Positions 1 through 64,000 of a stretch of DNA of 64,000 nt are shown piece after piece. How positions within the stretch are numbered: position 1 is the first letter of the stretch; each line of letters opens with the position of its first letter. Below the pieces are notes generated by a model. It was not told the DNA's origin. It worked only from the letters and a program-made list of their open reading frames with translations, and ran no database searches. The stretch is taken from contig OY776562.1 in assembly GCA_963675785.1 (NCBI GenBank), positions 2,560,001 to 2,624,000 on the forward strand, written 5' to 3'. Both the position numbers and the translations under genes were made by a program. The DNA is from Anaerolineae bacterium. GTDB lineage: Bacteria > Chloroflexota > Anaerolineae > UBA1429.

Positions 1-55
1 ACCATCTGGGAAAAGATAGCACGCTCGGTTGTCAGGGTCAACCTGCCATCGCTTC

Positions 56-84
56 TTGACATCACCAAGCGCCAATGCCATGCT
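56..84 (+). promoter_or_regulatory. Putative sigma70-type promoter of the GT2-rbsK operon
   Basis: TTGACA (56-61), 17-bp spacer, CATGCT (79-84), upstream of the GAGGAG RBS. Confidence 0.4.
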
Positions 85-108
85 AATGGAAATCGATTGA
101 GGAGAAAC

Positions 109-1122
109 ATGATAGAACCACTCTACCCCATGTTGGGTATGATCATCCCCACCTATTTCTCTGATCAGACGCCCGAGGGGATCATCCGTGAACTGTTTGC
201 CATGACCCTGTGCCACCTCGACCATTACCTGCCGCTCGCACAGGTAGAAGTCGTTATCGATGGCGATCAGCGCGCGTTGCCCATCATTCGCGAACTGGGC
301 GCCAGTCTCGATCAACCGTTCGACCTTGTCGTACTCGAGGAGAATCAGGGGAAATTAGGAGCCATTCGCGTGGGTCTAGAGCGCCTGTATGAGCGCTGGC
401 CCAATACCGAGGCAGCCGTCATCCGCGATTGCGACGGCGACCATGGATCTGAGGCTTTGCCTTCGTTCATACGCCTATCCCAAGAGCTAAAAAGCGCTTC
501 GAATGGCCTGTACATGATCGCCGGGGCCCGCACTTCGCGGCACCACCCCATGGGCTGGATGCGCGGCGAGTTGGAGACCATCCTCGATGCTGTGACCATA
601 GACGCCCTGGCCTTTAGCCTGGCCAAACAGAATCGCCTGCTCGACCTGACCTATTGCGCTACGCAACGCGCCGTACCCGATATCAGCAGCGGTTACAAGC
701 TCTATTCGCGCGAGCTTGTACAGCACATCTTTTTCACCCAGACGAACACAGCCTGTCTCTCGCCATACGACTATGATCACCTGGCCCCCGAGACGGCCCC
801 CTTCGTAGAGGCCATGCTGCAGGGCGCCCTCTATGGCGAGATCGAACGTAGCACCTTTAACGGGCAGCCCACCACCTCTTTCGGCGAGTTCGAACACGCC
901 CATCTCTACGGGCGTCTGCTGGCCTGGGTATGGACCCGACTCGACGTACCGCTCGACGTAGGTCTGCAGATGTATGACAATCACGCAGCCCCCAGCCTAC
1001 TGCTCACCACCGAAAACGGCATTCAGGCCGTCGAAGCCGTTCGCCAACGGGCGGCAGACATTATTCAAGTTGGCGAGCCCGAAATGCGCTTTCGCAAACG
1101 CAGACGCAGGAGCTTTGTCTAG
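109..1122 (+). CDS. Glycosyltransferase family 2-like (GT-A fold) protein
   Basis: IIPTY N-terminal strand, VVIDG, ENQGK..A, DCDGDH (DxD) and DISSGYKLYSR motifs; ATG 109 follows GAGGAG RBS. Confidence 0.65.
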   Translation: MIEPLYPMLGMIIPTYFSDQTPEGIIRELFAMTLCHLDHYLPLAQVEVVIDGDQRALPIIRELGASLDQPFDLVVLEENQGKLGAIRVGLERLYERWPNTEAAVIRDCDGDHGSEALPSFIRLSQELKSASNGLYMIAGARTSRHHPMGWMRGELETILDAVTIDALAFSLAKQNRLLDLTYCATQRAVPDISSGYKLYSRELVQHIFFTQTNTACLSPYDYDHLAPETAPFVEAMLQGALYGEIERSTFNGQPTTSFGEFEHAHLYGRLLAWVWTRLDVPLDVGLQMYDNHAAPSLLLTTENGIQAVEAVRQRAADIIQVGEPEMRFRKRRRRSFV

Positions 1123-1183
1123 AACTTTTTCCCCGTTCTCGATCAAAAGATTACAATAATGAGCAGCTCAGGAGTGCAAATAT

Positions 1184-2110
1184 ATGTCAGATATCGTGGT
1201 TCTCGGCAGCATCAACATGGATTTAGTCGTTCGCTCACCGCAGATGCCCCGCCCCGGCGAAACGCTTAGAGGCAGTGGCTTTACCACCGTACCCGGCGGT
1301 AAAGGCGCCAATCAGGCCGCAGCGGCCGCCCATCTGGGGGCCAGCGTGCAAATGATCGGCTGCGTGGGGCAAGATGCCTTTGGTCAAACCCTGCTCACTA
1401 ACCTCACCAATCAGGGTGTCGATGTCTCCAGCGTGCGCACCACAAATGACGAGGCTAGCGGCATTGCCCTGATCATCGTGGATGACGACGGCGAGAATTC
1501 GATTGTGGTAGCGCCGGGGGCCAATTATGCCTTGCAGGCTGCGGATGTGGCCCGCAACCGCCAGATATTCAAGCAGGCACGTATGCTGGTTATGCAGTTA
1601 GAGATTCCCCTGGGGGTCGCTGCGGAGGCCATCTATACCGCCAAAGAGATTGGTCTGCCCGTGGTGCTCAACGCCGCCCCGGCAACCAAGGTGCCCGCCG
1701 AGTTGCTGCGCGGCATCTGCGTCATCGTCAACGAATCCGAAGCCGAGACCATCACCGGCATTCCCGTTCATTCCGATCAAGACGCCTATCGCGTTTGCAT
1801 GCACCTCATGGACCTGGGCGCCGAGACGGCTATCGTCACTCTGGGGCCCAATGGGGCCGTTTACAGCAACAAAAACACTAGCGGATATGTCCCGGGCGTC
1901 AAGGTCAAGGCCATCGATACCACCGGCGCTGGCGACACCTTTGTGGGCGCCTTTTCCGTGGCACTGCTAGAGGGGCGATCGTTGGGCGAGGCTGTGGCCT
2001 ATGCCAACTGCGCCGGCGCCCTGGCCACCACCGTGCTTGGCGCACAAACCTCCATTCCCCAGCGCAATGATGTCGATTCCCTCTACGAGAAGACGAAAAG
2101 CCTAGCATGA
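1184..2110 (+). CDS. rbsK: Ribokinase (PfkB family)
   Basis: GSINMDLV, PGGKGANQA, NESE and DTTGAGDTF signatures; AGGAG RBS. Confidence 0.9.
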   Translation: MSDIVVLGSINMDLVVRSPQMPRPGETLRGSGFTTVPGGKGANQAAAAAHLGASVQMIGCVGQDAFGQTLLTNLTNQGVDVSSVRTTNDEASGIALIIVDDDGENSIVVAPGANYALQAADVARNRQIFKQARMLVMQLEIPLGVAAEAIYTAKEIGLPVVLNAAPATKVPAELLRGICVIVNESEAETITGIPVHSDQDAYRVCMHLMDLGAETAIVTLGPNGAVYSNKNTSGYVPGVKVKAIDTTGAGDTFVGAFSVALLEGRSLGEAVAYANCAGALATTVLGAQTSIPQRNDVDSLYEKTKSLA

Positions 2111-3105
2111 GCGCCAGAATCGGACTCATCGCCAACCCCGCCGCCGGAAAAGACATCCGTCGCCTGATTGCCCACGGCACCAGCATGGATAATCAAGCCA
2201 AGATCGCCATGCTGCGGCGCATTCTAGTGGGCTTGCAGGCCATGGGACCGATCAACGTGTTGGCTATGCCAGATGCCAGCCATCTCATTCAGCGTGCTCT
2301 GGAGGGCATTGGTGGCGTCAAGCCCCAGGTCGATTACGTGGACATGGCCGTCACCAACCTGCCTACCGATTCGACCAAGGCGGCCCAGGCCATGCGTGAG
2401 GCCGATTGTGCCTGCATTCTGGTGCTAGGCGGCGACGGCACGGCACGCATCGTCTCTCAGGCAGACGTGCCTCTGCTACCCATTTCCACCGGCACCAACA
2501 ACGTGCTGCCGGTAACCACCGAGGGCACCCTGGCTGGTATGGCCGCCGGAGCTATGGCACTGGGGCTCATCGACGCCAACCGGGTGTGTTATCGCCACAA
2601 GTGGTTGGAAATTCGCGACAACGACACTTATGTCGACCGCGCCTTGGTGGATGTGGCCGTCATTCGCGGCCAGTTCATCGGCGCCAAGGCCGTGTGGGAT
2701 ACCTCGCGCCTGGTACAGGTGATTGCTACCCGTGCCAATCCCATGTCCACCGGTATTTCGGCCATCGCTGGCATGTGCTGTCCGGTCGCCGTGAGCGAGC
2801 CGCACGGCGTGGCCCTGACTATTGGGCCGGATAGCAGCAAATCGGCCAGTCATCACATTCGCGCGGTCATTGCCCCGGGTCTGGTCGAGAGTGTGGGCAT
2901 TCAGGCTCACCGCAGCATCGCCCCCGATGAGTCCGTGGCCATTGTCGACGAGCGGCCCCTGGTCATCGCCCTTGATGGTGAACGTGAGATCGTGCTGAAC
3001 GCCCCCTCGCGGGCCACCGTCACCCTGCACGATGACGGGCCTTGTATTATCGATCTGGAAGCGGCCGTTCACCAGATGGTCAGCCGACACTTGTTCACAG
3101 TCTAG
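2107..3105 (+). CDS. NAD kinase-like protein, AcoX (acetoin catabolism protein X) type
   Basis: IANPAAGKDIRRL, LGGDGT, STGTNN and ALDGERE motifs; ATGA overlap with rbsK. Confidence 0.8.
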   Translation: MSARIGLIANPAAGKDIRRLIAHGTSMDNQAKIAMLRRILVGLQAMGPINVLAMPDASHLIQRALEGIGGVKPQVDYVDMAVTNLPTDSTKAAQAMREADCACILVLGGDGTARIVSQADVPLLPISTGTNNVLPVTTEGTLAGMAAGAMALGLIDANRVCYRHKWLEIRDNDTYVDRALVDVAVIRGQFIGAKAVWDTSRLVQVIATRANPMSTGISAIAGMCCPVAVSEPHGVALTIGPDSSKSASHHIRAVIAPGLVESVGIQAHRSIAPDESVAIVDERPLVIALDGEREIVLNAPSRATVTLHDDGPCIIDLEAAVHQMVSRHLFTV

Positions 3106-3145
3106 AGCGCCCCGACGCGCCCTACCCAGCCAATACGGAGGAATA

Positions 3146-4555
3146 ATGACAATTAAAACAGATATCGCGATCATCGGTTCAGGCCCCGGAGGCTATGTGG
3201 CCGCATTGAGGGCCGCTCAGCTCGGTGCGAGTTGCACCCTCATCGAAAAAGACAGATTGGGTGGCGTTTGCTTGAACTGGGGCTGCATCCCCACCAAGGC
3301 ACTGTTGTATTCTGCCGAGGTCATCGAGAGCGCCCACACCGCCAGCGATTTCGGTATCAACATCGGCGATGTGGTGGTGGATTGGGATGGCGTCCAGGCC
3401 CACAAAAACAGTGTGGTCAAAAAACTCACCGGTGGCGTCGAGGTGTTGCTGAAAAAGGCCGGCGTCAACATTCTTTACGGCGCGGCCAGCTTTATCGAGC
3501 CCACTATTTTACAGGTCGAGGGCGAATCCGGCACAGAAACCGTCGAGGCGCGTGATGTGATCATCGCTACCGGCTCACGCAACGCCAGCATCCCCATCCC
3601 AGGGCTGGATGGCCCTGGCGTGGTCGATAGCACCGGCGCTCTGGCCCTGGAAGCCCTACCCAACTCCATCTGCATTATTGGTGCGGGCGCCATCGGCTTG
3701 GAATTCGCCAGCCTGTTCAATGATTTCGGCGTCAAGGTGACCGTGGTCGAGATGATGCCCCGCATTGCCCCACTGATGGATGAGGCCATCAGCCGCGGCT
3801 TGGACCGTGCACTCTCTGGCAAGGGCATCGACCTGCACACCAACACCCGCGTCTCTCGCGTCGAGCACGATGGCAAGCAGTGCATCATCACCATGACCAA
3901 GGACGGCGAGGAGCAAAAGGTCTCGACGGACATCGTGCTCTCAGCTATCGGCCGAGCGGCCAACATTGAGAACATTGGCCTGGAAAATCTGGGCATCAAA
4001 GCCGACCGCAAGGGCATTCAGGTGGATAACCGTATGCGCACGGCCGTGCCCCATGTCTATGCCATCGGTGACGTGGCCAAAGACGGCCCCATGCTGGCCC
4101 ACGTCGCCTCGCACCAGGGCATCGTGGCCGTCGAAGACGCCATGGGCCTGACGGCGCACATGGCATATAACGCCGTGCCTTCCTGCATCTATACTTCTCC
4201 CGAGGTGGCCTCGGTGGGTCTTACGGAGGAAGAGGCTCGCAATGCCGGTTACGAGGTCGTCACCGGCACCTTCCGACTGGGCGCCAACGGCAAAGCGCTG
4301 GCCATGGGCGTATCCGATGGATTCGTCAAGGTGGTCTCTGATGCCAAGAACAAGGCCATTCTGGGTGTGCACATCGTCGGCCCCCACGCCAGCGATGTCA
4401 TCCTCGAAGGCACACTCTCGCTGGACATGGAAGTCACCCTCGGCGAGATGCGCCATGTCATCCATCCCCATCCGGCTCTGGGCGAAGCGCTGGCTGAAGC
4501 CATGTTGGATGCCGAAGGCATTTCGCTGCATTCCGTCTCGCGCAAGCGCAAATAA
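3146..4555 (+). CDS. lpdA: Dihydrolipoyl dehydrogenase (E3)
   Basis: GSGPGGY FAD motif, GGVCLNWGCIPTK redox disulfide, GAGAIG NAD motif, HPALGE catalytic motif; ATG 3146 after GGAGG. Confidence 0.93.
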   Translation: MTIKTDIAIIGSGPGGYVAALRAAQLGASCTLIEKDRLGGVCLNWGCIPTKALLYSAEVIESAHTASDFGINIGDVVVDWDGVQAHKNSVVKKLTGGVEVLLKKAGVNILYGAASFIEPTILQVEGESGTETVEARDVIIATGSRNASIPIPGLDGPGVVDSTGALALEALPNSICIIGAGAIGLEFASLFNDFGVKVTVVEMMPRIAPLMDEAISRGLDRALSGKGIDLHTNTRVSRVEHDGKQCIITMTKDGEEQKVSTDIVLSAIGRAANIENIGLENLGIKADRKGIQVDNRMRTAVPHVYAIGDVAKDGPMLAHVASHQGIVAVEDAMGLTAHMAYNAVPSCIYTSPEVASVGLTEEEARNAGYEVVTGTFRLGANGKALAMGVSDGFVKVVSDAKNKAILGVHIVGPHASDVILEGTLSLDMEVTLGEMRHVIHPHPALGEALAEAMLDAEGISLHSVSRKRK

Positions 4556-4557
4556 TG

Positions 4558-4587
4558 AAAAGGGGGAGTCTTAAGACTCCCCCTTTT
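4558..4587. terminator. Bidirectional intrinsic terminator
   Basis: Perfect palindrome AAAAGGGGGAGTC-TTAA-GACTCCCCCTTTT between convergent lpdA and methyltransferase genes. Confidence 0.9.
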
Positions 4588-4588
4588 A

Positions 4589-5332
4589 TTAGCGTTTCCG
4601 TGCCACCCACATGATGCGAAACGTCTCTTCTCCGGGCGGATCAAAGGTAAAGCAGTCATAGGCGGCTTCTACCGCAAAACCAGCATCAGTCAACAGATTG
4701 GCTACCTCTTCGGGCGGATAGGCCTGTTCGACATGCTCCTCGACCATGCGCTCATAGAGCTCACCGCGGCGCTCAAAGGCGGTGAGCATCAGATTGACTC
4801 GCTTGAGATAGTCGTCATAGGTGCTCTTCATGACTACAGCCAAGTCGCCGTTATCCCGAAAGGTCGTCTCGTCATCCCATAGCATTTCAAAGGCATAATC
4901 GGTATTCATGTCGAACATGAACACGCCGCCGGGCACCAAAGCATGGTTCACCCGTCGAAAAACGGCCAATAAATCCTCACTGGTGAGCATATAATTGATG
5001 CTGTCATACAGGCAGGTCACCCAGTCTACTGATGTGCGCAAGCGAAAGGCGCGCATATCCGCCTGGATGAGCGGGCAGTTGAGGCCATCCTGAGCGAGCT
5101 TTAGCCGGGTCTCAGCCAGCATCTCAACCGAACCATCAATGCCCAAAGCCTGCCAGCCGGTTTGCAGCATGGCCTTGAGTACCGTGCCCGTACCGCAAGC
5201 CAAATCAAGACAGCGCCGCCCCGCCACCTCGTGTTTGTCCAACAGTTCTTGCAGATAAGAGATCATCTTGATGCTAAAAAAGAGTTGCCCAGAAGCATCA
5301 TAGATGTGTGCATAGTCCTTGTAATTGATCAA
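4589..5332 (-). CDS. Class I SAM-dependent methyltransferase
   Basis: LDLACGTG motif I, GIDGS, QADMR, DSINY and LVPGG motifs; TTG start after GGAG. Confidence 0.88.
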   Translation of the reverse strand: MINYKDYAHIYDASGQLFFSIKMISYLQELLDKHEVAGRRCLDLACGTGTVLKAMLQTGWQALGIDGSVEMLAETRLKLAQDGLNCPLIQADMRAFRLRTSVDWVTCLYDSINYMLTSEDLLAVFRRVNHALVPGGVFMFDMNTDYAFEMLWDDETTFRDNGDLAVVMKSTYDDYLKRVNLMLTAFERRGELYERMVEEHVEQAYPPEEVANLLTDAGFAVEAAYDCFTFDPPGEETFRIMWVARKR

Positions 5333-5381
5333 ACCGAAAAACTCCTTTTGCCGCCAGCCTCAGAGGGGTTAAACTATCAGC

Positions 5382-6164
5382 ATGAAAGACTATATCATCC
5401 GCAAGGCCCTGCCAAACGCGCAGGACTCAGCCGGCATTCATCATGTCGAGCAGATCAGCCTGGGCGATTCACCCTATGGCGTCGAGCGTGTGCTATCCGT
5501 GTTGGCCGATCCCACACACTATACCTGGCTGGCCCAGTCAGTCGAGGGCACCATCGTCGGCTTTTGCGACTGTTTTCTCACCCGTCGTCCCCGCCTTTGC
5601 CTGGAGATAGACTTGCTGGGCGTGCTATCCGAGGCTAGAAAAAACGGCCTGGCCACACAAATGCTTTGCGAGGCAGCTGCTTACGGTCACCAACTCGGCG
5701 TGGCCAATTGCCGTGCCCTGGTAGCGCAGGATAACATCGCCTCACGGCGAGCCTTTGAAAAGGCCGGTTTTACGGCCAGTAGCGAACTGTATCGATTGCT
5801 CATCTGTGAGACGGGCTCGACGCAGCCACAAGAGCAGCCACACCTCATAACAAGCCCTACGCAACCCGCTGGCTCCCCAAGCGCTGTGCCCTTGCGGCGT
5901 CTGCAACTGCCCTCGTCAGATGCCTGGGTCGACGTGGTCAAGGTTCGTACCATCCCTTACGACGGCCTCTGGATCGAGGGCATCGGGGAGGCGTCAGAAG
6001 ATGACATACTCACTACGCTACGTCAACTTGTTGCCTATGCTCAGCAGCAAAATCTGGACGAGGTCGGGCGCATTCATCCACTCGATGATGAATCTGGCCA
6101 AGCTACTGCTCTGTTTAGAGCTGGCTTTAGCCACATTGGCGAGTATTACATTCTCTCGGCCTGA
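5382..6164 (+). CDS. GNAT family N-acetyltransferase
   Basis: LGV..EARKNGLA acetyl-CoA motif A and N..S..AFEKAGF motif B. Confidence 0.8.
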   Translation: MKDYIIRKALPNAQDSAGIHHVEQISLGDSPYGVERVLSVLADPTHYTWLAQSVEGTIVGFCDCFLTRRPRLCLEIDLLGVLSEARKNGLATQMLCEAAAYGHQLGVANCRALVAQDNIASRRAFEKAGFTASSELYRLLICETGSTQPQEQPHLITSPTQPAGSPSAVPLRRLQLPSSDAWVDVVKVRTIPYDGLWIEGIGEASEDDILTTLRQLVAYAQQQNLDEVGRIHPLDDESGQATALFRAGFSHIGEYYILSA

Positions 6165-7444
6165 GAGGCAGCGATCTTGGTTTCCAACCGCGACAGGCGA
6201 TGGCTCAGCTCTTGCAGTGTAAGCCGAGAGGCCTGTGTCATCGGTCGGCGTGCGCTTACCATGCACAGGGCCTCCTGGGTCAAGCTGTGGGCCTGGGCCA
6301 AATCGCGATAATCCAGCTGGTGTTCGTAAATCTTGGCCAGTTCCACATAAGGTTCCACCAGCCCCTGGCCAAGCTGATTGCGCCACACGGCCATGGCCAT
6401 GTCATAACGCGCCCGCCTGTCTGTCTCTTTGCTGCCACGCGCCCAACGCTTGAGCATCAACCCCAGTCTCTCTGAAGCTTCGCCAGACACCGCCGGTCCG
6501 CCTTGCTGAATGGTTCCCTCGTACATGGCCATGGCCCGCTCGAACCAAACCTCCTCAACCTCGTCGGTAGAGCAAGCTTGGAAAGCACGCCCTTCAAACA
6601 GCCGCCCCAAAGACAAACATTCGGCGGGATCCTGGGCAGCCTGCGGCGCCTGCAAACTGAGCAGCTGTTCGGTGCGAGCTGTCAGTGTTACCAACGAGAG
6701 AATGTCCAGTTCATTATGATAAAAGACACCCTCCAAGGGCACAATTTCTCCCGCCCGCAAGTACTCGTCATAGATCTCGGGGACCAAATAACCAGGGATA
6801 TCGATGCCCTTACGTACCACACCCAGCCTGTTATTCTCGATGGAGCCCAGGGAACAGGATGGGAGCGCGTTGCGCCAAAAGCGCCGCGAAAGGGTCAGCA
6901 GGTCGAGATGCGGCTGAGGGTTCAATTGCGGCCGTGCACCCAGACGCACATAGCGGTCGCACAGCAGGGGCCAGTCAAAACTTCGCCCGTTAAAGGTCAC
7001 CAACCCGTTGAGTTCAGCCAGGCTGCTGTTGAGCAGCGAAAGCATGGCCTCTTCATCAGGCGGATCGGGCACAAAGAACTGCTGTAGCACAAAACGATCG
7101 CCTCGGAAAAAGCCCAGCCCCACCAAAAAGGCCATAGCGTTACGCAAGCCAGTGGTTTCCAGATCCAAATAGGCCACGCGCGCCGGATCAAAGGCGCCTG
7201 AACCATAGGCAAAAGGCTCCACTTGCCCTTCATAGGCCTGCAAGGCAAAAGCCAGCGGTGTATCCCCATGCACATGGCCAGGGTCATAGACGCGCTCACG
7301 CACCAGGCAGCGCATCCCTTGCAACTCGGTGATATCACCCCCCACCAGGCTTTGCAGATCACCCAATCGGGCAGGCCCGAGGTTTCGCGATCGCCCCGAG
7401 CTACGGCCCAGGGTTAGGCGTAAATGTCGATCAAGGCTATCCAA
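6146..7444 (-). CDS. YprB/MrfB-like RNase H-like (DEDD) exonuclease with C-terminal TPR-like helices
   Basis: YLDLETTG, TFNGRSFDWP, HLDLL, HNELD; C-terminal ELAKIYEH...HRLSRL. Confidence 0.85.
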   Translation of the reverse strand: MDSLDRHLRLTLGRSSGRSRNLGPARLGDLQSLVGGDITELQGMRCLVRERVYDPGHVHGDTPLAFALQAYEGQVEPFAYGSGAFDPARVAYLDLETTGLRNAMAFLVGLGFFRGDRFVLQQFFVPDPPDEEAMLSLLNSSLAELNGLVTFNGRSFDWPLLCDRYVRLGARPQLNPQPHLDLLTLSRRFWRNALPSCSLGSIENNRLGVVRKGIDIPGYLVPEIYDEYLRAGEIVPLEGVFYHNELDILSLVTLTARTEQLLSLQAPQAAQDPAECLSLGRLFEGRAFQACSTDEVEEVWFERAMAMYEGTIQQGGPAVSGEASERLGLMLKRWARGSKETDRRARYDMAMAVWRNQLGQGLVEPYVELAKIYEHQLDYRDLAQAHSLTQEALCMVSARRPMTQASRLTLQELSHRLSRLETKIAASQAERM

Positions 7445-7477
7445 GGGTATCGTTTCTCCATCAGGTATAGTGAGATC

Positions 7478-7506
7478 ATTATACCATCACAGAACAAATG
7501 TTCACA
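7478..7506 (-). promoter_or_regulatory. Promoter with LexA (SOS) box upstream of the YprB-like gene
   Basis: Extended -10 TGGTATAAT (7486-7478, minus strand); GAAC-AAAT-GTTC at 7492-7503, near-identical to the box in the lexA promoter. Confidence 0.75.
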
Positions 7507-7507
7507 T

Positions 7508-7541
7508 AAAGACAAGGCGGCTGCATGACGCAACCGCCTTG
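7508..7541 (-). terminator. Intrinsic terminator after the DUF3604 gene
   Basis: CAAGGCGGTTGC-GTCAT-GCAGCCGCCTTG hairpin followed by TCTTT on the minus strand. Confidence 0.7.
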
Positions 7542-7552
7542 ATTGTACTAGT

Positions 7553-9745
7553 TCAGCCCATATAAACCTGGCCATCGAACAAAGGCCGAGTCCAATCCTG
7601 TCCTTTGATGATCTCGCGGCCATACTGTACCCAGCCGACCTCCAGCCGCAGCCGAGGGTGCTCAAAGCCGTAGAAAAAGTGAATGCGGATGCGTTTGCCA
7701 CGTACCTGCGTCAGAAATACCGCATAGGGCCCCATGGGGGAATGCACTACCTTGAGCGGGGTGATGTTCTCAAAAGCGGCAGCACATTCTTCCCGCTCCA
7801 AATAGTCCATTAGGGCGGGCAAGTGCTCTGCTGCATCCTGAGCTCGAATGGGATCGATCTCGATAACTTCGGGCTCATTCCAGGCGGGCAGGCCCTCTGC
7901 CGAGCCGCCGCAGGTGGATTCCACCCAAATGGGCGAAGACCAGATCATCTCGCCGTCCTCTTGCTCGATGCGCAGGTAATAGTAACTGGCGCCCGTCGGC
8001 GGGCAGTCGACGATCTCGGTGCCAAAGCTTAGCTCGCCCGGCTCCCAACGCGCCAGTCGCTGCGTATCGCGAATCAAATCCACACGCTCTAGGGGCGCAG
8101 TACCCTCGATAGCAATCTTGAGTGCCACCTCATGGTCAACTGAAAGTTCGCCGCCCATGAATACGCCATTCGCACTGAAATCTACCAAAGCCCGGGCGCC
8201 AGTGGTAGCATAGACCCTCCGTTGAGAAAAAGCCTCCCATAGCGCCTCGCGGGTCAGTTCCTTGGCGCATACCCCCAAGATGGGTCCACCATACCAGCCC
8301 GCATCACGGCGGCGCAACAACCCGAAAAAGCGGCCTCCCTCGCTGCTAACTATGCGAGGATGCCCCGGCGTGGCCTTGTGGCCATCCGAGCCACCGATAA
8401 AGCCCACGCGATAACCCTTTTGCAGATAGGCCTGGCCAAACCACTCAAAATTGCCATGCCCAGAGGTCATCTCACACAAATGCTCTACTTTATCGTCGTG
8501 GCAGGTAGGGAAGGCAATCGCACCGCCCACATGGGGCGTTACCATGCCTTGCTGTCGAGCCATCTGTGCAAAGACTTGATCGATCTTCCAAGTGGGGTCA
8601 GGTGTGGGCGCATCCAACTCGCGCCAAATGAGGTTGCGGTCACCGCCGATCTGCTCGCCATCGCGCCATTCACAGCCCAAAAAGGAAACAAAGCGACCCG
8701 GCGCATCCACGGCCTGAGCCGCCTGACGGGCTAACTCCCACCATTTATATACAGCCTGCGGTGCTTGCCTAAAGATATGCGAGCCCATGGACATGAAATC
8801 AAGGCGGGTCACATCGCGTCCATATTCAAAGGCCCCCCGAGGATGGGTACCCTCGTTGAGCACATTGATCTCTGAACCATCATAGCCGTGGCAGTGAAAC
8901 TCGCCCCAGTACACGTTCCACTCGTTCTCGCCTACCTTGATGGGGTTGCTGATCGCGCGAATGCCGCGTTCCTCATCCACCAGCTCTAGCCGGGCTACAC
9001 CAGAACGCTCTACAGAGGCTGTGGCGTGCAGGCCTTTGCCGACCGCCTGAAAGGTATCGCCAGTCGCGGCCAGCTTGATAGGGTGATCCACATCAATGGC
9101 GTTACCGTTGATATCCACCGGCAGGGCCGTTACCTCAAATGTCTCACCAAGCTGCGCGTTGGACGGCGCAAAGAAATAGTAACTGTGCACGGGCTGACAG
9201 GGCACCACACGCACCGTCATCGTGGCATTGGGCACGGGACGATAACGCTTATCGCCAGGCAAAGCCACACCCACCTCGATATGGGCGGCATCATAGCGGG
9301 CCGGCTGTACCTGACAACCCGTACCGCCAAAGCGCTGGTCGCCCATACGCATCACAATGATCTCGCCAGGTCGCCAATCTCGCGGCAGGGTCACAATGGC
9401 TGGCGTCGCCGCCTTGAACACTGTCTCGCATTCAAAGGGCAAAGGCTCTCCCGCACCCTCTTCTACCGTCACATAGCCCATTGATTCCGGCCAATAATCC
9501 TGATGAATCCAGTCAAAGCGAAACTCGTTCTCCATTTTGGTAAAGGCCACACGTGAACCAGCAGGCAACATTTCATCGGGTGAAAAACGGATCACCCAGG
9601 TGCCCACGCGGCCCGCCTCGACGGTGATCGAGGAAGCAGGGAGTACATCCTCAGCAAGGTTGGCTTCAAAGGCAATGGTCGCCGTACCAGGAAAAGTGTA
9701 AAAAGGCACATCCAAACGATTCGACGTCGGTTCTTTTCTATCCAT
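7553..9745 (-). CDS. DUF3604 / PHP-fold metallohydrolase-like protein
   Basis: YWGEFHCH, GCEW...GDRN, PH, GFIGGSDGH, RRVYATTG and YYYLR..QEDGE..WSSPIW motifs; GGAGG RBS. Confidence 0.75.
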   Translation of the reverse strand: MDRKEPTSNRLDVPFYTFPGTATIAFEANLAEDVLPASSITVEAGRVGTWVIRFSPDEMLPAGSRVAFTKMENEFRFDWIHQDYWPESMGYVTVEEGAGEPLPFECETVFKAATPAIVTLPRDWRPGEIIVMRMGDQRFGGTGCQVQPARYDAAHIEVGVALPGDKRYRPVPNATMTVRVVPCQPVHSYYFFAPSNAQLGETFEVTALPVDINGNAIDVDHPIKLAATGDTFQAVGKGLHATASVERSGVARLELVDEERGIRAISNPIKVGENEWNVYWGEFHCHGYDGSEINVLNEGTHPRGAFEYGRDVTRLDFMSMGSHIFRQAPQAVYKWWELARQAAQAVDAPGRFVSFLGCEWRDGEQIGGDRNLIWRELDAPTPDPTWKIDQVFAQMARQQGMVTPHVGGAIAFPTCHDDKVEHLCEMTSGHGNFEWFGQAYLQKGYRVGFIGGSDGHKATPGHPRIVSSEGGRFFGLLRRRDAGWYGGPILGVCAKELTREALWEAFSQRRVYATTGARALVDFSANGVFMGGELSVDHEVALKIAIEGTAPLERVDLIRDTQRLARWEPGELSFGTEIVDCPPTGASYYYLRIEQEDGEMIWSSPIWVESTCGGSAEGLPAWNEPEVIEIDPIRAQDAAEHLPALMDYLEREECAAAFENITPLKVVHSPMGPYAVFLTQVRGKRIRIHFFYGFEHPRLRLEVGWVQYGREIIKGQDWTRPLFDGQVYMG

Positions 9746-9766
9746 CAGAGCACCTCCAAGGCAAAA

Positions 9767-11137
9767 TCAGTAGCCAGCATTCACATAGTTGGGATCGGCG
9801 TTGGGGCCGTGGCCCAGTTCGGCCAGGCGCGCGCGGAATCCTGTCACAGCTTTGGCATAAGCGGGATCATCGATCAAGTTGTATGTCTCCCCCGGATCAG
9901 CTTCCAGGTCAAATAGCACCTCGGGCATCTCTTTTCCATAGTACTGGTACTTGAGCGCATCCTGCTTGATCATGTAGTTGGCCGTACCGAACTGCGAGAG
10001 CGCTTCATTGCTCCAATGGCTGGTGTCTCCCTGCATCAACGGCACCAGGCTGCGACTATCCAGCCCTTCGGGAATCGGAATGCCTGCTAGGTCGCAGAGG
10101 GTAGCAAAGAGATCAAGAGTGCTGACGTTCTCGTTCACCACATGACCGCCGTCAAACATGGCGGGGTAGCGAATGATGAGCGGCACACGAGCGCTGCCCT
10201 CAAAGAACTTTTGCTTTTCCCAAATACCGTGTTCACCAAGCATCTCACCATGGTCGCTGGTATAAACGATAATCCAATCGTCCAAATCCTGACCGGCAAA
10301 CTCCAAAGCCGCCATCACCTCACCATAGATTTCATCGATACGATCCACCATGCCGTAATAGGCAGCCACAGCACGACGAATCTCGCGCTCACTGGCATCG
10401 ATACCGGGTCTCACCTGACGTTGCGAAAGGAAGGGGTGCTCGAAAACCCGTTGGTTGGCAAAGGGCTGAACTCTGTTGAGGTAATACTGAAAACGTTCCT
10501 CATCGGTGAGATAGGGATAATGAGGCTGAGTGAGACCGAGCCGCAACAAAAGGGGGCGTTCGGGATTCTCGCGGTCATAATAAGTATTTAGCATCTGCCA
10601 TTCGATATAATCGATGGCACCCTGTAAGGCATAATCGTCCCACTTGTGGGTATGGCAATAGCCTACACCAGCTCGCTTGATCTCTTTGGCATCCGACCAT
10701 TTGATACCAAGCAACGACTTGGCATAGTGCGCCCATTCTTCTTGGACTTTGTCTTCGACATACTGATCATGGGTCATATTGTCAGCACCAATGCGTCGTG
10801 CCCAACCTGCCATGAGATCGGGTCCCTGGTGCATCAGACGTCCACAAGCTACCGTTTCATAGGCATAGCGCGTAAACTGGCGTGCCATGGTCATATGGCC
10901 TGGCTCAATATCCTTCCAACCCTCGCAATCACAGGTTTTGGGCATTTGTCCGGCATTGATGCACACCATGGTAGGCACAGTAATGGGCGACGGTGTATAG
11001 GCATGGTTGAACAACACACCCGTCTCGGCCAGTTTATCGAGGTTGGGTGTACGCACTACCTCGTTACCAGCAAAACCCGCCACCGTTGGTCGATGTTCAT
11101 CGCTCATCAAAAACAGGATATTAGGTCTCTTTTTCAC
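9767..11137 (-). CDS. Sulfatase-like hydrolase (choline-sulfatase-like fold) with non-canonical active site
   Basis: RPNILFLMSDEH, PHYPY, YTSDHGEMLGEHG.WEK and ARVPLII motifs; TVPTM in place of CxPxR; GTG 11137 after GAGGGGG. Confidence 0.85.
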   Translation of the reverse strand: MKKRPNILFLMSDEHRPTVAGFAGNEVVRTPNLDKLAETGVLFNHAYTPSPITVPTMVCINAGQMPKTCDCEGWKDIEPGHMTMARQFTRYAYETVACGRLMHQGPDLMAGWARRIGADNMTHDQYVEDKVQEEWAHYAKSLLGIKWSDAKEIKRAGVGYCHTHKWDDYALQGAIDYIEWQMLNTYYDRENPERPLLLRLGLTQPHYPYLTDEERFQYYLNRVQPFANQRVFEHPFLSQRQVRPGIDASEREIRRAVAAYYGMVDRIDEIYGEVMAALEFAGQDLDDWIIVYTSDHGEMLGEHGIWEKQKFFEGSARVPLIIRYPAMFDGGHVVNENVSTLDLFATLCDLAGIPIPEGLDSRSLVPLMQGDTSHWSNEALSQFGTANYMIKQDALKYQYYGKEMPEVLFDLEADPGETYNLIDDPAYAKAVTGFRARLAELGHGPNADPNYVNAGY

Positions 11138-11190
11138 GACAGTTTCCCCCTCATCGGCTAAAAAGCCTACTGACCTAGCGAGACTAGACG

Positions 11191-11228
11191 AAAAAAAAGG
11201 CACTGTCCAGTCAGACAGCGCCTTTTTT
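11191..11228. terminator. Intrinsic terminator between the oxidoreductase and sulfatase-like genes
   Basis: A8-GGCACTGTC-CAGTCA-GACAGCGCC-T6 hairpin with tracts on both sides. Confidence 0.75.
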
Positions 11229-11242
11229 CGTACCACCAAGCC

Positions 11243-12640
11243 CTACTTTTTCTCGGGTGGTTTTTCATCCTTGAAACGGAAATGTACACGCTCTGCGATT
11301 TTATCTGGGATGGGCAAGGGTTCATCGCCAGTGGGCATATCCGGGTAATCCGGCATACCAATGTTTTGCACCAAGTCCTCAATTGTGATGAGCTGCCCTG
11401 TAGCCATGGATTTGTTAGCCGCAATACCCGTCAAGATAGACCAAGCGCCAGAGCGCTGATCAGCAGCGCGCTTGTATTTGTCACCCGACTCACCAGGATG
11501 GAATACATCAGAAAGCATCACTACATCGCCACCACCGTGGCCACCTTTGCCCTCCCACACCTCGACTGGGATCGGTGAACCAAAGTGCGGGTAGATGGTG
11601 ATGGTTGTACCATCTTCTTTGAGCTCGCCCGGCACAGAACCATCGCCACTGATATAAACCGTCTCGCGGCAACGATGCTCTAAACGCCCCTTGGAGCCAT
11701 TAAAGACAATATAGTAACCTTCCCAGGGCAAAAACGTGTTCAGAGAATAGCTCATCTTGCAGCCACTCTCGTAATTGACGATGACATTCATATTGTCTTC
11801 GATATTGATCTTGTCCGAAAAGACGCATTGGTCACGATAGTAGCCGTCGTACTCTTCATTATCGAGGTACAGCTCCTTGAGCTTGTCGTTCTCTGCCAGG
11901 TCAAGGCGAAATGGGCACTTGGTCTCGGGGCAAGTATGACAGCGCTCGGTACGATTTACCAGGCCGTAACGGTCAGCCGTCGAAGGTGTGTAGAACTTGC
12001 GATGGCCAGAAGCGAAAACTGACTCAGGCACTGAAGAAAGCCACCAGTTCACCAGATCAAAGTGGTGTGTGGCCTTGTGGACCATCAAACCGCCCGAATT
12101 AGCCTTGTCGCGGTGCCAGCGTCGGAAATAGTCGGCGCCGTGGGAAGTGTCGAGCATCCAGTGAAAGTCTACCGAAAGAACCTCGCCGATGACACCGGAC
12201 ATGAGCAGATCCTTGACCTGGGTCCGCGGTGGAGAGTAGCGATAGTTAAAAGTAACCAGGCACTGCTTACCCGTGCGCTTTTGGGCATCAAGAATGGCCG
12301 CGCACTTTTTGTCATCGGTAGTCATGGGTTTTTCAGTGATCACGTCGCAGCCGGCTTCCATAGCACGAATGATGTATTCGTCGTGGAAGCAGTCCTTGGT
12401 CGTCACAATGACGACATCCGGTTTGCGCTCGGCAATCATATCTTCAAAGTGCTTTTCATCATAGGCAACGACATCGCAACCATTCTCGATCGCCCAATCA
12501 TAGCGAAGCTTGAGGCGACCTTCATTCATATCACAAAGCCCGACAAGCTCACACGTGTCGGCAAATGTCTCTACAATCGCCGTCGAGTACATCCATGATC
12601 TACTTCCCAGACCAACCTGTGCAAAGCGCTTCTTTGTCAT
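11243..12640 (-). CDS. Gfo/Idh/MocA family oxidoreductase (YteT-like)
   Basis: VGLGSR, TEKP, FNYRY, HGADYFRRWHR, HKATHHFD and GHGGGD motifs. Confidence 0.9.
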   Translation of the reverse strand: MTKKRFAQVGLGSRSWMYSTAIVETFADTCELVGLCDMNEGRLKLRYDWAIENGCDVVAYDEKHFEDMIAERKPDVVIVTTKDCFHDEYIIRAMEAGCDVITEKPMTTDDKKCAAILDAQKRTGKQCLVTFNYRYSPPRTQVKDLLMSGVIGEVLSVDFHWMLDTSHGADYFRRWHRDKANSGGLMVHKATHHFDLVNWWLSSVPESVFASGHRKFYTPSTADRYGLVNRTERCHTCPETKCPFRLDLAENDKLKELYLDNEEYDGYYRDQCVFSDKINIEDNMNVIVNYESGCKMSYSLNTFLPWEGYYIVFNGSKGRLEHRCRETVYISGDGSVPGELKEDGTTITIYPHFGSPIPVEVWEGKGGHGGGDVVMLSDVFHPGESGDKYKRAADQRSGAWSILTGIAANKSMATGQLITIEDLVQNIGMPDYPDMPTGDEPLPIPDKIAERVHFRFKDEKPPEKK

Positions 12641-12731
12641 CGTTTCACCTTTCTACGAAATCACAAGAGCGATAAACGGTTATGCCGTCATCTGAGCGTA
12701 TGCTACTTGACTGCTAAAACTTGTGCAAGTG

Positions 12732-14474
12732 CTATGACTCACTTTGTCTGGCCAACCACAAGGGGTAAGGCTCATCTCGTTCGTAAAGCCAACATGCATA
12801 CAAGAATCGGTACACGTCGTGAACGTAAAACTGAGGACAAGGTTTATTCGGCAGTGCCTGCATGAGGCTAGTAAGCACCCTTTCGGCCATGTTCTCATCC
12901 AGGCCTTTAGAAACCTCATAATCAAAGTAAATAGCCAAATCCCGTCGGGATTCATTAACAACGCGAGTAATGCCATATTGTTCGGGCTGTTCATAAGCAG
13001 GCGAGTATTTTTCCAGGGAAAAGGTGCCGATACCTGCCGAATGAATAGAGTCCTGATGGGCGTACAAAAAATTAACCGTCTCCTGAGCCTCATCCATCGT
13101 TTCCGTGGGAAAGCCAAAGAAAAAGAAAACGTGGTTCCACAATCCGGCCTGGGCTCCGTCGCGCAGTACGCGGCTCATCGTATCAATAGAGGTTCCCTTG
13201 ACCATGTGCGCAGACACGCGAGGTGAAGCCGATTCCAAACCGTAAAAAAGCATGCGGCAGCCGCCCTGCACCATCTTTTGCAGTAACTCGGGACTGAATG
13301 TTTTGTCCAACCGGGCGCAGGTTGCATAGTGCACAGGTGAACCCAATTCAGTCAACAAACCTGACATGTGTCGAAAATTCCGCGGTGTGATGGCCTCGTC
13401 ACCAAAGATGACATGGCGCACACCGTATTTCTCCTTGACGCCAACAAGCTGTTGAACCACACGCTCTGGTGAAAGCTGGCTAAAGCGGTTTTCTTCTCCA
13501 TAACCCACATTACAAAAGGCACACTTGCCATGGTAGCAGCCTCGTGCTGTCATCAGAGGTAACACAGGTTCCGGTGCCAGATATAGTTCGAGAGGCAATC
13601 CAGCAAAGTCTGGATCGGGCAAGTCCATCATCGGGATAGGCGCAATATACGCTGTCTGCAGCACGCGCTCGTTATCTTTGTACAACAAGTTCGGTACTAT
13701 AGAAAAATCGGGGGTGTCTTTCTCTAGTTGCTCCGCCAAAATTCGGAGTGGCTCCTCACCCTCAAACACTACGGCCGAATCAAAAACGTCCAAAATCTCG
13801 GGCACCAGCATGATCTGCTCCCGCAGCATAGTGATATGCGGTCCACCGACTGTGATATGCCCCTTGTAATCATGCTTTTTGAGGAGCGCGGCAACGGTCA
13901 ATCCGGCCAAAAACTGGGCCTGTGTGGGGATCGAAATGCCGACAAGCTCTGGGTCATCGGCCATGATGCTGGCCACAAGCCCATCTTCAAAAAGGCCATA
14001 GAAGAAGTTCTCAGAAGGGGAACGGACTAAACGCATCAGATCATCGCTCACCTCTTCGGCACCCCCAGCTTGAAAGCTCGAATAATCAAGCCTCGATGGT
14101 GCATAGGGTAACGAGGCAAGTTCCAAAGCATCCATCAGCGTAGCAAATGCCTCGGCCCCAGTCGCACCTTCATAAAAGGCGTCGCTTCGCATGACCCCTT
14201 TGGCACGCTCTACCTGCGCAATAAGACGCGCCGCATTGTCTCTTACCCAAACTACAGGTGTACTGTCAGGTGCAAGATGACGAAAACGACGCTTGAAGGC
14301 TCTTTCAGCTCGCTGCAGATAACGCCTAGATAGCATTTTATCCATGCACTCGACATTGAGATCGCGCTGCGTCACCTGATGCCCATGCAATTGGAGATAT
14401 GCCTTGAGTACAGGTGTTGCCAGATGCGGCATCGCGGGCGTCCAGCTAGGGGGAAATAACAAGGTGATTCTCAT
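12732..14474 (-). CDS. B12-binding domain radical SAM protein
   Basis: N-terminal LLFPPSW.P..PHLA, ITVGGPH, GEGE-like FEGEE, RGCYHGKCAFC cluster motif, GLES; likely ATG 14474 after GAGG. Confidence 0.85.
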   Translation of the reverse strand: MRITLLFPPSWTPAMPHLATPVLKAYLQLHGHQVTQRDLNVECMDKMLSRRYLQRAERAFKRRFRHLAPDSTPVVWVRDNAARLIAQVERAKGVMRSDAFYEGATGAEAFATLMDALELASLPYAPSRLDYSSFQAGGAEEVSDDLMRLVRSPSENFFYGLFEDGLVASIMADDPELVGISIPTQAQFLAGLTVAALLKKHDYKGHITVGGPHITMLREQIMLVPEILDVFDSAVVFEGEEPLRILAEQLEKDTPDFSIVPNLLYKDNERVLQTAYIAPIPMMDLPDPDFAGLPLELYLAPEPVLPLMTARGCYHGKCAFCNVGYGEENRFSQLSPERVVQQLVGVKEKYGVRHVIFGDEAITPRNFRHMSGLLTELGSPVHYATCARLDKTFSPELLQKMVQGGCRMLFYGLESASPRVSAHMVKGTSIDTMSRVLRDGAQAGLWNHVFFFFGFPTETMDEAQETVNFLYAHQDSIHSAGIGTFSLEKYSPAYEQPEQYGITRVVNESRRDLAIYFDYEVSKGLDENMAERVLTSLMQALPNKPCPQFYVHDVYRFLYACWLYERDEPYPLWLARQSES

Positions 14475-14497
14475 CAACAACCTCGTACTAGGTATCC

Positions 14498-14537
14498 AAA
14501 AGAACACTGGGAGGCGGCTCTCGCCTCCTCCCAGTGT
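14498..14537 (-). terminator. Intrinsic terminator after the ABC ATPase gene
   Basis: ACACTGGGAGG...CCTCCCAGTGT inverted repeat followed by TCTTTT on the minus strand. Confidence 0.7.
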
Positions 14538-14559
14538 ACACTGTAAATGTATCTTTTGG

Positions 14560-15582
14560 CTACCGATACAGATGGCAACGAGCGTAATGCGCATCGCCAA
14601 CTTTGACGTCCGGCGGGTCCTGTGTATCGCACAGACCCGGCATGAACTCTCGACAGCGCGGATAGAACGGGCATCCAGTCGGGATATTGTACGGATCAGG
14701 CACAGTACCTTTGATCGACTCGAGTCGCTCACGGCTCTTCATGCCCACACGTGGAATTGAGCGAAGCAATGCCTGGGTATACGGATGTTTGGCATCGTAA
14801 AAGATTTGATCCGTTGTGCCAGACTCGACAACCTTACCCAAGTACATGACGATAACATCGCGTGTCATCTGAGCCACAACACCCAGGTTATGGGTGATGA
14901 ACATGATGGCCATACCAAGATCATCCTGAAGCGACCGCATCAGCGTGAGGATCTGCGCTTCTGTAGTCACATCCAAAGCCGTGGTCGGCTCATCCGCGAT
15001 CAGCAAGGCCGGCTCGCAGCACAACCCCATAGCGATAACGCCACGCTGGCGCATACCACCCGAGAGTTCGTGCGGGTAACGATCTACCGTTCGAGAAGGA
15101 TCAGGCATGCCCACTTTATGAAGCATGTCGATAGTGATCTCGCGGGCCTCTTGCTTGTTGACATCTTGATGCAGCAAGATGGATTCCATGATCTGGGAAC
15201 CAATGGTGTGCACCGGGCTCAGCGAAGTCATGGGCTCTTGAAAGACCATGCCAATCTCACCACCGCGGATGGCACGCATCTCGGGACCTTTTTCGTCCAT
15301 CTCGGTCAGTTCGAGCACTTCTTTTTGCTCGGTTCCATCAGGGCCCTTCGAATAGCGATGATATCGAATTGAACCCTCGGTAATGCGCCCGGGCCGGGCC
15401 ACAATGCGCATTACCGAACGAGCCGTCACCGATTTGCCACAACCGCTTTCTCCTACCACGCCCAAGGTCTGGCCGCGGTAAAGAGTAAAGCTGGCATCTT
15501 CAACTGCGTGGACGGTACCCTCGTCCAAGAAAAACTGTGTATAGAGGTTCTTAACCTCAAGCAGCAGCTCTCTATCTGCCAT
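14560..15582 (-). CDS. Opp/Dpp-family ABC transporter ATP-binding protein (OppD-like)
   Basis: GESGCGKS Walker [24 protein letters not shown]-terminal GCPFYPRC...CH. Confidence 0.93.
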
Positions 15583-15609
15583 AGCTAGATACTCCCCTCG
15601 CTCTTACTA

Positions 15610-16776
15610 TTACCTGGCGTACGGATCGGCGGCATCGCGCAAGCCATCACCCAAAAAGTTGAAACAGAGGACGGCTATTACGACGAACAAACCGGGCAAC
15701 AAAACCCATGGAGCCAGAACCACCGAACGCAAGTTCTGGGATTCCTGTAGTAACACACCCCAACTAATAGCAGGTGCACGCAATCCCAGGCCGATAAAAC
15801 TCAAACCCGTCTCGCCGATGATCATGCTCGGAATAGCAAGTGTCAGATTAGCGATAATATAGCTCATAAACGATGGAACCATATGCCGCCAGATTATCCG
15901 CCACTCGCTTGATCCAGCAAGTGAAGCTGCCATAACAAAGTCTTCCTCACGCAAGGCCAAAAAGCGCCCGCGAACCACTCGAGCCAAACCAGTCCAGCTA
16001 ATCAAGGAGAGAATGATGGTAATACCAAAATACACCTTGATGACTGGCCAGTCAGCGGGCAACGCAGCGCTCAAAGCCATCCACAGCGGGATCGTGGGAA
16101 TGGAACGGATAAACTCGATAAGACGCTGGATCAGGTTATCAAGCCAGCCGCCATAGTAACCAGAAAGGCCGCCTAGCATGATTCCCAAAATCAGGCTGAT
16201 AAAGACACCGATCAGACCGATGGACAGGGACAATCTTGAACCATATATAACGCGCGAGAACAAGTCTCGTCCAAGACGATCGGCGCCTAACACGAATATG
16301 CCCTGTTCAGCTTGTTCGACCCTGAGGCCAAACAAATGGGTGTCCATCTCAATCAGGCCCCAGAGCTCGTAAGAGGTACCGGGCGAGAAGAGATCGATTG
16401 TGTAACGGATCGATGTGTTCTCAGTATAGATGCTCCGCAGCGTTTCTGGATCACGAGTACGGTCGATCGAGTAAACGAACGGCCAATGAATATTACCGTC
16501 CTCATCAAAAATGTGAATATTAGTCGGCGGACACAGTTTGTACTGAGGGAAAAACTGCTCCGGGTCATACGGTGCCACAAATTCACAAAGAACCGGGCCA
16601 GCCAGATACATGATGATTAAAATCACAAGAGAAATCACGGCCAACTTGTGCTTTTTAAAACGCCAGCGCATCAGCTGTCCTGCTGTAGCGACGTATATCT
16701 TTTCTTCACCGCTTGCTACATCTTGCAGTGAGTCTTCGAGCTCTATATCCCGCAGATCTTTCATGTCAGATGTCAT
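15610..16776 (-). CDS. Opp/Dpp-family ABC permease (OppC-like)
   Basis: LGADRLGRD, EDFVMAA..AG EAA loop, LSFIGLG, SWG, NFLGDGLRDAADP. Confidence 0.93.
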   Translation of the reverse strand: MTSDMKDLRDIELEDSLQDVASGEEKIYVATAGQLMRWRFKKHKLAVISLVILIIMYLAGPVLCEFVAPYDPEQFFPQYKLCPPTNIHIFDEDGNIHWPFVYSIDRTRDPETLRSIYTENTSIRYTIDLFSPGTSYELWGLIEMDTHLFGLRVEQAEQGIFVLGADRLGRDLFSRVIYGSRLSLSIGLIGVFISLILGIMLGGLSGYYGGWLDNLIQRLIEFIRSIPTIPLWMALSAALPADWPVIKVYFGITIILSLISWTGLARVVRGRFLALREEDFVMAASLAGSSEWRIIWRHMVPSFMSYIIANLTLAIPSMIIGETGLSFIGLGLRAPAISWGVLLQESQNLRSVVLAPWVLLPGLFVVIAVLCFNFLGDGLRDAADPYAR

Positions 16777-16781
16777 TTGTC

Positions 16782-17771
16782 TTACCTCGAGATACGAATA
16801 CGCGGATCGACAATCGCCAGCAGGATGTCAGAGAACAGTGTTCCTATGACCGTCAGCGTACTCAGCAAGAGAATAAAGCTTCCTGCCAGGTACATGTCCT
16901 GCGAGGTCAACGCTCTCAACATCATCGGGCCCGTCGTTTGCAGACTCAACACAACTGCCACCAGCGTCGTGCCGGAGATCAGGTTCGCCAACGACCAACC
17001 CAATGTGCTAAAGAACGGGTTCATGGACACGCGTACCGGATACTTCCAGATCAGCTTGCGCTCTTTGACACCCTTGGCCCGCGCCGTCTCGACATAAGGC
17101 TTGTTCAATTCGTCCAACAGGTTGGCACGCGTTGTACGAATGGTCCCCGCTGTGCTGTTGAACAACAGTACGACAACAGGTATCCACATGTGCTGTAACA
17201 AATCCACAGCCTTTGCCCAGGACCATGGCGCCAGGATGAACTCTTCCGAGAACAGGCCTCCCACATTCAGCCCAAGCTGTGACATCGCAAACCACATCAC
17301 CAGCAGGGCAATCAAAAAGCCCGGCGTTCCTACTCCTACAAAACTGATAAAAGTCATAAAGTAGTCCAGGAACGAGTATTGGTGTGTGGCCGAGTAAACA
17401 CCCACTGGTATCGCAATAAACCAGCTCAAGATCATGGTCGTCGCCGAAAGCGCTACCGTCAAGCCCAGGCGCTCCCAGATCAGATCCTTTACCGGCTTTT
17501 GCCACTCCATCGACTGTCCCCAGTCGCCTCGCAGTAGAATGCCGCTGATCCATTTGTAGTACTGCACATAGACCGGCTGGCCCAGTCCATAACGGGCCTC
17601 TAGCGCTGCGATTTCTTCCGCGTCAATGTCTTCGCCTTCCATACGCAGCTGGGCCACATAGGAGGTCAAATAATCGCCGGGCGGTAGCTGGATGACCACG
17701 AAGGAGATGATCGAGATGACGATCAACGTCGGGATCATGTACAAAACGCGCTTTAAAATATAACCAAACAT
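16782..17771 (-). CDS. Opp/Dpp-family ABC permease (OppB-like), copy 1
   Basis: YILKR, LPPGD, GDWGQS, YVETARAKG EAA loop, DPRIR C-terminus. Confidence 0.93.
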   Translation of the reverse strand: MFGYILKRVLYMIPTLIVISIISFVVIQLPPGDYLTSYVAQLRMEGEDIDAEEIAALEARYGLGQPVYVQYYKWISGILLRGDWGQSMEWQKPVKDLIWERLGLTVALSATTMILSWFIAIPVGVYSATHQYSFLDYFMTFISFVGVGTPGFLIALLVMWFAMSQLGLNVGGLFSEEFILAPWSWAKAVDLLQHMWIPVVVLLFNSTAGTIRTTRANLLDELNKPYVETARAKGVKERKLIWKYPVRVSMNPFFSTLGWSLANLISGTTLVAVVLSLQTTGPMMLRALTSQDMYLAGSFILLLSTLTVIGTLFSDILLAIVDPRIRISR

Positions 17772-17857
17772 TCAACCCTCCACATTCTTACGCTATGCGC
17801 AGTGGTCTCAACCAAACTGCGCCAAGTTCAGCGTTAGGATTGTCTCCTAGTCGGACT

Positions 17858-18901
17858 CTAATGCTTTTCTGTTCGTCCCATCACGCCCATCAGACGCAGT
17901 TCTTCAGCACGATGGCAGGCCACAAAGTGATCCGTTTTGAGTTCACGAAGCTTGGGCTCTTCCATACGACACTTGTCTACTGCGTAACGGCAACGTGGAT
18001 GGAAATAACATCCGCTGGGGGGATTAGCCGGATTAGCAACTTCACCCTCCAGCACCAGTGGCTCTGTGTGGTTACGAGGATCAGGACGTGGAACAGCCGA
18101 CAGAAGAGCTTCTGTATAAGGATGCATGGGGTTGACGTAAAGTTCTTCAGTAGTGGCGCTTTCAACTAGCTTGCCAACATACATAACGGCCACGCGGTCG
18201 CTGATGTGCTCAACAACAGAGAGATCATGAGCGACAAACAGATAAGTAAGGCCAAACTCTTCCTGCAAGTCCTGGAGCAGGTTAAGTACCTGAGCCTGAA
18301 CAGAAACATCCAAGGCTGACACAGGCTCATCGCAGACGACTAACTTGGGGTTTGTTGCCAGCGCACGAGCAATACCAATTCTCTGGCGCTGACCACCGCT
18401 AAAGGCGTGCGGATACCGAACAAGATACTCTGGCCGCAGGCCCACAACCCGCAGCAGTTCGGAGACGCGATCCTCTAACTCCTGACCCTTACAGATGCCA
18501 TTCACCAACAAAGGCTCGCCCACAATCGAGAGCAGCGTCATACGAGGGTTCAGTGATGAATATGGATCTTGAAAGATCATTTGTGCGTTGGCACGAATCG
18601 ACTTGAGCTCTTCCCTATCAAGCTTGGCAATATCGACAAGTCCTAGTTCTGGATCCTTGAACCAGATCTCGCCAGCTGTAGGTTCATACGCCCGCAAGAT
18701 TGTACGACCAGTGGTCGTCTTTCCGCATCCGCTTTCCCCTACAAGACCCAGTGTTTCCCCTTCACGAACAAAGAGATTAACCCCGTCAACGGCTTTGACA
18801 TTGCCAACCGTTCGCGAGAAAAATCCCTTCTTGATGGGGAACCACTTTCTCAAGTCTTTGACTTCGAGTAGTACGTTCTCATCATGAAGCTGTTCCGGCA
18901 T
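17858..18901 (-). CDS. Opp/Dpp-family ABC transporter ATP-binding protein (OppF-like)
   Basis: [38 protein letters not shown]; GGAGAGG RBS. Confidence 0.93.
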
Positions 18902-19040
18902 CCTCTCCCTCTCCTTACGTAGTGAGACTACGGTGTAACGGTAATCCCTGCCAGCAAACCGGCGCGAAACGGCTCGCCAACAACGGAGAACAAAATAGGG
19001 TCAAGAACAACAAGGCGCAAATCCATTCGAGAGGGTCGAT

Positions 19041-19084
19041 AAAAAACAAACGGCGCAAAGGCATAGTTTGCCTTCTCGCCGTTT
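19041..19084 (-). terminator. Leader (attenuator-like) intrinsic terminator upstream of the ABC operon
   Basis: Minus strand AAACGGCG-AG-AAGGCA-AACTA-TGCCTT-TG-CGCCGTTT-GTTTTTT, lying between the promoter and oppF. Confidence 0.7.
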
Positions 19085-19091
19085 CTAACAG

Positions 19092-19166
19092 CTAACGCCA
19101 CCCTGCATCGAAAGAGAACCGATCTACAATCGAGGCTCGTCCTCGCGCCTTGTTCAGAGATCCCAC
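19092..19166 (-). CDS. Putative 24-aa leader peptide MGSLNKARGRASIVDRFSFDAGWR
   Basis: GTG start after AAGGAGAG RBS just downstream of a consensus promoter; TAG stop 7 nt before the leader terminator. Confidence 0.4.
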   Translation of the reverse strand: MGSLNKARGRASIVDRFSFDAGWR

Positions 19167-19195
19167 AAAATCTCTCCTTAACCCCCAATGCAGCG

Positions 19196-19224
19196 ATTAT
19201 AGAACCTTCAAAAGCGACTGTCAA
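19196..19224 (-). promoter_or_regulatory. Consensus sigma70 promoter of the ABC operon
   Basis: TTGACA (19224-19219), 17 bp, TATAAT (19201-19196). Confidence 0.85.
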
Positions 19225-19560
19225 AAAGCGTTTGAATTCTCTGAACCGCGTCTGAATATTCTCAGAAACGCCTGACAGTATGCTCCTAGCATCGCCGCCA
19301 AAATACCAAATTAGCACATTATCTGGGCAACCTACTCGTGATACAATCAACAACGAGCTTATGCCCTGTCACTATCATATTGGGTAGATCGACTAGATAG
19401 CACACATACAATCGTCGTCCACTGTTCGTCTTGATTTCCCGACACAACCGAGCCAAATCATCAGTACGCCCAGTTGCGAATTGAACGCGTAAAGAACATG
19501 CTTTTGCCTACATTATGACAATAGTAAACAGCATGCAACCTCTGGACACCCAAACTAGGG

Positions 19561-19866
19561 TTATACGCGAGGTGCAATAATCACAACATACTTGAGGTTG
19601 CTATCGCCTGTGTTTACGAGTCCATGCTCAATCGCAGCGTCCAATATGATGGCTTCACCTGCTGCTAGGTCAATGCTCTCATCTGGCATCTCGACGCGTC
19701 CATTACCTTCTAGCGCCAAGAAACATTCTGTTCCCTGATGTTTGTGAGGCGGATGGGCCCGAGTTCCGGGCCCAATCTCGCTAATGTGAACGGTCAGATC
19801 ATCTTTGGATGCACCGTTTGCATAGATTAAAGCCTTCAATCCCTTGGCAGTTGTCTTCTCAAACAT
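19561..19866 (-). CDS. Cupin domain protein
   Basis: HPPHKHQGTE and EHGLVN cupin metal motifs. Confidence 0.85.
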   Translation of the reverse strand: MFEKTTAKGLKALIYANGASKDDLTVHISEIGPGTRAHPPHKHQGTECFLALEGNGRVEMPDESIDLAAGEAIILDAAIEHGLVNTGDSNLKYVVIIAPRV

Positions 19867-19875
19867 CTTTTCCCC

Positions 19876-22113
19876 CTAGTAAGGATATTCGTACCAATCA
19901 AGAAATCCCTCAGGTCCAGCCTGGCAAGCATACACCAGGATGGAAGGGAACGTGCTAGCGAACACGCGTCCGCCCCCCATATTACCAATGACTGCACCAC
20001 TCGAATCAATGAACTTGGGTCCGCGCGGCGCTTCTACCGAGCCCTCACTCAAAGCCGCAAATACCCGCGTAGCGATCTTGAGGTATTGGGAATCTCCTGA
20101 AAACCGATAGGCATGGGTAAGTGCCTCAAGCAAGTGAGAAGTTGGAGCACTCCTGCGGAGCGATGGTAGCTCTTTGTAGTAAGGAATGCCATCGGCGCCC
20201 ATGCAATGCTCGAGCATGTCATCAACAGTTTTCAGAACAAGTTCTTTCACCCGTTCGTCATCAGCCACAAGTAGATAACGGGCAAAAGAGTTCGCAGTCA
20301 GAGAGATCATAAAAGGCACACGGGGCATACTGTGACTCGTATAGGGCGCCAGCAAACCGCCAAACTCGTCAAGCCAGGCGAGAAATAGTTCGACGATATG
20401 CTTGGCTTCATCGAGATATTGCTGTTCGCCGGTAGCCATATACATAGCTACCATGGCACGCAGAGCCCAACCACTTTCACGTACTGCTGCTTGCCCGGGC
20501 TCCAGCATCCGCGGCTCGCGTAGATGCCGCATGATATTCGCAGCCACAGAACGCGCGCCATCCAATCCTTCTTGTCGACCTGTCCAAAAATAATAGTCGA
20601 GAAAACCGTTTGTCCATTCGTGAGAAGGCGTAACGCCCCCCGTACCATGATAGGCAGTATGAATCTTGAGACCCCCGTCTATCAATGGATCCTGGCTATA
20701 ATGACACAAATCAACATCGAGCCAATGGCGCGCTGTAACCAAAGCCGAGTCCAGCATGCGGCGTTCGCCAACAAGACCGTATAGTACAGAGCACCAGTGA
20801 GGACGATCGTACTCGTTGTTTACCCAGACAGTCTCGCCACGACCTCGTCCTTGATCCGTATAATGGGCGTCGGGCGCGTCACCAAAATGCATCATCCCGA
20901 GCGCAATAGGGCGTCCGTCGTGCATGCGCTCAAAATAAGTAATGAGGCGCTTGGGAAGCTGCTCTGCAAAATAATTCTCTTGCCAGGGGTTATTATTGCG
21001 GAACCATTCGCGCGAAAGTGCGGGCCGATCAGGAAGTTGGAATTGCAGGCTGCGCGTCGATATCTCTTCCAGCGGCGTATCAGGACCGTGAAAATAGAGC
21101 TGAATACGGTGTGTCTTAGCCATACCTTGAAGCACACGAGCCGGAGGTGCAGAACGGGGATAGAGATCTACAACAATGCCCTTGGGCGTAGCCTTGAGCC
21201 GCTTGGGAAAGTTCTGATGCGCCTGATGAATAGTGGCTGCAACACCAGCACATGAATCTCGCCAATCCACCCAAAAATCGCCATAAAAACAATCAACAAA
21301 ATGTTCATTGGCTTGATAGAGCATGGTCTCATCATCGAGCGTCATCTCGACCTGCTCGTCACTAGTCTGGATATCAGTACGATAATAGCCCTGCCCTAAA
21401 GCAAGGTGTGCATCACCGCAAGCCTGGGGCTTGATCTTGAATGCAAGGCGCTCCAAGGAGATTTCACTGGCTTCTTCTGTGTTCACAAATTGATGTTCAA
21501 TCTGGATATACGGTTTGCCCGCAAAGGCCGTGATCCGTCCTGAGAATTCTAAAAACTTGCCATTTTCATCGCGATGCCAGCCACGAATAACTGCCGTAAC
21601 AAGGAGGGGTCCTTCATCCTCAAAGATTATCTCCACTGGTCCTTCAAGCGTAGAAACCTTGCGCCCATCACAGGTAATTTCAAATCCGCCCAAAGAATGT
21701 GCATCAAGAACCGCCGTACCATCCAGAGATACATCATACACCGGCGCAAAGCCAGATCGACCAATGGAAAACTGCAACGGGCCCGTATTCAGGCGGTATC
21801 CGTCGCCTGTCTCAACCACCGATATCTTTGCGGACGCTTGTTGTGGGGATTCACACATGCCAAATGCAAGTGTCTTGTCCCCATTTCCCGGAAGATCGGG
21901 CTGAAAGTGAACCAGAAGCCATTTAACGCTGCCATCTGACCAATTTGCTAACACGCGCGATTGATTTGCATAATGAACCCCTACCTCAGGATCCCAAATA
22001 TCGAGATGCCACCCCTGTGGCAAGTCCCCTTTTGCAAAGGGAATACTGACCGTCACCGGCTCTTTGATGCGATCGAATTGAGATATCTTTTCAAAATACA
22101 ACGTGCCTTGCAT
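19876..22113 (-). CDS. YetA / exo-rhamnogalacturonan lyase-like protein (uncharacterised alpha-barrel family)
   Basis: N-terminal EPVTVSIPFAKG, WSDGSVKW, QNFPK, W.NNEYD, H..DVD and SHEW motifs; ATG 22113 after GGAGGAG. Confidence 0.6.
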   Translation of the reverse strand: MQGTLYFEKISQFDRIKEPVTVSIPFAKGDLPQGWHLDIWDPEVGVHYANQSRVLANWSDGSVKWLLVHFQPDLPGNGDKTLAFGMCESPQQASAKISVVETGDGYRLNTGPLQFSIGRSGFAPVYDVSLDGTAVLDAHSLGGFEITCDGRKVSTLEGPVEIIFEDEGPLLVTAVIRGWHRDENGKFLEFSGRITAFAGKPYIQIEHQFVNTEEASEISLERLAFKIKPQACGDAHLALGQGYYRTDIQTSDEQVEMTLDDETMLYQANEHFVDCFYGDFWVDWRDSCAGVAATIHQAHQNFPKRLKATPKGIVVDLYPRSAPPARVLQGMAKTHRIQLYFHGPDTPLEEISTRSLQFQLPDRPALSREWFRNNNPWQENYFAEQLPKRLITYFERMHDGRPIALGMMHFGDAPDAHYTDQGRGRGETVWVNNEYDRPHWCSVLYGLVGERRMLDSALVTARHWLDVDLCHYSQDPLIDGGLKIHTAYHGTGGVTPSHEWTNGFLDYYFWTGRQEGLDGARSVAANIMRHLREPRMLEPGQAAVRESGWALRAMVAMYMATGEQQYLDEAKHIVELFLAWLDEFGGLLAPYTSHSMPRVPFMISLTANSFARYLLVADDERVKELVLKTVDDMLEHCMGADGIPYYKELPSLRRSAPTSHLLEALTHAYRFSGDSQYLKIATRVFAALSEGSVEAPRGPKFIDSSGAVIGNMGGGRVFASTFPSILVYACQAGPEGFLDWYEYPY

Positions 22114-22191
22114 ACCGTTCTCCTCCAAACCGCTAACAATGTCTTTGCTCGCACCGGTATAACCCGAGGAAAGTCATACGTCAACACAACG

Positions 22192-22226
22192 AAAAAAGGC
22201 GAGAGCGGGCTCGCCGCTCTCGCCTT
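22192..22226 (-). terminator. Intrinsic terminator after OppB-like copy 2
   Basis: Minus strand AAGGCGAGAGCGG-CGAGC-CCGCTCTCGCCTTTTTT. Confidence 0.85.
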
Positions 22227-22240
22227 CCAGACAAACAAGT

Positions 22241-23230
22241 CTACCTGCTAATACGAATACGCGGATCGACAATCGCCAGCAGAATGTCAGAGAACAGTGT
22301 TCCTATGACCGTCAGCGTACTCAGCAAAAGGATAAAGCTCCCTGCCAAGTACATGTCCTGCGAGGTCAACGCTCTCAACATCATCGGGCCTATCGTCTGC
22401 AGACTCAACACAACTGCCACTAATGTCTCACCAGAGATCAGGTTTGCCAACGACCAGCCTATAGTACTAAAGAACGGGTTCATGGACACGCGTACCGGAT
22501 ACTTCCAGATCAACTTGCTCTCTTTGACACCCTTCGCCCGCGCTGTCTCGACATAAGGCTTGTTCAACTCGTCCAACAGGTTGGCACGCGTTGTACGAAT
22601 ACTCCCCGCCGTGCTGTTGAACAACAGTACGAGCACGGGTATCCACATGTGTTTCATTAGATCCACAGCCTTTGCCCAGGACCATGGCGCCAGAATGAAC
22701 TCTTCCGAGAACAGGCCTCCCACATTCAGCCCAAGCTGTGACATCGCAAACCACATCACCAGCAGGGCAATCAAAAAGCCCGGTGTACCCACTCCCATAA
22801 AGCTCAGAAACGTCATAAAGTAATCCAAGGCAGAGTATTGGTGCGTCGCCGAGTAGACACCCACCGGGATGGAGACAATCCAACTCAGTATCATGGTCGT
22901 CGTTGAGAGTGCCACCGTCAAGCCCAGGCGCTCCCAGATCAGATCCTTTACCGGCTTTTGCCACTCCATCGACTGTCCCCAGTCGCCTCGCAGTATAATA
23001 CCGCTGATCCACTTGTAGTACTGCACATAGACCGGCTGGCCCAGTCCATAACGGGCCTCTAGCGCTGCGATTTCTTCCGCGTCAATGTCTTCGCCTTCCA
23101 TACGCAGCTGGGCCACATAGGAAGTCAAATAATCGCCGGGCGGTAGCTGGATGACCACGAAGGAGATGATCGAGATGACGATCAACGTCGGGATCATGTA
23201 CAAAACGCGCTTTAAAATATAACTAAACAT
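22241..23230 (-). CDS. Opp/Dpp-family ABC permease (OppB-like), copy 2, stand-alone
   Basis: About 95% aa identical to 16782-17771; own GGGGAGGGG RBS and own terminator. Confidence 0.92.
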   Translation of the reverse strand: MFSYILKRVLYMIPTLIVISIISFVVIQLPPGDYLTSYVAQLRMEGEDIDAEEIAALEARYGLGQPVYVQYYKWISGIILRGDWGQSMEWQKPVKDLIWERLGLTVALSTTTMILSWIVSIPVGVYSATHQYSALDYFMTFLSFMGVGTPGFLIALLVMWFAMSQLGLNVGGLFSEEFILAPWSWAKAVDLMKHMWIPVLVLLFNSTAGSIRTTRANLLDELNKPYVETARAKGVKESKLIWKYPVRVSMNPFFSTIGWSLANLISGETLVAVVLSLQTIGPMMLRALTSQDMYLAGSFILLLSTLTVIGTLFSDILLAIVDPRIRISR

Positions 23231-23435
23231 TGAAACCCCTCCCCAGCAAAAACTTTGGCTAGTATGGCAAGGGATTTGCAGCGCCTTTGATGGGCTCTAC
23301 TAAACAGGGCGGAAACGCCTCATTGCGTCCCCGCCCACTTATTCGATTGTCTTGGTAACCAGAGCAAAAGAGCAGCTTACCCTATTAGAGGATAATAGTA
23401 TTCTCTTTTTTAGAATCTTCAATAGGCCAGATGGC

Positions 23436-24455
23436 TTATTCCAGACAGGCCTCCTGCATCGTCCGAACGCGGGGGGCCAATGCGGCTCGCAGGATGTCTA
23501 GCAAAGCCCGACCAAAGATGCAAAAAACTCCCAACAGGAAAAGGAGTGCTGTGTTTAGATACATATCCTGCGAGGTAAGCGCCCGAAGCATCATTGACCC
23601 AGTAGTTTGAAGACGCAACACTACTGCAACTAATGTCCCTGAGGAAAGGTTACGCGCAAAAGAATCTGCTTCCATTTCCAGAAACTTGCCCATAGCCACA
23701 GGAAACACATAGTGCCAAAGCAGGCGAGCATTATTGACGCCCCGAGCTCTAGCAGCATCCAAGTAATCTTGCTCCATAACTTGAATTACGCTCTGACGCA
23801 TTGCCAACGTGCTATGTGCAGCACAACCCAACAGCAGAATGAGTATGGGAATCCAAATATGCCCCAGCATATCCCCCACCCTACCCCAAGACCAGGGAGC
23901 CAAGCCATACTCTTCTGAGAAAAGTCCCAAGATTTCTTGATCCAAGTACGACTTGGCATACCACATTGCTACGAGCGCCAGAAGAAAAGCAGGGATTAGG
24001 CGATTAATCTTACATATCAACGTACTCAGCTTTTCAAGAAAGGTGCCTCGATAGCAAGCTAAAGCCATTCCACATGGAAGAGCAATTAGCCAGCCAAGAA
24101 AAAGGGATGATGTTATCAGCAATACAGTGAGCCAGAATCGTTCAGAAAGGAGCCCCTGTACTGGTTCCTGCCACTCCATGGATTTTCCCCAGTCACCGTA
24201 TACAACAACCTGGCGAACCCAGGCGGCATAACGCACTACAAAGGGTTTATCTAGGGCAAAACGCTCTATGTAATCAGTAATCCAGTCTTCATAAACTTGT
24301 GTCTCCTCTGGTGGAGACTGATGAATTATGAGTACATTCTCGGAGGGCAAAAGAAAACGTCCTGGGGGAAGTTCGAGCGTAACAAAGGCAATGAAGGAAA
24401 AAGCGACTACCGAGAGGAAAACCCATAAAAGGCGTCTGAGGACATACTTGACCAC
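23436..24455 (-). CDS. Opp/Dpp-family ABC permease (OppB-like), divergent copy 3
   Basis: YVLRR, LPPG, GDWGKSMEWQ, APWSW, YLDAARARG, MMLRALTSQDMYL; GTG 24455 after AGGGGAG. Confidence 0.8.
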   Translation of the reverse strand: MVKYVLRRLLWVFLSVVAFSFIAFVTLELPPGRFLLPSENVLIIHQSPPEETQVYEDWITDYIERFALDKPFVVRYAAWVRQVVVYGDWGKSMEWQEPVQGLLSERFWLTVLLITSSLFLGWLIALPCGMALACYRGTFLEKLSTLICKINRLIPAFLLALVAMWYAKSYLDQEILGLFSEEYGLAPWSWGRVGDMLGHIWIPILILLLGCAAHSTLAMRQSVIQVMEQDYLDAARARGVNNARLLWHYVFPVAMGKFLEMEADSFARNLSSGTLVAVVLRLQTTGSMMLRALTSQDMYLNTALLFLLGVFCIFGRALLDILRAALAPRVRTMQEACLE

Positions 24456-24572
24456 CGCTCTTCTCCCCTTTGAGAACGCGCTGCCACCCAAACGAGCCGA
24501 CGGGAACATGGAGATGCCCCCGCCGAATCGGATCTCTTTGCTGCAGCAAGATAGACGATCGTACGATGCGTT

Positions 24573-24602
24573 ATTCTATATTGAATTAAGTTAGGCTGTC
24601 AA
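24573..24602 (-). promoter_or_regulatory. Putative promoter of OppB-like copy 3
   Basis: TTGACA (24602-24597), 18 bp, TAGAAT (24578-24573). Confidence 0.5.
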
Positions 24603-24617
24603 TGACTATGCCCTTAT

Positions 24618-25292
24618 TCAGCAATTCGCCGTTCGTACCATCAAATTAGCATATTCTCCCACCAACGGCGCCATTTGCCGAAAGCCGATCTTGCCGCCGT
24701 CCAGCAAGGGGCCGTAAGTTTGGCCATCATCCTCAAAACGGAACACCTCGAGGTCGTTAATGGCAAAGGTTACTATACCGCCGCATTTAACGAGATGAAT
24801 GTGATAGGGTGAATCGGCATCCTCCACCGAGGGAATGGGGTCGGCCCCCTGAGCCACCAGGTGAAAGCCATAGCTCTTGCGCAGATTGCAGGTATGAAAG
24901 GCCCGCTCCTCTGGCCAACGGCGCCGAAAATAAGAGACGTGCAGCGCATTGATATCACCATGATGGTACTGGTTGTACTCGCCCTCACGCTCGGCCAAGG
25001 CAGGATCAAAGATGCTCTCGCCATTCCGTCCCTTGGCGGCAAAGAAGAGGATGCACAGTCCCGGTTCACGAATCGGCCAAAAATCCCAGGTGATGCTCAC
25101 ATCGGCAGGTAATTCCTCAGGACACCAATACACGAAATTGGATTTTTGTCCCAACTCGGCCTCCAGAGCGTTCTCCATACGCAGCCGCCCGTTAGGAAAG
25201 CTAATCCTGGCCTGACCCTCTAACCGAAATCCTTTGACGTCCTGCGCGGTCGCCAGAGGATTCTCATAAACCACCTCGCCAATTTCAAACAT
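24618..25292 (-). CDS. YesU / DUF1961 family protein
   Basis: YENPL, NFVYWCP, GLCILFF, YHHGDINALHVSYFRR, CNLRKSYGF and GKIGFRQM motifs. Confidence 0.85.
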   Translation of the reverse strand: MFEIGEVVYENPLATAQDVKGFRLEGQARISFPNGRLRMENALEAELGQKSNFVYWCPEELPADVSITWDFWPIREPGLCILFFAAKGRNGESIFDPALAEREGEYNQYHHGDINALHVSYFRRRWPEERAFHTCNLRKSYGFHLVAQGADPIPSVEDADSPYHIHLVKCGGIVTFAINDLEVFRFEDDGQTYGPLLDGGKIGFRQMAPLVGEYANLMVRTANC

Positions 25293-27832
25293 TACGCCTC
25301 CCTCTGGGCGCGCATCAAGGCGATGTGCTCAGCTCCACGGGCATCCAGCCAGACGATACGCCAAAACGGCACCCAGCCCAGCCCAAACAGATCGACCTCG
25401 ACATCGGTACGGCGCGGCTTGATCTCGAACGTGGCCACTTGCTCGGCTGTCTGCTGCCAGTTGGTCTTGATCAGCTCGATCTGCTCGGCCAGTTCGGCCT
25501 CTAGTTCAGCAATGTCCTCTTGCAGAGTTTTGATATCCGCCTCAGCCTTTTCTGCCTGAAGCTTGGCCTGCGAGGTTTGGCGCTGCTTGGAAAGCACCGT
25601 CGAAGCGACACGAGTTGAACGCCTACCCAGCAGCAACCCCACCACAGACTCACCCGCCGAGACCCAGGTCTCCATCTTGCGAGACTGAGCATTCGCCTCT
25701 TTGGTAGCCAGCGTCGATTCGGCTTTGCTCATCCTCTCGCGTAGGGCATCCAGCTTGGTCTCGTAACGCGTCCGCAGCTTGTCCACCTCATCGTCGCGCA
25801 ATTCACGCGCCTGCTGCGTCAGCCTGAGCTTGAAAGCATCCTCAGTCTCGCCAGGGTGCGAGTACAACGCTGCCTGCTCAGAGTAGAATAACTCGTAACG
25901 TTCGTTATAGTAGAGGTGATCCGTCAGGTCGTTGCGCAACGCCGTAATCTCGGTGCTTTCATCGATAGCTGAGCCCAAATCCGCGAACAAGGCTTCCTCG
26001 TGGGGCTCGTCAGCGATATCACGGGGATTGATATCCACCTGTTCCGCCGCATCCCAATCCAATGAACCCATACCACCCGGCGCCTCAGCCAGAATCACAA
26101 AATCCTTGACCTCGTTGACCTCACGTTTAGCATCCACAAAGTGGACGCTGCCCTTCCCAACCAGATAGGGCTCGTAGGTCAGACGACTGGCTACCTGGGC
26201 CGCCTCGGGGTGTTCCTGACGAACCTGGGTCTCGCAGGCGCCGGCGCTGAGCTGAACGGGCAGGTACACCTGCGGAATGCGGCTATCCAAACGTGGCGGG
26301 CTGGGAGAATAGCCGGGCACCTCTTCAGCTAACAGCGGTGACTGCTCCGCCATCACCTGGCTGCTGGTTACTGCAGCCGTTGGAGCAGGTCGATCTGTTG
26401 TAGCACGGGGTGCCTCAACACTGCGGCCAGCCATGAGCATACTCACCTGCGGGCGCGTCAGCGGGCCGCGGAGATAACTCATGGCCCAGCGTGTCTGAAA
26501 GACGATGGGCTGCTCTTCATGGACGTTGTGCAGTAAAAAGACGCGCTTGTCCAGATTAGAGATGGCCTCACTCATCGCCCGCCGATCCAAGGCCTCGCCC
26601 GCTGTGTTGGATACCACCGCCAGGCCATCGAGTAGACGATCGCGGTCTTGTTCAGTCTGCAAACGGCCGATGAACCAGGTGCCAGCGTTGCTCAGGCCTT
26701 TGTAATCCAGATCTACCGGGTTTTGGGTGCAGAGGACGGTGCCCAATCCAAAAGCTCTGGCTTGTTTAAGCAGGGTCAGCAGCAACGGTTTGCTGGGAGG
26801 ATTGGCTACTGGCGGCATAAAGCCAAACACCTCGTCGATGTACAGCAGTGCCCGCAGGCTGGTGGTGCCTGACTGCTCGCGCATCCAGGTAATGAGCTGG
26901 TTGAGCAGCATGGTCATAAAGAACATGCGCTCCTGATCGCCAAGATGGGCCAGGTAAAAGATGCTGTGCCGCGGGCGACCATCGGGCGAGGTTAGCAAGC
27001 TAGGAATATCCAGTGTCTGTCCCTGAGTCCATGTCTTGAAAGAGGGCGCCGCGATGATATTGTTCAACTGCAGAGCCAGCTCAAAACGGTCTTTTTCGGG
27101 AAAGAAGGTATCCACATCAAACACGCCGATTTTTTTCAATGGCGGACTCTGCAGCGCCGTCAGCAATCGTCCCATATCCAGACTCTGACCCTGCTGCCAA
27201 AAGTACTCGAAAAGATTAGAGAGCAGCACATGTTCGCGAGAACAAAGGGGATCGGCCTGAATGCCCACCAAACCGAGGAGCGCGCTTACGGTGCCCTGAA
27301 TGCGTTCGCGCAGAGTGTCAGTGTCCGTCTCCCAGCTCAAACGGGGGGCCTCAAAGGAATGCAGTACAGAAAGAGGAATGCCGGCATCGCTGCCCGGTGT
27401 GAAAATCACAAAATCGGCAGCCTGACGCAGGCGGGCAATACGTGCCCCATCCTGGCCCCAACTAGCCAGGCCATTGCGCCACAGTTCAGCCTGGTTGGCA
27501 GCGAAATCATCGGCACTCAGTCCCTTGCGGCGAGCATCGTCCGGATTGATCCAAGGCTGAAAATCGGCTGGCGCCAAATCGGGAAAAGTAAGTAAAAGAT
27601 TAGTAAGATCTCCCTTTGGGTCGATAATAAGCGCAGGTACGCTATCCAGGGCTGCCTCTTCCAGCAAATCGACACCCAAGCCCGTTTTGCCACTGCCCGT
27701 CATACCCACACACACAGCATGAGTCGTCAGGTCACGAGAGTCGTACATTATCAACTCATCGGTGAGAGCCTTCCCCGCCAGATCGTAACCTTTACCCAGG
27801 TAAAAAGCACCGAGCTGCTCCAGATCGATCAT
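25292..27832 (-). CDS. HerA/FtsK-like (DUF87/DUF853-type) P-loop ATPase with C-terminal coiled coil
   Basis: THAVCVGMTGSGKT Walker A, IIDPKGD, YIDEVFG Walker B, KQARAFG, TQNPVDLDYK; heptad-rich C-terminus. Confidence 0.85.
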   Translation of the reverse strand: MIDLEQLGAFYLGKGYDLAGKALTDELIMYDSRDLTTHAVCVGMTGSGKTGLGVDLLEEAALDSVPALIIDPKGDLTNLLLTFPDLAPADFQPWINPDDARRKGLSADDFAANQAELWRNGLASWGQDGARIARLRQAADFVIFTPGSDAGIPLSVLHSFEAPRLSWETDTDTLRERIQGTVSALLGLVGIQADPLCSREHVLLSNLFEYFWQQGQSLDMGRLLTALQSPPLKKIGVFDVDTFFPEKDRFELALQLNNIIAAPSFKTWTQGQTLDIPSLLTSPDGRPRHSIFYLAHLGDQERMFFMTMLLNQLITWMREQSGTTSLRALLYIDEVFGFMPPVANPPSKPLLLTLLKQARAFGLGTVLCTQNPVDLDYKGLSNAGTWFIGRLQTEQDRDRLLDGLAVVSNTAGEALDRRAMSEAISNLDKRVFLLHNVHEEQPIVFQTRWAMSYLRGPLTRPQVSMLMAGRSVEAPRATTDRPAPTAAVTSSQVMAEQSPLLAEEVPGYSPSPPRLDSRIPQVYLPVQLSAGACETQVRQEHPEAAQVASRLTYEPYLVGKGSVHFVDAKREVNEVKDFVILAEAPGGMGSLDWDAAEQVDINPRDIADEPHEEALFADLGSAIDESTEITALRNDLTDHLYYNERYELFYSEQAALYSHPGETEDAFKLRLTQQARELRDDEVDKLRTRYETKLDALRERMSKAESTLATKEANAQSRKMETWVSAGESVVGLLLGRRSTRVASTVLSKQRQTSQAKLQAEKAEADIKTLQEDIAELEAELAEQIELIKTNWQQTAEQVATFEIKPRRTDVEVDLFGLGWVPFWRIVWLDARGAEHIALMRAQREA

Positions 27833-27902
27833 CGTTTCTCCCTTTCGCTCACTATTTCGAGTATAGCGTACGAGGCGATGAGGTCAATGGTAATTGACAA
27901 AG

Positions 27903-27930
27903 AAAAAGGCCTCGACTTGCATCGAGGCCT
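27903..27930 (-). terminator. Intrinsic terminator after the dehydrogenase gene
   Basis: AGGCCTCGA-TGCAAG-TCGAGGCCT-TTTT on the minus strand. Confidence 0.75.
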
Positions 27931-27935
27931 CATCT

Positions 27936-28949
27936 CTAGAGTTCAATCAATATCTTGGTAAATTTCCCCGGCGCATCGTTCCAATCGGCCAGAGCTTGGC
28001 CGGCCTCTTCAAAAGGATAGACCCGCGTGATCAGTTCTTCAAAGGGGAACATGTGGCTCTCGATCATATGGATCACCGCGGGGAACTCGTGCAGGGCATT
28101 GCGCGAACCGCGCACATCCAGCTCTTTGCGCACGAAATTGGTACTATCATAAGAGACAGGCTTTTTGGCATAGCCAATGTAGACCACACGCCCGGCATAA
28201 CAAGCCGCTTCCACGGCCATTTCGTAGGTGGCGGGCAGGCCAACAGCCTCAATGGCTACCTGTACACCCTCGCCGTCAGTTAGGTTGGCGATAACCGCCA
28301 ACACATCCTCTTTGAGCGAATTGATGGTGTGTTGCGCACCAAAACGCCGGGCAATCTCGAGCTTGCCATCATCGATGTCGCTGACGATGACCCGCGCGCC
28401 CTTGCGAGCTGCCGCCGAAATGGCCCCCAGACCAATGGTACCGCAGCCGATGATCAATACTGTATCCGTCTCGCTGATCTGAGCGCGGTTGGCGGCATGG
28501 TAACCCACACTCATGGGCTCCACCAGAGCCAGCTCTTGCAACGAAAGTGTCTTCGAAGCATACACCTGTCGGTAGGGCACGCTGATCCGTGCCGTCAAGG
28601 CGCCCTCACGCTGTACGCCTAGGGTTTCGTTAAATTGGCAGCAATTCGTCCGCCCCGCGCGGCAGGCTGGGCAGTGACCGCATTCGGTATAGGGCTTGAG
28701 CGTTACGCGGTCCCCCAGCAAGAGATGGCCGGGCACATCGACACCCTTGTCCAAGATGATGCCGGCAATCTCGTGGCCCGGAACCCGCGGATAGGTCACC
28801 ATTGGCGAAGATCCGCGATAGGTGTTCAAATCGCTGCCGCACAGGCCAATGTATTTGACCTCAATGAGTACCTCATCCGGCCTCATAGTCGGCTCGGCCA
28901 AATCCACGATTCCTACACAGCCCGCTTCCAAAATCGATACAGCTTTCAT
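27936..28949 (-). CDS. Zn-dependent MDR dehydrogenase (L-galactonate 5-dehydrogenase YjjN/LgoD-like)
   Basis: CGSD, GHE, CGHCPAC...NCC structural Zn site, GCGTIG, KELDVRGSRNA. Confidence 0.85.
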   Translation of the reverse strand: MKAVSILEAGCVGIVDLAEPTMRPDEVLIEVKYIGLCGSDLNTYRGSSPMVTYPRVPGHEIAGIILDKGVDVPGHLLLGDRVTLKPYTECGHCPACRAGRTNCCQFNETLGVQREGALTARISVPYRQVYASKTLSLQELALVEPMSVGYHAANRAQISETDTVLIIGCGTIGLGAISAAARKGARVIVSDIDDGKLEIARRFGAQHTINSLKEDVLAVIANLTDGEGVQVAIEAVGLPATYEMAVEAACYAGRVVYIGYAKKPVSYDSTNFVRKELDVRGSRNALHEFPAVIHMIESHMFPFEELITRVYPFEEAGQALADWNDAPGKFTKILIEL

Positions 28950-29030
28950 AAACACCTCTGCATTGTGCTAATCCTATCGCTCGCTGGGGTGCATTATAGC
29001 CACTTCACGAGGTTCGCGAAAGACCACTTG

Positions 29031-29059
29031 TTGACACCCTGCAGCCGCCGACTTAACAT
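29031..29059 (+). promoter_or_regulatory. Putative promoter of the anSME-sugar kinase operon
   Basis: TTGACA (29031-29036), 17 bp, TAACAT (29054-29059). Confidence 0.55.
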
Positions 29060-29092
29060 CAATGCTGGTTCGTTTTGAGGAGAGGTTAGCCG

Positions 29093-30322
29093 ATGCCCCC
29101 AGAGCAAGCACGCAGTCTGTTGATCAAGCCCGCTTCGGGTGATTGCAACCTGCACTGTACCTATTGCTTTTATCACGATCGCCCCGACGATCCCTACAAA
29201 ACACAAAAACACCATCGCATGAGCCCCGAGGTGCTGGATACGCTCATCCGCCAAGGTATGCAGCTCAACCGCACCAACGCAGCATTTGGCTGGCAGGGTG
29301 GTGAACCCACACTCTGTGGCCTGGATTTCTTTAAACAGGTGGTCAAGCTCCAGAAAAAGTATGGCTCACGTGGCCAAGTAGTGAGCAATGGCCTGCAAAC
29401 CAACGGCTTGCTGCTCAACGCCGAATGGGCCCAGTTTCTGCGTGAGTACAACTTTTTGCTCGGTGTCAGCATGGATGGCCCAGCGCGCTTTCACGACGCT
29501 TACCGCGTTTATACCAACGGAGATCCTTCCCACGAGCGCGTCATGGCCACGCTCAAGCTGCTCAGCGAGTACGAGGTACAGTACAACGTACTCACCGTCA
29601 TCAACAGCCTAAATGCCAGTCATGCCCGTGAGATGTACGATTACATGGTCACTAACGGATTCTACTACTTGCAGTTCATCCCCTGCGTCGAGGTAGACCC
29701 CGTCAGCGGCCAGATCACCGATTTCTCGGTCTCGCCCGAGCAATTTGGTGATTTTCTGTGCGAGATGTTTGATTGCTGGTACAACGACGGGGAACCTGAG
29801 ACCTCTATCCGAGATTTTGAGGCCATTGCCGCAGTATATCTGGGCCAACAGGCGCCCATGTGTTGCTATCAGGAACAGTGCGGCGGCTATTTGGTAGTCG
29901 AGTACAACGGCGACGTGTACCCCTGCGATTTTCTGGTGCGCGACGACCTCTACATGGGCAACATCATGGAGATGCCGCTGAACGATATCTTTGAGACCCA
30001 AAAGATGCGACATTTCTCGGCGCGAAAGGCAGTGCCGCGCCCCGAATGCCTGGCCTGTCCCTGGCTCATGCTCTGCAACCAGGGTTGCTATCGCTTTCTC
30101 AACCTGGACGGCTCGCGACAACATTACCTCTGCCGAGCCTACAAGCGCTTTTTTACCCATGCCCATAGCCGCCTATCGCAGTTGCGTGACCGCATCATGG
30201 TTAATCAGGGATTGAATCCCAAGCTTGCACCGCACATTCTGGGTGAAATCGGCAGAAACGATCCCTGCCCTTGTGGTTCGGGTTTGAAATACAAGGCCTG
30301 TTGCGGCAAGAACGCGCATTAA
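29093..30322 (+). CDS. Anaerobic sulfatase maturase (radical SAM/SPASM) with C-terminal SEC-C motif
   Basis: KPASGDCNLHCTYCFY, WQGGEP, QTNG, GDVYPCD, C..C.....C..GC, GRNDPCPCGSG.KYK.CC. Confidence 0.9.
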   Translation: MPPEQARSLLIKPASGDCNLHCTYCFYHDRPDDPYKTQKHHRMSPEVLDTLIRQGMQLNRTNAAFGWQGGEPTLCGLDFFKQVVKLQKKYGSRGQVVSNGLQTNGLLLNAEWAQFLREYNFLLGVSMDGPARFHDAYRVYTNGDPSHERVMATLKLLSEYEVQYNVLTVINSLNASHAREMYDYMVTNGFYYLQFIPCVEVDPVSGQITDFSVSPEQFGDFLCEMFDCWYNDGEPETSIRDFEAIAAVYLGQQAPMCCYQEQCGGYLVVEYNGDVYPCDFLVRDDLYMGNIMEMPLNDIFETQKMRHFSARKAVPRPECLACPWLMLCNQGCYRFLNLDGSRQHYLCRAYKRFFTHAHSRLSQLRDRIMVNQGLNPKLAPHILGEIGRNDPCPCGSGLKYKACCGKNAH

Positions 30323-30341
30323 GGCGCGAGGAGGCTGAAAC

Positions 30342-31784
30342 GTGTTCGTTCTCGGTATCGATATTGGCACACAGGGCACCCGCTGTATCATCAGCGATGT
30401 AAATGGCCACATCTCCAATCAGGCAGAACTAACTTTCCCCGCTAAAACAGCTATCCCAAAAGCTGATGGACATTTCGAGCAGGATCCGGACATGTGGCAT
30501 CGTGCGATGCTGACCGTGATAAAAGAGGCCGTTTCCTCCTTTACAGCGAACGGTCATCAGGCTAGCGAGATTCGGGCCATCTCGGCCACTTCGACCTCGG
30601 GCACGCTGTGCCTGACAGATAAGCAGGGGCAGACGCTGGGCCTCGCCATCATGTATTCTGATAATCGCGCACAAAGCGTCATGGAGCAGCTCCATCAGGA
30701 CGGCGCCTCCCAGGAAGAAAAGCTGGGTATTCGTTATGCGGCTTCTTTTGCCCTGGCCCGCCTCTACTGGCTGCGCAAGAACGAACCCGCTCTGCTGGCC
30801 CAAGCCCGCTGGGCCGCCAGTCCCACCGACCTAGCCCTGCAGTGGCTGGGCGCCAAACCCGGCATTACCGACTGGAGCAACGCCCTCAAGACCGGCTATG
30901 ATATTGCTGAATTCGAGTGGCCCGCTTTTATTCCCACGGAAATCCGCAGCCTACTGCCCGAGGTGGTCGCACCGGGTACGGTGATTGGCGCCGTGTCAGT
31001 ACCCATTGCCGATGAACTTGGCCTCCATCCCGGAACGCTGCTGGTAGCTGGGGCCAGCGATGGCACGGCCGCCCAGTTGGCTAGCGGAGCCGTCAATCCC
31101 GGCGATTGGAATACCACCATCGGCACCACGCTGGTGATCAAAGGTGTCACCGAAAACTTGTTGCGCGATCCATTAGGGCGAGTGTATTGTCATCGCCACC
31201 CCGAGGGGCACTGGCTGCCCGGCGGCGCCTCAAACACCGGCGCTGACTGCATTGTCAGGCGCTTTGACAACCCCGACTTGTTGGATGCCAGTCCGCTGCC
31301 GTTAGAACCTATTGACGCTATCGTCTACCCTCTAGAACGCCGCGGCGAGCGTTTTCCCTTTGTGGCGCCGCAAGCCGAGGGTTTTGTGCTGGGTGAACTC
31401 CCCGATGAGCCCGTCTACCAATATCGCGCTTATCTAGAAGGTCTGGCATATTTGGAGCGATTGGCTTACGATACACTAGAATCGCTCGGTGCTATTGTGG
31501 GCAAGCGCATCTACTCCGTCGGTGGTGCCACCAAAAGCCGCACTGGCTGCCAATTGCGCGCCGACATCTTGCAGCTTGAGATCGTCGTACCCGAAGCAGC
31601 CTCTGGTGCTATGGGCGCAGCCATCCTGGCTGCGTGTGGCTGTGCCTACGGGCTGCTCTCTGATGCCACAAAGCACATGGTTCACATTAGCCAGTGTGTA
31701 GCTCCACGGACGCAGTACCAGGTTGATTATGATTCAAACTACCAGCGTTTTGTAACTGCCTTGAAAGAACGGGGATATCTGTGA
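30342..31784 (+). CDS. FGGY-family carbohydrate kinase
   Basis: GIDIGTQG, STSGT, MYSDNRA, DGTAAQ, GERFPF and VGGATKS motifs. Confidence 0.9.
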   Translation: MFVLGIDIGTQGTRCIISDVNGHISNQAELTFPAKTAIPKADGHFEQDPDMWHRAMLTVIKEAVSSFTANGHQASEIRAISATSTSGTLCLTDKQGQTLGLAIMYSDNRAQSVMEQLHQDGASQEEKLGIRYAASFALARLYWLRKNEPALLAQARWAASPTDLALQWLGAKPGITDWSNALKTGYDIAEFEWPAFIPTEIRSLLPEVVAPGTVIGAVSVPIADELGLHPGTLLVAGASDGTAAQLASGAVNPGDWNTTIGTTLVIKGVTENLLRDPLGRVYCHRHPEGHWLPGGASNTGADCIVRRFDNPDLLDASPLPLEPIDAIVYPLERRGERFPFVAPQAEGFVLGELPDEPVYQYRAYLEGLAYLERLAYDTLESLGAIVGKRIYSVGGATKSRTGCQLRADILQLEIVVPEAASGAMGAAILAACGCAYGLLSDATKHMVHISQCVAPRTQYQVDYDSNYQRFVTALKERGYL

Positions 31785-33133
31785 GTATTTTCAAAGCCTG
31801 CGACGTGCGCGGCATTTACAACAAGGACCTGGACGATGATATTACCTATCGTCTGGGGCAGGCCCTTGGTATGCGGCTGCAGGGTCAAAGGGCGGTAGTC
31901 GGCGGTGATCTGCGCCTCAGCACACCACCTCTCAAAGATGCGCTAATTCGAGGCATGATGGAGGCCGGCGTACACGTGCTGGATGTAGGCATTGTGCCCA
32001 CACCCACCCTGTACTGGGCGCGCATCCATCTAAAAGCTCAGGGCGCCGTGATGGTGACTGCTTCGCATAATCCTGCCGAATACAACGGTTTCAAGTTCAT
32101 GCTGGGCGCTCTGCCCATAGCCCCAGAAGAGATCGAAGGTATTGCCCAAGACGTCTTTGAGGGTTTGGAACTGCAAGTGCTGCCCGGTACGATTGAGCAA
32201 CGCAACATCCTGGACGAATACGAGACTTTTTTGATCACCTCCGTCGTACGTCTCAAGAGGCGCCGCGTAGTGGTTGACGCGGGTAACGGCTCACTTTCTG
32301 AGATGGCCCCGCGTGTCCTTGCCCACTTGGGTCTTGATGTGGTGCCCCTTTTTTGCTCGCCCGATGGCTCTTTTCCCAATCGCGATCCCAACCCGGCTGT
32401 GCCTGAGCATATTGAGACGCTGTGTCGAGAGGTAGTCAGCAGTGGAGCAGATTTGGGTATTGCTTACGATGGAGATGGCGATCGCGTCATTTTTTGCGAC
32501 CACACCGGCCAGACTTGCACAGCCGACCGCGTCTTTGTGCTCTATATCGATAATCTGCTCAAAAAACAGCCGGGTGCTGGCGTTGTCTATGATCAAAAAT
32601 GTTCCGAAGTGGTGCCCGAGGCCATTGTGGCCCACGGCGGCATTCCCCTTGTCGAGCGTTCAGGCCATGCTTTTATCAAGCGCCGTCTGTTGGATGAGGA
32701 CGCCGCGTTGGGCGGCGAGATCAGTGGGCACTATTTCTTCCAAGAACTGCAAGGGGATGACGCCCTTTTTGCCACGCTACGACTGTTGGCTATTCTCGAT
32801 AAAGAACAAGCTAGCCTGTATGATCTACTGGCAAAGGTGCCGCAATACGTCACTACACCCGATATCCGCATCCCCTGTCCGCCCGATATGGCGGCCAACA
32901 TCCTGCAAGATATGGCACGCTCGTTGGCCGATTACCCGCAGCAGCACATTGATGGCGTGCGCATCCAGTTCCCCGATGGCTGGGCCCTGGCGCGGCTTTC
33001 AGTCACCGAGCCCTTGCTGACCTTGCGCTGTGAGGCCCATACAGATGCCGCGCTAGAGCGCATCAAAAATAAATTGTGTGATTCATCGCCAGCCTTACAC
33101 AATTGGCTGGCTCAAATAGGCAAAAGTTTGTAA
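31781..33133 (+). CDS. Phosphomannomutase / phosphoglucomutase
   Basis: FKACDVRG, TASHNP catalytic Ser, DGDGDR metal loop, GEISGH sugar loop. Confidence 0.92.
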   Translation: MSIFKACDVRGIYNKDLDDDITYRLGQALGMRLQGQRAVVGGDLRLSTPPLKDALIRGMMEAGVHVLDVGIVPTPTLYWARIHLKAQGAVMVTASHNPAEYNGFKFMLGALPIAPEEIEGIAQDVFEGLELQVLPGTIEQRNILDEYETFLITSVVRLKRRRVVVDAGNGSLSEMAPRVLAHLGLDVVPLFCSPDGSFPNRDPNPAVPEHIETLCREVVSSGADLGIAYDGDGDRVIFCDHTGQTCTADRVFVLYIDNLLKKQPGAGVVYDQKCSEVVPEAIVAHGGIPLVERSGHAFIKRRLLDEDAALGGEISGHYFFQELQGDDALFATLRLLAILDKEQASLYDLLAKVPQYVTTPDIRIPCPPDMAANILQDMARSLADYPQQHIDGVRIQFPDGWALARLSVTEPLLTLRCEAHTDAALERIKNKLCDSSPALHNWLAQIGKSL

Positions 33134-33145
33134 AGGAGCTATCCC

Positions 33146-33748
33146 ATGTACGATCCCAAACAGCACATGATCGAGATCGCTAAACTCGTATACGGACGCC
33201 ACCTCAGCGACACAGCAGGCGGCAACATCAGCTTGCGACACGAGGGGCTCATCTATGTCTCGCCGCGCTTTATGGGTGCCCAGTACCACTATAACATCAC
33301 GCGTGAGCAAATCTCGGTTCTCAATGCCGAGCATAACGTGCTCGAAGGCCCCACCGATCTCTCGCGCGAATCCAAAATGCACCTGGCGGCTTATGACAAC
33401 TTTCCCGAGGTGAACAGCGTCATCCACGCCCATCCGACCTACCTGATGGTCTATGCGGCGGCCTCTAGAACAATGAAACCCGTACTGGAATACACCGAGA
33501 AATTCGGCGACATAGAGTGCATCCCCGAATCTCCGGCTCACTCGCCTGATTTGGCCCAACATGTGGTGGAGATGGGACAGCGCCGGCGCGAGCAGCTCAA
33601 ACGTGTAGCCATGGGTGTCATTCTGCCCAAGCACGGCGTGGCCGTTCTGGGCCATGATCTCAACAACGCCTTTGATACGCTCGACCGTCTCGAAAAGAAC
33701 GCTCAGGTCTCGTTGCTGCTTGGCTCATTGCCCGAGGAAACCGCGTGA
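33146..33748 (+). CDS. Class II aldolase / adducin family protein
   Basis: GGNIS, SRESKMH, HAHP and KHG Zn ligands. Confidence 0.88.
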   Translation: MYDPKQHMIEIAKLVYGRHLSDTAGGNISLRHEGLIYVSPRFMGAQYHYNITREQISVLNAEHNVLEGPTDLSRESKMHLAAYDNFPEVNSVIHAHPTYLMVYAAASRTMKPVLEYTEKFGDIECIPESPAHSPDLAQHVVEMGQRRREQLKRVAMGVILPKHGVAVLGHDLNNAFDTLDRLEKNAQVSLLLGSLPEETA

Positions 33749-34674
33749 TTCTGACCATCACGCCCAACACGGCCCTCGACAAGGTCATTTTTGTCGATGA
33801 TTTCCAGATTGGCCAGACAGTACGCACCAACGAGACGGTAGATGGTATGGGCGGCAAGGGGGCCGTTACATCCTGGGCACTGGGGCATCTGGGTGTGGCC
33901 TCGACAGCAACGGGTTTTTGCGGCGGCGCCACTGGCAAGCACATCGAGGCGATGCTAACCGACAAAGGCGCACACACCGCTTTTATCCATGTCGCCGGTG
34001 AGACACGCCTCAACTATGTCATTGCCCGTCGTGTCGATGGCGCCCAGGGCACCATTACCACCGCTGGTTACAGCGTAGAGCATAAAGATATTGCGGCATT
34101 GGAAGAATGCATCAGCAATCTACTCCCACAGGCAAAGTTTATGCTCTGCGGTGGCAGTATGCCGGTGGGTATGCCACCCAATTGGTACGTGAACATCATC
34201 CATGAGGCCCGTCATCACAAGGTGACCATCTTGGCGGATGTCAGCGGCCAATATATGGAACCCACTTTTGGCGCACTGCCCGATATCATCAAACCCAACG
34301 AGCACGAAGCAGAAGCTCTGTTGGGTAGATCGATCTGCACACTCGATGAAGCAGCAGAGGCAGCACGCGCCCTGCAGTCACGCGGCATCCCAGCGGTCAT
34401 CATTACCATGGGCCACAAGGGGGCCGCTGCAGCTACACCCGCAGGGGCTTTTATCATGCCGCCAGTACCGGTTCAGGCAGTCAACACCGCCGGTGCCGGC
34501 GATAGCTTTAACGCTGGCCTCATCATGGGGCTCAGCGCAGGCCAAGATTGGCCGATTGCGCTGAAGCAGGCCACGGCTACCGCCACCGCTTCAGTGCTCA
34601 CCCCGGCAACGGGTGCCGTGCGGAGCGAGGATGTAGCTAAAATCCTGCCAAACGTGATAGTACAGTTAGTCTAA
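33745..34674 (+). CDS. 1-phosphofructokinase family hexose kinase (FruK/LacC-like)
   Basis: ILTITPNTALD, GGKG, ETR, IKPNEHE and NTAGAGDS motifs. Confidence 0.88.
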   Translation: MILTITPNTALDKVIFVDDFQIGQTVRTNETVDGMGGKGAVTSWALGHLGVASTATGFCGGATGKHIEAMLTDKGAHTAFIHVAGETRLNYVIARRVDGAQGTITTAGYSVEHKDIAALEECISNLLPQAKFMLCGGSMPVGMPPNWYVNIIHEARHHKVTILADVSGQYMEPTFGALPDIIKPNEHEAEALLGRSICTLDEAAEAARALQSRGIPAVIITMGHKGAAAATPAGAFIMPPVPVQAVNTAGAGDSFNAGLIMGLSAGQDWPIALKQATATATASVLTPATGAVRSEDVAKILPNVIVQLV

Positions 34675-34751
34675 AGATGCGTTCTTTAGAATTCTGACAG
34701 CTATGATATATAGTAACAAACGTGGTGTTTTTGTTTGTTGGGAGGAAACTA

Positions 34752-35957
34752 ATGGGCAAGGCAAAAGGCAACCTTGTTGTCGGACAGTCCGGCGGCCCCA
34801 CGGCCGTCATCAACAACAGTCTTGTGGGCGTCGTTCAGGAAGCGATGAAACACGAGGAAATCGGCGATATCATGGGCATGGCCCACGGTATTGCGGGTAT
34901 TCTCAATGAAGAATTCGTTGATATGCGCAAAGAATCGCCCGAGACGCTCGAACTCTTGCGCGATACTCCTGCTTCTGCCCTCGGCACAGTACGCTACAAG
35001 GTTTCAGAAAAGGACTATGAGCGCATCCTCGAGGTGTTCATGGCCTACGATGTACGCTACTTTTTCTACATCGGCGGCAACGACTCGATGGATACTTGTT
35101 ACAAGATGTCCTTGCTGGCGGCAGACCGCGGTTATGAGTTGCATGCCATCGGCGTTCCCAAGACGGTGGACAACGACCTGGCCGAGACCGATCACTGCCC
35201 CGGCTTTGGCAGTGCCGCTCGCTTTGTAGCTTCGTCAGTACGTAATACGGCCTTTGATACCAAGGCCATGGGAGACAGCAGCCCTATCAAGCTCGTCGAA
35301 GTGATGGGCCGCAATGCTGGCTGGCTTACGGCCGCGACAGTGCTAGCCAAAGAAGACCCCGACGATGCACCGCATCTCATCTACATGCCCGAGCAGGGTA
35401 AATCCCTCGAGTCGGTCATTGCGGATGTGGAAAAATGGTACAAGAAGTTGGGCTATTGCGTCGTCGCAGTAAGCGAAGGCTTTACGAACGAAGAGGGTAA
35501 AGGTTTTTCCTCCTCCAACGAGGTTGATGCCTTTGGCCATGCTCGACTCGGCGGCGTAGTAGAAGCGCTCGAAGAGGCCATCTCCGACGCTTTGGGACTT
35601 AAAACCCGCTACGACAAACCAGGCTATCTTCAGAGATCTTTTGGAGAATTGCAGTCCTCGGTGGATCGCGAAGAGGCTTACATGGTAGGCTGTGAGGCGG
35701 TTCGGGCCGCTCTGGCCGGAGAGACTGGAGTGATGATCTCCTTGGTGCGTGAAACAGGACCAAAATATGTTTGCCGACCTGGGCTCGCTCTTCTTTCCGA
35801 GGTAGCAAATGCCGAGCATGTGCTTCCCAGAGAATGGATCAACAGCGAAGCCAATGGCGTAACCCAGGCTTTTATCGACTATGCCAAACCTCTCATTGGT
35901 GGCCCACTCAAGCCTTATGGCTGGCTTTCAATGAACATCATGCCCAAAAAGCTCTGA
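34752..35957 (+). CDS. 6-phosphofructokinase, probably PPi-dependent
   Basis: QSGGPT, IGGNDS (Asp at the donor-specificity site), PKTVDND, MGRNAGW; ATG 34752 after GGAGG. Confidence 0.9.
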   Translation: MGKAKGNLVVGQSGGPTAVINNSLVGVVQEAMKHEEIGDIMGMAHGIAGILNEEFVDMRKESPETLELLRDTPASALGTVRYKVSEKDYERILEVFMAYDVRYFFYIGGNDSMDTCYKMSLLAADRGYELHAIGVPKTVDNDLAETDHCPGFGSAARFVASSVRNTAFDTKAMGDSSPIKLVEVMGRNAGWLTAATVLAKEDPDDAPHLIYMPEQGKSLESVIADVEKWYKKLGYCVVAVSEGFTNEEGKGFSSSNEVDAFGHARLGGVVEALEEAISDALGLKTRYDKPGYLQRSFGELQSSVDREEAYMVGCEAVRAALAGETGVMISLVRETGPKYVCRPGLALLSEVANAEHVLPREWINSEANGVTQAFIDYAKPLIGGPLKPYGWLSMNIMPKKL

Positions 35958-35967
35958 TATCCTAAAC

Positions 35968-35999
35968 AAAAAAGGAGAGGGACTTGCCCTCTCCTTTTT
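35968..35999. terminator. Bidirectional intrinsic terminator
   Basis: AAAAAAGGAGAGGG-ACTTG-CCCTCTCCTTTTT between convergent genes. Confidence 0.9.
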
Positions 36000-38900
36000 C
36001 TATTCGAGTGGTTCCAGGGTAGTGTTTCCCCAAATCGTTATTTCGTCCGAGTGAGCATAAGCGATCACATTTCCCGACTCGATCACGGCGATCCGAAAAC
36101 GAACGCTCGTTCCCGTTTTGACGCTTTGGGTATCCCACAAGTAGCTATCTGTAAGGGCCTTGTCCGTTGCACGCACGCGCCATGTCTGGCCGCCATCGTA
36201 AGAAACATCGAGCTGTACTGTTGCATCACAATCCACAGATGATACGCCCGTCCATGATACCCGCTGAACACCCGTCCAAACAGGTTCCGAAGGCGTCAAG
36301 AAAAATATATCTGGATTGCCCTCATTCAAAATTTCGACAGGCCCAAGATAATCGTTAACAGCGTATCTTCCGTCTGTGGCAGTTATCCTAAGCCACAACC
36401 GATCCGTATTGGGCAAATCCCGCGTATCCCACAGCACACTGCCCTCTGCTTGGTCATCTGTAGCGAACGTCGTCCATGTTGCGCCCTCATCCAAGCTGTA
36501 TGCAAGAGCGATCGAGATCGAATCGTTATCTTCGTCGATGACATCCCAGGCTATTCGTTCCAAGCCGCTCATGGGAAAGCCCTCAGTTGCAACAATGAGC
36601 GAAGCAAGCGGTTGATTAAAAGTCGCATTGTTCACTTCAAAGGGACCGCTGATCTCTGATCTTGAGGTTTCATTGACCGCTACCAAACGCAGCCAATACC
36701 ACCCGTTCATCATATCGCGGGTATCAAACAAAAACACACCTTCGTCGGATATCCTTGTTGCAATCGATTCCCAATTCTGTCCATCCATACTGATTTGGAT
36801 ATCGATTTCGAGCGGATCGATCTCGCCGTTTGAAGGTTGCCAGCGCACAATTTCTAGCCCACTCCAACGATCCCCGGCCAAAGGCGCTTCGATATACACA
36901 AAAGGCCTGGATGATAGGTTGATATCTCCAGACATCCAACTGGTAGAAAAAAGGCCGTCTGTGGCTGAGATTCTTATTCGTGATTTACTGCCCAGAGGAA
37001 GACTAGATAGATCATACGTACCACTGGCATCTAGCCTGGCAGCCAACACATCCCAAGAAACTCCATTGTCCGAGCTCAACTCGATGGATACAGAGACATC
37101 ATCGTCATCCGAATCGGAAGCCATCCACACAAGTTGTCCATCGGCCAAGACATCATCAGAATCTGGCGATCCTACTTCCAATAGAGGAGGGTGAGAATTA
37201 CCGAGTACACAGAACGCTCCTTCCATTGCACTCGAAACACGCGTTGCATCATCCACAATGGTCACACGAACCATCGCAGACGTAGCAATGCCAAACCTTG
37301 CCTCATTCAAAATATACCGCTCAGACTGAGCATCAGTAGACCCAACCTGCACCCAATTCGGCTGAGCTTCTGTCCATAAATCGATCTGGGCTGTCGCCTG
37401 AGTGGAAAAACCACTCAGTGCCCAGGAAACAACAACATCGCCATTCACGCTCTGCCCTGCTGAAGGAGATAGCAGGATCACAGAAGGCTCTGTCACAATG
37501 GAGCCCACCGTAACCGATACTTCATCCACAACATCCAAAAGCTGGTATCGGCCTGAAGTACGTCCGAATATACCAAGGACGAGTTGATAATCTCCTGTCA
37601 GGCCGGTGGCATCCCAAATGCCAAAGTTACTCTGAGAGCAATCTTCTGTGATCAACTGCCAATCGTTGCTATTCGCCTCTCGGACCATGAGGGCCACTGG
37701 TGTAGCTTGCTCTGATTCGTCAAGAGCCCGCCAACACAGCAAAACACTTCCCTCCAATTGGTCTCCCTCACGGGGAGACACGAGTTCATAGGCTGCATCA
37801 GTTGGTGTGCCAATTGTCAACAAGCCTCCCGTCTCTGCCGATCCGGTAGCTTGTCCATCATTCGCAATGACACGAAGCCGGTATTCGTCACCCGCTGGCA
37901 AAAACGAGAATTTCCATAAATAGTATCCAGTATTGTCCAAGTCTTCGGCCAGAGGTAGCCATGTTTTGCCGGCATCATAGCTGTACTCGATAGAAATGGT
38001 CAGGTCATCGCCATCCTCATCATACGTATTCCAGAGGACGATTGCCTCATCTTCAAGCTCAATGTTTTCCAGCGGCGCATTTAGGCGAATCACAGGGGCC
38101 GAATTGCCCGAAATATACACTGGATACACCGAGTCTTCGCCAACAGCACCATCAGGATCAAAAACTTTGATTCGCACTTGATAGGTTCCAGGCGTCACAT
38201 TGCGAACAAGCCAGGTAAGCTGACCTTGGTTCTCAGTCTGTTTGGCGATGATCTGCCATTCACCACCTGCCACTCGGTACTCAACCTGTGCCGACAGTGT
38301 ATCATCATCAGTATCATAGGCCTGCCAAGTTATCAGACATTGGGAACTGATGATGTAATCAGGAACTGGAGACGAACAATATACAACAGGTGCATCGTTC
38401 ACATTGTTCACTACTACAGGCCGTTCTGCAGACAAGATGCTCTGCGGTGTTACTGCGATAACCCGCAAGACTCCCTCGGTGCTATCCGCATTATCGCGTG
38501 TATCCCATTGATACGGCGCTTCCAACTCACCTGAAGCTAGAACTGTCCAATGATCTCCTGCATCAGGACTGTACTGGATGGTAACACCGTTTTCTACAGC
38601 CACTCCCTCAATAGTCCAATTGACCGCGACAATGCCTTTGAGTGTCTCATCATCCTCTACTGTCAACGTCAACGCTCTCTGCTCAGATACAAGTTGAATA
38701 TCTCGTTGAATGATCGTAGTTTGCCCTGTCAGATCATCCTCAGCCATCAAAGACAGCACATATTTGCCAGCAAGCAAACCTTCTGTGCTAAAAACACTGC
38801 TTGCTATATCTTCAGAAATAGCCATATCTGGCAAAGTAATCACATTGCCCAACTCATCCACCATCTGAACACCAATTACAGAGCACGTTCCCGCCACGAT

Positions 38901-40460
38901 TTGAGCCTTAATCGCAATTTGCCCGGCAACGGGAGCCTCGGACGGAAGGGACAAGAGGTTTAGACGAGGCGCATTATTCACGACACTAACAAGTTGAACA
39001 GGAGAGAGGGTATTTGAGCCGTCCAACATCTCTCCTACCACGTAAAGACCATATTCACCGTCGGGCAAATCAGTGGTATCCCACTGAACCTGCCAAAGAT
39101 TACCGACTTGGTTCATATTCCCTACACAGATACCCAGGCCCGACTCGTTACGAGCATAGAGCTCAAGTCCAGAAACATTCTGAGGATTATCGGGCACAGC
39201 GACCTGCACGCGGCTCGATCCACTTACAGTCTGTCCCTCCAGCGGCGAACCCACGACTGCCCTGGCCTGGCCCTCGAGAAGTATGGTAACGGGCTCTTCC
39301 GTCGAACTCCAGCCCGCCAAGCCAGACGAGTCCCAGGCAATAGCAAAGATGTACCAGCCATCACCTTGCCAGTCTTCAGGTAGGCGGGCTTGGATGCGCC
39401 AGCCATCGACACTGCTGGAATCCGTTCCCAACCACATCATATTGCCCGGATATGGTTGTTCGCTTTCTATGCCCGGGCACAACGTCACATCCTGATATAT
39501 GTAAACATCGATGCGTTCGATGGCACTATCTGCATCTTGAGCGATTAGAACGATATCAAAAGGAGAAGAAACTGCGGAAAGTGGCGCAGGTTCTATTATC
39601 GATACAGAAGGAGCCATGTTTTGCTGCACCACCAAAGATTGGCTCGTCGTTGTGCCAATGCTTGATTTGCCGCTATTGCTGCCGAGGATGGAAACATCAT
39701 AGATACCGTTCGCCAGAACATTTGTGAGATCAATGGAATCCCAGAACCCCTTGGTCCAAAGGCCAGAGATCCCATCGCCAACTACCCCGATCAAACGCCG
39801 AAGGGGTGAGCTGCTTACGGTGGGGGGGACAGTTTCCTGGCTTACAGCAAGCAGTGCTGCCGAATCGTCATCGGCAAGGGGCAATACAGCTAGAGGAACA
39901 GATGCCGGATCCGCTGTATTGAGTGCGGGGGTAACCAAAAGAGCCGCCTGCGGCGAGTAAAAAGATGTTGATTCAGCCCACATAACTTGAGAATCTGACA
40001 ACGAGGCCATCGCCATAATGCGACAAGGATCCAAGAAGGACAGTTTTTCAGCATCAACAGAGATAGACCAACCATCCTGACCGTTCTGGTCAATGCCAAG
40101 CAGATACAGTTGCACCGGCAATGTCTCGGTTGCGTCAGTAGTGCGCACATAAAAGGCGATACTGGTAATTGCCTCTGGGGGCTGGTTAGTGAAAGCAAAG
40201 ATGGAGAATTGTTGTGAGGACTGATCCAATTGAAAAGGTACAGAAACCTGAATTTGTACGGGGATATCAATATCGGTTTGGTCAGGATGATTAAGCAAAG
40301 ATTGTGTAACAGTGGGGGATATTACCTCGAGAGAAGAAACGAGAGGCGCCAAAAACAGACTGGCCAGAACGATTGCTGGCATCATACATAGAAAAGCTAG
40401 TCCCCTTTTATTGATCAGGGCCAAGCTCTTCAGACGATTCAACTGCAGTTTCAGAGTCAT
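36000..40460 (-). CDS. Large secreted/surface protein with tandem Ig-like repeats (start codon uncertain, 40385-40460)
   Basis: Hydrophobic N-terminal signal-like segment; many ~95-aa acidic beta-rich repeats with D.D.D, YS.D.G.TW and WDT motifs; no catalytic motif seen. Confidence 0.7.
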   Translation of the reverse strand: MTLKLQLNRLKSLALINKRGLAFLCMMPAIVLASLFLAPLVSSLEVISPTVTQSLLNHPDQTDIDIPVQIQVSVPFQLDQSSQQFSIFAFTNQPPEAITSIAFYVRTTDATETLPVQLYLLGIDQNGQDGWSISVDAEKLSFLDPCRIMAMASLSDSQVMWAESTSFYSPQAALLVTPALNTADPASVPLAVLPLADDDSAALLAVSQETVPPTVSSSPLRRLIGVVGDGISGLWTKGFWDSIDLTNVLANGIYDVSILGSNSGKSSIGTTTSQSLVVQQNMAPSVSIIEPAPLSAVSSPFDIVLIAQDADSAIERIDVYIYQDVTLCPGIESEQPYPGNMMWLGTDSSSVDGWRIQARLPEDWQGDGWYIFAIAWDSSGLAGWSSTEEPVTILLEGQARAVVGSPLEGQTVSGSSRVQVAVPDNPQNVSGLELYARNESGLGICVGNMNQVGNLWQVQWDTTDLPDGEYGLYVVGEMLDGSNTLSPVQLVSVVNNAPRLNLLSLPSEAPVAGQIAIKAQIVAGTCSVIGVQMVDELGNVITLPDMAISEDIASSVFSTEGLLAGKYVLSLMAEDDLTGQTTIIQRDIQLVSEQRALTLTVEDDETLKGIVAVNWTIEGVAVENGVTIQYSPDAGDHWTVLASGELEAPYQWDTRDNADSTEGVLRVIAVTPQSILSAERPVVVNNVNDAPVVYCSSPVPDYIISSQCLITWQAYDTDDDTLSAQVEYRVAGGEWQIIAKQTENQGQLTWLVRNVTPGTYQVRIKVFDPDGAVGEDSVYPVYISGNSAPVIRLNAPLENIELEDEAIVLWNTYDEDGDDLTISIEYSYDAGKTWLPLAEDLDNTGYYLWKFSFLPAGDEYRLRVIANDGQATGSAETGGLLTIGTPTDAAYELVSPREGDQLEGSVLLCWRALDESEQATPVALMVREANSNDWQLITEDCSQSNFGIWDATGLTGDYQLVLGIFGRTSGRYQLLDVVDEVSVTVGSIVTEPSVILLSPSAGQSVNGDVVVSWALSGFSTQATAQIDLWTEAQPNWVQVGSTDAQSERYILNEARFGIATSAMVRVTIVDDATRVSSAMEGAFCVLGNSHPPLLEVGSPDSDDVLADGQLVWMASDSDDDDVSVSIELSSDNGVSWDVLAARLDASGTYDLSSLPLGSKSRIRISATDGLFSTSWMSGDINLSSRPFVYIEAPLAGDRWSGLEIVRWQPSNGEIDPLEIDIQISMDGQNWESIATRISDEGVFLFDTRDMMNGWYWLRLVAVNETSRSEISGPFEVNNATFNQPLASLIVATEGFPMSGLERIAWDVIDEDNDSISIALAYSLDEGATWTTFATDDQAEGSVLWDTRDLPNTDRLWLRITATDGRYAVNDYLGPVEILNEGNPDIFFLTPSEPVWTGVQRVSWTGVSSVDCDATVQLDVSYDGGQTWRVRATDKALTDSYLWDTQSVKTGTSVRFRIAVIESGNVIAYAHSDEITIWGNTTLEPLE

Positions 40461-42639
40461 CAGTAGTTAACACCTGGCGGGAGCGTCCACCCGTCTCCGG
40501 TGGTCCAACAATTCCATGTTCCTCAAGTTGGTCGATCAAACGGGCTGCCCGAGGATACCCCACATGTAACTGGCGCTGCAAAAAGCTGGCCGAAGCCTGG
40601 CCGTGTTCTCGCACCAATTCGGTAGCCGCTTGTAGCACATCATCATCGCCTTCATCCCGGTCAAGGTCCATTCCTTCCCAGGGGGCTACTTCTTCTACTT
40701 GATCCTCATAAGCACTCTGCCGCCAAAAGGCAGTCACGTCATCTATCTCTTGTTCAGATATCCAGCAGCCCTGAATGCGCAAAAGATCAGACTGATCCGA
40801 GGCCATATAGAGCATGTCGCCACGCCCCAACAGTTTTTCAGCGCCTGGGACATCCAGAACAACGCGAGAATCTACCTGAGATGACACAGCAAAGCTAATG
40901 CGCGAAGGGAAATTGGCTTTGATGAGCCCGGTCACAACGTCTACGGATGGCCGCTGTGTAGCCAACACCAGATGAATGCCCGTTGCCCGTGCCATCTGCC
41001 CCAGTCGAGCTAGGGCTCGTTCACACTCTTCAGGTGACATGACCATCACATCGGCCAGTTCGTCGATGACAATAACAATGCGCGGCAAAATCGGCTGATC
41101 ATCGGCCCGTTGCATCTCGTTGTATGTATCAATGTTACGAGCGCTCGCATTGGAAAAAAGCTCGTACCGATGCTCCATTTCTTTTAACGTCCACTTGAGC
41201 GCCACAATGGTCTTTTCGACATCGACGACGACCGGGGCCAAAAGATGCGGTATCCCGTTATATCGCGACAACTCGACGCGTTTGGGATCAACCAGTAAAA
41301 GCTGGAGTTGATCTGGTGTGTAATGGAACAACAGAGAAGCAAGAATTGCATTGAGGCAGGCGCTCTTGCCGGTACCTGTAGCTCCTGCTAGCAACAGATG
41401 CGGCATACGAGTCAGATCGGCCACTATGGGCTCACCAGATACATTTCTGCCCAAGGCGATACGCAAACGCCCTCTGCTCATTTTGTAGGCTTTGGATTCA
41501 AGCACACCTCGCAATCCGACAATGGCTTTTTTCGGATTGGGGACTTCGATACCCACCATGGCGCGCCCAGGAATAGGAGCTTCGACACGAATAGGAGAGG
41601 CCGCTAGCGCCAAAGCAAGGTCATCCGCCAGGGCCGTAATTTTACTCACACGAACGCGCTTGCTGCCCGATTTTGATTCGACATAGCCAGGCACAACGCC
41701 AAACTGTGTAATCGTCGGGCCGCGTTTCCACTCTGTTACCCTGGCAGGCACGCCAAACTCTCGCAGAGTCTTTTCGATGATTTGCGCCTGCATACGCGAA
41801 TCAGCATCACTCCCCTCGTTCTCCGTGTCACTAATGAGCAGATCGAGAGGCGGTAGTTTACGCGAGCGGCGCTGAGCACGTCGAGGCGCGACAGTAGAAT
41901 CCGAATCAGGATTAGCAAGGACCGCCTGACGAGTAGCAACAGGTTCAGCAAGTAGAATGGGGATTTCTACTTGCTGCGCCAGTATGGCCTGTTCTTGCAG
42001 CAAAGCCTCTTGGCGCAGTGCCAGGTCAAGCTCAAGCCGCTGGCGAAGCCGAACACCGAGTGAAGCAAAAGCAGTACGTATGCCCCAAATAACTGTACGC
42101 CAATTCGTACGAGTTGCCAATAGCAATGAGGCAATGAATGCTATCGACAGAATGAGAATAGAAAAGGCACGTCCAATAATCGGCACCAAGAGGCGATAAA
42201 AAGCCCAGCCGAAAAAGCCGCCCCACATGCCATGGCTTGCGTACGAAAATGCCACATAGACGTCTTTTGCTGCGATGACGTGTACAAGTCCCAATAACAC
42301 AAAGAAGATCAATTCGACGCCAAGTAGAGTTTGCCACGATGGCGTCAGCTTATCTTCCAACGATTCCCAGAACAGGATGAGTACACCAGAAGCCAGAATG
42401 CCGGGGCCAACGATATAAGCGCCAAAGCCAAATAGTTGCTCCAGCATTGTGCTCCAGGCGCCGGTCCATACGCCTTGGTCACCAGAAAACAAGGCAATAT
42501 TCGTAACAGCGCCCACAGCCGTCAGAACGATGCCCCACACTTCGCGCTGCATAAGCCAACGACCAACGCGCTGTAACACTTGCACAAAACTAGATGTTTG
42601 TGCCTTGCGCCGCCTTGATTTTTTTCGCCTTGTTGCCAT
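40408..42639 (-). CDS. ftsK: DNA translocase FtsK/SpoIIIE
   Basis: N-terminal TM region, MPHLLLAGATGTGKS, VDPKRVE, IDELAD, ATQRPSVDV, gamma domain SASFLQR...GYPRAARL. Confidence 0.95.
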   Translation of the reverse strand: MATRRKKSRRRKAQTSSFVQVLQRVGRWLMQREVWGIVLTAVGAVTNIALFSGDQGVWTGAWSTMLEQLFGFGAYIVGPGILASGVLILFWESLEDKLTPSWQTLLGVELIFFVLLGLVHVIAAKDVYVAFSYASHGMWGGFFGWAFYRLLVPIIGRAFSILILSIAFIASLLLATRTNWRTVIWGIRTAFASLGVRLRQRLELDLALRQEALLQEQAILAQQVEIPILLAEPVATRQAVLANPDSDSTVAPRRAQRRSRKLPPLDLLISDTENEGSDADSRMQAQIIEKTLREFGVPARVTEWKRGPTITQFGVVPGYVESKSGSKRVRVSKITALADDLALALAASPIRVEAPIPGRAMVGIEVPNPKKAIVGLRGVLESKAYKMSRGRLRIALGRNVSGEPIVADLTRMPHLLLAGATGTGKSACLNAILASLLFHYTPDQLQLLLVDPKRVELSRYNGIPHLLAPVVVDVEKTIVALKWTLKEMEHRYELFSNASARNIDTYNEMQRADDQPILPRIVIVIDELADVMVMSPEECERALARLGQMARATGIHLVLATQRPSVDVVTGLIKANFPSRISFAVSSQVDSRVVLDVPGAEKLLGRGDMLYMASDQSDLLRIQGCWISEQEIDDVTAFWRQSAYEDQVEEVAPWEGMDLDRDEGDDDVLQAATELVREHGQASASFLQRQLHVGYPRAARLIDQLEEHGIVGPPETGGRSRQVLTTDDSETAVESSEELGPDQ

Positions 42640-42725
42640 TTTGCGTGTCCTGAAAATCTAAATTGCTGCGTAAGGTAATATCGCATGAAGTTGTCGCCTT
42701 GTCAACGACCCTAGAAAACCACACA

Positions 42726-42753
42726 CCCCAGACAAGTGTGGTCTTGCCTGGGG
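42726..42753 (-). terminator. Hairpin after the rpsA paralog (weak U tract)
   Basis: CCCCAGGCAAG...CTTGTCTGGGG inverted repeat on the minus strand. Confidence 0.45.
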
Positions 42754-42779
42754 CGTATTGGAGGGAAGGGAGCCAAGAA

Positions 42780-43847
42780 CTAGCAGTAAGCGCTTGAATC
42801 GTATTGACCATCCCATCGGGATTCGCGCTCATCAATCGAACTCGATAGCTCATCCGAAGAATCCAGCGATTCTTCTTCATCGATGCGCATACTCAATCCA
42901 AGCCGATGATTTACACTATCGATGCGTAAAATCCTTACTCGGACAACCTGTCCAGGAGAAACAACCTCTGAAGGATGCTCCAGATGGTGTGCCGAAATCT
43001 CTGAAAGATGAACAAGACCTTCTAATCCTTCTTCGATCTGAGCGAATGCCCCGAACCCTACAATATTGGTGATACGGGCATCCAGCTCTTGGCCCAGGGT
43101 GTACTTTTGTTCGACCACAGTCCATGGATCGGGTTGCATGCGTTTGAGGCTGAGTGCGACGCGTCTTCTGTCTCGGTCCACACTCATCACATACACTTGA
43201 ACCCGATCACCAATGGAGAGAATCTCGCGTGGATGCGTTACTCTCCCCCAAGAAAGCTCGGAAAGATGCACCAGACCATCGACTCCGCCCAGATCGACAA
43301 AAGCACCAAAATCACAGATATTGCTGACCACACCCGGGCATATATCACCAGGGGCTAGTTCATCCAGAACATGTTCGCCATCTTTGGCGCCCCAACGCGT
43401 GGCGCGCTCTGAAAAGACGAGGCGATTGCGAGAGCGATCGAGCTCGATGACTTTGAGGGAAACTTGCTTGCCAACCCAACGAGAGAGTTTTTCCTCTCGC
43501 GAAGCATCATCATCAAAGACAGGGACATCCGCCAACTGAGAAGCGGGGACAAAACCTTGTAACCGATCCCAACGAACAAGCAAGCCACCCCGGTTCCAGC
43601 CAGTGACCGTTGCGCTTACAACCTCGCCCGCATCAAAAACACTTTGAGCTTCTGCCCAGGCCTTGTCCAGCAAAGAAAATGTCGGCTGATAATCAACGTT
43701 GGGATTTACAAACGGCATGGATTGACCGTCCACAACGTCTGGTTGTGCATCCAAATCAACTTCAGGCACATCAGAAACATCCCGTCGTTCCTTGGCCCGT
43801 CTGATAAACCTCGCCATAGAGGTCAGAGAAAATTGTTGATCATCCAT
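42780..43847 (-). CDS. rpsA: 30S ribosomal protein S1-like protein (3 S1 domains)
   Basis: NRGGLLV, GFVPASQL, DFGAFVDLGGVDGLVHLSELSW, FGAF...EGLVHLSE repeats. Confidence 0.8.
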   Translation of the reverse strand: MDDQQFSLTSMARFIRRAKERRDVSDVPEVDLDAQPDVVDGQSMPFVNPNVDYQPTFSLLDKAWAEAQSVFDAGEVVSATVTGWNRGGLLVRWDRLQGFVPASQLADVPVFDDDASREEKLSRWVGKQVSLKVIELDRSRNRLVFSERATRWGAKDGEHVLDELAPGDICPGVVSNICDFGAFVDLGGVDGLVHLSELSWGRVTHPREILSIGDRVQVYVMSVDRDRRRVALSLKRMQPDPWTVVEQKYTLGQELDARITNIVGFGAFAQIEEGLEGLVHLSEISAHHLEHPSEVVSPGQVVRVRILRIDSVNHRLGLSMRIDEEESLDSSDELSSSIDERESRWDGQYDSSAYC

Positions 43848-43904
43848 GCACTTCCCCTTTCAAGCAGCAAACATCCACGTCACCCACCCCAGCCATAGAT
43901 ACGC

Positions 43905-43961
43905 AAAAACGGACCCCACCAGTCAGCAACAGCTCTGTTGCACCGTACTGGAGATCCGTTT
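43905..43961 (-). terminator. Leader terminator hairpin upstream of the rpsA paralog
   Basis: Minus strand AAACGGATCTC-CAGT...GCAACA-GAGC-TGTTGC...ACTG..GGGGTCCGTTTTT. Confidence 0.65.
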
Positions 43962-44038
43962 CACTGAGCACCGCATAACAAGTTTAGTATGCAAACCCTA
44001 ACTCGCATGAGACTCTAGGGGGGCAACAATACGTGAAT

Positions 44039-44067
44039 ATTATAGGCCAATCTGTCAAATATGTCAA
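44039..44067 (-). promoter_or_regulatory. Consensus sigma70 promoter of the rpsA paralog
   Basis: TTGACA (44067-44062), 17 bp, TATAAT (44044-44039). Confidence 0.85.
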
Positions 44068-44070
44068 TCA

Positions 44071-44090
44071 TCTAGGTATTTATACCTAGA
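44071..44090. promoter_or_regulatory. Palindromic operator-like site
   Basis: TCTAGGTAT-TT-ATACCTAGA, 9-bp perfect arms, in the divergent promoter region. Confidence 0.55.
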
Positions 44091-44180
44091 AAAATCTTGT
44101 TATTTGATTTGCACAGAACCCCGAGTCGAGTAAACTCCGCTGGCAGTTCATCAATTGAACATGTCCAGGAGGTAGTCGCC

Positions 44181-45290
44181 GTGAAGACTGTTAAAATCGG
44201 TATCATTGGATGTGGAAATATCTCATCCTCATATTTTGAGACAGCAAATGCCTTTGGCGCCATCGAATGTGTGGCCTGTGCAGACCTTGACCTCGAACGC
44301 GCCCAAGCGAGAGCGGAAGAATTTGGGATTCCTTGTGCTTGTACTGTAGACGAGCTCTTGGCCAACAAGGAAATCGAAATCGTTATCAACCTGACCACTC
44401 CTCAGGCCCACCGAACAGTGAGTGTTGCTGCGCTGCAAGCGGGTAAGCACGTCTACACTGAAAAGCCGCTGGCCGTAACCCCAGAAGATGGCATGGCCAT
44501 CCTGGAAGCGGCCCAAAAAGCCAACTTGCGGATTGGTTGCGCCCCGGGTACACCTCTCGGTGCCGGGCTGCAAACTTGCCGCAAGCTCATTGATGATGGC
44601 GTCATTGGCACACCCGTTGCCTGCTCGGCCTTTATGATGAGTCACGGCCACGAGAGCTGGCATCCCGATCCTGCTTATTATTACCAAATCGGCGCTGGCC
44701 CCATGTTCGATATGGGCCCCTATTATCTCACCGCTCTTACCACCCTGCTTGGTCCTATTTCGCGCATCTGCGGCACAGCCGGTATTCAGATCCCCGAACG
44801 CACCATCACCAGTCAGCCTAAATACGGCGAAAAGATCATCGTGCGCACACCAGACCATGTAGCCGGCACCATGACCTTTGCCAGCGGCGCCATTGGCACC
44901 ATCATTACCACCTTTGCCACCTGGCCCTCGCAACTGCCACGCATCGAGATCTATGGCACCGAAGGAACACTCAGCGTGCCCGATCCCAACACACTAGGTG
45001 GCCCCATCAAGCTTTGCAAGGCGGGCAGCAAAGAATGGGAAGAGATTGAACTAGCCTTCCCACACAGTGTGCGCAAAGATATGTGGGGACTCGGCGTGGT
45101 AGATATGGCCTATGCGATCCGCAGCAATCGTCCCCAGCGCATCACGGGCAAGCAGGCGTACCATGTACTCGAGTGTATGCAGGCATTTCTCAAATCGTCC
45201 GAAGAAGCCCGTTATTACGACGTCCAGAGCACTTTTGACCCTCCCGCACCATTGCCGTTGGGACTCGACGCTTATGAACTCGATGAATGA
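44181..45290 (+). CDS. Gfo/Idh/MocA family oxidoreductase
   Basis: IGIIGCGNIS, GKHVYTEKP, WHPDP..YY..GAGPMFDMGPYY; GTG 44181 after AGGAGG. Confidence 0.9.
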   Translation: MKTVKIGIIGCGNISSSYFETANAFGAIECVACADLDLERAQARAEEFGIPCACTVDELLANKEIEIVINLTTPQAHRTVSVAALQAGKHVYTEKPLAVTPEDGMAILEAAQKANLRIGCAPGTPLGAGLQTCRKLIDDGVIGTPVACSAFMMSHGHESWHPDPAYYYQIGAGPMFDMGPYYLTALTTLLGPISRICGTAGIQIPERTITSQPKYGEKIIVRTPDHVAGTMTFASGAIGTIITTFATWPSQLPRIEIYGTEGTLSVPDPNTLGGPIKLCKAGSKEWEEIELAFPHSVRKDMWGLGVVDMAYAIRSNRPQRITGKQAYHVLECMQAFLKSSEEARYYDVQSTFDPPAPLPLGLDAYELDE

Positions 45291-45308
45291 TCAAAACGAG
45301 GGCTTGGC

Positions 45309-45337
45309 TTGACAGACATACAGCCCTGCTGTAGACT
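45309..45337 (+). promoter_or_regulatory. Promoter of the arg operon
   Basis: TTGACA (45309-45314), 17 bp, TAGACT (45332-45337). Confidence 0.75.
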
Positions 45338-45361
45338 GTTGCTATTATGCAAGGGAAAAAG

Positions 45362-45415
45362 ATGATCGTGATCGCTAACTTTCAGAGGCGCAGCATGAGG
45401 ACTAGGCCGGACTAA
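45362..45415 (+). CDS. Putative arg leader peptide MIVIANFQRRSMRTRPD
   Basis: 17-codon ORF after AAGGG; 4 Arg codons within 7 (AGG CGC AGC ATG AGG ACT AGG); lies between the promoter and the leader terminator. Confidence 0.65.
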   Translation: MIVIANFQRRSMRTRPD

Positions 45416-45456
45416 TGTCTGGGTAGTTGCGCTTGAGTTGGGAACATGATACCCAC

Positions 45457-45486
45457 AAGGGCTCTCCAGACGGAGAGCCCTTTTTT
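45457..45486 (+). terminator. Attenuator terminator ahead of argC
   Basis: AAGGGCTCTCC-AGAC-GGAGAGCCC-TTTTTT, about 23 nt before the argC start. Confidence 0.85.
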
Positions 45487-45509
45487 CGTTTATGGCCAGG
45501 AGCAGAACT

Positions 45510-46532
45510 ATGATCAAAGCAGGGGTCTTGGGCGCTACAGGATTCGCGGGTAACGAGCTCGTAGATATTCTTTTACGGCATCCCGAGGTTGAAATTGCCT
45601 TTCTTTCTTCCGCAAGCTATGCTGGAAAACGCTATTGTGATACCTGCAGGTCAACCTTTAAGATGACTTTGGTGACCCCTGAGGCCGTGCCCTATGCAAA
45701 CGCTGATATAGTCTTTTTATGCCTGCCTCATGGTGCCTCATCTGCTTATGCCAAGCTAGCCATAGAGGCTGGAGCCTGCTGTATTGATCTCTCGGCGGAT
45801 TTCCGCTTGCGAGATCTAAGCATCTACGAAACATGGTACGGCCAACATCAGGCACCCGAACTACTATCGCAAGCGGTTTACGGCCTCACCGAGGTTTATC
45901 GCGACAGCTTGGTCGGGGCCAAATTGGTAGCTAACCCGGGTTGCTACCCCACCGGTCCCCTGCTAGCGCTCATTCCCTGGCTCAAAGCCGGTTTGATCAA
46001 ATCCAAGCACCTCATTATTGATGCCAAGTCGGGCACATCTGGAGCGGGGGCCAAACCGTCCGAAAAAACGCACTTTATGAACGTGCATGAGAATTTCTCG
46101 GCGTATAACATCGGTCGGCTACATCGCCATGTGCCTGAAATCGAACAGGAACTTGCTGGTGCAGCCGAACAGGATATTCAGATCGTTTTTAGCCCTCACT
46201 TGCTGCCGATTACACGTGGCATTCTCTCCAATATTTATGTCACCGCAATAGATGGTACTAGTGAGCAAGACCTACGCGCGAGTTGGGAAACAACCTATGC
46301 CGATGAGCCCTTTATCACGCTATGTGCAGCGGGCAAACTTCCCGAATTGGCAGATGTGGCCCGTACCAACGCCTGCCACATGGCGTTGACACCCGCTGGA
46401 CGTGAAGGTGAGTTCATTGTCACCACGGCCATCGACAATCTGGTCAAAGGCGCTTCTGGCCAGGCCGTGCAGAACATGAACGTGATGTTTGGACTAGAAG
46501 AAACCCTGGCGCTGACCGGAGGCAAAGCCTAA
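45510..46532 (+). CDS. argC: N-acetyl-gamma-glutamyl-phosphate reductase
   Basis: GATGFAG, DLSADFRL, ANPGCYPT, SGTSGAG, HRHVPEI, DNLVKGASGQAVQN. Confidence 0.95.
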   Translation: MIKAGVLGATGFAGNELVDILLRHPEVEIAFLSSASYAGKRYCDTCRSTFKMTLVTPEAVPYANADIVFLCLPHGASSAYAKLAIEAGACCIDLSADFRLRDLSIYETWYGQHQAPELLSQAVYGLTEVYRDSLVGAKLVANPGCYPTGPLLALIPWLKAGLIKSKHLIIDAKSGTSGAGAKPSEKTHFMNVHENFSAYNIGRLHRHVPEIEQELAGAAEQDIQIVFSPHLLPITRGILSNIYVTAIDGTSEQDLRASWETTYADEPFITLCAAGKLPELADVARTNACHMALTPAGREGEFIVTTAIDNLVKGASGQAVQNMNVMFGLEETLALTGGKA

Positions 46533-47308
46533 TGCCACCTATCCTCGTTCTCAAAGTTGGTGGGGCCGAGCTAGCAGACCGAGAAGCACTTGAGTTGTTC
46601 GTTCAGGCTGCTGTGGCTGCAACTCGGAAGGCCCATCTCATCATTGTTCACGGCGGCGGCCCTGAAATCGCTGCAACCCAGCAAGCCTTGGGCCTAGAGC
46701 CACGCTTCGCCGACGGCCTGCGCATCACCGATGACGCCTCTTTGCGCGTAGCCGAGATGGTACTCTCTGGTCTGGTGAACAAGCGCTTGGCTGGCGCCCT
46801 GACTATCGCGGGAGCCCCAGCTCTGGGCATCTCCGGCATCGATGCAGGCCTGCTTACTGCCCAGCGGCTTACTCCCCAAGGCCAGAATATTGGCTGGGTG
46901 GGCGACATACACAGCGTCAAGGTCGGATTATTGATCAGCTTGTCTTCACTAGGTCTAATTCCCGTGGTCTCACCCATCTCAATGGATGAGACAGGGCAGC
47001 ATTACAACGTTAACGCCGATTCAGCAGCGCTGGCCATCGCTCAAGCACTCAGCGCCGATGAACTGGTCTTTCTCACCAACGTACCTGGTGTACTCCTCAA
47101 TGCCCAACTCTTGTCCACGCTAGATGGCACCGACATCGAAAACCTGATTGCCGAGGGTACTATTTCCGGAGGCATGATCCCAAAAACACGCTCCGCCGTA
47201 CAAGCAACCCGCCAGGGTGTGGCCTGCGTACGTATCACTAACCTAGAAGGACTCGCCACCGACAGCGGTACCCGCGTCGTTCTGCACAAAGTACAGGAGC
47301 AAGCCTGA
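46532..47308 (+). CDS. argB: Acetylglutamate kinase
   Basis: KVGG, VHGGGPEI, GLRITD, NVNAD, GGMIPK. Confidence 0.92.
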   Translation: MPPILVLKVGGAELADREALELFVQAAVAATRKAHLIIVHGGGPEIAATQQALGLEPRFADGLRITDDASLRVAEMVLSGLVNKRLAGALTIAGAPALGISGIDAGLLTAQRLTPQGQNIGWVGDIHSVKVGLLISLSSLGLIPVVSPISMDETGQHYNVNADSAALAIAQALSADELVFLTNVPGVLLNAQLLSTLDGTDIENLIAEGTISGGMIPKTRSAVQATRQGVACVRITNLEGLATDSGTRVVLHKVQEQA

Positions 47309-48507
47309 TGACGAACACACAAGAAATCCGCGACCTAGAGAACAAGTACGTACTCCAAACCTATTCACGAGCGCCCTTTGTGCTCGACCATGGTGAAGGC
47401 GTCTATCTCTATGACACCGATGGTAAAGCCTATTTGGACTTTGTCAGTGGTATTGCGGTAAACGCTTTGGGCTATGGGGACCTAGAAGTACGCGAAGCCA
47501 TCGTCGATCAAGTCGACAAGCTGATCCACGTCTCCAATTTGTATTACACCCAGCCACAGGCTGAACTGGCCGAACTGTTGGTCAAGACATCCTTCGCCGA
47601 CCGCATCTTTTTCTGCAACTCGGGCGCCGAGTCCGTTGAAGGAGCCATCAAGTTTGCTCGTAAATGGGCAAAAACTCATTACGGCAAGGGCAAGAACTGT
47701 TTTGTCTCGCTCTCGGGTGCATTCCACGGACGCACCATGGGGGCCTTAGCCCTTACGCCGCGTCCTCATTATCAGGACGCCTTCCGGCCGCTCATGCCTG
47801 GCGCACGTTTGGCCGAATTCAATAACCTCGATTCGGTGGCAGCCCAGATGGACGAATCCGTTTGCGCCATCATCGCTGAACCGGTGCAAGGCGAAGGGGG
47901 CGTGAATCCTGCCGATCCCGAATTTCTTCAGGGACTGCGCGAACTGTGCGACCGCTATCACGCCCTGTTGATCTTTGATGAGGTGCAATGTGGCCTGGGC
48001 CGCACCGGCAGCCTCTGGGCACATCAACAATACGATATCGAACCGGATATGATGACCACGGCCAAACCCGTCGGGGCAGGCCTCCCCATGGGGCTGGTTT
48101 TCTTAAAGCAGCATGTGGCTGATGCCATTGAACCCGGCGATCACGCCAGTACCTTTGCCGGTGGGCCGGTGGTTTGCGCCGCCTCAAAGGTTGTCGTATC
48201 GCGCGTTGCCAATCCCAGTTTTCTAGCACACGTACAAGAGATGGGTGACTATCTCGTCGCCGGCTTGAAGGATATCGCTTCACGCCAGCCTGTCGTTGAA
48301 GAGGTACGTGGCTTGGGTTTGATCATCGGCATTCAGTGCAGCTCCAGTGTTGGCCCTGTGGTCAGGGCCTGCTATGAAGCCGGTTTGCTCACCTGTAGTG
48401 CAGGACCCAACGTGCTGCGTCTGTTACCGCCACTGATTATTGAAAAGGGCGACGCCGACAAGGCACTCGCCATGATTGAGGAGGCTTTGCGTGTCATCGG
48501 GGAATAA
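47308..48507 (+). CDS. argD: Acetylornithine aminotransferase
   Basis: SGIAVNALG, NSGAES, FHGRT, EPVQGEGG, DEVQCG.GRTG, AKP (PLP Lys). Confidence 0.92.
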   Translation: MTNTQEIRDLENKYVLQTYSRAPFVLDHGEGVYLYDTDGKAYLDFVSGIAVNALGYGDLEVREAIVDQVDKLIHVSNLYYTQPQAELAELLVKTSFADRIFFCNSGAESVEGAIKFARKWAKTHYGKGKNCFVSLSGAFHGRTMGALALTPRPHYQDAFRPLMPGARLAEFNNLDSVAAQMDESVCAIIAEPVQGEGGVNPADPEFLQGLRELCDRYHALLIFDEVQCGLGRTGSLWAHQQYDIEPDMMTTAKPVGAGLPMGLVFLKQHVADAIEPGDHASTFAGGPVVCAASKVVVSRVANPSFLAHVQEMGDYLVAGLKDIASRQPVVEEVRGLGLIIGIQCSSSVGPVVRACYEAGLLTCSAGPNVLRLLPPLIIEKGDADKALAMIEEALRVIGE

Positions 48508-48508
48508 A

Positions 48509-49009
48509 GTGCTCTGCCAGGAAGGTGCTATCATCGTTCGTAAGGCGCATATTGATGATGTGCCGGCCATGGCAGAGCTGATCAACAGCTATGGGCGTCA
48601 AGGCATCATGCTGGCACGCTCACGTCACCAGCTCTATCAATTCATCCGAGATTTTGTTGTTGCAGAGAATGAGCAAGGTCGTATCATTGGATGTGGTGCG
48701 CTTTCGATTGTCTGGTCCGATCTCTGCGAAATCCGCTCTCTCGCCGTCCAGGACGGATGGCTCGGCAAAGGTGTCGGTGGTCTTATGGTTCGGGCGCTCG
48801 CCCGTGAAGCGCAACAGCTCGGTGTCAGCCGAGTGTTTGCACTCACCTACCGCGTGGGATTTTTTGAGCACTTGGGATTCCATCAGGTCCCCCACGCAGA
48901 GCTGCCCCACAAGATTTGGGGAGATTGTTTGAATTGCCCCAAATATCCCAACTGTGATGAAGTTGCACTCATGATGCAACTAGACGCCGAACACAAGGAG
49001 AACAACTAA
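48509..49009 (+). CDS. Short ArgA-type N-acetyltransferase (putative N-acetylglutamate synthase)
   Basis: [37 protein letters not shown]; located inside the arg operon; GTG start assumed. Confidence 0.8.
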
Positions 49010-50217
49010 TGTCCGTCAAAAAGTGTGTACTGGCCTATTCCGGTGGACTCGATACCTCAGTCATCGTGAGCTGGCTCAAAGAAAACTATGGCTGTGAAGT
49101 CATCTGTGTCACCGCCGACCTAGGGCAGAACGAGGAACTGGACGGCCTGGAGGCAAAAGCCTTGGCTACCGGTGCCAGCAAGATCTATATCGAAGATATG
49201 CGCGAAGAGTTTGTCAAAGATTATATCTGGCCGACACTCAAAGCCGGCGCCATTTATGAGCGTGATTACCTCTTGGGAACCTCATTTGCCCGCCCACTCA
49301 TTGCCAAGCGTATGGTCGAAATCGCCGAAAAAGAAGGGGCCGACGCTGTAGCCCACGGCTGCACTGGCAAGGGAAACGATCAAGTTCGATTTGAACTTTC
49401 TTTCAAGGCCTTGAATCCCAAACTAACCATCATCGCCCCCTGGCGCGAATGGGACATCCGCTCGCGTGAAGACGCCCTGGAATACGCTGCCGCACACAAT
49501 ATTCCGGTAGCTCAGAGCAGAAAATCCATCTACAGTCGTGACCGCAACATCTGGCACATGAGCCACGAAGGCGGCATCCTCGAAGATCCTTGGGAAGAAC
49601 CTCTTGAAGATATGTTCGTGCTGACCAAGAGCCCTGAAGAAGCCCCGAATGTGCCCGAATATATCGAGATAGGTTTTGAAGAAGGCGCGCCCGTCACCTT
49701 GAATGGCACCAGCTTGAGCCCCCTACAGATGGTTACATCATTGAACGAGCTCGGCGGCAAACACGGCATTGGCCGGGTTGATATGGTAGAAAACCGCCTG
49801 GTGGGTATTAAATCGCGTGGCGTCTACGAGACGCCCGGTGGCACTATACTCTATGCCGCCCACAAGGGCCTTGAAAACCTTACTCTCGACGGTGAAACCT
49901 TACACTATCGAGACCTGCTCTCGCAGAAATACGCCGAAGTGGTTTACAACGGCCGTTGGTTCACCCCCTTGCGTGAGGCTCTTGATGCCGCTATCAATGT
50001 AATCGAAAAGACCGCCACCGGCACCGTGCGCGTCAAGCTCTACAAGGGTCAGGCCACCGTCGTCGGTCGTAAGTCACCCTATAGCCTCTATCGTGAAGAC
50101 TATGCCACCTTTGGTGAGGATGATGTATACAACCAGGCCGATGCAGAGGGCTTTATCAATCTCTTTGGCCTTTCCATGAAGGTGCGCGCTTTGCTCAACA
50201 AAGAAGGTCAGGAATAA
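49009..50217 (+). CDS. argG: Argininosuccinate synthase
   Basis: [40 protein letters not shown]. Confidence 0.97.
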
Positions 50218-50220
50218 ACC

Positions 50221-51594
50221 ATGCCGGCACTCTGGGGAGGACGATTCACCGAGGATACTGACGCGCTCATGTGGGCCTTTAATGCTTCCATCAGTGTCGA
50301 TCAGCGCATGGCGTTGGTCGACATTTGGGGCAGCCAAGCCTACGCACGCGCCATCCAAAAGGCCAGCGTGCTCACAGAGAACGAGCTAACTAAACTCGTC
50401 AGCGGCTTGGATGTAGTCGCTGACGAGTTTGAGCAAGGCACCTTTGCCTTGGCCGATAAGGACGAAGACATCCATACCGCTGTCGAACGGCGTTTAGGCG
50501 AGATCATCGGCCCACTGGCTGGCAAGCTACATACCGGCCGTAGCCGTAACGATCAAGTGGCTACCGACGTGCGCCTTTACATGTTAGAAGCGCTGGGACA
50601 CCTCAGTGAAATGCTTGACGCCACCTGCAAAACCATTGTGGACAAAGCCGCCGAGCATATCGATGTACTGATGCCAGGCTATACTCATATGCAGCCCGCG
50701 CAACCGGTGCGTTTCTCTCATTGGCTCATGTCCTACTTTTGGATGTTGGACCGCGATCGAGAGCGCTTGGCCGACCTGACCAAGCGGGTATCGTGCTGCC
50801 CCTTGGGAGCCGGTGCTTTGGCTGGCAACGCTTACGGTATTGACCGTCAGGCTCTGGCCAAAGACCTAGGATTCGATGACATCACATGGAATAGCATGGA
50901 TGCTGTCGCCGACCGTGACATGATCATCGAATGCCTGTCTTGGGGAGCGCAGATTGGTTTGCACCTCAGTCGCCTGGCCGAAGATATCATCATCTGGTCG
51001 ACGCGCGAGTTTGGTTTTGTGCACCTCTCAGATCGCTATTCGACCGGATCGAGCATCATGCCCCAGAAAAAGAATCCCGACAGTATGGAGCTGGTGCGCG
51101 GCAAAACCGGCCGTCTGCTGGCCAACCTGATCCAGATCATGGCCGTATGCAAGGGCATCCCTTCCACCTATGACAAGGACCTGCAGGAAGACAAAGAAGC
51201 CCTGTTCGACACGCTGGATACCTTGGGGATGCTGCTGCCCATCACGGCTGGTGTTGTCGCCACCATGACGATCGATGCGGACAAGATGGCCGCCGCATTG
51301 AGTGATGAACTCATCGCCACCGATATCGCTGATTATTTGGTGAAAAAAGGGCTCCCCTTCCGCGAAGCGCATGGTATAGTTGGCAGATTGGTACTACTAA
51401 GTGAGGACAAAGGCGTAGGTTTGTGCAGCCTTTCCTTGGAGGATTATCGCTCGACTTGCGAATTGTTTGAGGCCGATGTGCAAGGGGTGTTGTCTTTTGA
51501 GGCCTCTGTAGAGGCGAGGGACACAGCAGGAGGCACAGCACGTTCGGCTGTGTTAGAACAAATCACCGAGGCGCGGAAGCGTTTAGCCCAGTAA
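50221..51594 (+). CDS. argH: Argininosuccinate lyase
   Basis: LWGGRF, HTGRSRNDQ, PGYTHMQ.AQ, GSSIMPQKKNPD. Confidence 0.97.
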   Translation: MPALWGGRFTEDTDALMWAFNASISVDQRMALVDIWGSQAYARAIQKASVLTENELTKLVSGLDVVADEFEQGTFALADKDEDIHTAVERRLGEIIGPLAGKLHTGRSRNDQVATDVRLYMLEALGHLSEMLDATCKTIVDKAAEHIDVLMPGYTHMQPAQPVRFSHWLMSYFWMLDRDRERLADLTKRVSCCPLGAGALAGNAYGIDRQALAKDLGFDDITWNSMDAVADRDMIIECLSWGAQIGLHLSRLAEDIIIWSTREFGFVHLSDRYSTGSSIMPQKKNPDSMELVRGKTGRLLANLIQIMAVCKGIPSTYDKDLQEDKEALFDTLDTLGMLLPITAGVVATMTIDADKMAAALSDELIATDIADYLVKKGLPFREAHGIVGRLVLLSEDKGVGLCSLSLEDYRSTCELFEADVQGVLSFEASVEARDTAGGTARSAVLEQITEARKRLAQ

Positions 51595-51622
51595 AAAAGC
51601 ATATCACGTGCTTTATCAAACT

Positions 51623-51655
51623 AGGGGGGGCTGACAAAGATCAGGCCCCCCTTTT
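51623..51655 (+). terminator. arg operon terminator
   Basis: AGGGGGGGCTGA-CAAAGA-TCAGGCCCCCCTTTT. Confidence 0.75.
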
Positions 51656-51844
51656 ACATTTGGGCTACAAAATCTTTTTTCCTTTGAAAAAGGGAAAGGG
51701 GGTATAAATACCTCGAATAGAATAATCCGCCTCATAAAAAGGAACCTCCTCCCATTGCCCCTCGTATACATACAAGATAACCAGTCCTTTTAGCAGAATG
51801 CCAAGTCTATGTCTAGAGAAAGACACTTGTAGAGAGGAAGTGAA

Positions 51845-52492
51845 ATGTTTGAACACAAACTAATGAACAGTGCTAAAAGCTATTGGCTAGTTGCTGGCCT
51901 GGGGTTCGCAGCTGGGGTATTGACGGTACTATTGGATTTCTTTCCCCCAGATACCTTATGGACCTGGAGCTCTTTTTCAGGATGCTTTGGCTTTTGGATC
52001 GTCACCACGACGATTCTCATTTTCTTGAGTGATTCACGCAAGGTCGCAGGGTGGAACGCATTTATCTATCTGAGCTCAATGAGCATTGCTTTCTATCTTT
52101 CCAAAGCAGTGGTTTACAAGTTCGTCTATTCTGCATCCCAATTTGAGCTAGAGTTTCTCTCCTTGACAGCTTTTTGGCTCGCAGCCTCGGCAATATGTGG
52201 CCTCTCCGCAAGTTTTGTATGGATAGGTCAGGGAGAGGGATGGTGGCCTGCTTTTTGGCGTGCATTGCCCATTGCAGGATTGATCATTGAAGCAACAAAA
52301 CTCGTTGCTTCAGTCATTGTCAATCAAAAATACTTGGCCCAAGCCATCTTTGATATTGTTTTCGCCTTTGTCCTATTTTTCGTTCTGAACAAAAACAGAT
52401 CACAAAAGTCTCGAACGTTTGTCTTCATCGTTCCAATTTCGGCGCTTGTCATCTTTCTAGTCTACAAAACAGGAACACTTGTTCAATATTAG
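51845..52492 (+). CDS. Polytopic membrane protein of unknown function (DUF6518-like)
   Basis: About 7 hydrophobic segments; AT-richer than its neighbours; GAGG RBS. Confidence 0.6.
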   Translation: MFEHKLMNSAKSYWLVAGLGFAAGVLTVLLDFFPPDTLWTWSSFSGCFGFWIVTTTILIFLSDSRKVAGWNAFIYLSSMSIAFYLSKAVVYKFVYSASQFELEFLSLTAFWLAASAICGLSASFVWIGQGEGWWPAFWRALPIAGLIIEATKLVASVIVNQKYLAQAIFDIVFAFVLFFVLNKNRSQKSRTFVFIVPISALVIFLVYKTGTLVQY

Positions 52493-52513
52493 GAGTGCCT
52501 TTTGCCAAGACGC

Positions 52514-52547
52514 AAAACAGCAGCATAGGATTACATCTGCTGCTGTT
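52514..52547. terminator. Hairpin between convergent genes, likely the amrS terminator
   Basis: AACAGCAGCA...TGCTGCTGTT inverted repeat. Confidence 0.55.
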
Positions 52548-52584
52548 CACATGATTGAACTGACACTTGGCCTCGGCCAAAGAT

Positions 52585-53607
52585 TCAGAACTGGCCAGCA
52601 ATGACCGCTCCGCAGTAACCGCAACGATCGCCGTTCATGTGTTTGCCGCGTATCACATATCCAGAACGCTCGATAATCACTTTGCCACACACTGGGCAGA
52701 TCGTATCCTCACCCTGGCTGCCAGGCACATTGCCAATGTAGACATGTTTCAAGCCGTTTTCGTAACCGATCTCGCGGGCACGTACCAGGCGAGCAGGCGG
52801 CGTTGGCGACACATCCAACATGCGAAACGTTGGGTGAAAGCGACTCACGTGCCAGGGCGTATCCGGCCCCAGTTCGTGGGCAATAAAACTGGCAACATCC
52901 GCCAATTCTTCATCGCTGTCGTTCTTGCCAGGAATAACCAGCGTAGTCACCTCTAACCAGATACCTCGCTCTTTGATTAACTTTAGACTATCCAACACTG
53001 GCTGAAGCCGTGCGCCGCACTCTTGCCGATAAAAATCATCGCGAAAGCTCTTGAGGTCCACGTTCGCTGCATCGAGTAGAGGTGGCACCTCTCGCTCCGA
53101 AACCACTTCCAGCATCTCGCGGCTCATGTAGCCGTTGGTCACAAACACGTTGGCGATCTTGGCTTCACGAGCCAGTTGCGCCGTATCTCTTGCATATTCA
53201 AAAAAAACAGTCGGCTCTGTATAGGTATAGGCGATGGAACGACACTTGTAACGCAGGGCCGCGACGACCAAAGCCTCAGGAGAAACATACTGCCCCTTGG
53301 GAACAGCGTCATCCCGCAATTGCGAGATGTCGGCGTTCTGACAAAAGGTACAGCGAAAATTGCACCCTGCCGTAGCAAACGAAAACGCATCACTGCCCGG
53401 GTAAAAATGAAAAAGCGGTTTCTTCTCGATGGGGTCTACTGCCTGGGCAACAGGATAACCATACACCACTGTGTGCAAAACGCCGCCTTCGTTGCGCCGC
53501 ACACCGCAGATTCCGGTGCCGCCCTCGCGAATGAGGCACTGGTGCGCGCACAAACGACAGCGCACATCGTTACCCGGTAGTGTGTCAAACAATAAGGCTT
53601 CCCTCAT
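52585..53607 (-). CDS. amrS: AmmeMemoRadiSam system radical SAM enzyme
   Basis: CRLCAHQC...G.CGVR, DPIEKKPLFHF.PG, GCNFRCTFCQN, AYTYTEP, C-terminal C..C...C..C; ATG 53607 after GAGGAGG. Confidence 0.92.
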   Translation of the reverse strand: MREALLFDTLPGNDVRCRLCAHQCLIREGGTGICGVRRNEGGVLHTVVYGYPVAQAVDPIEKKPLFHFYPGSDAFSFATAGCNFRCTFCQNADISQLRDDAVPKGQYVSPEALVVAALRYKCRSIAYTYTEPTVFFEYARDTAQLAREAKIANVFVTNGYMSREMLEVVSEREVPPLLDAANVDLKSFRDDFYRQECGARLQPVLDSLKLIKERGIWLEVTTLVIPGKNDSDEELADVASFIAHELGPDTPWHVSRFHPTFRMLDVSPTPPARLVRAREIGYENGLKHVYIGNVPGSQGEDTICPVCGKVIIERSGYVIRGKHMNGDRCGYCGAVIAGQF

Positions 53608-53655
53608 CACCGCCTCCTCTAGCAGGCGTCCCACCAATTATCAGGCAGTTCCTGC

Positions 53656-53994
53656 TTATTCAGGCCGAGGAATCACGCAGACAAACTGCATCAGGCTATC
53701 GCCTGTATTGATGAACTGGTGCTTTTCGTTGGGCGCCACATAAGCAAACATCCCCGGAACAAGTTCAGTGCGGTTACCATCTGCGTTTTGTACCTCACAC
53801 TTGCCGGCAACCATAAACACTTCGTGCTCCCACGGATGGGTATGATACTCGGTGGCTGCGCCAGGTTGTACCTCGATCATGCGCATGTAGAAATTGGGAG
53901 CATCCACATTCTTGGCCAGCATCCAGCGCACGCGCATGGTTCCAGCCTCATCCACATTCATTGCCTCAACCTGGTCCGTTCGCAACAACTTCAT
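53656..53994 (-). CDS. Cupin domain protein
   Basis: APNFYMR, HTHPWEHE and HQFIN motifs. Confidence 0.88.
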   Translation of the reverse strand: MKLLRTDQVEAMNVDEAGTMRVRWMLAKNVDAPNFYMRMIEVQPGAATEYHTHPWEHEVFMVAGKCEVQNADGNRTELVPGMFAYVAPNEKHQFINTGDSLMQFVCVIPRPE

Positions 53995-54865
53995 TTGCTA
54001 TCTCCTGCATTTCATCTCGAGAAGCGCCAACAAGCGTCCTCAGAATGTCCAAACTCCATTTGTCCTGTACAAGAGTTACGTCTTTGGGCGTCTCTAGTAC
54101 CATGGAAACACCAGCCAGGCGAGAATCGTTCGCCAATCGCCAAAAAGCGGCCAGGCCGATCATTCCCCGACCAATATGCTCATGCCGATCCACCCCACTA
54201 CCGAGTTCTCGTTTCGAGTCGTTCAGATGGATCAGATCGAGATGCTCCAGGCCGATGATTCGATCAAATGCCTGCCAGGTAATATCATAACCTTCTTGCG
54301 TGCTCAGATCATAGCCTGCAGCGAACACATGAGCGGTATCTAGACAAAAGCCCAGGCGTTGCGATTGATTTACCCGCTCGCCAATCGTAGCGAGTTCTTC
54401 AAATGTGTGCCCAATGCTCGTGCCCTGTCCGGCCGTCGTCTCTAGCAGCAGGCGTGTCTCTTCCGTTTCAGCCAGCACCCGATTAACGGCCTCAGCAACA
54501 CGTCGGATACCAGCATCTGCGCCACTACCCACGTGGGCCCCGGGGTGAAGCACATAACCGGGGATATCTAACATCTTGCTGCGCCTCAACTCGTCACGAG
54601 CGGCCTTTTGGGACTTTTGCCACAAGGCCTCATCCGGTGTAGCCAGATTGATGAGGTACGAGCCGTGGGCAGCAACAGCATGAACGCCTGTCTCTTGCTG
54701 AGCCGACTGCCAAGCGACAACCTGATCTGCGGTAAGAGCCGGTGCCTGCCAACGGTTGTTGTTCCGCGTAAACACTTGCACCACATCACAACCGACACTT
54801 TGGCCCCGCTCGATAGCTCGTACGGGCCCGCCAGCTATGGACATGTGTGCACCAAATTGTACCAT
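53966..54865 (-). CDS. nfo: Endonuclease IV (deoxyribonuclease IV)
   Basis: GAHMSIAGG, HGSYLINL, HPG, ETTAGQG, DTAH, HLNDSK, DRHEHIG.G, LETP. Confidence 0.95.
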   Translation of the reverse strand: MVQFGAHMSIAGGPVRAIERGQSVGCDVVQVFTRNNNRWQAPALTADQVVAWQSAQQETGVHAVAAHGSYLINLATPDEALWQKSQKAARDELRRSKMLDIPGYVLHPGAHVGSGADAGIRRVAEAVNRVLAETEETRLLLETTAGQGTSIGHTFEELATIGERVNQSQRLGFCLDTAHVFAAGYDLSTQEGYDITWQAFDRIIGLEHLDLIHLNDSKRELGSGVDRHEHIGRGMIGLAAFWRLANDSRLAGVSMVLETPKDVTLVQDKWSLDILRTLVGASRDEMQEIANEVVANGPG

Positions 54866-54909
54866 AGTCTCTCCCCAATTCTATGTTGACGACTCGATGG
54901 GGTCAATGT

Positions 54910-54946
54910 AAAAAAAGAGACGGAGAACACCCTTGTTCTCCGCCTC
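54910..54946 (-). terminator. Terminator of the trxA-FmdB-CsoR operon
   Basis: Minus strand GAGGCGGAGAACA-AGGG-TGTTCTCCGTCTC-TTTTTTT. Confidence 0.8.
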
Positions 54947-54959
54947 AAATATCTATTCC

Positions 54960-55226
54960 CTATGAAGGAAGATGAAGCAAAAAGTCCACAATCGTATCGA
55001 TATCATCACCAGAACTGCTGCAATCCGAACTGGATAGACAGGTCAAAGCGTACTGTCGGGCAAGCTCAACGCTGACGCTGCGCGTCGCAGCGCGAACGGA
55101 TGCAAGTTGGTTTAGAACCTCTTTGCAGTCCCGGTCTTCCTCCAGCATGCGCTGAATACCTTGCGTCTGTCCCTCGATGCGGCGCAGACGTCTGATGAGA
55201 TCATCACGCTGTTCTGGTGATATCAT
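54960..55226 (-). CDS. CsoR/RcnR/CstR family transcriptional repressor
   Basis: RLRRIEGQ..GIQRM.EEDRDC.EVL.QL signature; second Cys in QYALTC. Confidence 0.9.
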   Translation of the reverse strand: MISPEQRDDLIRRLRRIEGQTQGIQRMLEEDRDCKEVLNQLASVRAATRSVSVELARQYALTCLSSSDCSSSGDDIDTIVDFLLHLPS

Positions 55227-55284
55227 CCCTTAAACTCCTGGGCCAACATTCTTGCGACGCTCACTAGCGTCGAGGACCAATGCC

Positions 55285-55470
55285 TCAACCGCCCGTAGGC
55301 GCACAGCTGGATGACCCTGAACCCCAGCTTCCGCCAAAGCTAGAAACTTGTTTAACACAATCCTTACTGTGACACTGCGGACACTCTATTTCACCATTAC
55401 TGTTAAAGGAACGCACCAGCTTTTCAAATACGTGTCCACACGTATTACAGCTATACTCGTAAATCGGCAT
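55285..55470 (-). CDS. FmdB-family zinc-ribbon protein (possible Sec read-through to 55264)
   Basis: MPIYEY.C..CGH.FE, CPQC.S, Gly/Ser tail CAPTGG then TGA followed by a stem-loop. Confidence 0.88.
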   Translation of the reverse strand: MPIYEYSCNTCGHVFEKLVRSFNSNGEIECPQCHSKDCVKQVSSFGGSWGSGSSSCAPTGG

Positions 55471-55482
55471 CAGTTCACACCT

Positions 55483-55815
55483 CTAGGCCGTAATCGCTGC
55501 GTCGATCTTTTGCTTGAGCACAGGCTTGGGGGCGAACCCAACCATGCGATCGACTTCTTTGCCACCAGAGAACAGAATAAGCGTGGGAATACCACGAATG
55601 CCCAGTTTTCCAGGCACTTCGGGATTCTCGTCTGTGTTCACCTTGGCGACGACAAGCTTGCCAACGTACTCATCAGCCAGTTCCTCAACGATGGGGGCAA
55701 TCATGCGGCAAGGACCGCACCATGGCGCCCAAAAGTCTACCAATACCGGGGTTTCTGCCTGAAGAACATCGCTATCGAATGTGGCATCTGAAACGTGCTT
55801 GATCGCGTCACTCAT
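55483..55815 (-). CDS. trxA: Thioredoxin
   Basis: VDFWAPWCGPC and IPTL cis-Pro motif; ATG 55815 after AAGGAG. Confidence 0.95.
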   Translation of the reverse strand: MSDAIKHVSDATFDSDVLQAETPVLVDFWAPWCGPCRMIAPIVEELADEYVGKLVVAKVNTDENPEVPGKLGIRGIPTLILFSGGKEVDRMVGFAPKPVLKQKIDAAITA

Positions 55816-55877
55816 TGCCTGACTCCTTGTAGCTAAGTGGATTCTCAATACTGCAGGGACTTTGTGTCGTCTATGGG

Positions 55878-55927
55878 ATACCCCCCTACAGTATTGATAG
55901 TATAGAACACTCGGCGTACTATGTCAA
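55878..55927 (-). promoter_or_regulatory. trxA operon promoter with CsoR-family operator
   Basis: TTGACA (55927-55922), 17 bp, TATACT (55904-55899); ATAC-CCCCCTACA-GTAT (55878-55894), AT arms around a C tract, at the expected start site. Confidence 0.75.
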
Positions 55928-55943
55928 GAAGGATAAATCACAA

Positions 55944-56414
55944 ATGCTATCTTGTCCGATTCCGGGATACAGGGATTATCAGTTTGAATATCTCGTTCTA
56001 GACCTTAACGGGACGCTATCAATCGATGGCGTGCTGCTGGACGGTGTTAGTGAACGTCTGACCGAGCTCAGTCAACAACTCGAGATATACATGGTAACCG
56101 CGGACACCCAGGGAACGGCTGCAACCATCGCTACAAAATTGGGCATCCATTTGTACAAATTATCTGCCGAACTCGGCACTCCACAAAAAGCCCTGTTCGT
56201 TGAGCAACTCGGGGCCGAACACGTAGTGGCCATGGGTAATGGCGCCAACGATATGGCCATGTTCGAACGCGCTGCCCTTGGCATCGCCATCGTGGGAACA
56301 GAAGGTCTGGCTGTACAAGCATTAGCCCAGGCGGATATCGTGGTAACCAATCCATGTGATGGTCTTGATCTACTCATTCACCCTAAACGCCTGATTGCCA
56401 CGCTGAGGCGATAG
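55944..56414 (+). CDS. HAD family hydrolase (soluble P-type ATPase-like)
   Basis: DLNGTL..DG, TADT.G, GNGAND, LIATLR C-terminus. Confidence 0.88.
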   Translation: MLSCPIPGYRDYQFEYLVLDLNGTLSIDGVLLDGVSERLTELSQQLEIYMVTADTQGTAATIATKLGIHLYKLSAELGTPQKALFVEQLGAEHVVAMGNGANDMAMFERAALGIAIVGTEGLAVQALAQADIVVTNPCDGLDLLIHPKRLIATLRR

Positions 56415-56531
56415 GGATATTGCTCCAGACAATAGCAGCGTGTACAATCAGTGGCGTACTGCTCCAGAAAATATTGGGCTTCCTCGCCCAGTTTGTGTGT
56501 CATAACCAGATAGTGCTCCAGGAGAAACGAT

Positions 56532-57242
56532 ATGCCCTACAAGGACTTTTCGGAGCTCGTCCTCCATGAACAACGAGAGCAGAGCTTTGAGATATCGATC
56601 ATCGACCGCAATGAACAAATCACCATGGCCGCGGTACATGGAGGTCCCATTGAGGTACTAACAGATCTCCTCGCTGAGCTTGCCGCTGGCAAAATCTGCA
56701 ATTACTATGTTTTCAAAGCGACAGATCCAACCAAAGCCGAGTCTTTTCGCATCCCGGTAACACGGTTCAATGAACTCCGCCTCAAGAACCTCATGGAACG
56801 CTCGCGCACTACGGTGCATATTGATGGCATTCCCGGCAGTGCACTTTGCGTTGGGCTGGGAACGCCCGATGAAAATCTTGGAACTGCCATGACGACGAGT
56901 TTGCAAGAGGCCGGATTTGAGGTCGGTGGATTGTGGCACCCAGCCGATGTGTACGGTGGCTATCATTTCTTTTCCCACGGCCGTGATGCCAACGTGCAGA
57001 TCGAACTCTCTACAGCGCTACGTGAAACTCTCGTTGAGGGTGGAGATGACGGCAGGTTCATGCTCAACGAACGAGCCCAGGCACTCGCCTCTGCCATACT
57101 CTCTGGCGCACGCACCTATCTCATCAATCGCGATATGGATCTCACTAGAACGATGGCCTGGTTCGATGAAACAACTGATCAAGTAAAAAAGGCAATATTA
57201 AAAGACGGTGGTGACCAACACCATCATCATGAACACGCTTAG
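56532..57242 (+). CDS. Poly-gamma-glutamate hydrolase family (DUF867/YjqB-like) protein
   Basis: Y..F.EL N-terminus, HGGPIE..T, VQIELS..LR; His-rich tail HHHHEH. Confidence 0.7.
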   Translation: MPYKDFSELVLHEQREQSFEISIIDRNEQITMAAVHGGPIEVLTDLLAELAAGKICNYYVFKATDPTKAESFRIPVTRFNELRLKNLMERSRTTVHIDGIPGSALCVGLGTPDENLGTAMTTSLQEAGFEVGGLWHPADVYGGYHFFSHGRDANVQIELSTALRETLVEGGDDGRFMLNERAQALASAILSGARTYLINRDMDLTRTMAWFDETTDQVKKAILKDGGDQHHHHEHA

Positions 57243-57253
57243 GGGAGGATGCT

Positions 57254-60200
57254 TTGGTCTCGTTCGTTCATCTGCATGTTCATAGCGAGTATTCGTTGCT
57301 TGACGGCCTGGCAAAACTGCCCGACTTGTGTACTCGTGCCGCAGAAACCGGTATGCAAGCACTGGCACTGACGGATCACGGATCCATGTATGGCACCATC
57401 AAATTCTCGCATGCGGCAGAAGCAGCCGGCATCAAACCTCTCTATGGTTGCGAACTGTATGAGGCTCCCCGCGCCCGCTATGACAAAGAGGCCCAGGATC
57501 GCCGACCATATCACTTGGTTCTTATCGCTGAGAATCAGATCGGCTACAAGAACCTGCTCAAGCTTGTTTCTTTGGCCAACTTGGAAGGCTTTTATTATAA
57601 ACCGCGAATTGACCGCGAACTCCTCCAGCAATACTCGGAGGGGCTGATCTGTCTTTCAGCCTGTTTAGCTGGCAGGCTATCGCGCTTGGTCGCCGAGAAT
57701 CGCATGGATGATGCCAGAGAAGCCGTGACATGGTATCTGGATACTTTTGGCCGCGGCAATTTCTTTATCGAAGTGCAGCGCCATGCAGGTATCCCCGAGC
57801 AAGAACCCGTCAACCAAAAGTTATTCCAGCTTGCACAAGAATTTGACGTGCCTTGTGTGGCTACCGCAGATGTCCACTATGCCCATCGCGAGGATGCCAA
57901 GGCGCAAGAGCTCTTGTTGGCCATTCAAACGCAAACCACGATTAACGATCCCAACCGTATGCGTATGGGCGGCGATGACTTTTACTTGCTTTCTCCCGAG
58001 GAGATGAACGACCTCTGGCCCGATCACCCTGAGGTCTTAGCGAACACCAACCTCATCGCCGAACGCTGCAATGTTTCGGTGGGTTTTACCGAGTACCATC
58101 TGCCCAAGGTTGATGTGCCAGAGGGCTATACCGCAGAAGAGTATCTCCGAAAAAAGGCGTACGAGGGATTGGCCTGGCGATATGGTCAGGTTACGCCCGA
58201 GCTTGAACAGCGCATGGATTATGAGCTGGGTATCATCCACGGCATGGGTTTTGATGACTATTTTCTCATCAACATGGACCTCATGGACTGGGCCAAGAAT
58301 CGCGCCAAAATGCTCATCGGGCCGGGGCGCGGATCAGCATCCAACAGCATTGTGAGTTATTCGCTCAACATCACCGATCTTGACCCCATTGCCAACGGCC
58401 TCCTTTTTGAACGTTTCTTGAACCCCGGGCGCATCACCATGCCGGATATCGACCTCGACTATCCCGAAGACCGTCGCCAAGAGGTTATCGACTATCTCAG
58501 CCAGCGCTATGGTCAGGATAAAACGGCCCAGATCGCCACCTTTGGCACCCTGGCACCGCGCATGGCTATCCGTGATGTAGGCCGTGCCATGGGTATCGGC
58601 ATTGCTGAAGTAGACCACATCGCCAAAATGGTGCCTTCAGGCCCCAAAGTACACATCTCGGATGCGCTCAATGTGCCCGAGCTCAAAGCCGAATACGATA
58701 CCATCCCTTGGGTACATGAACTCATCGACTATTGCGCCAAAGTTGAGGGTGTTTCGCGTCATCTCTCTACCCACGCCGCTGGTGTGCTCATCACCGATGT
58801 GCCCCTCGTCGAATATTGCTCGGTGCAACAGGCACCGCGTGGAGAGGGTATCATCTCACAGTATTGCATGAGCGATGTCGAAGAAATAGGCCTACTGAAA
58901 CTTGATGTGCTGGGACTTTCCACACTGACTATCCTTGACCGCACATTTCGCTGGATTAAACGCACGGCGGGAGAGGAAGTCAACCAGCACTCTATTCCGC
59001 TTGATGATCCCGACACGTATGCCCTTTTATCCAGAGGCGAGACCGTTGGTGTGTTCCAGCTCGAAAGCGGAGGCATGACGCGTACCGTCAAAGAAATGCA
59101 GCCCACCGAGTTCTCTGACATTGTGGCCTTGTTGGCACTCTATCGCCCAGGCCCTATGGAGTTCATCCCTAACTACATCGCCCGCAAATACGGCCGTGAG
59201 TCAGTCGAATACCGACATCCTTCTCTGGAACCCCTCTTGAAAGAAACCTACGGCATCATCGTCTATCAGGAACAGATCATCAAAATCGCCTCAGAGCTGG
59301 CCGGTTACTCGCTGAGCGAAGCCGATTTGATGCGCCGGGCCGTGGGCAAGAAAAAGCTCAAAGCGCTAGAAGAGCAGCATAGCCAATTTGTCACGGGAAC
59401 GATACACAACGGCATCCCCAAAGAGGCTGCCGAAGCCATCTTTGCCGATATTGAAAAGTTTGCCAATTACGGCTTCCCCAAAGGACATGCGGCCGGCTAT
59501 GCCGTCATTACCCTGCAAACGGCCTATCTTAAAGCCCACTACCCTGCCCAGTTCCTCACAGGTATGCTCTCGGTCGAACGAGGCAATGCCGATAAGGTTG
59601 CCCTCTTTATCAACGAGTGCAAACGCATGGGTATCGCTGTTAGACCCCCGGACATCAATCTGTCTGAAGTAGATTTTTCGCTCGAACCCTTGAACATAAA
59701 TAACGGCCAGCACGTTAGCGAGCAAATACTCGCAGCTGCAGATACCTATGCTATCCGCTATGGTCTGGGGGGAATCAAAAATGTGGGGGATGGGCCTGCC
59801 GGTACTATCGTTGAAGCACGCGGAGATCAGCCCTTTGAAAGCATTGGCGATTTCGTAGAGCGCGTTGACCTCCGACAGGTGAACAAGCGCGTGCTCGAAT
59901 GCCTCGTACGCGCCGGTGCTTTTGACTCGTTGGGCAATCGATCCGCTATTCTCGCCGATATCGACAAAATCGTTGGCGAAAGCCAGCGCATCCATCGCAA
60001 TAAAGAGATCGGACAGCGCAGTTTATTCGACCTAGCCCCCGCAAGCGGCAACGCTGAGCTTTCTACCTTTACCCTGAGTGCAAACGTACCCGATCTCAGC
60101 AGGCGCCAACGACTGCAGGATGAAAAAGAGCTTTTGGGCGTGTACATGTCGGCTCATCCACTGGACGGGGTCCGAACACAAGACGGCGAGAACATGAACA

Positions 60201-60745
60201 ACTCGGCCGATATTGACGAGACCATGAAGGGAAACAAAGTCCGGTTGGTGGGGTTACTTTCTGCCATCAGAACCATTACAACAAAGAAGAATACGCGCAT
60301 GGCCTTTGCCCAGCTTGAGGATATGACGGGAATCATAGAACTCACATTTTTCCCGCGAACTTATGAAAGCTGCAAGGATGAATTGACCGAAGAGAGCGTG
60401 GTTGTGCTGGAAGGCAAAGTGGACGTCCGTAATGAAAAATGCCAGATCATCGTGGATACTCTGTCCAAGTACGAGGCAACCAGGCCAGGCAATGGCAAAA
60501 GCTCGGCAAACAGATTAACGCTACGTGTCCCACTATCAAGCAGGAACAACTCGGAAGTTCAACTCATCGATCATCTTGTGCACCTGTTTGAGAACAATGC
60601 TGGTGCAGTTCCCGTCGAGCTTACCTTTGAAAGCACGGAGGGAGCAGTGAAGATGCAAATGAACAGCGGCGGCGTAAATTTGACGGACCTGCTCACGGGT
60701 GAGCTGGTCCGCCTAATTGGTCGTGATAACTTTTCCATAGCCTGA
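57254..60745 (+). CDS. dnaE: DNA polymerase III alpha subunit
   Basis: PHP motif HLHVHSEYSLLDG, GPGRGS, FERFLNP.R..MPDIDLD, GLLKLD.LGL, C-terminal OB fold; TTG after GGGGAGG. Confidence 0.96.
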   Translation: MVSFVHLHVHSEYSLLDGLAKLPDLCTRAAETGMQALALTDHGSMYGTIKFSHAAEAAGIKPLYGCELYEAPRARYDKEAQDRRPYHLVLIAENQIGYKNLLKLVSLANLEGFYYKPRIDRELLQQYSEGLICLSACLAGRLSRLVAENRMDDAREAVTWYLDTFGRGNFFIEVQRHAGIPEQEPVNQKLFQLAQEFDVPCVATADVHYAHREDAKAQELLLAIQTQTTINDPNRMRMGGDDFYLLSPEEMNDLWPDHPEVLANTNLIAERCNVSVGFTEYHLPKVDVPEGYTAEEYLRKKAYEGLAWRYGQVTPELEQRMDYELGIIHGMGFDDYFLINMDLMDWAKNRAKMLIGPGRGSASNSIVSYSLNITDLDPIANGLLFERFLNPGRITMPDIDLDYPEDRRQEVIDYLSQRYGQDKTAQIATFGTLAPRMAIRDVGRAMGIGIAEVDHIAKMVPSGPKVHISDALNVPELKAEYDTIPWVHELIDYCAKVEGVSRHLSTHAAGVLITDVPLVEYCSVQQAPRGEGIISQYCMSDVEEIGLLKLDVLGLSTLTILDRTFRWIKRTAGEEVNQHSIPLDDPDTYALLSRGETVGVFQLESGGMTRTVKEMQPTEFSDIVALLALYRPGPMEFIPNYIARKYGRESVEYRHPSLEPLLKETYGIIVYQEQIIKIASELAGYSLSEADLMRRAVGKKKLKALEEQHSQFVTGTIHNGIPKEAAEAIFADIEKFANYGFPKGHAAGYAVITLQTAYLKAHYPAQFLTGMLSVERGNADKVALFINECKRMGIAVRPPDINLSEVDFSLEPLNINNGQHVSEQILAAADTYAIRYGLGGIKNVGDGPAGTIVEARGDQPFESIGDFVERVDLRQVNKRVLECLVRAGAFDSLGNRSAILADIDKIVGESQRIHRNKEIGQRSLFDLAPASGNAELSTFTLSANVPDLSRRQRLQDEKELLGVYMSAHPLDGVRTQDGENMNNSADIDETMKGNKVRLVGLLSAIRTITTKKNTRMAFAQLEDMTGIIELTFFPRTYESCKDELTEESVVVLEGKVDVRNEKCQIIVDTLSKYEATRPGNGKSSANRLTLRVPLSSRNNSEVQLIDHLVHLFENNAGAVPVELTFESTEGAVKMQMNSGGVNLTDLLTGELVRLIGRDNFSIA

Positions 60746-60753
60746 CGTATCTG

Positions 60754-61407
60754 CTAGATGCGCCTTATAACACCGATGAGGCGGCCCTGTATTTGTAGGT
60801 TAGCTGGATGAACATAGATCGGCGCCATATTGGGATTGGCCGGTTGGAGCCGAACAAGGTTCGTCCCTTTGTCCCAAAAGATCTGTTTTAGCGTTGTGGC
60901 TTTTTCATCATTCAGCCAGGCGGCTACCATATCGCCATTTTCGGCATTCTGTTGATACTGCATCAGCACGAGATCGCCATCATTGATCAAGGCATCGATC
61001 ATGGAAATACCGCGCACCCGAAGCGCGTAAACTTGATTGGCATCGCCAACCAATTCTTCGGGAACGGGAACAAGTTCCTGATTTTCATAGTCAGCATCTG
61101 GGATAGGGAGCGGCTCGCCAGCAGCGATAAAGCCTAACAACGGCACCATGGTCACATTCTCAGAGCCGCCCTGATCGTCGAGGGTTTCATCAATCAGTTT
61201 GAGGCCGCGCGAGACGTCGGGATCACGCATTAAGAAACCCTTGCGCTGTAGTACATCGAGGTTATAACTAACAACAGAGGTAGAAGAGATGCCGACTACT
61301 TCGCCAATCTGCCGCAAGGTAGGTGGATAACCCGTCTCGTCACAGAATTCGCGAATGGTTTCCAATATCTGACGCTGGCGTTCTGTAAGCCTCGGATGGT
61401 CTGACAT
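60754..61407 (-). CDS. lexA: SOS repressor LexA
   Basis: LTERQ..IL, GYPPT.R.I, IAAG cleavage site, G.SM catalytic Ser, ATTLK catalytic Lys, LQPAN; ATG 61407. Confidence 0.95.
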   Translation of the reverse strand: MSDHPRLTERQRQILETIREFCDETGYPPTLRQIGEVVGISSTSVVSYNLDVLQRKGFLMRDPDVSRGLKLIDETLDDQGGSENVTMVPLLGFIAAGEPLPIPDADYENQELVPVPEELVGDANQVYALRVRGISMIDALINDGDLVLMQYQQNAENGDMVAAWLNDEKATTLKQIFWDKGTNLVRLQPANPNMAPIYVHPANLQIQGRLIGVIRRI

Positions 61408-61434
61408 GGGCCCCTCTCTACATGATGTGGCCCA

Positions 61435-61463
61435 ATTATATGTGAACAAATGTTCTATGTCAA
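61435..61463 (-). promoter_or_regulatory. lexA promoter with SOS box in the spacer
   Basis: TTGACA-TAGAACATTTGTTCACA-TATAAT; GAAC-N4-GTTC at 61444-61455. Confidence 0.9.
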
Positions 61464-61508
61464 GGATTGCACAATAAACTCGTGCAGCATTGAAGGGAAT
61501 CCTCCACT

Positions 61509-62459
61509 ATGGCAAGTAGAGCCACTACGCCCCGCATCTCGGCCGTCTTTTGCAGTGCAAGATGCATCTTGCGTGATAGCGATATAGACCTCGACACTGC
61601 CCCAGAAAAGTGGGTGCTCGTTCCGGCTACGCTAGAAGCCGTGCGCTCTCTTGCTTCAGATTTTCGATTGCTTGTCCTCTTTGATGCCACAGCTGAAGGT
61701 TTGGCCAAGGATTCGCACAAAGCACTCGATGTGATTATCGAACAGGTAGAGGGTGCAGGCGGTCGTGTCGACGCGACAATCTCGTGTGCTTCTGTAGATG
61801 TGCCTACCTGGGGAGAAATCCCCTGGGCCTTGTGGCAAACAGCTGACGTGCTCTCTCTTGAACCCGAACGCTGCTATCTTCTTGCCGACGAACAAGAGGA
61901 TGTAAAGGCGGCTTATGCAGTCGGCATCCGGCCTATTATGGTGATGGGCGAACGAAACATCACCGAGCTTATGGGGCCAAGGCCTACTCACAAAGATTTC
62001 CCCGTAGCCACAGAGCTTACCAGTGCACTTAGTTACATTGCCACTGAAGATGAAATGACTAATCTACTCGGCCGTGTCCGCCAGATAGAGACGCCACAAC
62101 CACCGGAGGAAACCGCTCCTATAGAGATCGCAAGTGCACAATTCCTGCGGCTGACCAGCAGCAAGGCAAGAGATTTTCAGAGCCGGCTCAATAAATCAAA
62201 AACCCAGCTGCACGATTTAACGCGATGGCTTGCGTTCTTTGTACTCGGTGCAGCTGGGCTTAGTCTGGGTATCGCTTATCTATTAACACATCTTTACCGC
62301 GTGCAGCCGTTCCCAGATTTCGTCTATTATTTGACGCTGCAATTCATTCCGAGAATCTGGCGCGGTGTTCTATTTGTCGCCTGGGGCCTGGGTATCATCC
62401 TCCTGGCTCTGCGAAGCTATTTTCGTACTTCAGGCTTTCGCTTGCCCAAGCGCAAGTAA
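61509..62459 (+). CDS. Degenerate HAD/GmhB-like domain fused to two C-terminal TM helices
   Basis: GmhB-like fragments (GGRVD, CYLLAD...DVKAA..VG.RPI) but no DxD motif; hydrophobic C-terminus. Confidence 0.55.
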   Translation: MASRATTPRISAVFCSARCILRDSDIDLDTAPEKWVLVPATLEAVRSLASDFRLLVLFDATAEGLAKDSHKALDVIIEQVEGAGGRVDATISCASVDVPTWGEIPWALWQTADVLSLEPERCYLLADEQEDVKAAYAVGIRPIMVMGERNITELMGPRPTHKDFPVATELTSALSYIATEDEMTNLLGRVRQIETPQPPEETAPIEIASAQFLRLTSSKARDFQSRLNKSKTQLHDLTRWLAFFVLGAAGLSLGIAYLLTHLYRVQPFPDFVYYLTLQFIPRIWRGVLFVAWGLGIILLALRSYFRTSGFRLPKRK

Positions 62460-62473
62460 AACTAGCACAAGTC

Positions 62474-62845
62474 CTAATCGTCATCCTTGTTGACGCCGGT
62501 TAGCACACTCAGGATAAAGCTCGTCACGCTGATAACCAGCGAGGCCAAAATGGTGCTCCAAAATGAGGCTGTGCTTACGTCCATGCCGAATGCGTTGGCC
62601 AAGCGCACAGCAACCAACAAGGCGACTGCGTTGATGATGATCGTAAACAAGCCCAATGTCAGAATCATCAGCGGGCATGTGAGCGCCTTGAGCAGTGGCA
62701 CAATAAGTGCATTCACCAAGCCGAGAATCAGAGCAAAGAGCAAATAAGTGATCCAGTTTCCACCAAGATCAAAGGTGGGGATCACGGATACGGCCAGATA
62801 GACTGCCACAGCACTGATGATCCAGCGAAGAATGGCCTTCCTCAT
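62474..62845 (-). CDS. YvlD/DUF360 4-TM phage-holin-like membrane protein
   Basis: LGLVNA.I.P.L..LT.P..ILTLGLF..IINA signature. Confidence 0.88.
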   Translation of the reverse strand: MRKAILRWIISAVAVYLAVSVIPTFDLGGNWITYLLFALILGLVNALIVPLLKALTCPLMILTLGLFTIIINAVALLVAVRLANAFGMDVSTASFWSTILASLVISVTSFILSVLTGVNKDDD

Positions 62846-62863
62846 TTCATTTTCCTCCCCTAC

Positions 62864-63226
62864 TCATTCAACGAATATTTCGATATATTCACGCTCGGCG
62901 TCATCCGTTGCGTCAAAAACACGACCAAGATGCCCTGCGCGAGCCTGTTCGAGCACATGTTCAAGATCGAACCGCGCGCCATCAGGTACATAACGTGCAC
63001 CAAGTCTCGCCCCAACCGAAACCAAGTCTATGGGCAAGCGAATGCTGATACGTTCCTTACCCGTATCCAATTCCGTGATGCGCACAATGAACCATCGTGC
63101 TCCCGGCAACTCCTCTTGAGTGGGAACTTGATCTTCCGCTTCCATCAAGCGCAGGGCTTCTTCCGGAATCAGTTTGCCTTCTTGTACGCTTTTAAGAATC
63201 GCCAACTTTTCACTTTGCTCAATCAT
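62864..63226 (-). CDS. YvlB/SHOCT-like N-terminal domain protein
   Basis: EKLAILKSVQEGKLIPEEALRLMEA, RWF.VRI, ISIRLP, IEIFVE. Confidence 0.7.
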   Translation of the reverse strand: MIEQSEKLAILKSVQEGKLIPEEALRLMEAEDQVPTQEELPGARWFIVRITELDTGKERISIRLPIDLVSVGARLGARYVPDGARFDLEHVLEQARAGHLGRVFDATDDAEREYIEIFVE

Positions 63227-64000
63227 ATGATCACTTTTTCCGATTCATTGAGCACGAGTGCCATCTCATCCAAAATACGAAGCGGCCTCATCCCAAGTAC
63301 ACACGCAACCTCAAACGCCTCGCGGTGAGACGAAGAAATCAACATATTGATGGCCCGCTTTTGCACTTGCTGTGCAGACGCAAACAATGAATACAAAAGC
63401 TCATGCTCCACCAAGCCTCTGGCTTCCGGCAGAACCCGAATCTCGGCCTGATTGGGCCCATGGCCCGTGCGCAATCGCACTATCCCATAGCCCATCGTCT
63501 GGCCGTTATGCCGCACTGAACGCTCAACCAGCTGTTGTCCTTCTAACATGAATGCTATACGTGTGCCAAAGGAAAAAGGTGCTCCAAGCTGACTGGGCGA
63601 GCCTTGCTCATACAAACGTTTTACTGCCTTGCGATCCCATAACCAAGTGTGGTGAACATTAAAAGTGTTGCGACGCGCCTCAAACTTGTCTGTAGGGGGC
63701 AGTTGGAGTTCATGCCAACTTCGCTTGAGCATAAACCCCCGGCGTCCATACATTTCACGGGCAAGTTCATTGTCATGCCGAACTTGCAGTGTAATAGCAC
63801 TGCCGTTGGCACGAATGACATATTCGATGGCTACGTCAACAAGCCTACCACCAATGCCCCTGCCCCGATATTCGGGAAGCACAGCGACATTGCTCATCGT
63901 CCAAATACGCCGGACACTGTCTCGATTCAGGCTGACATTTCCAACGACTCGATCCTCATCTATCCACACAAAGCCGATAAACGGAGAAAGCAGATTGGCC
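63223..64000 (-). CDS. GNAT family N-acetyltransferase (5' end outside the window)
   Basis: NVAVLPEYRGRGIG motif A and N..A..MY...GF motif B; frame stays open to the window edge. Confidence 0.8.
   Translation of the reverse strand, partial: ANLLSPFIGFVWIDEDRVVGNVSLNRDSVRRIWTMSNVAVLPEYRGRGIGGRLVDVAIEYVIRANGSAITLQVRHDNELAREMYGRRGFMLKRSWHELQLPPTDKFEARRNTFNVHHTWLWDRKAVKRLYEQGSPSQLGAPFSFGTRIAFMLEGQQLVERSVRHNGQTMGYGIVRLRTGHGPNQAEIRVLPEARGLVEHELLYSLFASAQQVQKRAINMLISSSHREAFEVACVLGMRPLRILDEMALVLNESEKVII

Follow-up and report, generated by a model that had tools for sequence, protein, structure and literature searches.

The argC leader and the operon downstream

The window, a stretch of 64,000 nucleotides from the genome of an Anaerolineae bacterium (phylum Chloroflexota), contains a run of arginine-biosynthesis genes from argC to argH on the forward strand (45510..51594), identified by NCBIfam matches above the cut-off (Table 1). 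Judging from their overlapping or abutting ORFs, argC-argB-argD-GNAT-argG-argH would form a single transcription unit. Immediately upstream of argC, a short leader carries a promoter, a 17-codon ORF with four arginine codons, three of which are AGG, and an intrinsic terminator; a preliminary description of the locus had listed all of these, and each was recovered at the same position.

The promoter was found by pattern scan with 10 of 12 consensus matches, and the transcript probably starts near 45344, a position that we infer from the promoter. A second possible start of the leader ORF is an in-frame ATG at 45347. The terminator comprises an 11-bp GC-rich stem (45457-45467/45472-45482) with the loop AGAC followed by TTTTTT (45483-45488), and its end lies 22 nt from the argC ATG. 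Within the regulatory block of the leader ORF, four of seven codons are Arg. Using the codon frequencies of the genome itself, the chance of at least four Arg in one given seven-codon window is 3e-4 (about 4e-3 when taken over the whole ORF), and the chance of AGG in at least three of four Arg codons is 6e-4. AGG is the rarest Arg codon of this genome (5.4% of Arg codons), and it is read by one tRNA-Arg(CCU) gene. No attenuator leader was found within 400 nt upstream of argF, argJ or carA of the same genome, so that only part of the arginine pathway would be controlled in this way.

Table 1. Leader features and operon genes at the argC locus (positions in the window)
Feature	Position	Strand	Description or supporting match
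Sigma-70-type promoter	45309..45337	+	TTGACA 45309-45314, 17-nt spacer, TAGACT 45332-45337; pattern scan
Shine-Dalgarno-like AAGGGA (putative)	45350-45355	+	6 nt before leader ATG; from sequence reading
Leader peptide ORF	45362..45415	+	MIVIANFQRRSMRTRPD; 17 codons, ATG 45362, stop TAA 45413-45415
Regulatory codon block	45386..45406	+	AGG CGC 45386-45391, AGG 45398-45400, AGG 45404-45406
Segment 1, 5' strand of anti-antiterminator	45365..45412	+	45365-45394 and CCGGAC 45407-45412; overlaps Arg codons
Segment 2	45417..45450	+	GUCUGG 45417-45422, GUUGCGCUU 45426-45434, on to 45450; partner is segment 1 or 3
Segment 3, terminator 5' arm and loop	45457..45471	+	conserved CCAGAC 45466-45471, complementary to segment 2
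Segment 4	45472..45488	+	terminator 3' arm 45472-45482 and U-run 45483-45488
argC	45510-46532	+	TIGR01850, 388 bits
argB	46532-47308	+	TIGR00761
argD	47308-48507	+	TIGR00707
GNAT/N-acetylglutamate-synthase-like gene	48476-49009	+	NF005840
argG	49009-50217	+	NF001770
argH	50221-51594	+	TIGR00838

Competing structures in the leader RNA

Three alternative structures of the leader (1:2, 2:3 and 3:4) exclude one another, and segment 1 lies under the regulatory codons. The 1:2 pairing proposed in the preliminary description is indeed the predicted fold of the leader (z = -3.7, with one of 200 shuffles folding as well), in which AGGCGCAGC (45386-45394) pairs with its partner at 45426-45434 and CCGGAC pairs with GUCUGG, both being enclosed by a longer helix (45365-45450; -33.7 kcal/mol). 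The proposed GTCTGG:CCAGAC alternative is also present, since GUCUGG(G) (45417-45423) can pair with (U)CCAGAC (45465-45471) as part of a 2:3 structure of -20.0 kcal/mol that takes up nearly all of the terminator 5' arm. The terminator itself (3:4) has an energy of -20.7 kcal/mol, and these calculated values follow the same ordering as in classical attenuators.

A ribosome mask over segment 1 gave the predicted antiterminator fold for truncated transcripts but not for the full-length leader at equilibrium, in which the terminator stayed (P 0.86-0.93) under every ribosome mask tried. When the transcript was cut at 45471 and a ribosome was placed over Arg codon three or four, the predicted fold was the antiterminator, and the probability that the terminator 5' arm was paired upstream reached 0.83 with the Arg-codon mask vs 0.44 for the free RNA or for a ribosome at the stop codon. 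Since the terminator persists at equilibrium and the antiterminator appears in truncated-transcript folds only, the usual kinetic argument is needed. In the window leader, the CCGGAC:GUCUGG hairpin survives a stall at either of the first two Arg codons. Among 25 relatives, a stall on the last Arg codon exceeded the free RNA in 23 by the truncated-transcript fold, and exceeded a stop-codon ribosome in only 14 by the static-mask test; where the stop codon directly precedes the hairpin arm, both ribosome states look alike, and fast ribosome release must therefore be assumed.

Conservation of the leader among relatives

A total of 30 argC loci from 40 relatives were read, and related genomes are non-independent samples in all the conservation counts given here. 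The leader alignment comprised 25 of these 30 loci, the window's own included, and drew on 23 of 24 same-family genomes and on one genome of another family; five loci (L024, L025, L026, L028 and L029) were left out on account of a different leader sequence, no leader sequence or a contig end. The preliminary description had named missing conservation of Arg codons among orthologous leaders as evidence against its reading; the opposite was seen, as an Arg-rich ORF, the three pairing segments and a terminator precede argC in 23 of the 24 same-family genomes. An equivalent promoter, in the form TTGAC[AT]-N16-18-TAnnnT, occupies the corresponding position in 24 of the 25 leaders. The N-terminal sequence of the leader peptide is not conserved and the Arg block is, and genomes differ in whether the leader stop codon precedes, falls within or follows the first hairpin.

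Over the 25 sequences, 92.5% of the cells in the terminator-state structure are paired, with nine pairs showing two-sided changes, and none of 500 shuffles came as high; slid controls paired at 25-52%. Compensatory changes were observed in six of the 11 terminator stem pairs. RNAalifold returned only a small hairpin and the terminator from the 25 leaders, and the outer helix of the 1:2 fold, like that of the 2:3 fold, was entered by hand. The antiterminator was 92.9% pairable over the 25 relatives, vs 30-41% when slid, and it presented no two-sided covariation among these close relatives because its bases hardly vary.

A wider family with arginine, lysine and proline codons

Of 151 Anaerolineae genomes, 75 were matched by a covariance model built from the element, designated R1, for which E-values are rough. 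Of 103 family matches, 92 have GTCTGG as the segment-2 hexamer. In 88 of the 103, all six bases of this hexamer find a complementary 6-mer within the terminator 5' arm and loop, compared with 0-8% when neighbouring hexamers were used and 13% after shuffling. Three departures from GTCTGG are compensated and one is not: in L117 and L094, segment 2 begins with A instead of G and the terminator loop has T instead of C, L133 carries GCCTGG paired with CCAGGC, and the variant in L093 has no compensating change. Support for the proposed antiterminator comes from conservation together with three compensated cases in this wider set, to which covariation of the 2:3 pairing is limited. Pattern matches in Streptomyces and Sulfitobacter, within a further set of 33 pattern-matched loci (L031-L063) that supplied organism names only, are probably due to chance.

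Translation of the leader is indicated by its reading frame. The frame in which the hairpin arm reads as Pro-Asp had an upstream in-frame ATG without an intervening stop in 74 of 100 members, vs 15 and 9 of 100 in the other two frames. In the 49 arg-type leaders, Arg accounted for 138 of 489 codons upstream of the hairpin, distributed as 63 AGG, 41 CGA, 21 CGC, 7 CGT, 5 CGG and 1 AGA. By this tally, what is conserved is the amino acid specified and not one nucleotide string, Arg codons being exchanged synonymously.

The model also found a second copy in the genome of the window (G000:C1:820620-820765, 38 bits), whose leader reads ...KKSKSKKPDPWSG and which precedes lysW and homocitrate synthase in a lysine operon. 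This copy bears the Lys block KKSKSKK, and the Arg block of the argC leader aligns codon for codon with its AAG AAA AGC AAG TCG AAG AAG. In a blind count covering the 10 codons on the 5' side of the hairpin arm, Arg outnumbered Lys in 42 of 49 leaders before ArgC/ArgG (the reverse in two, with five ties), and Lys outnumbered Arg in 32 of 37 leaders before LysW/HCS/LysX (the reverse in three, with two ties). Exceptions to the rule relating codons to operons thus amount to 2/49 and 3/37, plus seven ties. In addition, Pro-rich leaders were found before proS at three loci (L130, L139 and L161). The presence of one RNA scaffold with Arg, Lys or Pro codons before the matching genes constitutes a natural codon-swap experiment, which indicates that the codons set the specificity.

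Search for other regulators

Bacterial arg genes are usually controlled by ArgR/ARG-box repression, which is the textbook mode for arginine biosynthesis, or by T-box leaders. The argC leader would serve the same task of feedback control of arginine synthesis, and neither ArgR nor a T-box was found here. The preliminary description had noted no argR gene and no T-box, and searches bore both out: no Arg_repressor_C (PF02863) match was obtained in the whole 3.2-Mb genome (94.8% complete), and no T-box (RF00230) or other Rfam family was detected at E <= 10 in the interval 44800-46000. The sole match to Rfam 15 lay on the opposite strand within argC (13 bits, E = 2.5), below threshold. Among the 151 genomes of the class, PF02863 was matched in one, and the control search gave ArgR matches in 8 of 14 named genomes. 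A scan of 11 related loci likewise returned no T-box at E <= 0.1 and no relevant family.

Proposed mechanism and alternative explanations

The element is interpreted as a working ribosome-mediated transcription attenuator sensing Arg-tRNA, a reading to which we assign a probability of about 85%; it most likely turns on the arginine-synthesis genes when charged arginine tRNA is short. Transcription would start at the promoter, and a ribosome would translate the 17-codon leader. When Arg-tRNA is plentiful, the ribosome would pass the four Arg codons and terminate at the UAA at 45413, and segment 1 would pair with segment 2, allowing the terminator and its U-run to form and transcription to stop before argC. 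When Arg-tRNA is scarce, especially the rare reader of AGG, the ribosome would stall on the Arg codons and cover segment 1, leaving GUCUGG and the rest of segment 2 to pair with the emerging terminator 5' arm and loop (CCAGAC). This pairing would block the terminator, and RNA polymerase would read into the operon. The attenuator reading of the preliminary description is thereby supported by conservation, by synonymous exchange of Arg codons and by the Lys and Pro copies; the response to arginine itself and the order of folding are inferred.

Other readings of the same features were weighed. The conserved RNA CCRGAC / GTCTGGATAG / CTCTCCAGAC might be bound by a protein, a small molecule, an uncharged tRNA or some other trans-acting factor that picks between terminator and antiterminator, with the leader ORF being incidental or a helper. 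For a leader-peptide attenuator, the primary sequence varies unusually little, as seen for GTCTGG, the antiterminator shows no two-sided covariation among close relatives, and one core precedes operons for three amino acids, which a shared factor could explain. However, the invariance of GTCTGG would be expected of a hexamer that must pair with two partners, and the arg, lys and proS copies differ systematically only in a codon block that matches the product, so that a shared factor could not give the specificity. The open frame of the block, the synonymous exchange of Arg codons and the lack of matches to T-box or riboswitch models also speak against such a factor, which we hold to be improbable. 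Alternatively, the leader could be a general sensor of translation capacity, responding to ribosome speed (e.g., the status of EF-P or of rare tRNAs) rather than to Arg supply, given that runs of basic residues or Pro slow ribosomes. Arg, Lys and Pro residues slow elongation, they are the three residue types found in this scaffold, and the favoured Arg codons are rare (AGG and CGA make up 104 of 138). Nevertheless, the kind of residue follows the pathway encoded by the operon in 42 of 49 and 32 of 37 leaders, which a generic sensor would not predict, and a starvation sensor would also use rare cognate codons to gain sensitivity; a general sensor is accordingly judged quite unlikely.

The preliminary description had itself named, as a possible refutation, that the hairpin serves only to terminate the upstream oxidoreductase gene (44097-45290), with argC transcribed from a promoter farther downstream. 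In the form weighed here, this account also has argC expressed constitutively from elsewhere and the leader ORF arising by chance. The hairpin does lie downstream of a convergently unrelated gene needing a terminator, and short ORFs are common, but a strong promoter separates the oxidoreductase stop codon from the hairpin, and the pattern scan found no promoter-like site between 45488 and 45510. Moreover, among the 25 loci the oxidoreductase is found upstream at the window's own locus, plus one weak match of 28% identity, and the order promoter-leader-terminator-argC is kept in 24 of them. This account is contradicted by the lack of conservation of the gene upstream of the leader and is regarded as extremely improbable.

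Comparison with known leaders

The argC leader resembles the enterobacterial trpL, hisL, leuL, thrL, pheL and ilvL attenuators in its promoter-proximal short ORF with clustered codons for the product, in the 1:2/2:3/3:4 arrangement with segment 1 under the regulatory codons, and in an intrinsic terminator just before the first gene. The leuL attenuator uses rare cognate CUA codons, which the use of AGG here recalls. Unlike the enterobacterial attenuators, the element carries codons for Arg, occurs in the phylum Chloroflexota, matches no Rfam leader family and belongs to a single Anaerolineae scaffold that recurs as paralogous copies bearing different codons (Arg, Lys or Pro), in which the place of the stop codon relative to the first hairpin varies between genomes. 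The Pro-rich sister copies before proS resemble E. coli pheM-pheST, a leader-peptide attenuator of an aminoacyl-tRNA synthetase, from which they differ in the amino acid and in having an unrelated RNA. A leader-peptide attenuator of the alpha-aminoadipate lysine cluster of Thermus thermophilus was reportedly described by Tsubouchi et al. in J Biol Chem in 2005. As described, it is similar to the sister copy at G000:C1:820620-820765, which also places Lys codons before an AAA/LysW-pathway operon, and the element of the window differs from it as an arginine version.

In fungi, the arginine attenuator peptide encoded by the arg-2/CPA1 upstream ORF acts on translation, its nascent peptide sensing free arginine and stalling when arginine is high. 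This eukaryotic system likewise uses an upstream ORF to confer an arginine response on a pathway gene; in the present leader, stalling under arginine excess would turn the biosynthetic genes on, which makes the fungal mode implausible here. In the Salmonella speF leader, ribosomes that pause on successive rare Arg codons (AGG CGG) of orf34 report low arginine and alter mRNA folding, and replacing these Arg codons with Lys codons abolished the arginine response (PMC6386406). The speF leader controls an ornithine decarboxylase and not arginine synthesis, it involves Rho-dependent termination and RNase G decay instead of an intrinsic terminator with an antiterminator, and the core of the orf34 peptide is itself conserved (PMC6386406).

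Novelty and significance

The mechanism is classical and, as far as found, neither its use for arginine nor this RNA family has been published before. To our knowledge, the pathways classically known to be attenuated do not include that of arginine. Searches of the full-text literature, mostly outside subscription journals, found no leader-peptide attenuator of arginine biosynthesis and none in Anaerolineae; an earlier prediction may exist in such journals or in supplements. Term look-ups within PMC2965389 and PMC4833913 returned, for the parts of these texts that they covered, no leader-peptide attenuator for arginine biosynthesis or from Anaerolineae.

Taken more broadly, it appears somewhat probable that in Anaerolineae one paralogous scaffold (CCRGAC, GTCTGGATAG, and CCAGAC in the terminator loop) regulates several amino-acid pathways, that exchange of its codon block re-set the specificity (Arg for argC/argG, Lys for lysW/hcs, Pro for proS), that it replaces ArgR and lysine/T-box riboswitches across the class, and that it includes the first ribosome-mediated attenuator of arginine biosynthesis. 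If this is true, the leader codons could tell LysW-type arginine operons from lysine operons, and the leaders may reveal the likely product of ambiguous LysW/LysX operons. It is also predicted that changing AGG/CGC to AAG should convert the arginine switch into a lysine switch. The R1 model and its alignments describe an uncatalogued RNA family that is usable for annotating Chloroflexota genomes, and this class, in most of which ArgR is lacking, appears to rely for arginine on leader-peptide attenuation instead.

Organization of the Arginine Leader

The argC operon of the window is preceded by its own promoter, an ORF rich in Arg codons, and an intrinsic terminator, and each of these parts, as placed between 45309 and 45510 by the preliminary description, was read back at the claimed position. 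The leader promoter ranked second-best among the promoter-like sites found by a pattern scan within 8.5 kb. Downstream, the operon begins with argC, argB, and argD, continues with a short GNAT gene of the N-acetylglutamate-synthase type, and closes with argG and argH, each of these exceeding its NCBIfam cut-off. An unrelated Gfo/Idh/MocA-type oxidoreductase gene ends upstream of the leader, at 45290. Considering the codon frequencies of this genome, the probability of at least four Arg codons in a seven-codon window was 3e-4, and that of three out of four being AGG was 6e-4. AGG is the rarest Arg codon in the genome (5.4% of Arg codons, 3.1 per thousand codons), in which one tRNA-Arg(CCU) gene was found. 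Elsewhere in the window, a perfect 12/12 sigma-70 promoter faces a gene encoding a four-S1-domain, ribosomal protein S1-like product.

Features of the arginine leader region and of related loci. Bare positions refer to the window; G000:C1 is the contig of the same genome, and L handles are loci fetched from relatives or family members.
Feature	Position	Strand	Basis or detail
Leader promoter	TTGACA 45309-45314, 17-nt spacer, TAGACT 45332-45337	+	pattern scan
Shine-Dalgarno-like AAGGGA	5' of leader ATG	+	read from sequence
Leader ORF, product MIVIANFQRRSMRTRPD	ATG 45362 to TAA 45415	+	read from sequence
Terminator, 11-bp GC-rich hairpin, then T6	45457-45482	+	pattern scan
argC start	45510	+	sequence and NCBIfam
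Short GNAT gene, N-acetylglutamate-synthase-like, between argD and argG	48476-49009	+	NF005840, 200 bits
Perfect sigma-70 promoter	44067-44039	-	TTGACA, 17 nt, TATAAT
S1-like protein gene	43847-42780		
argJ	G000:C1:128642-129835		far from the arg operon
Sister copy (Lys-rich leader), outside the window	G000:C1:820620-820765 (= L065 1501-1646)	+	
Tandem Lys-type attenuators	L097 58-213 and 228-394		
Tandem Lys-type attenuators	L098 101-258 and 270-436		
Tandem Lys-type attenuators	L105 1501-1650 and 1665-1801	-	
Pro-rich leader before proS	L130 1501-1668	-	
Pro-rich leader before proS	L139 1501-1647	-	
Pro-rich leader before proS	L161 1501-1657	-	
tRNA-Arg(CCG) gene abutting an arginine leader	L002 2691-2764	-	

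Conservation Upstream of argC

An ArgC search was carried out in 40 relatives, and the 450 nt upstream were read at the 30 best loci, 25 of which (window's own included) aligned over the entire leader. These belonged to 23 of the 24 same-family genomes, the remaining one giving no close match with the ArgC query used, and to one genome from a different family. The alignment excluded five loci, three with different leaders (L024, L026, and L028), one without a leader (L025), and one at a contig end (L029). The consensus, ...(C)TG AGG AGG AGC CNN AGG ... CCGGAC N4 GTCTGGATAG ... GCCTGGGC ... CCAGCTCTCCAGACGGRGAGCTGG T6, contains an AGG-rich block; the Arg codons expected in orthologous leaders were indeed conserved.

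It could be argued that the hairpin merely terminates transcription of the upstream oxidoreductase gene. Nevertheless, 24 of the 25 leaders retained a TTGACA-N17-TAnnnT promoter at an unchanged distance, and the oxidoreductase was not conserved upstream of them, which rules out this explanation. The structure of the terminator state, composed of the outer 1:2 helix, the small hairpin, and the terminator, was 92.5% paired in the 25 leaders, with nine pairs changed on both sides; none of 500 column shuffles reached any of the five measures applied to this state, and slid controls were 25-52% paired. The antiterminator (GTCTGGATAG..CTGG with CCAGCTCTCCAGAC) was 92.9% pairable against 30-41% in slid controls, and the 25 leaders showed no two-sided changes in it because its bases hardly vary.

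The only aligned leader devoid of the promoter was that of L002, whose 5' end directly adjoins a tRNA-Arg(CCG) gene, and hence this leader and its arg operon may be cotranscribed with the tRNA gene. The argC upstream regions of L024, L026, and L028, from three other families of the class, are not matched by R1, the covariance model built from the 25 aligned leaders. They present the same design, with a terminator of their own between argC and a uORF that includes an RRR run written as CGA CGA CGA (L024) or CGT CGT CGT (L026), or several Arg codons (L028). Arg-leader attenuation may extend beyond the R1 scaffold.

Competing RNA Structures

The leader RNA fold beat 199 of 200 shuffles (z = -3.7), and was predicted as a long helix (45365-45450) around the small hairpin CCGGAC/GUCUGG, the loop of which holds the stop codon, with the terminator on the 3' side. 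This fold contains the 1:2 member of the alternative 1:2, 2:3, and 3:4 pairings previously proposed. Energies computed separately were -33.7 kcal/mol for the 1:2 helix, -20.0 kcal/mol for the 2:3 structure, and -20.7 kcal/mol for the terminator.

Masking of segment 1 by a ribosome had been expected to favor the antiterminator, and this held for part of the tests. In the full-length leader at equilibrium, the terminator formed whichever ribosome mask was applied. However, in a transcript cut at 45471, in which the 3' arm was not yet present, placing the ribosomal A site over the third or fourth Arg codon led to the antiterminator (GUCUGGG:UCCAGAC plus GC.GCUU:AAGG.GC), with a probability of upstream pairing of the terminator arm of 0.83, compared with 0.44 when the RNA was ribosome-free or carried a ribosome at the stop codon. 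Stalling on the first two Arg codons gave 0.55-0.57 and left the small hairpin intact. When the 25 leaders were folded in the same way, the last-Arg stall scored higher than free RNA in 23 of them and higher than the stop-codon state in 14. Leaders lacking the latter advantage were mainly those with the stop codon immediately 5' of the hairpin arm, in which discrimination must rest on the release of the terminating ribosome before the synthesis of segment 3, ~45-60 nt later. Overall, the folding tests lend partial support to attenuation.

Other Regulators and Reach of the Control

As previously claimed, neither an argR gene nor a T-box was detected. Arg_repressor_C was not found in the single 3.2-Mb contig of this genome (94.8% complete) and occurred in one of 151 genomes of the class, while a control search recovered it in 8 of 14 named genomes. 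The T-box, riboswitch, and leader families of Rfam 15 gave no match in the window region or in 11 related loci, and the leader RNA belongs to no catalogued RNA family. The genes argF, argJ, and carA of the same genome are located away from the operon, immediately after other genes and with no leader in front, and thus the attenuator would govern six pathway genes rather than all of them.

A Leader Family with Different Codon Blocks

When 185,579 species genomes were scanned with a pattern of the conserved leader, 33 stretches matched, and the titles of 31 name Anaerolineae, Anaerolineales, or Chloroflexota MAGs. At E <= 0.001, R1 was found in 75 of 151 genomes and 52 of 101 genera of the class sample, often in two to four copies per genome, and in six of 150 other genomes of the phylum, five from one family. 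The window's own genome harbored two matches, the arg leader (96 bits) and a second copy (38 bits). The listed hits were fetched, and a new search of 100 loci returned 103 matches. In the leader frame, 74 of 100 hits had an in-frame ATG upstream with no stop in between, versus 15 and 9 in the other frames. The segment-2 hexamer was GTCTGG in 92 of 103 hits and, allowing G-U pairs, was fully complementary to a 6-mer in the terminator 5' arm and loop in 88 (neighboring hexamers, 0-8%; shuffled hexamers, 13%). Partner changes tracked segment-2 variants in three cases, namely L117 (ATCTGG, with CCAGAT in both hairpin arm and terminator loop), L094 (ATCTGG, with CCAGAT in the loop), and L133 (GCCTGG with CCAGGC), but not in L093.

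Residues were counted blind over the 10 codons that precede the hairpin arm, with the arm itself read as CCG GAC, and downstream genes were assigned by tblastn with the Arg and Lys enzymes of the window's genome. Arg exceeded Lys in 42 of the 49 hits followed by ArgC or ArgG (Lys in excess in 2, ties in 5), and Lys exceeded Arg in 32 of the 37 followed by LysW, homocitrate synthase, or LysX (Arg in excess in 3, ties in 2); the remaining 17 lacked these genes or offered too short a sequence. The Arg codons of Arg-type leaders were mixed (AGG 63, CGA 41, CGC 21, CGT 7, CGG 5, AGA 1), indicating that the amino acid is conserved and not a nucleotide word. Lys-type leaders contained AAG 127 times and AAA twice.

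In the window's genome, the sister copy carries a Lys-rich leader ORF (stretch ...KKSKSKKPDPWSG; end ...LSKKSKSKKPDPWSG) ahead of a ten-gene alpha-aminoadipate/LysW lysine operon. Family searches confirmed lysW (TIGR01206) and homocitrate synthase (TIGR02146), and the putative homoaconitase, homoisocitrate dehydrogenase, lysX, lysY, lysZ, lysJ, and lysK were assigned by ORF order and similarity. The two leaders align codon for codon, AGG CGC AGC ATG AGG ACT AGG CCG GAC in arg and AAG AAA AGC AAG TCG AAG AAG CCG GAC in lys. The reported leader of the Thermus thermophilus AAA-cluster is the nearest precedent for this lysine copy. Three genomes carry two Lys-type attenuators in tandem before homocitrate synthase, and each of the two has a separate leader ORF and terminator. 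Five LysW-LysX operons (L136, L132, L135, L147, and L150) present Arg-rich or mixed leaders (ARSPRRKKPD, VKRSPREEPD, LRAKRSKVYPRPG), with two LysX-like genes each in L136 and L132; these could represent operons of the ArgW/ArgX type or dual Lys/Arg carrier-protein operons.

Eight of the 17 hits without an assigned gene had three or four prolines in the codon block (e.g., ...SPNSPNPTPDCRSG), and in three of them (L130, L139, and L161) proS follows (TIGR00408, 576-610 bits). These are candidate attenuators through which Anaerolineae would adjust an aminoacyl-tRNA synthetase to the Pro supply. Apart from these three, the scaffold match of L131, with an ambiguous leader, lies upstream of a type II proS. 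Pro-rich leaders also precede a 215-aa protein without an NCBIfam match (L123, L125, and L145), whose N-terminus we take, by impression, to be metallophosphoesterase-like, and a 197-aa TIGR00730-family (LOG-like) protein (L116). A single covariance model covers Arg, Lys, and Pro (proS) copies of the scaffold.

Mechanism and Significance

The four structural hallmarks of leader-peptide attenuators are present in the arg leader, which by this logic is a predicted member of the class, and the classical scheme is most likely how it works. Its parts, their conservation, the translated frame, the match between codons and operon product, and the competing complementarities are shown by the sequences. 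Conservation, frame, and codon match support the earlier reading that stalling on Arg codons causes antitermination, in which we infer the response to Arg-tRNA and the timing of folding.

The nearest precedent for Arg-codon sensing is Salmonella speF orf34, which regulates a polyamine gene through Rho and RNase G (PMC6386406), whereas an intrinsic terminator before argC is found here. In the full texts searched, main articles with few subscription journals among them, neither an account of arginine biosynthesis controlled by a leader-peptide attenuator nor any report of such leaders from Anaerolineae turned up; to that extent, the Arg specificity is new to print. The arg leader is a real and conserved element that very probably functions as a classical attenuator, with a new specificity. 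Because codons are swapped within the family, the mechanism lends itself unusually well to testing, and leader codons could help to distinguish ArgW/ArgX-type from dual Lys/Arg carrier-protein operons.
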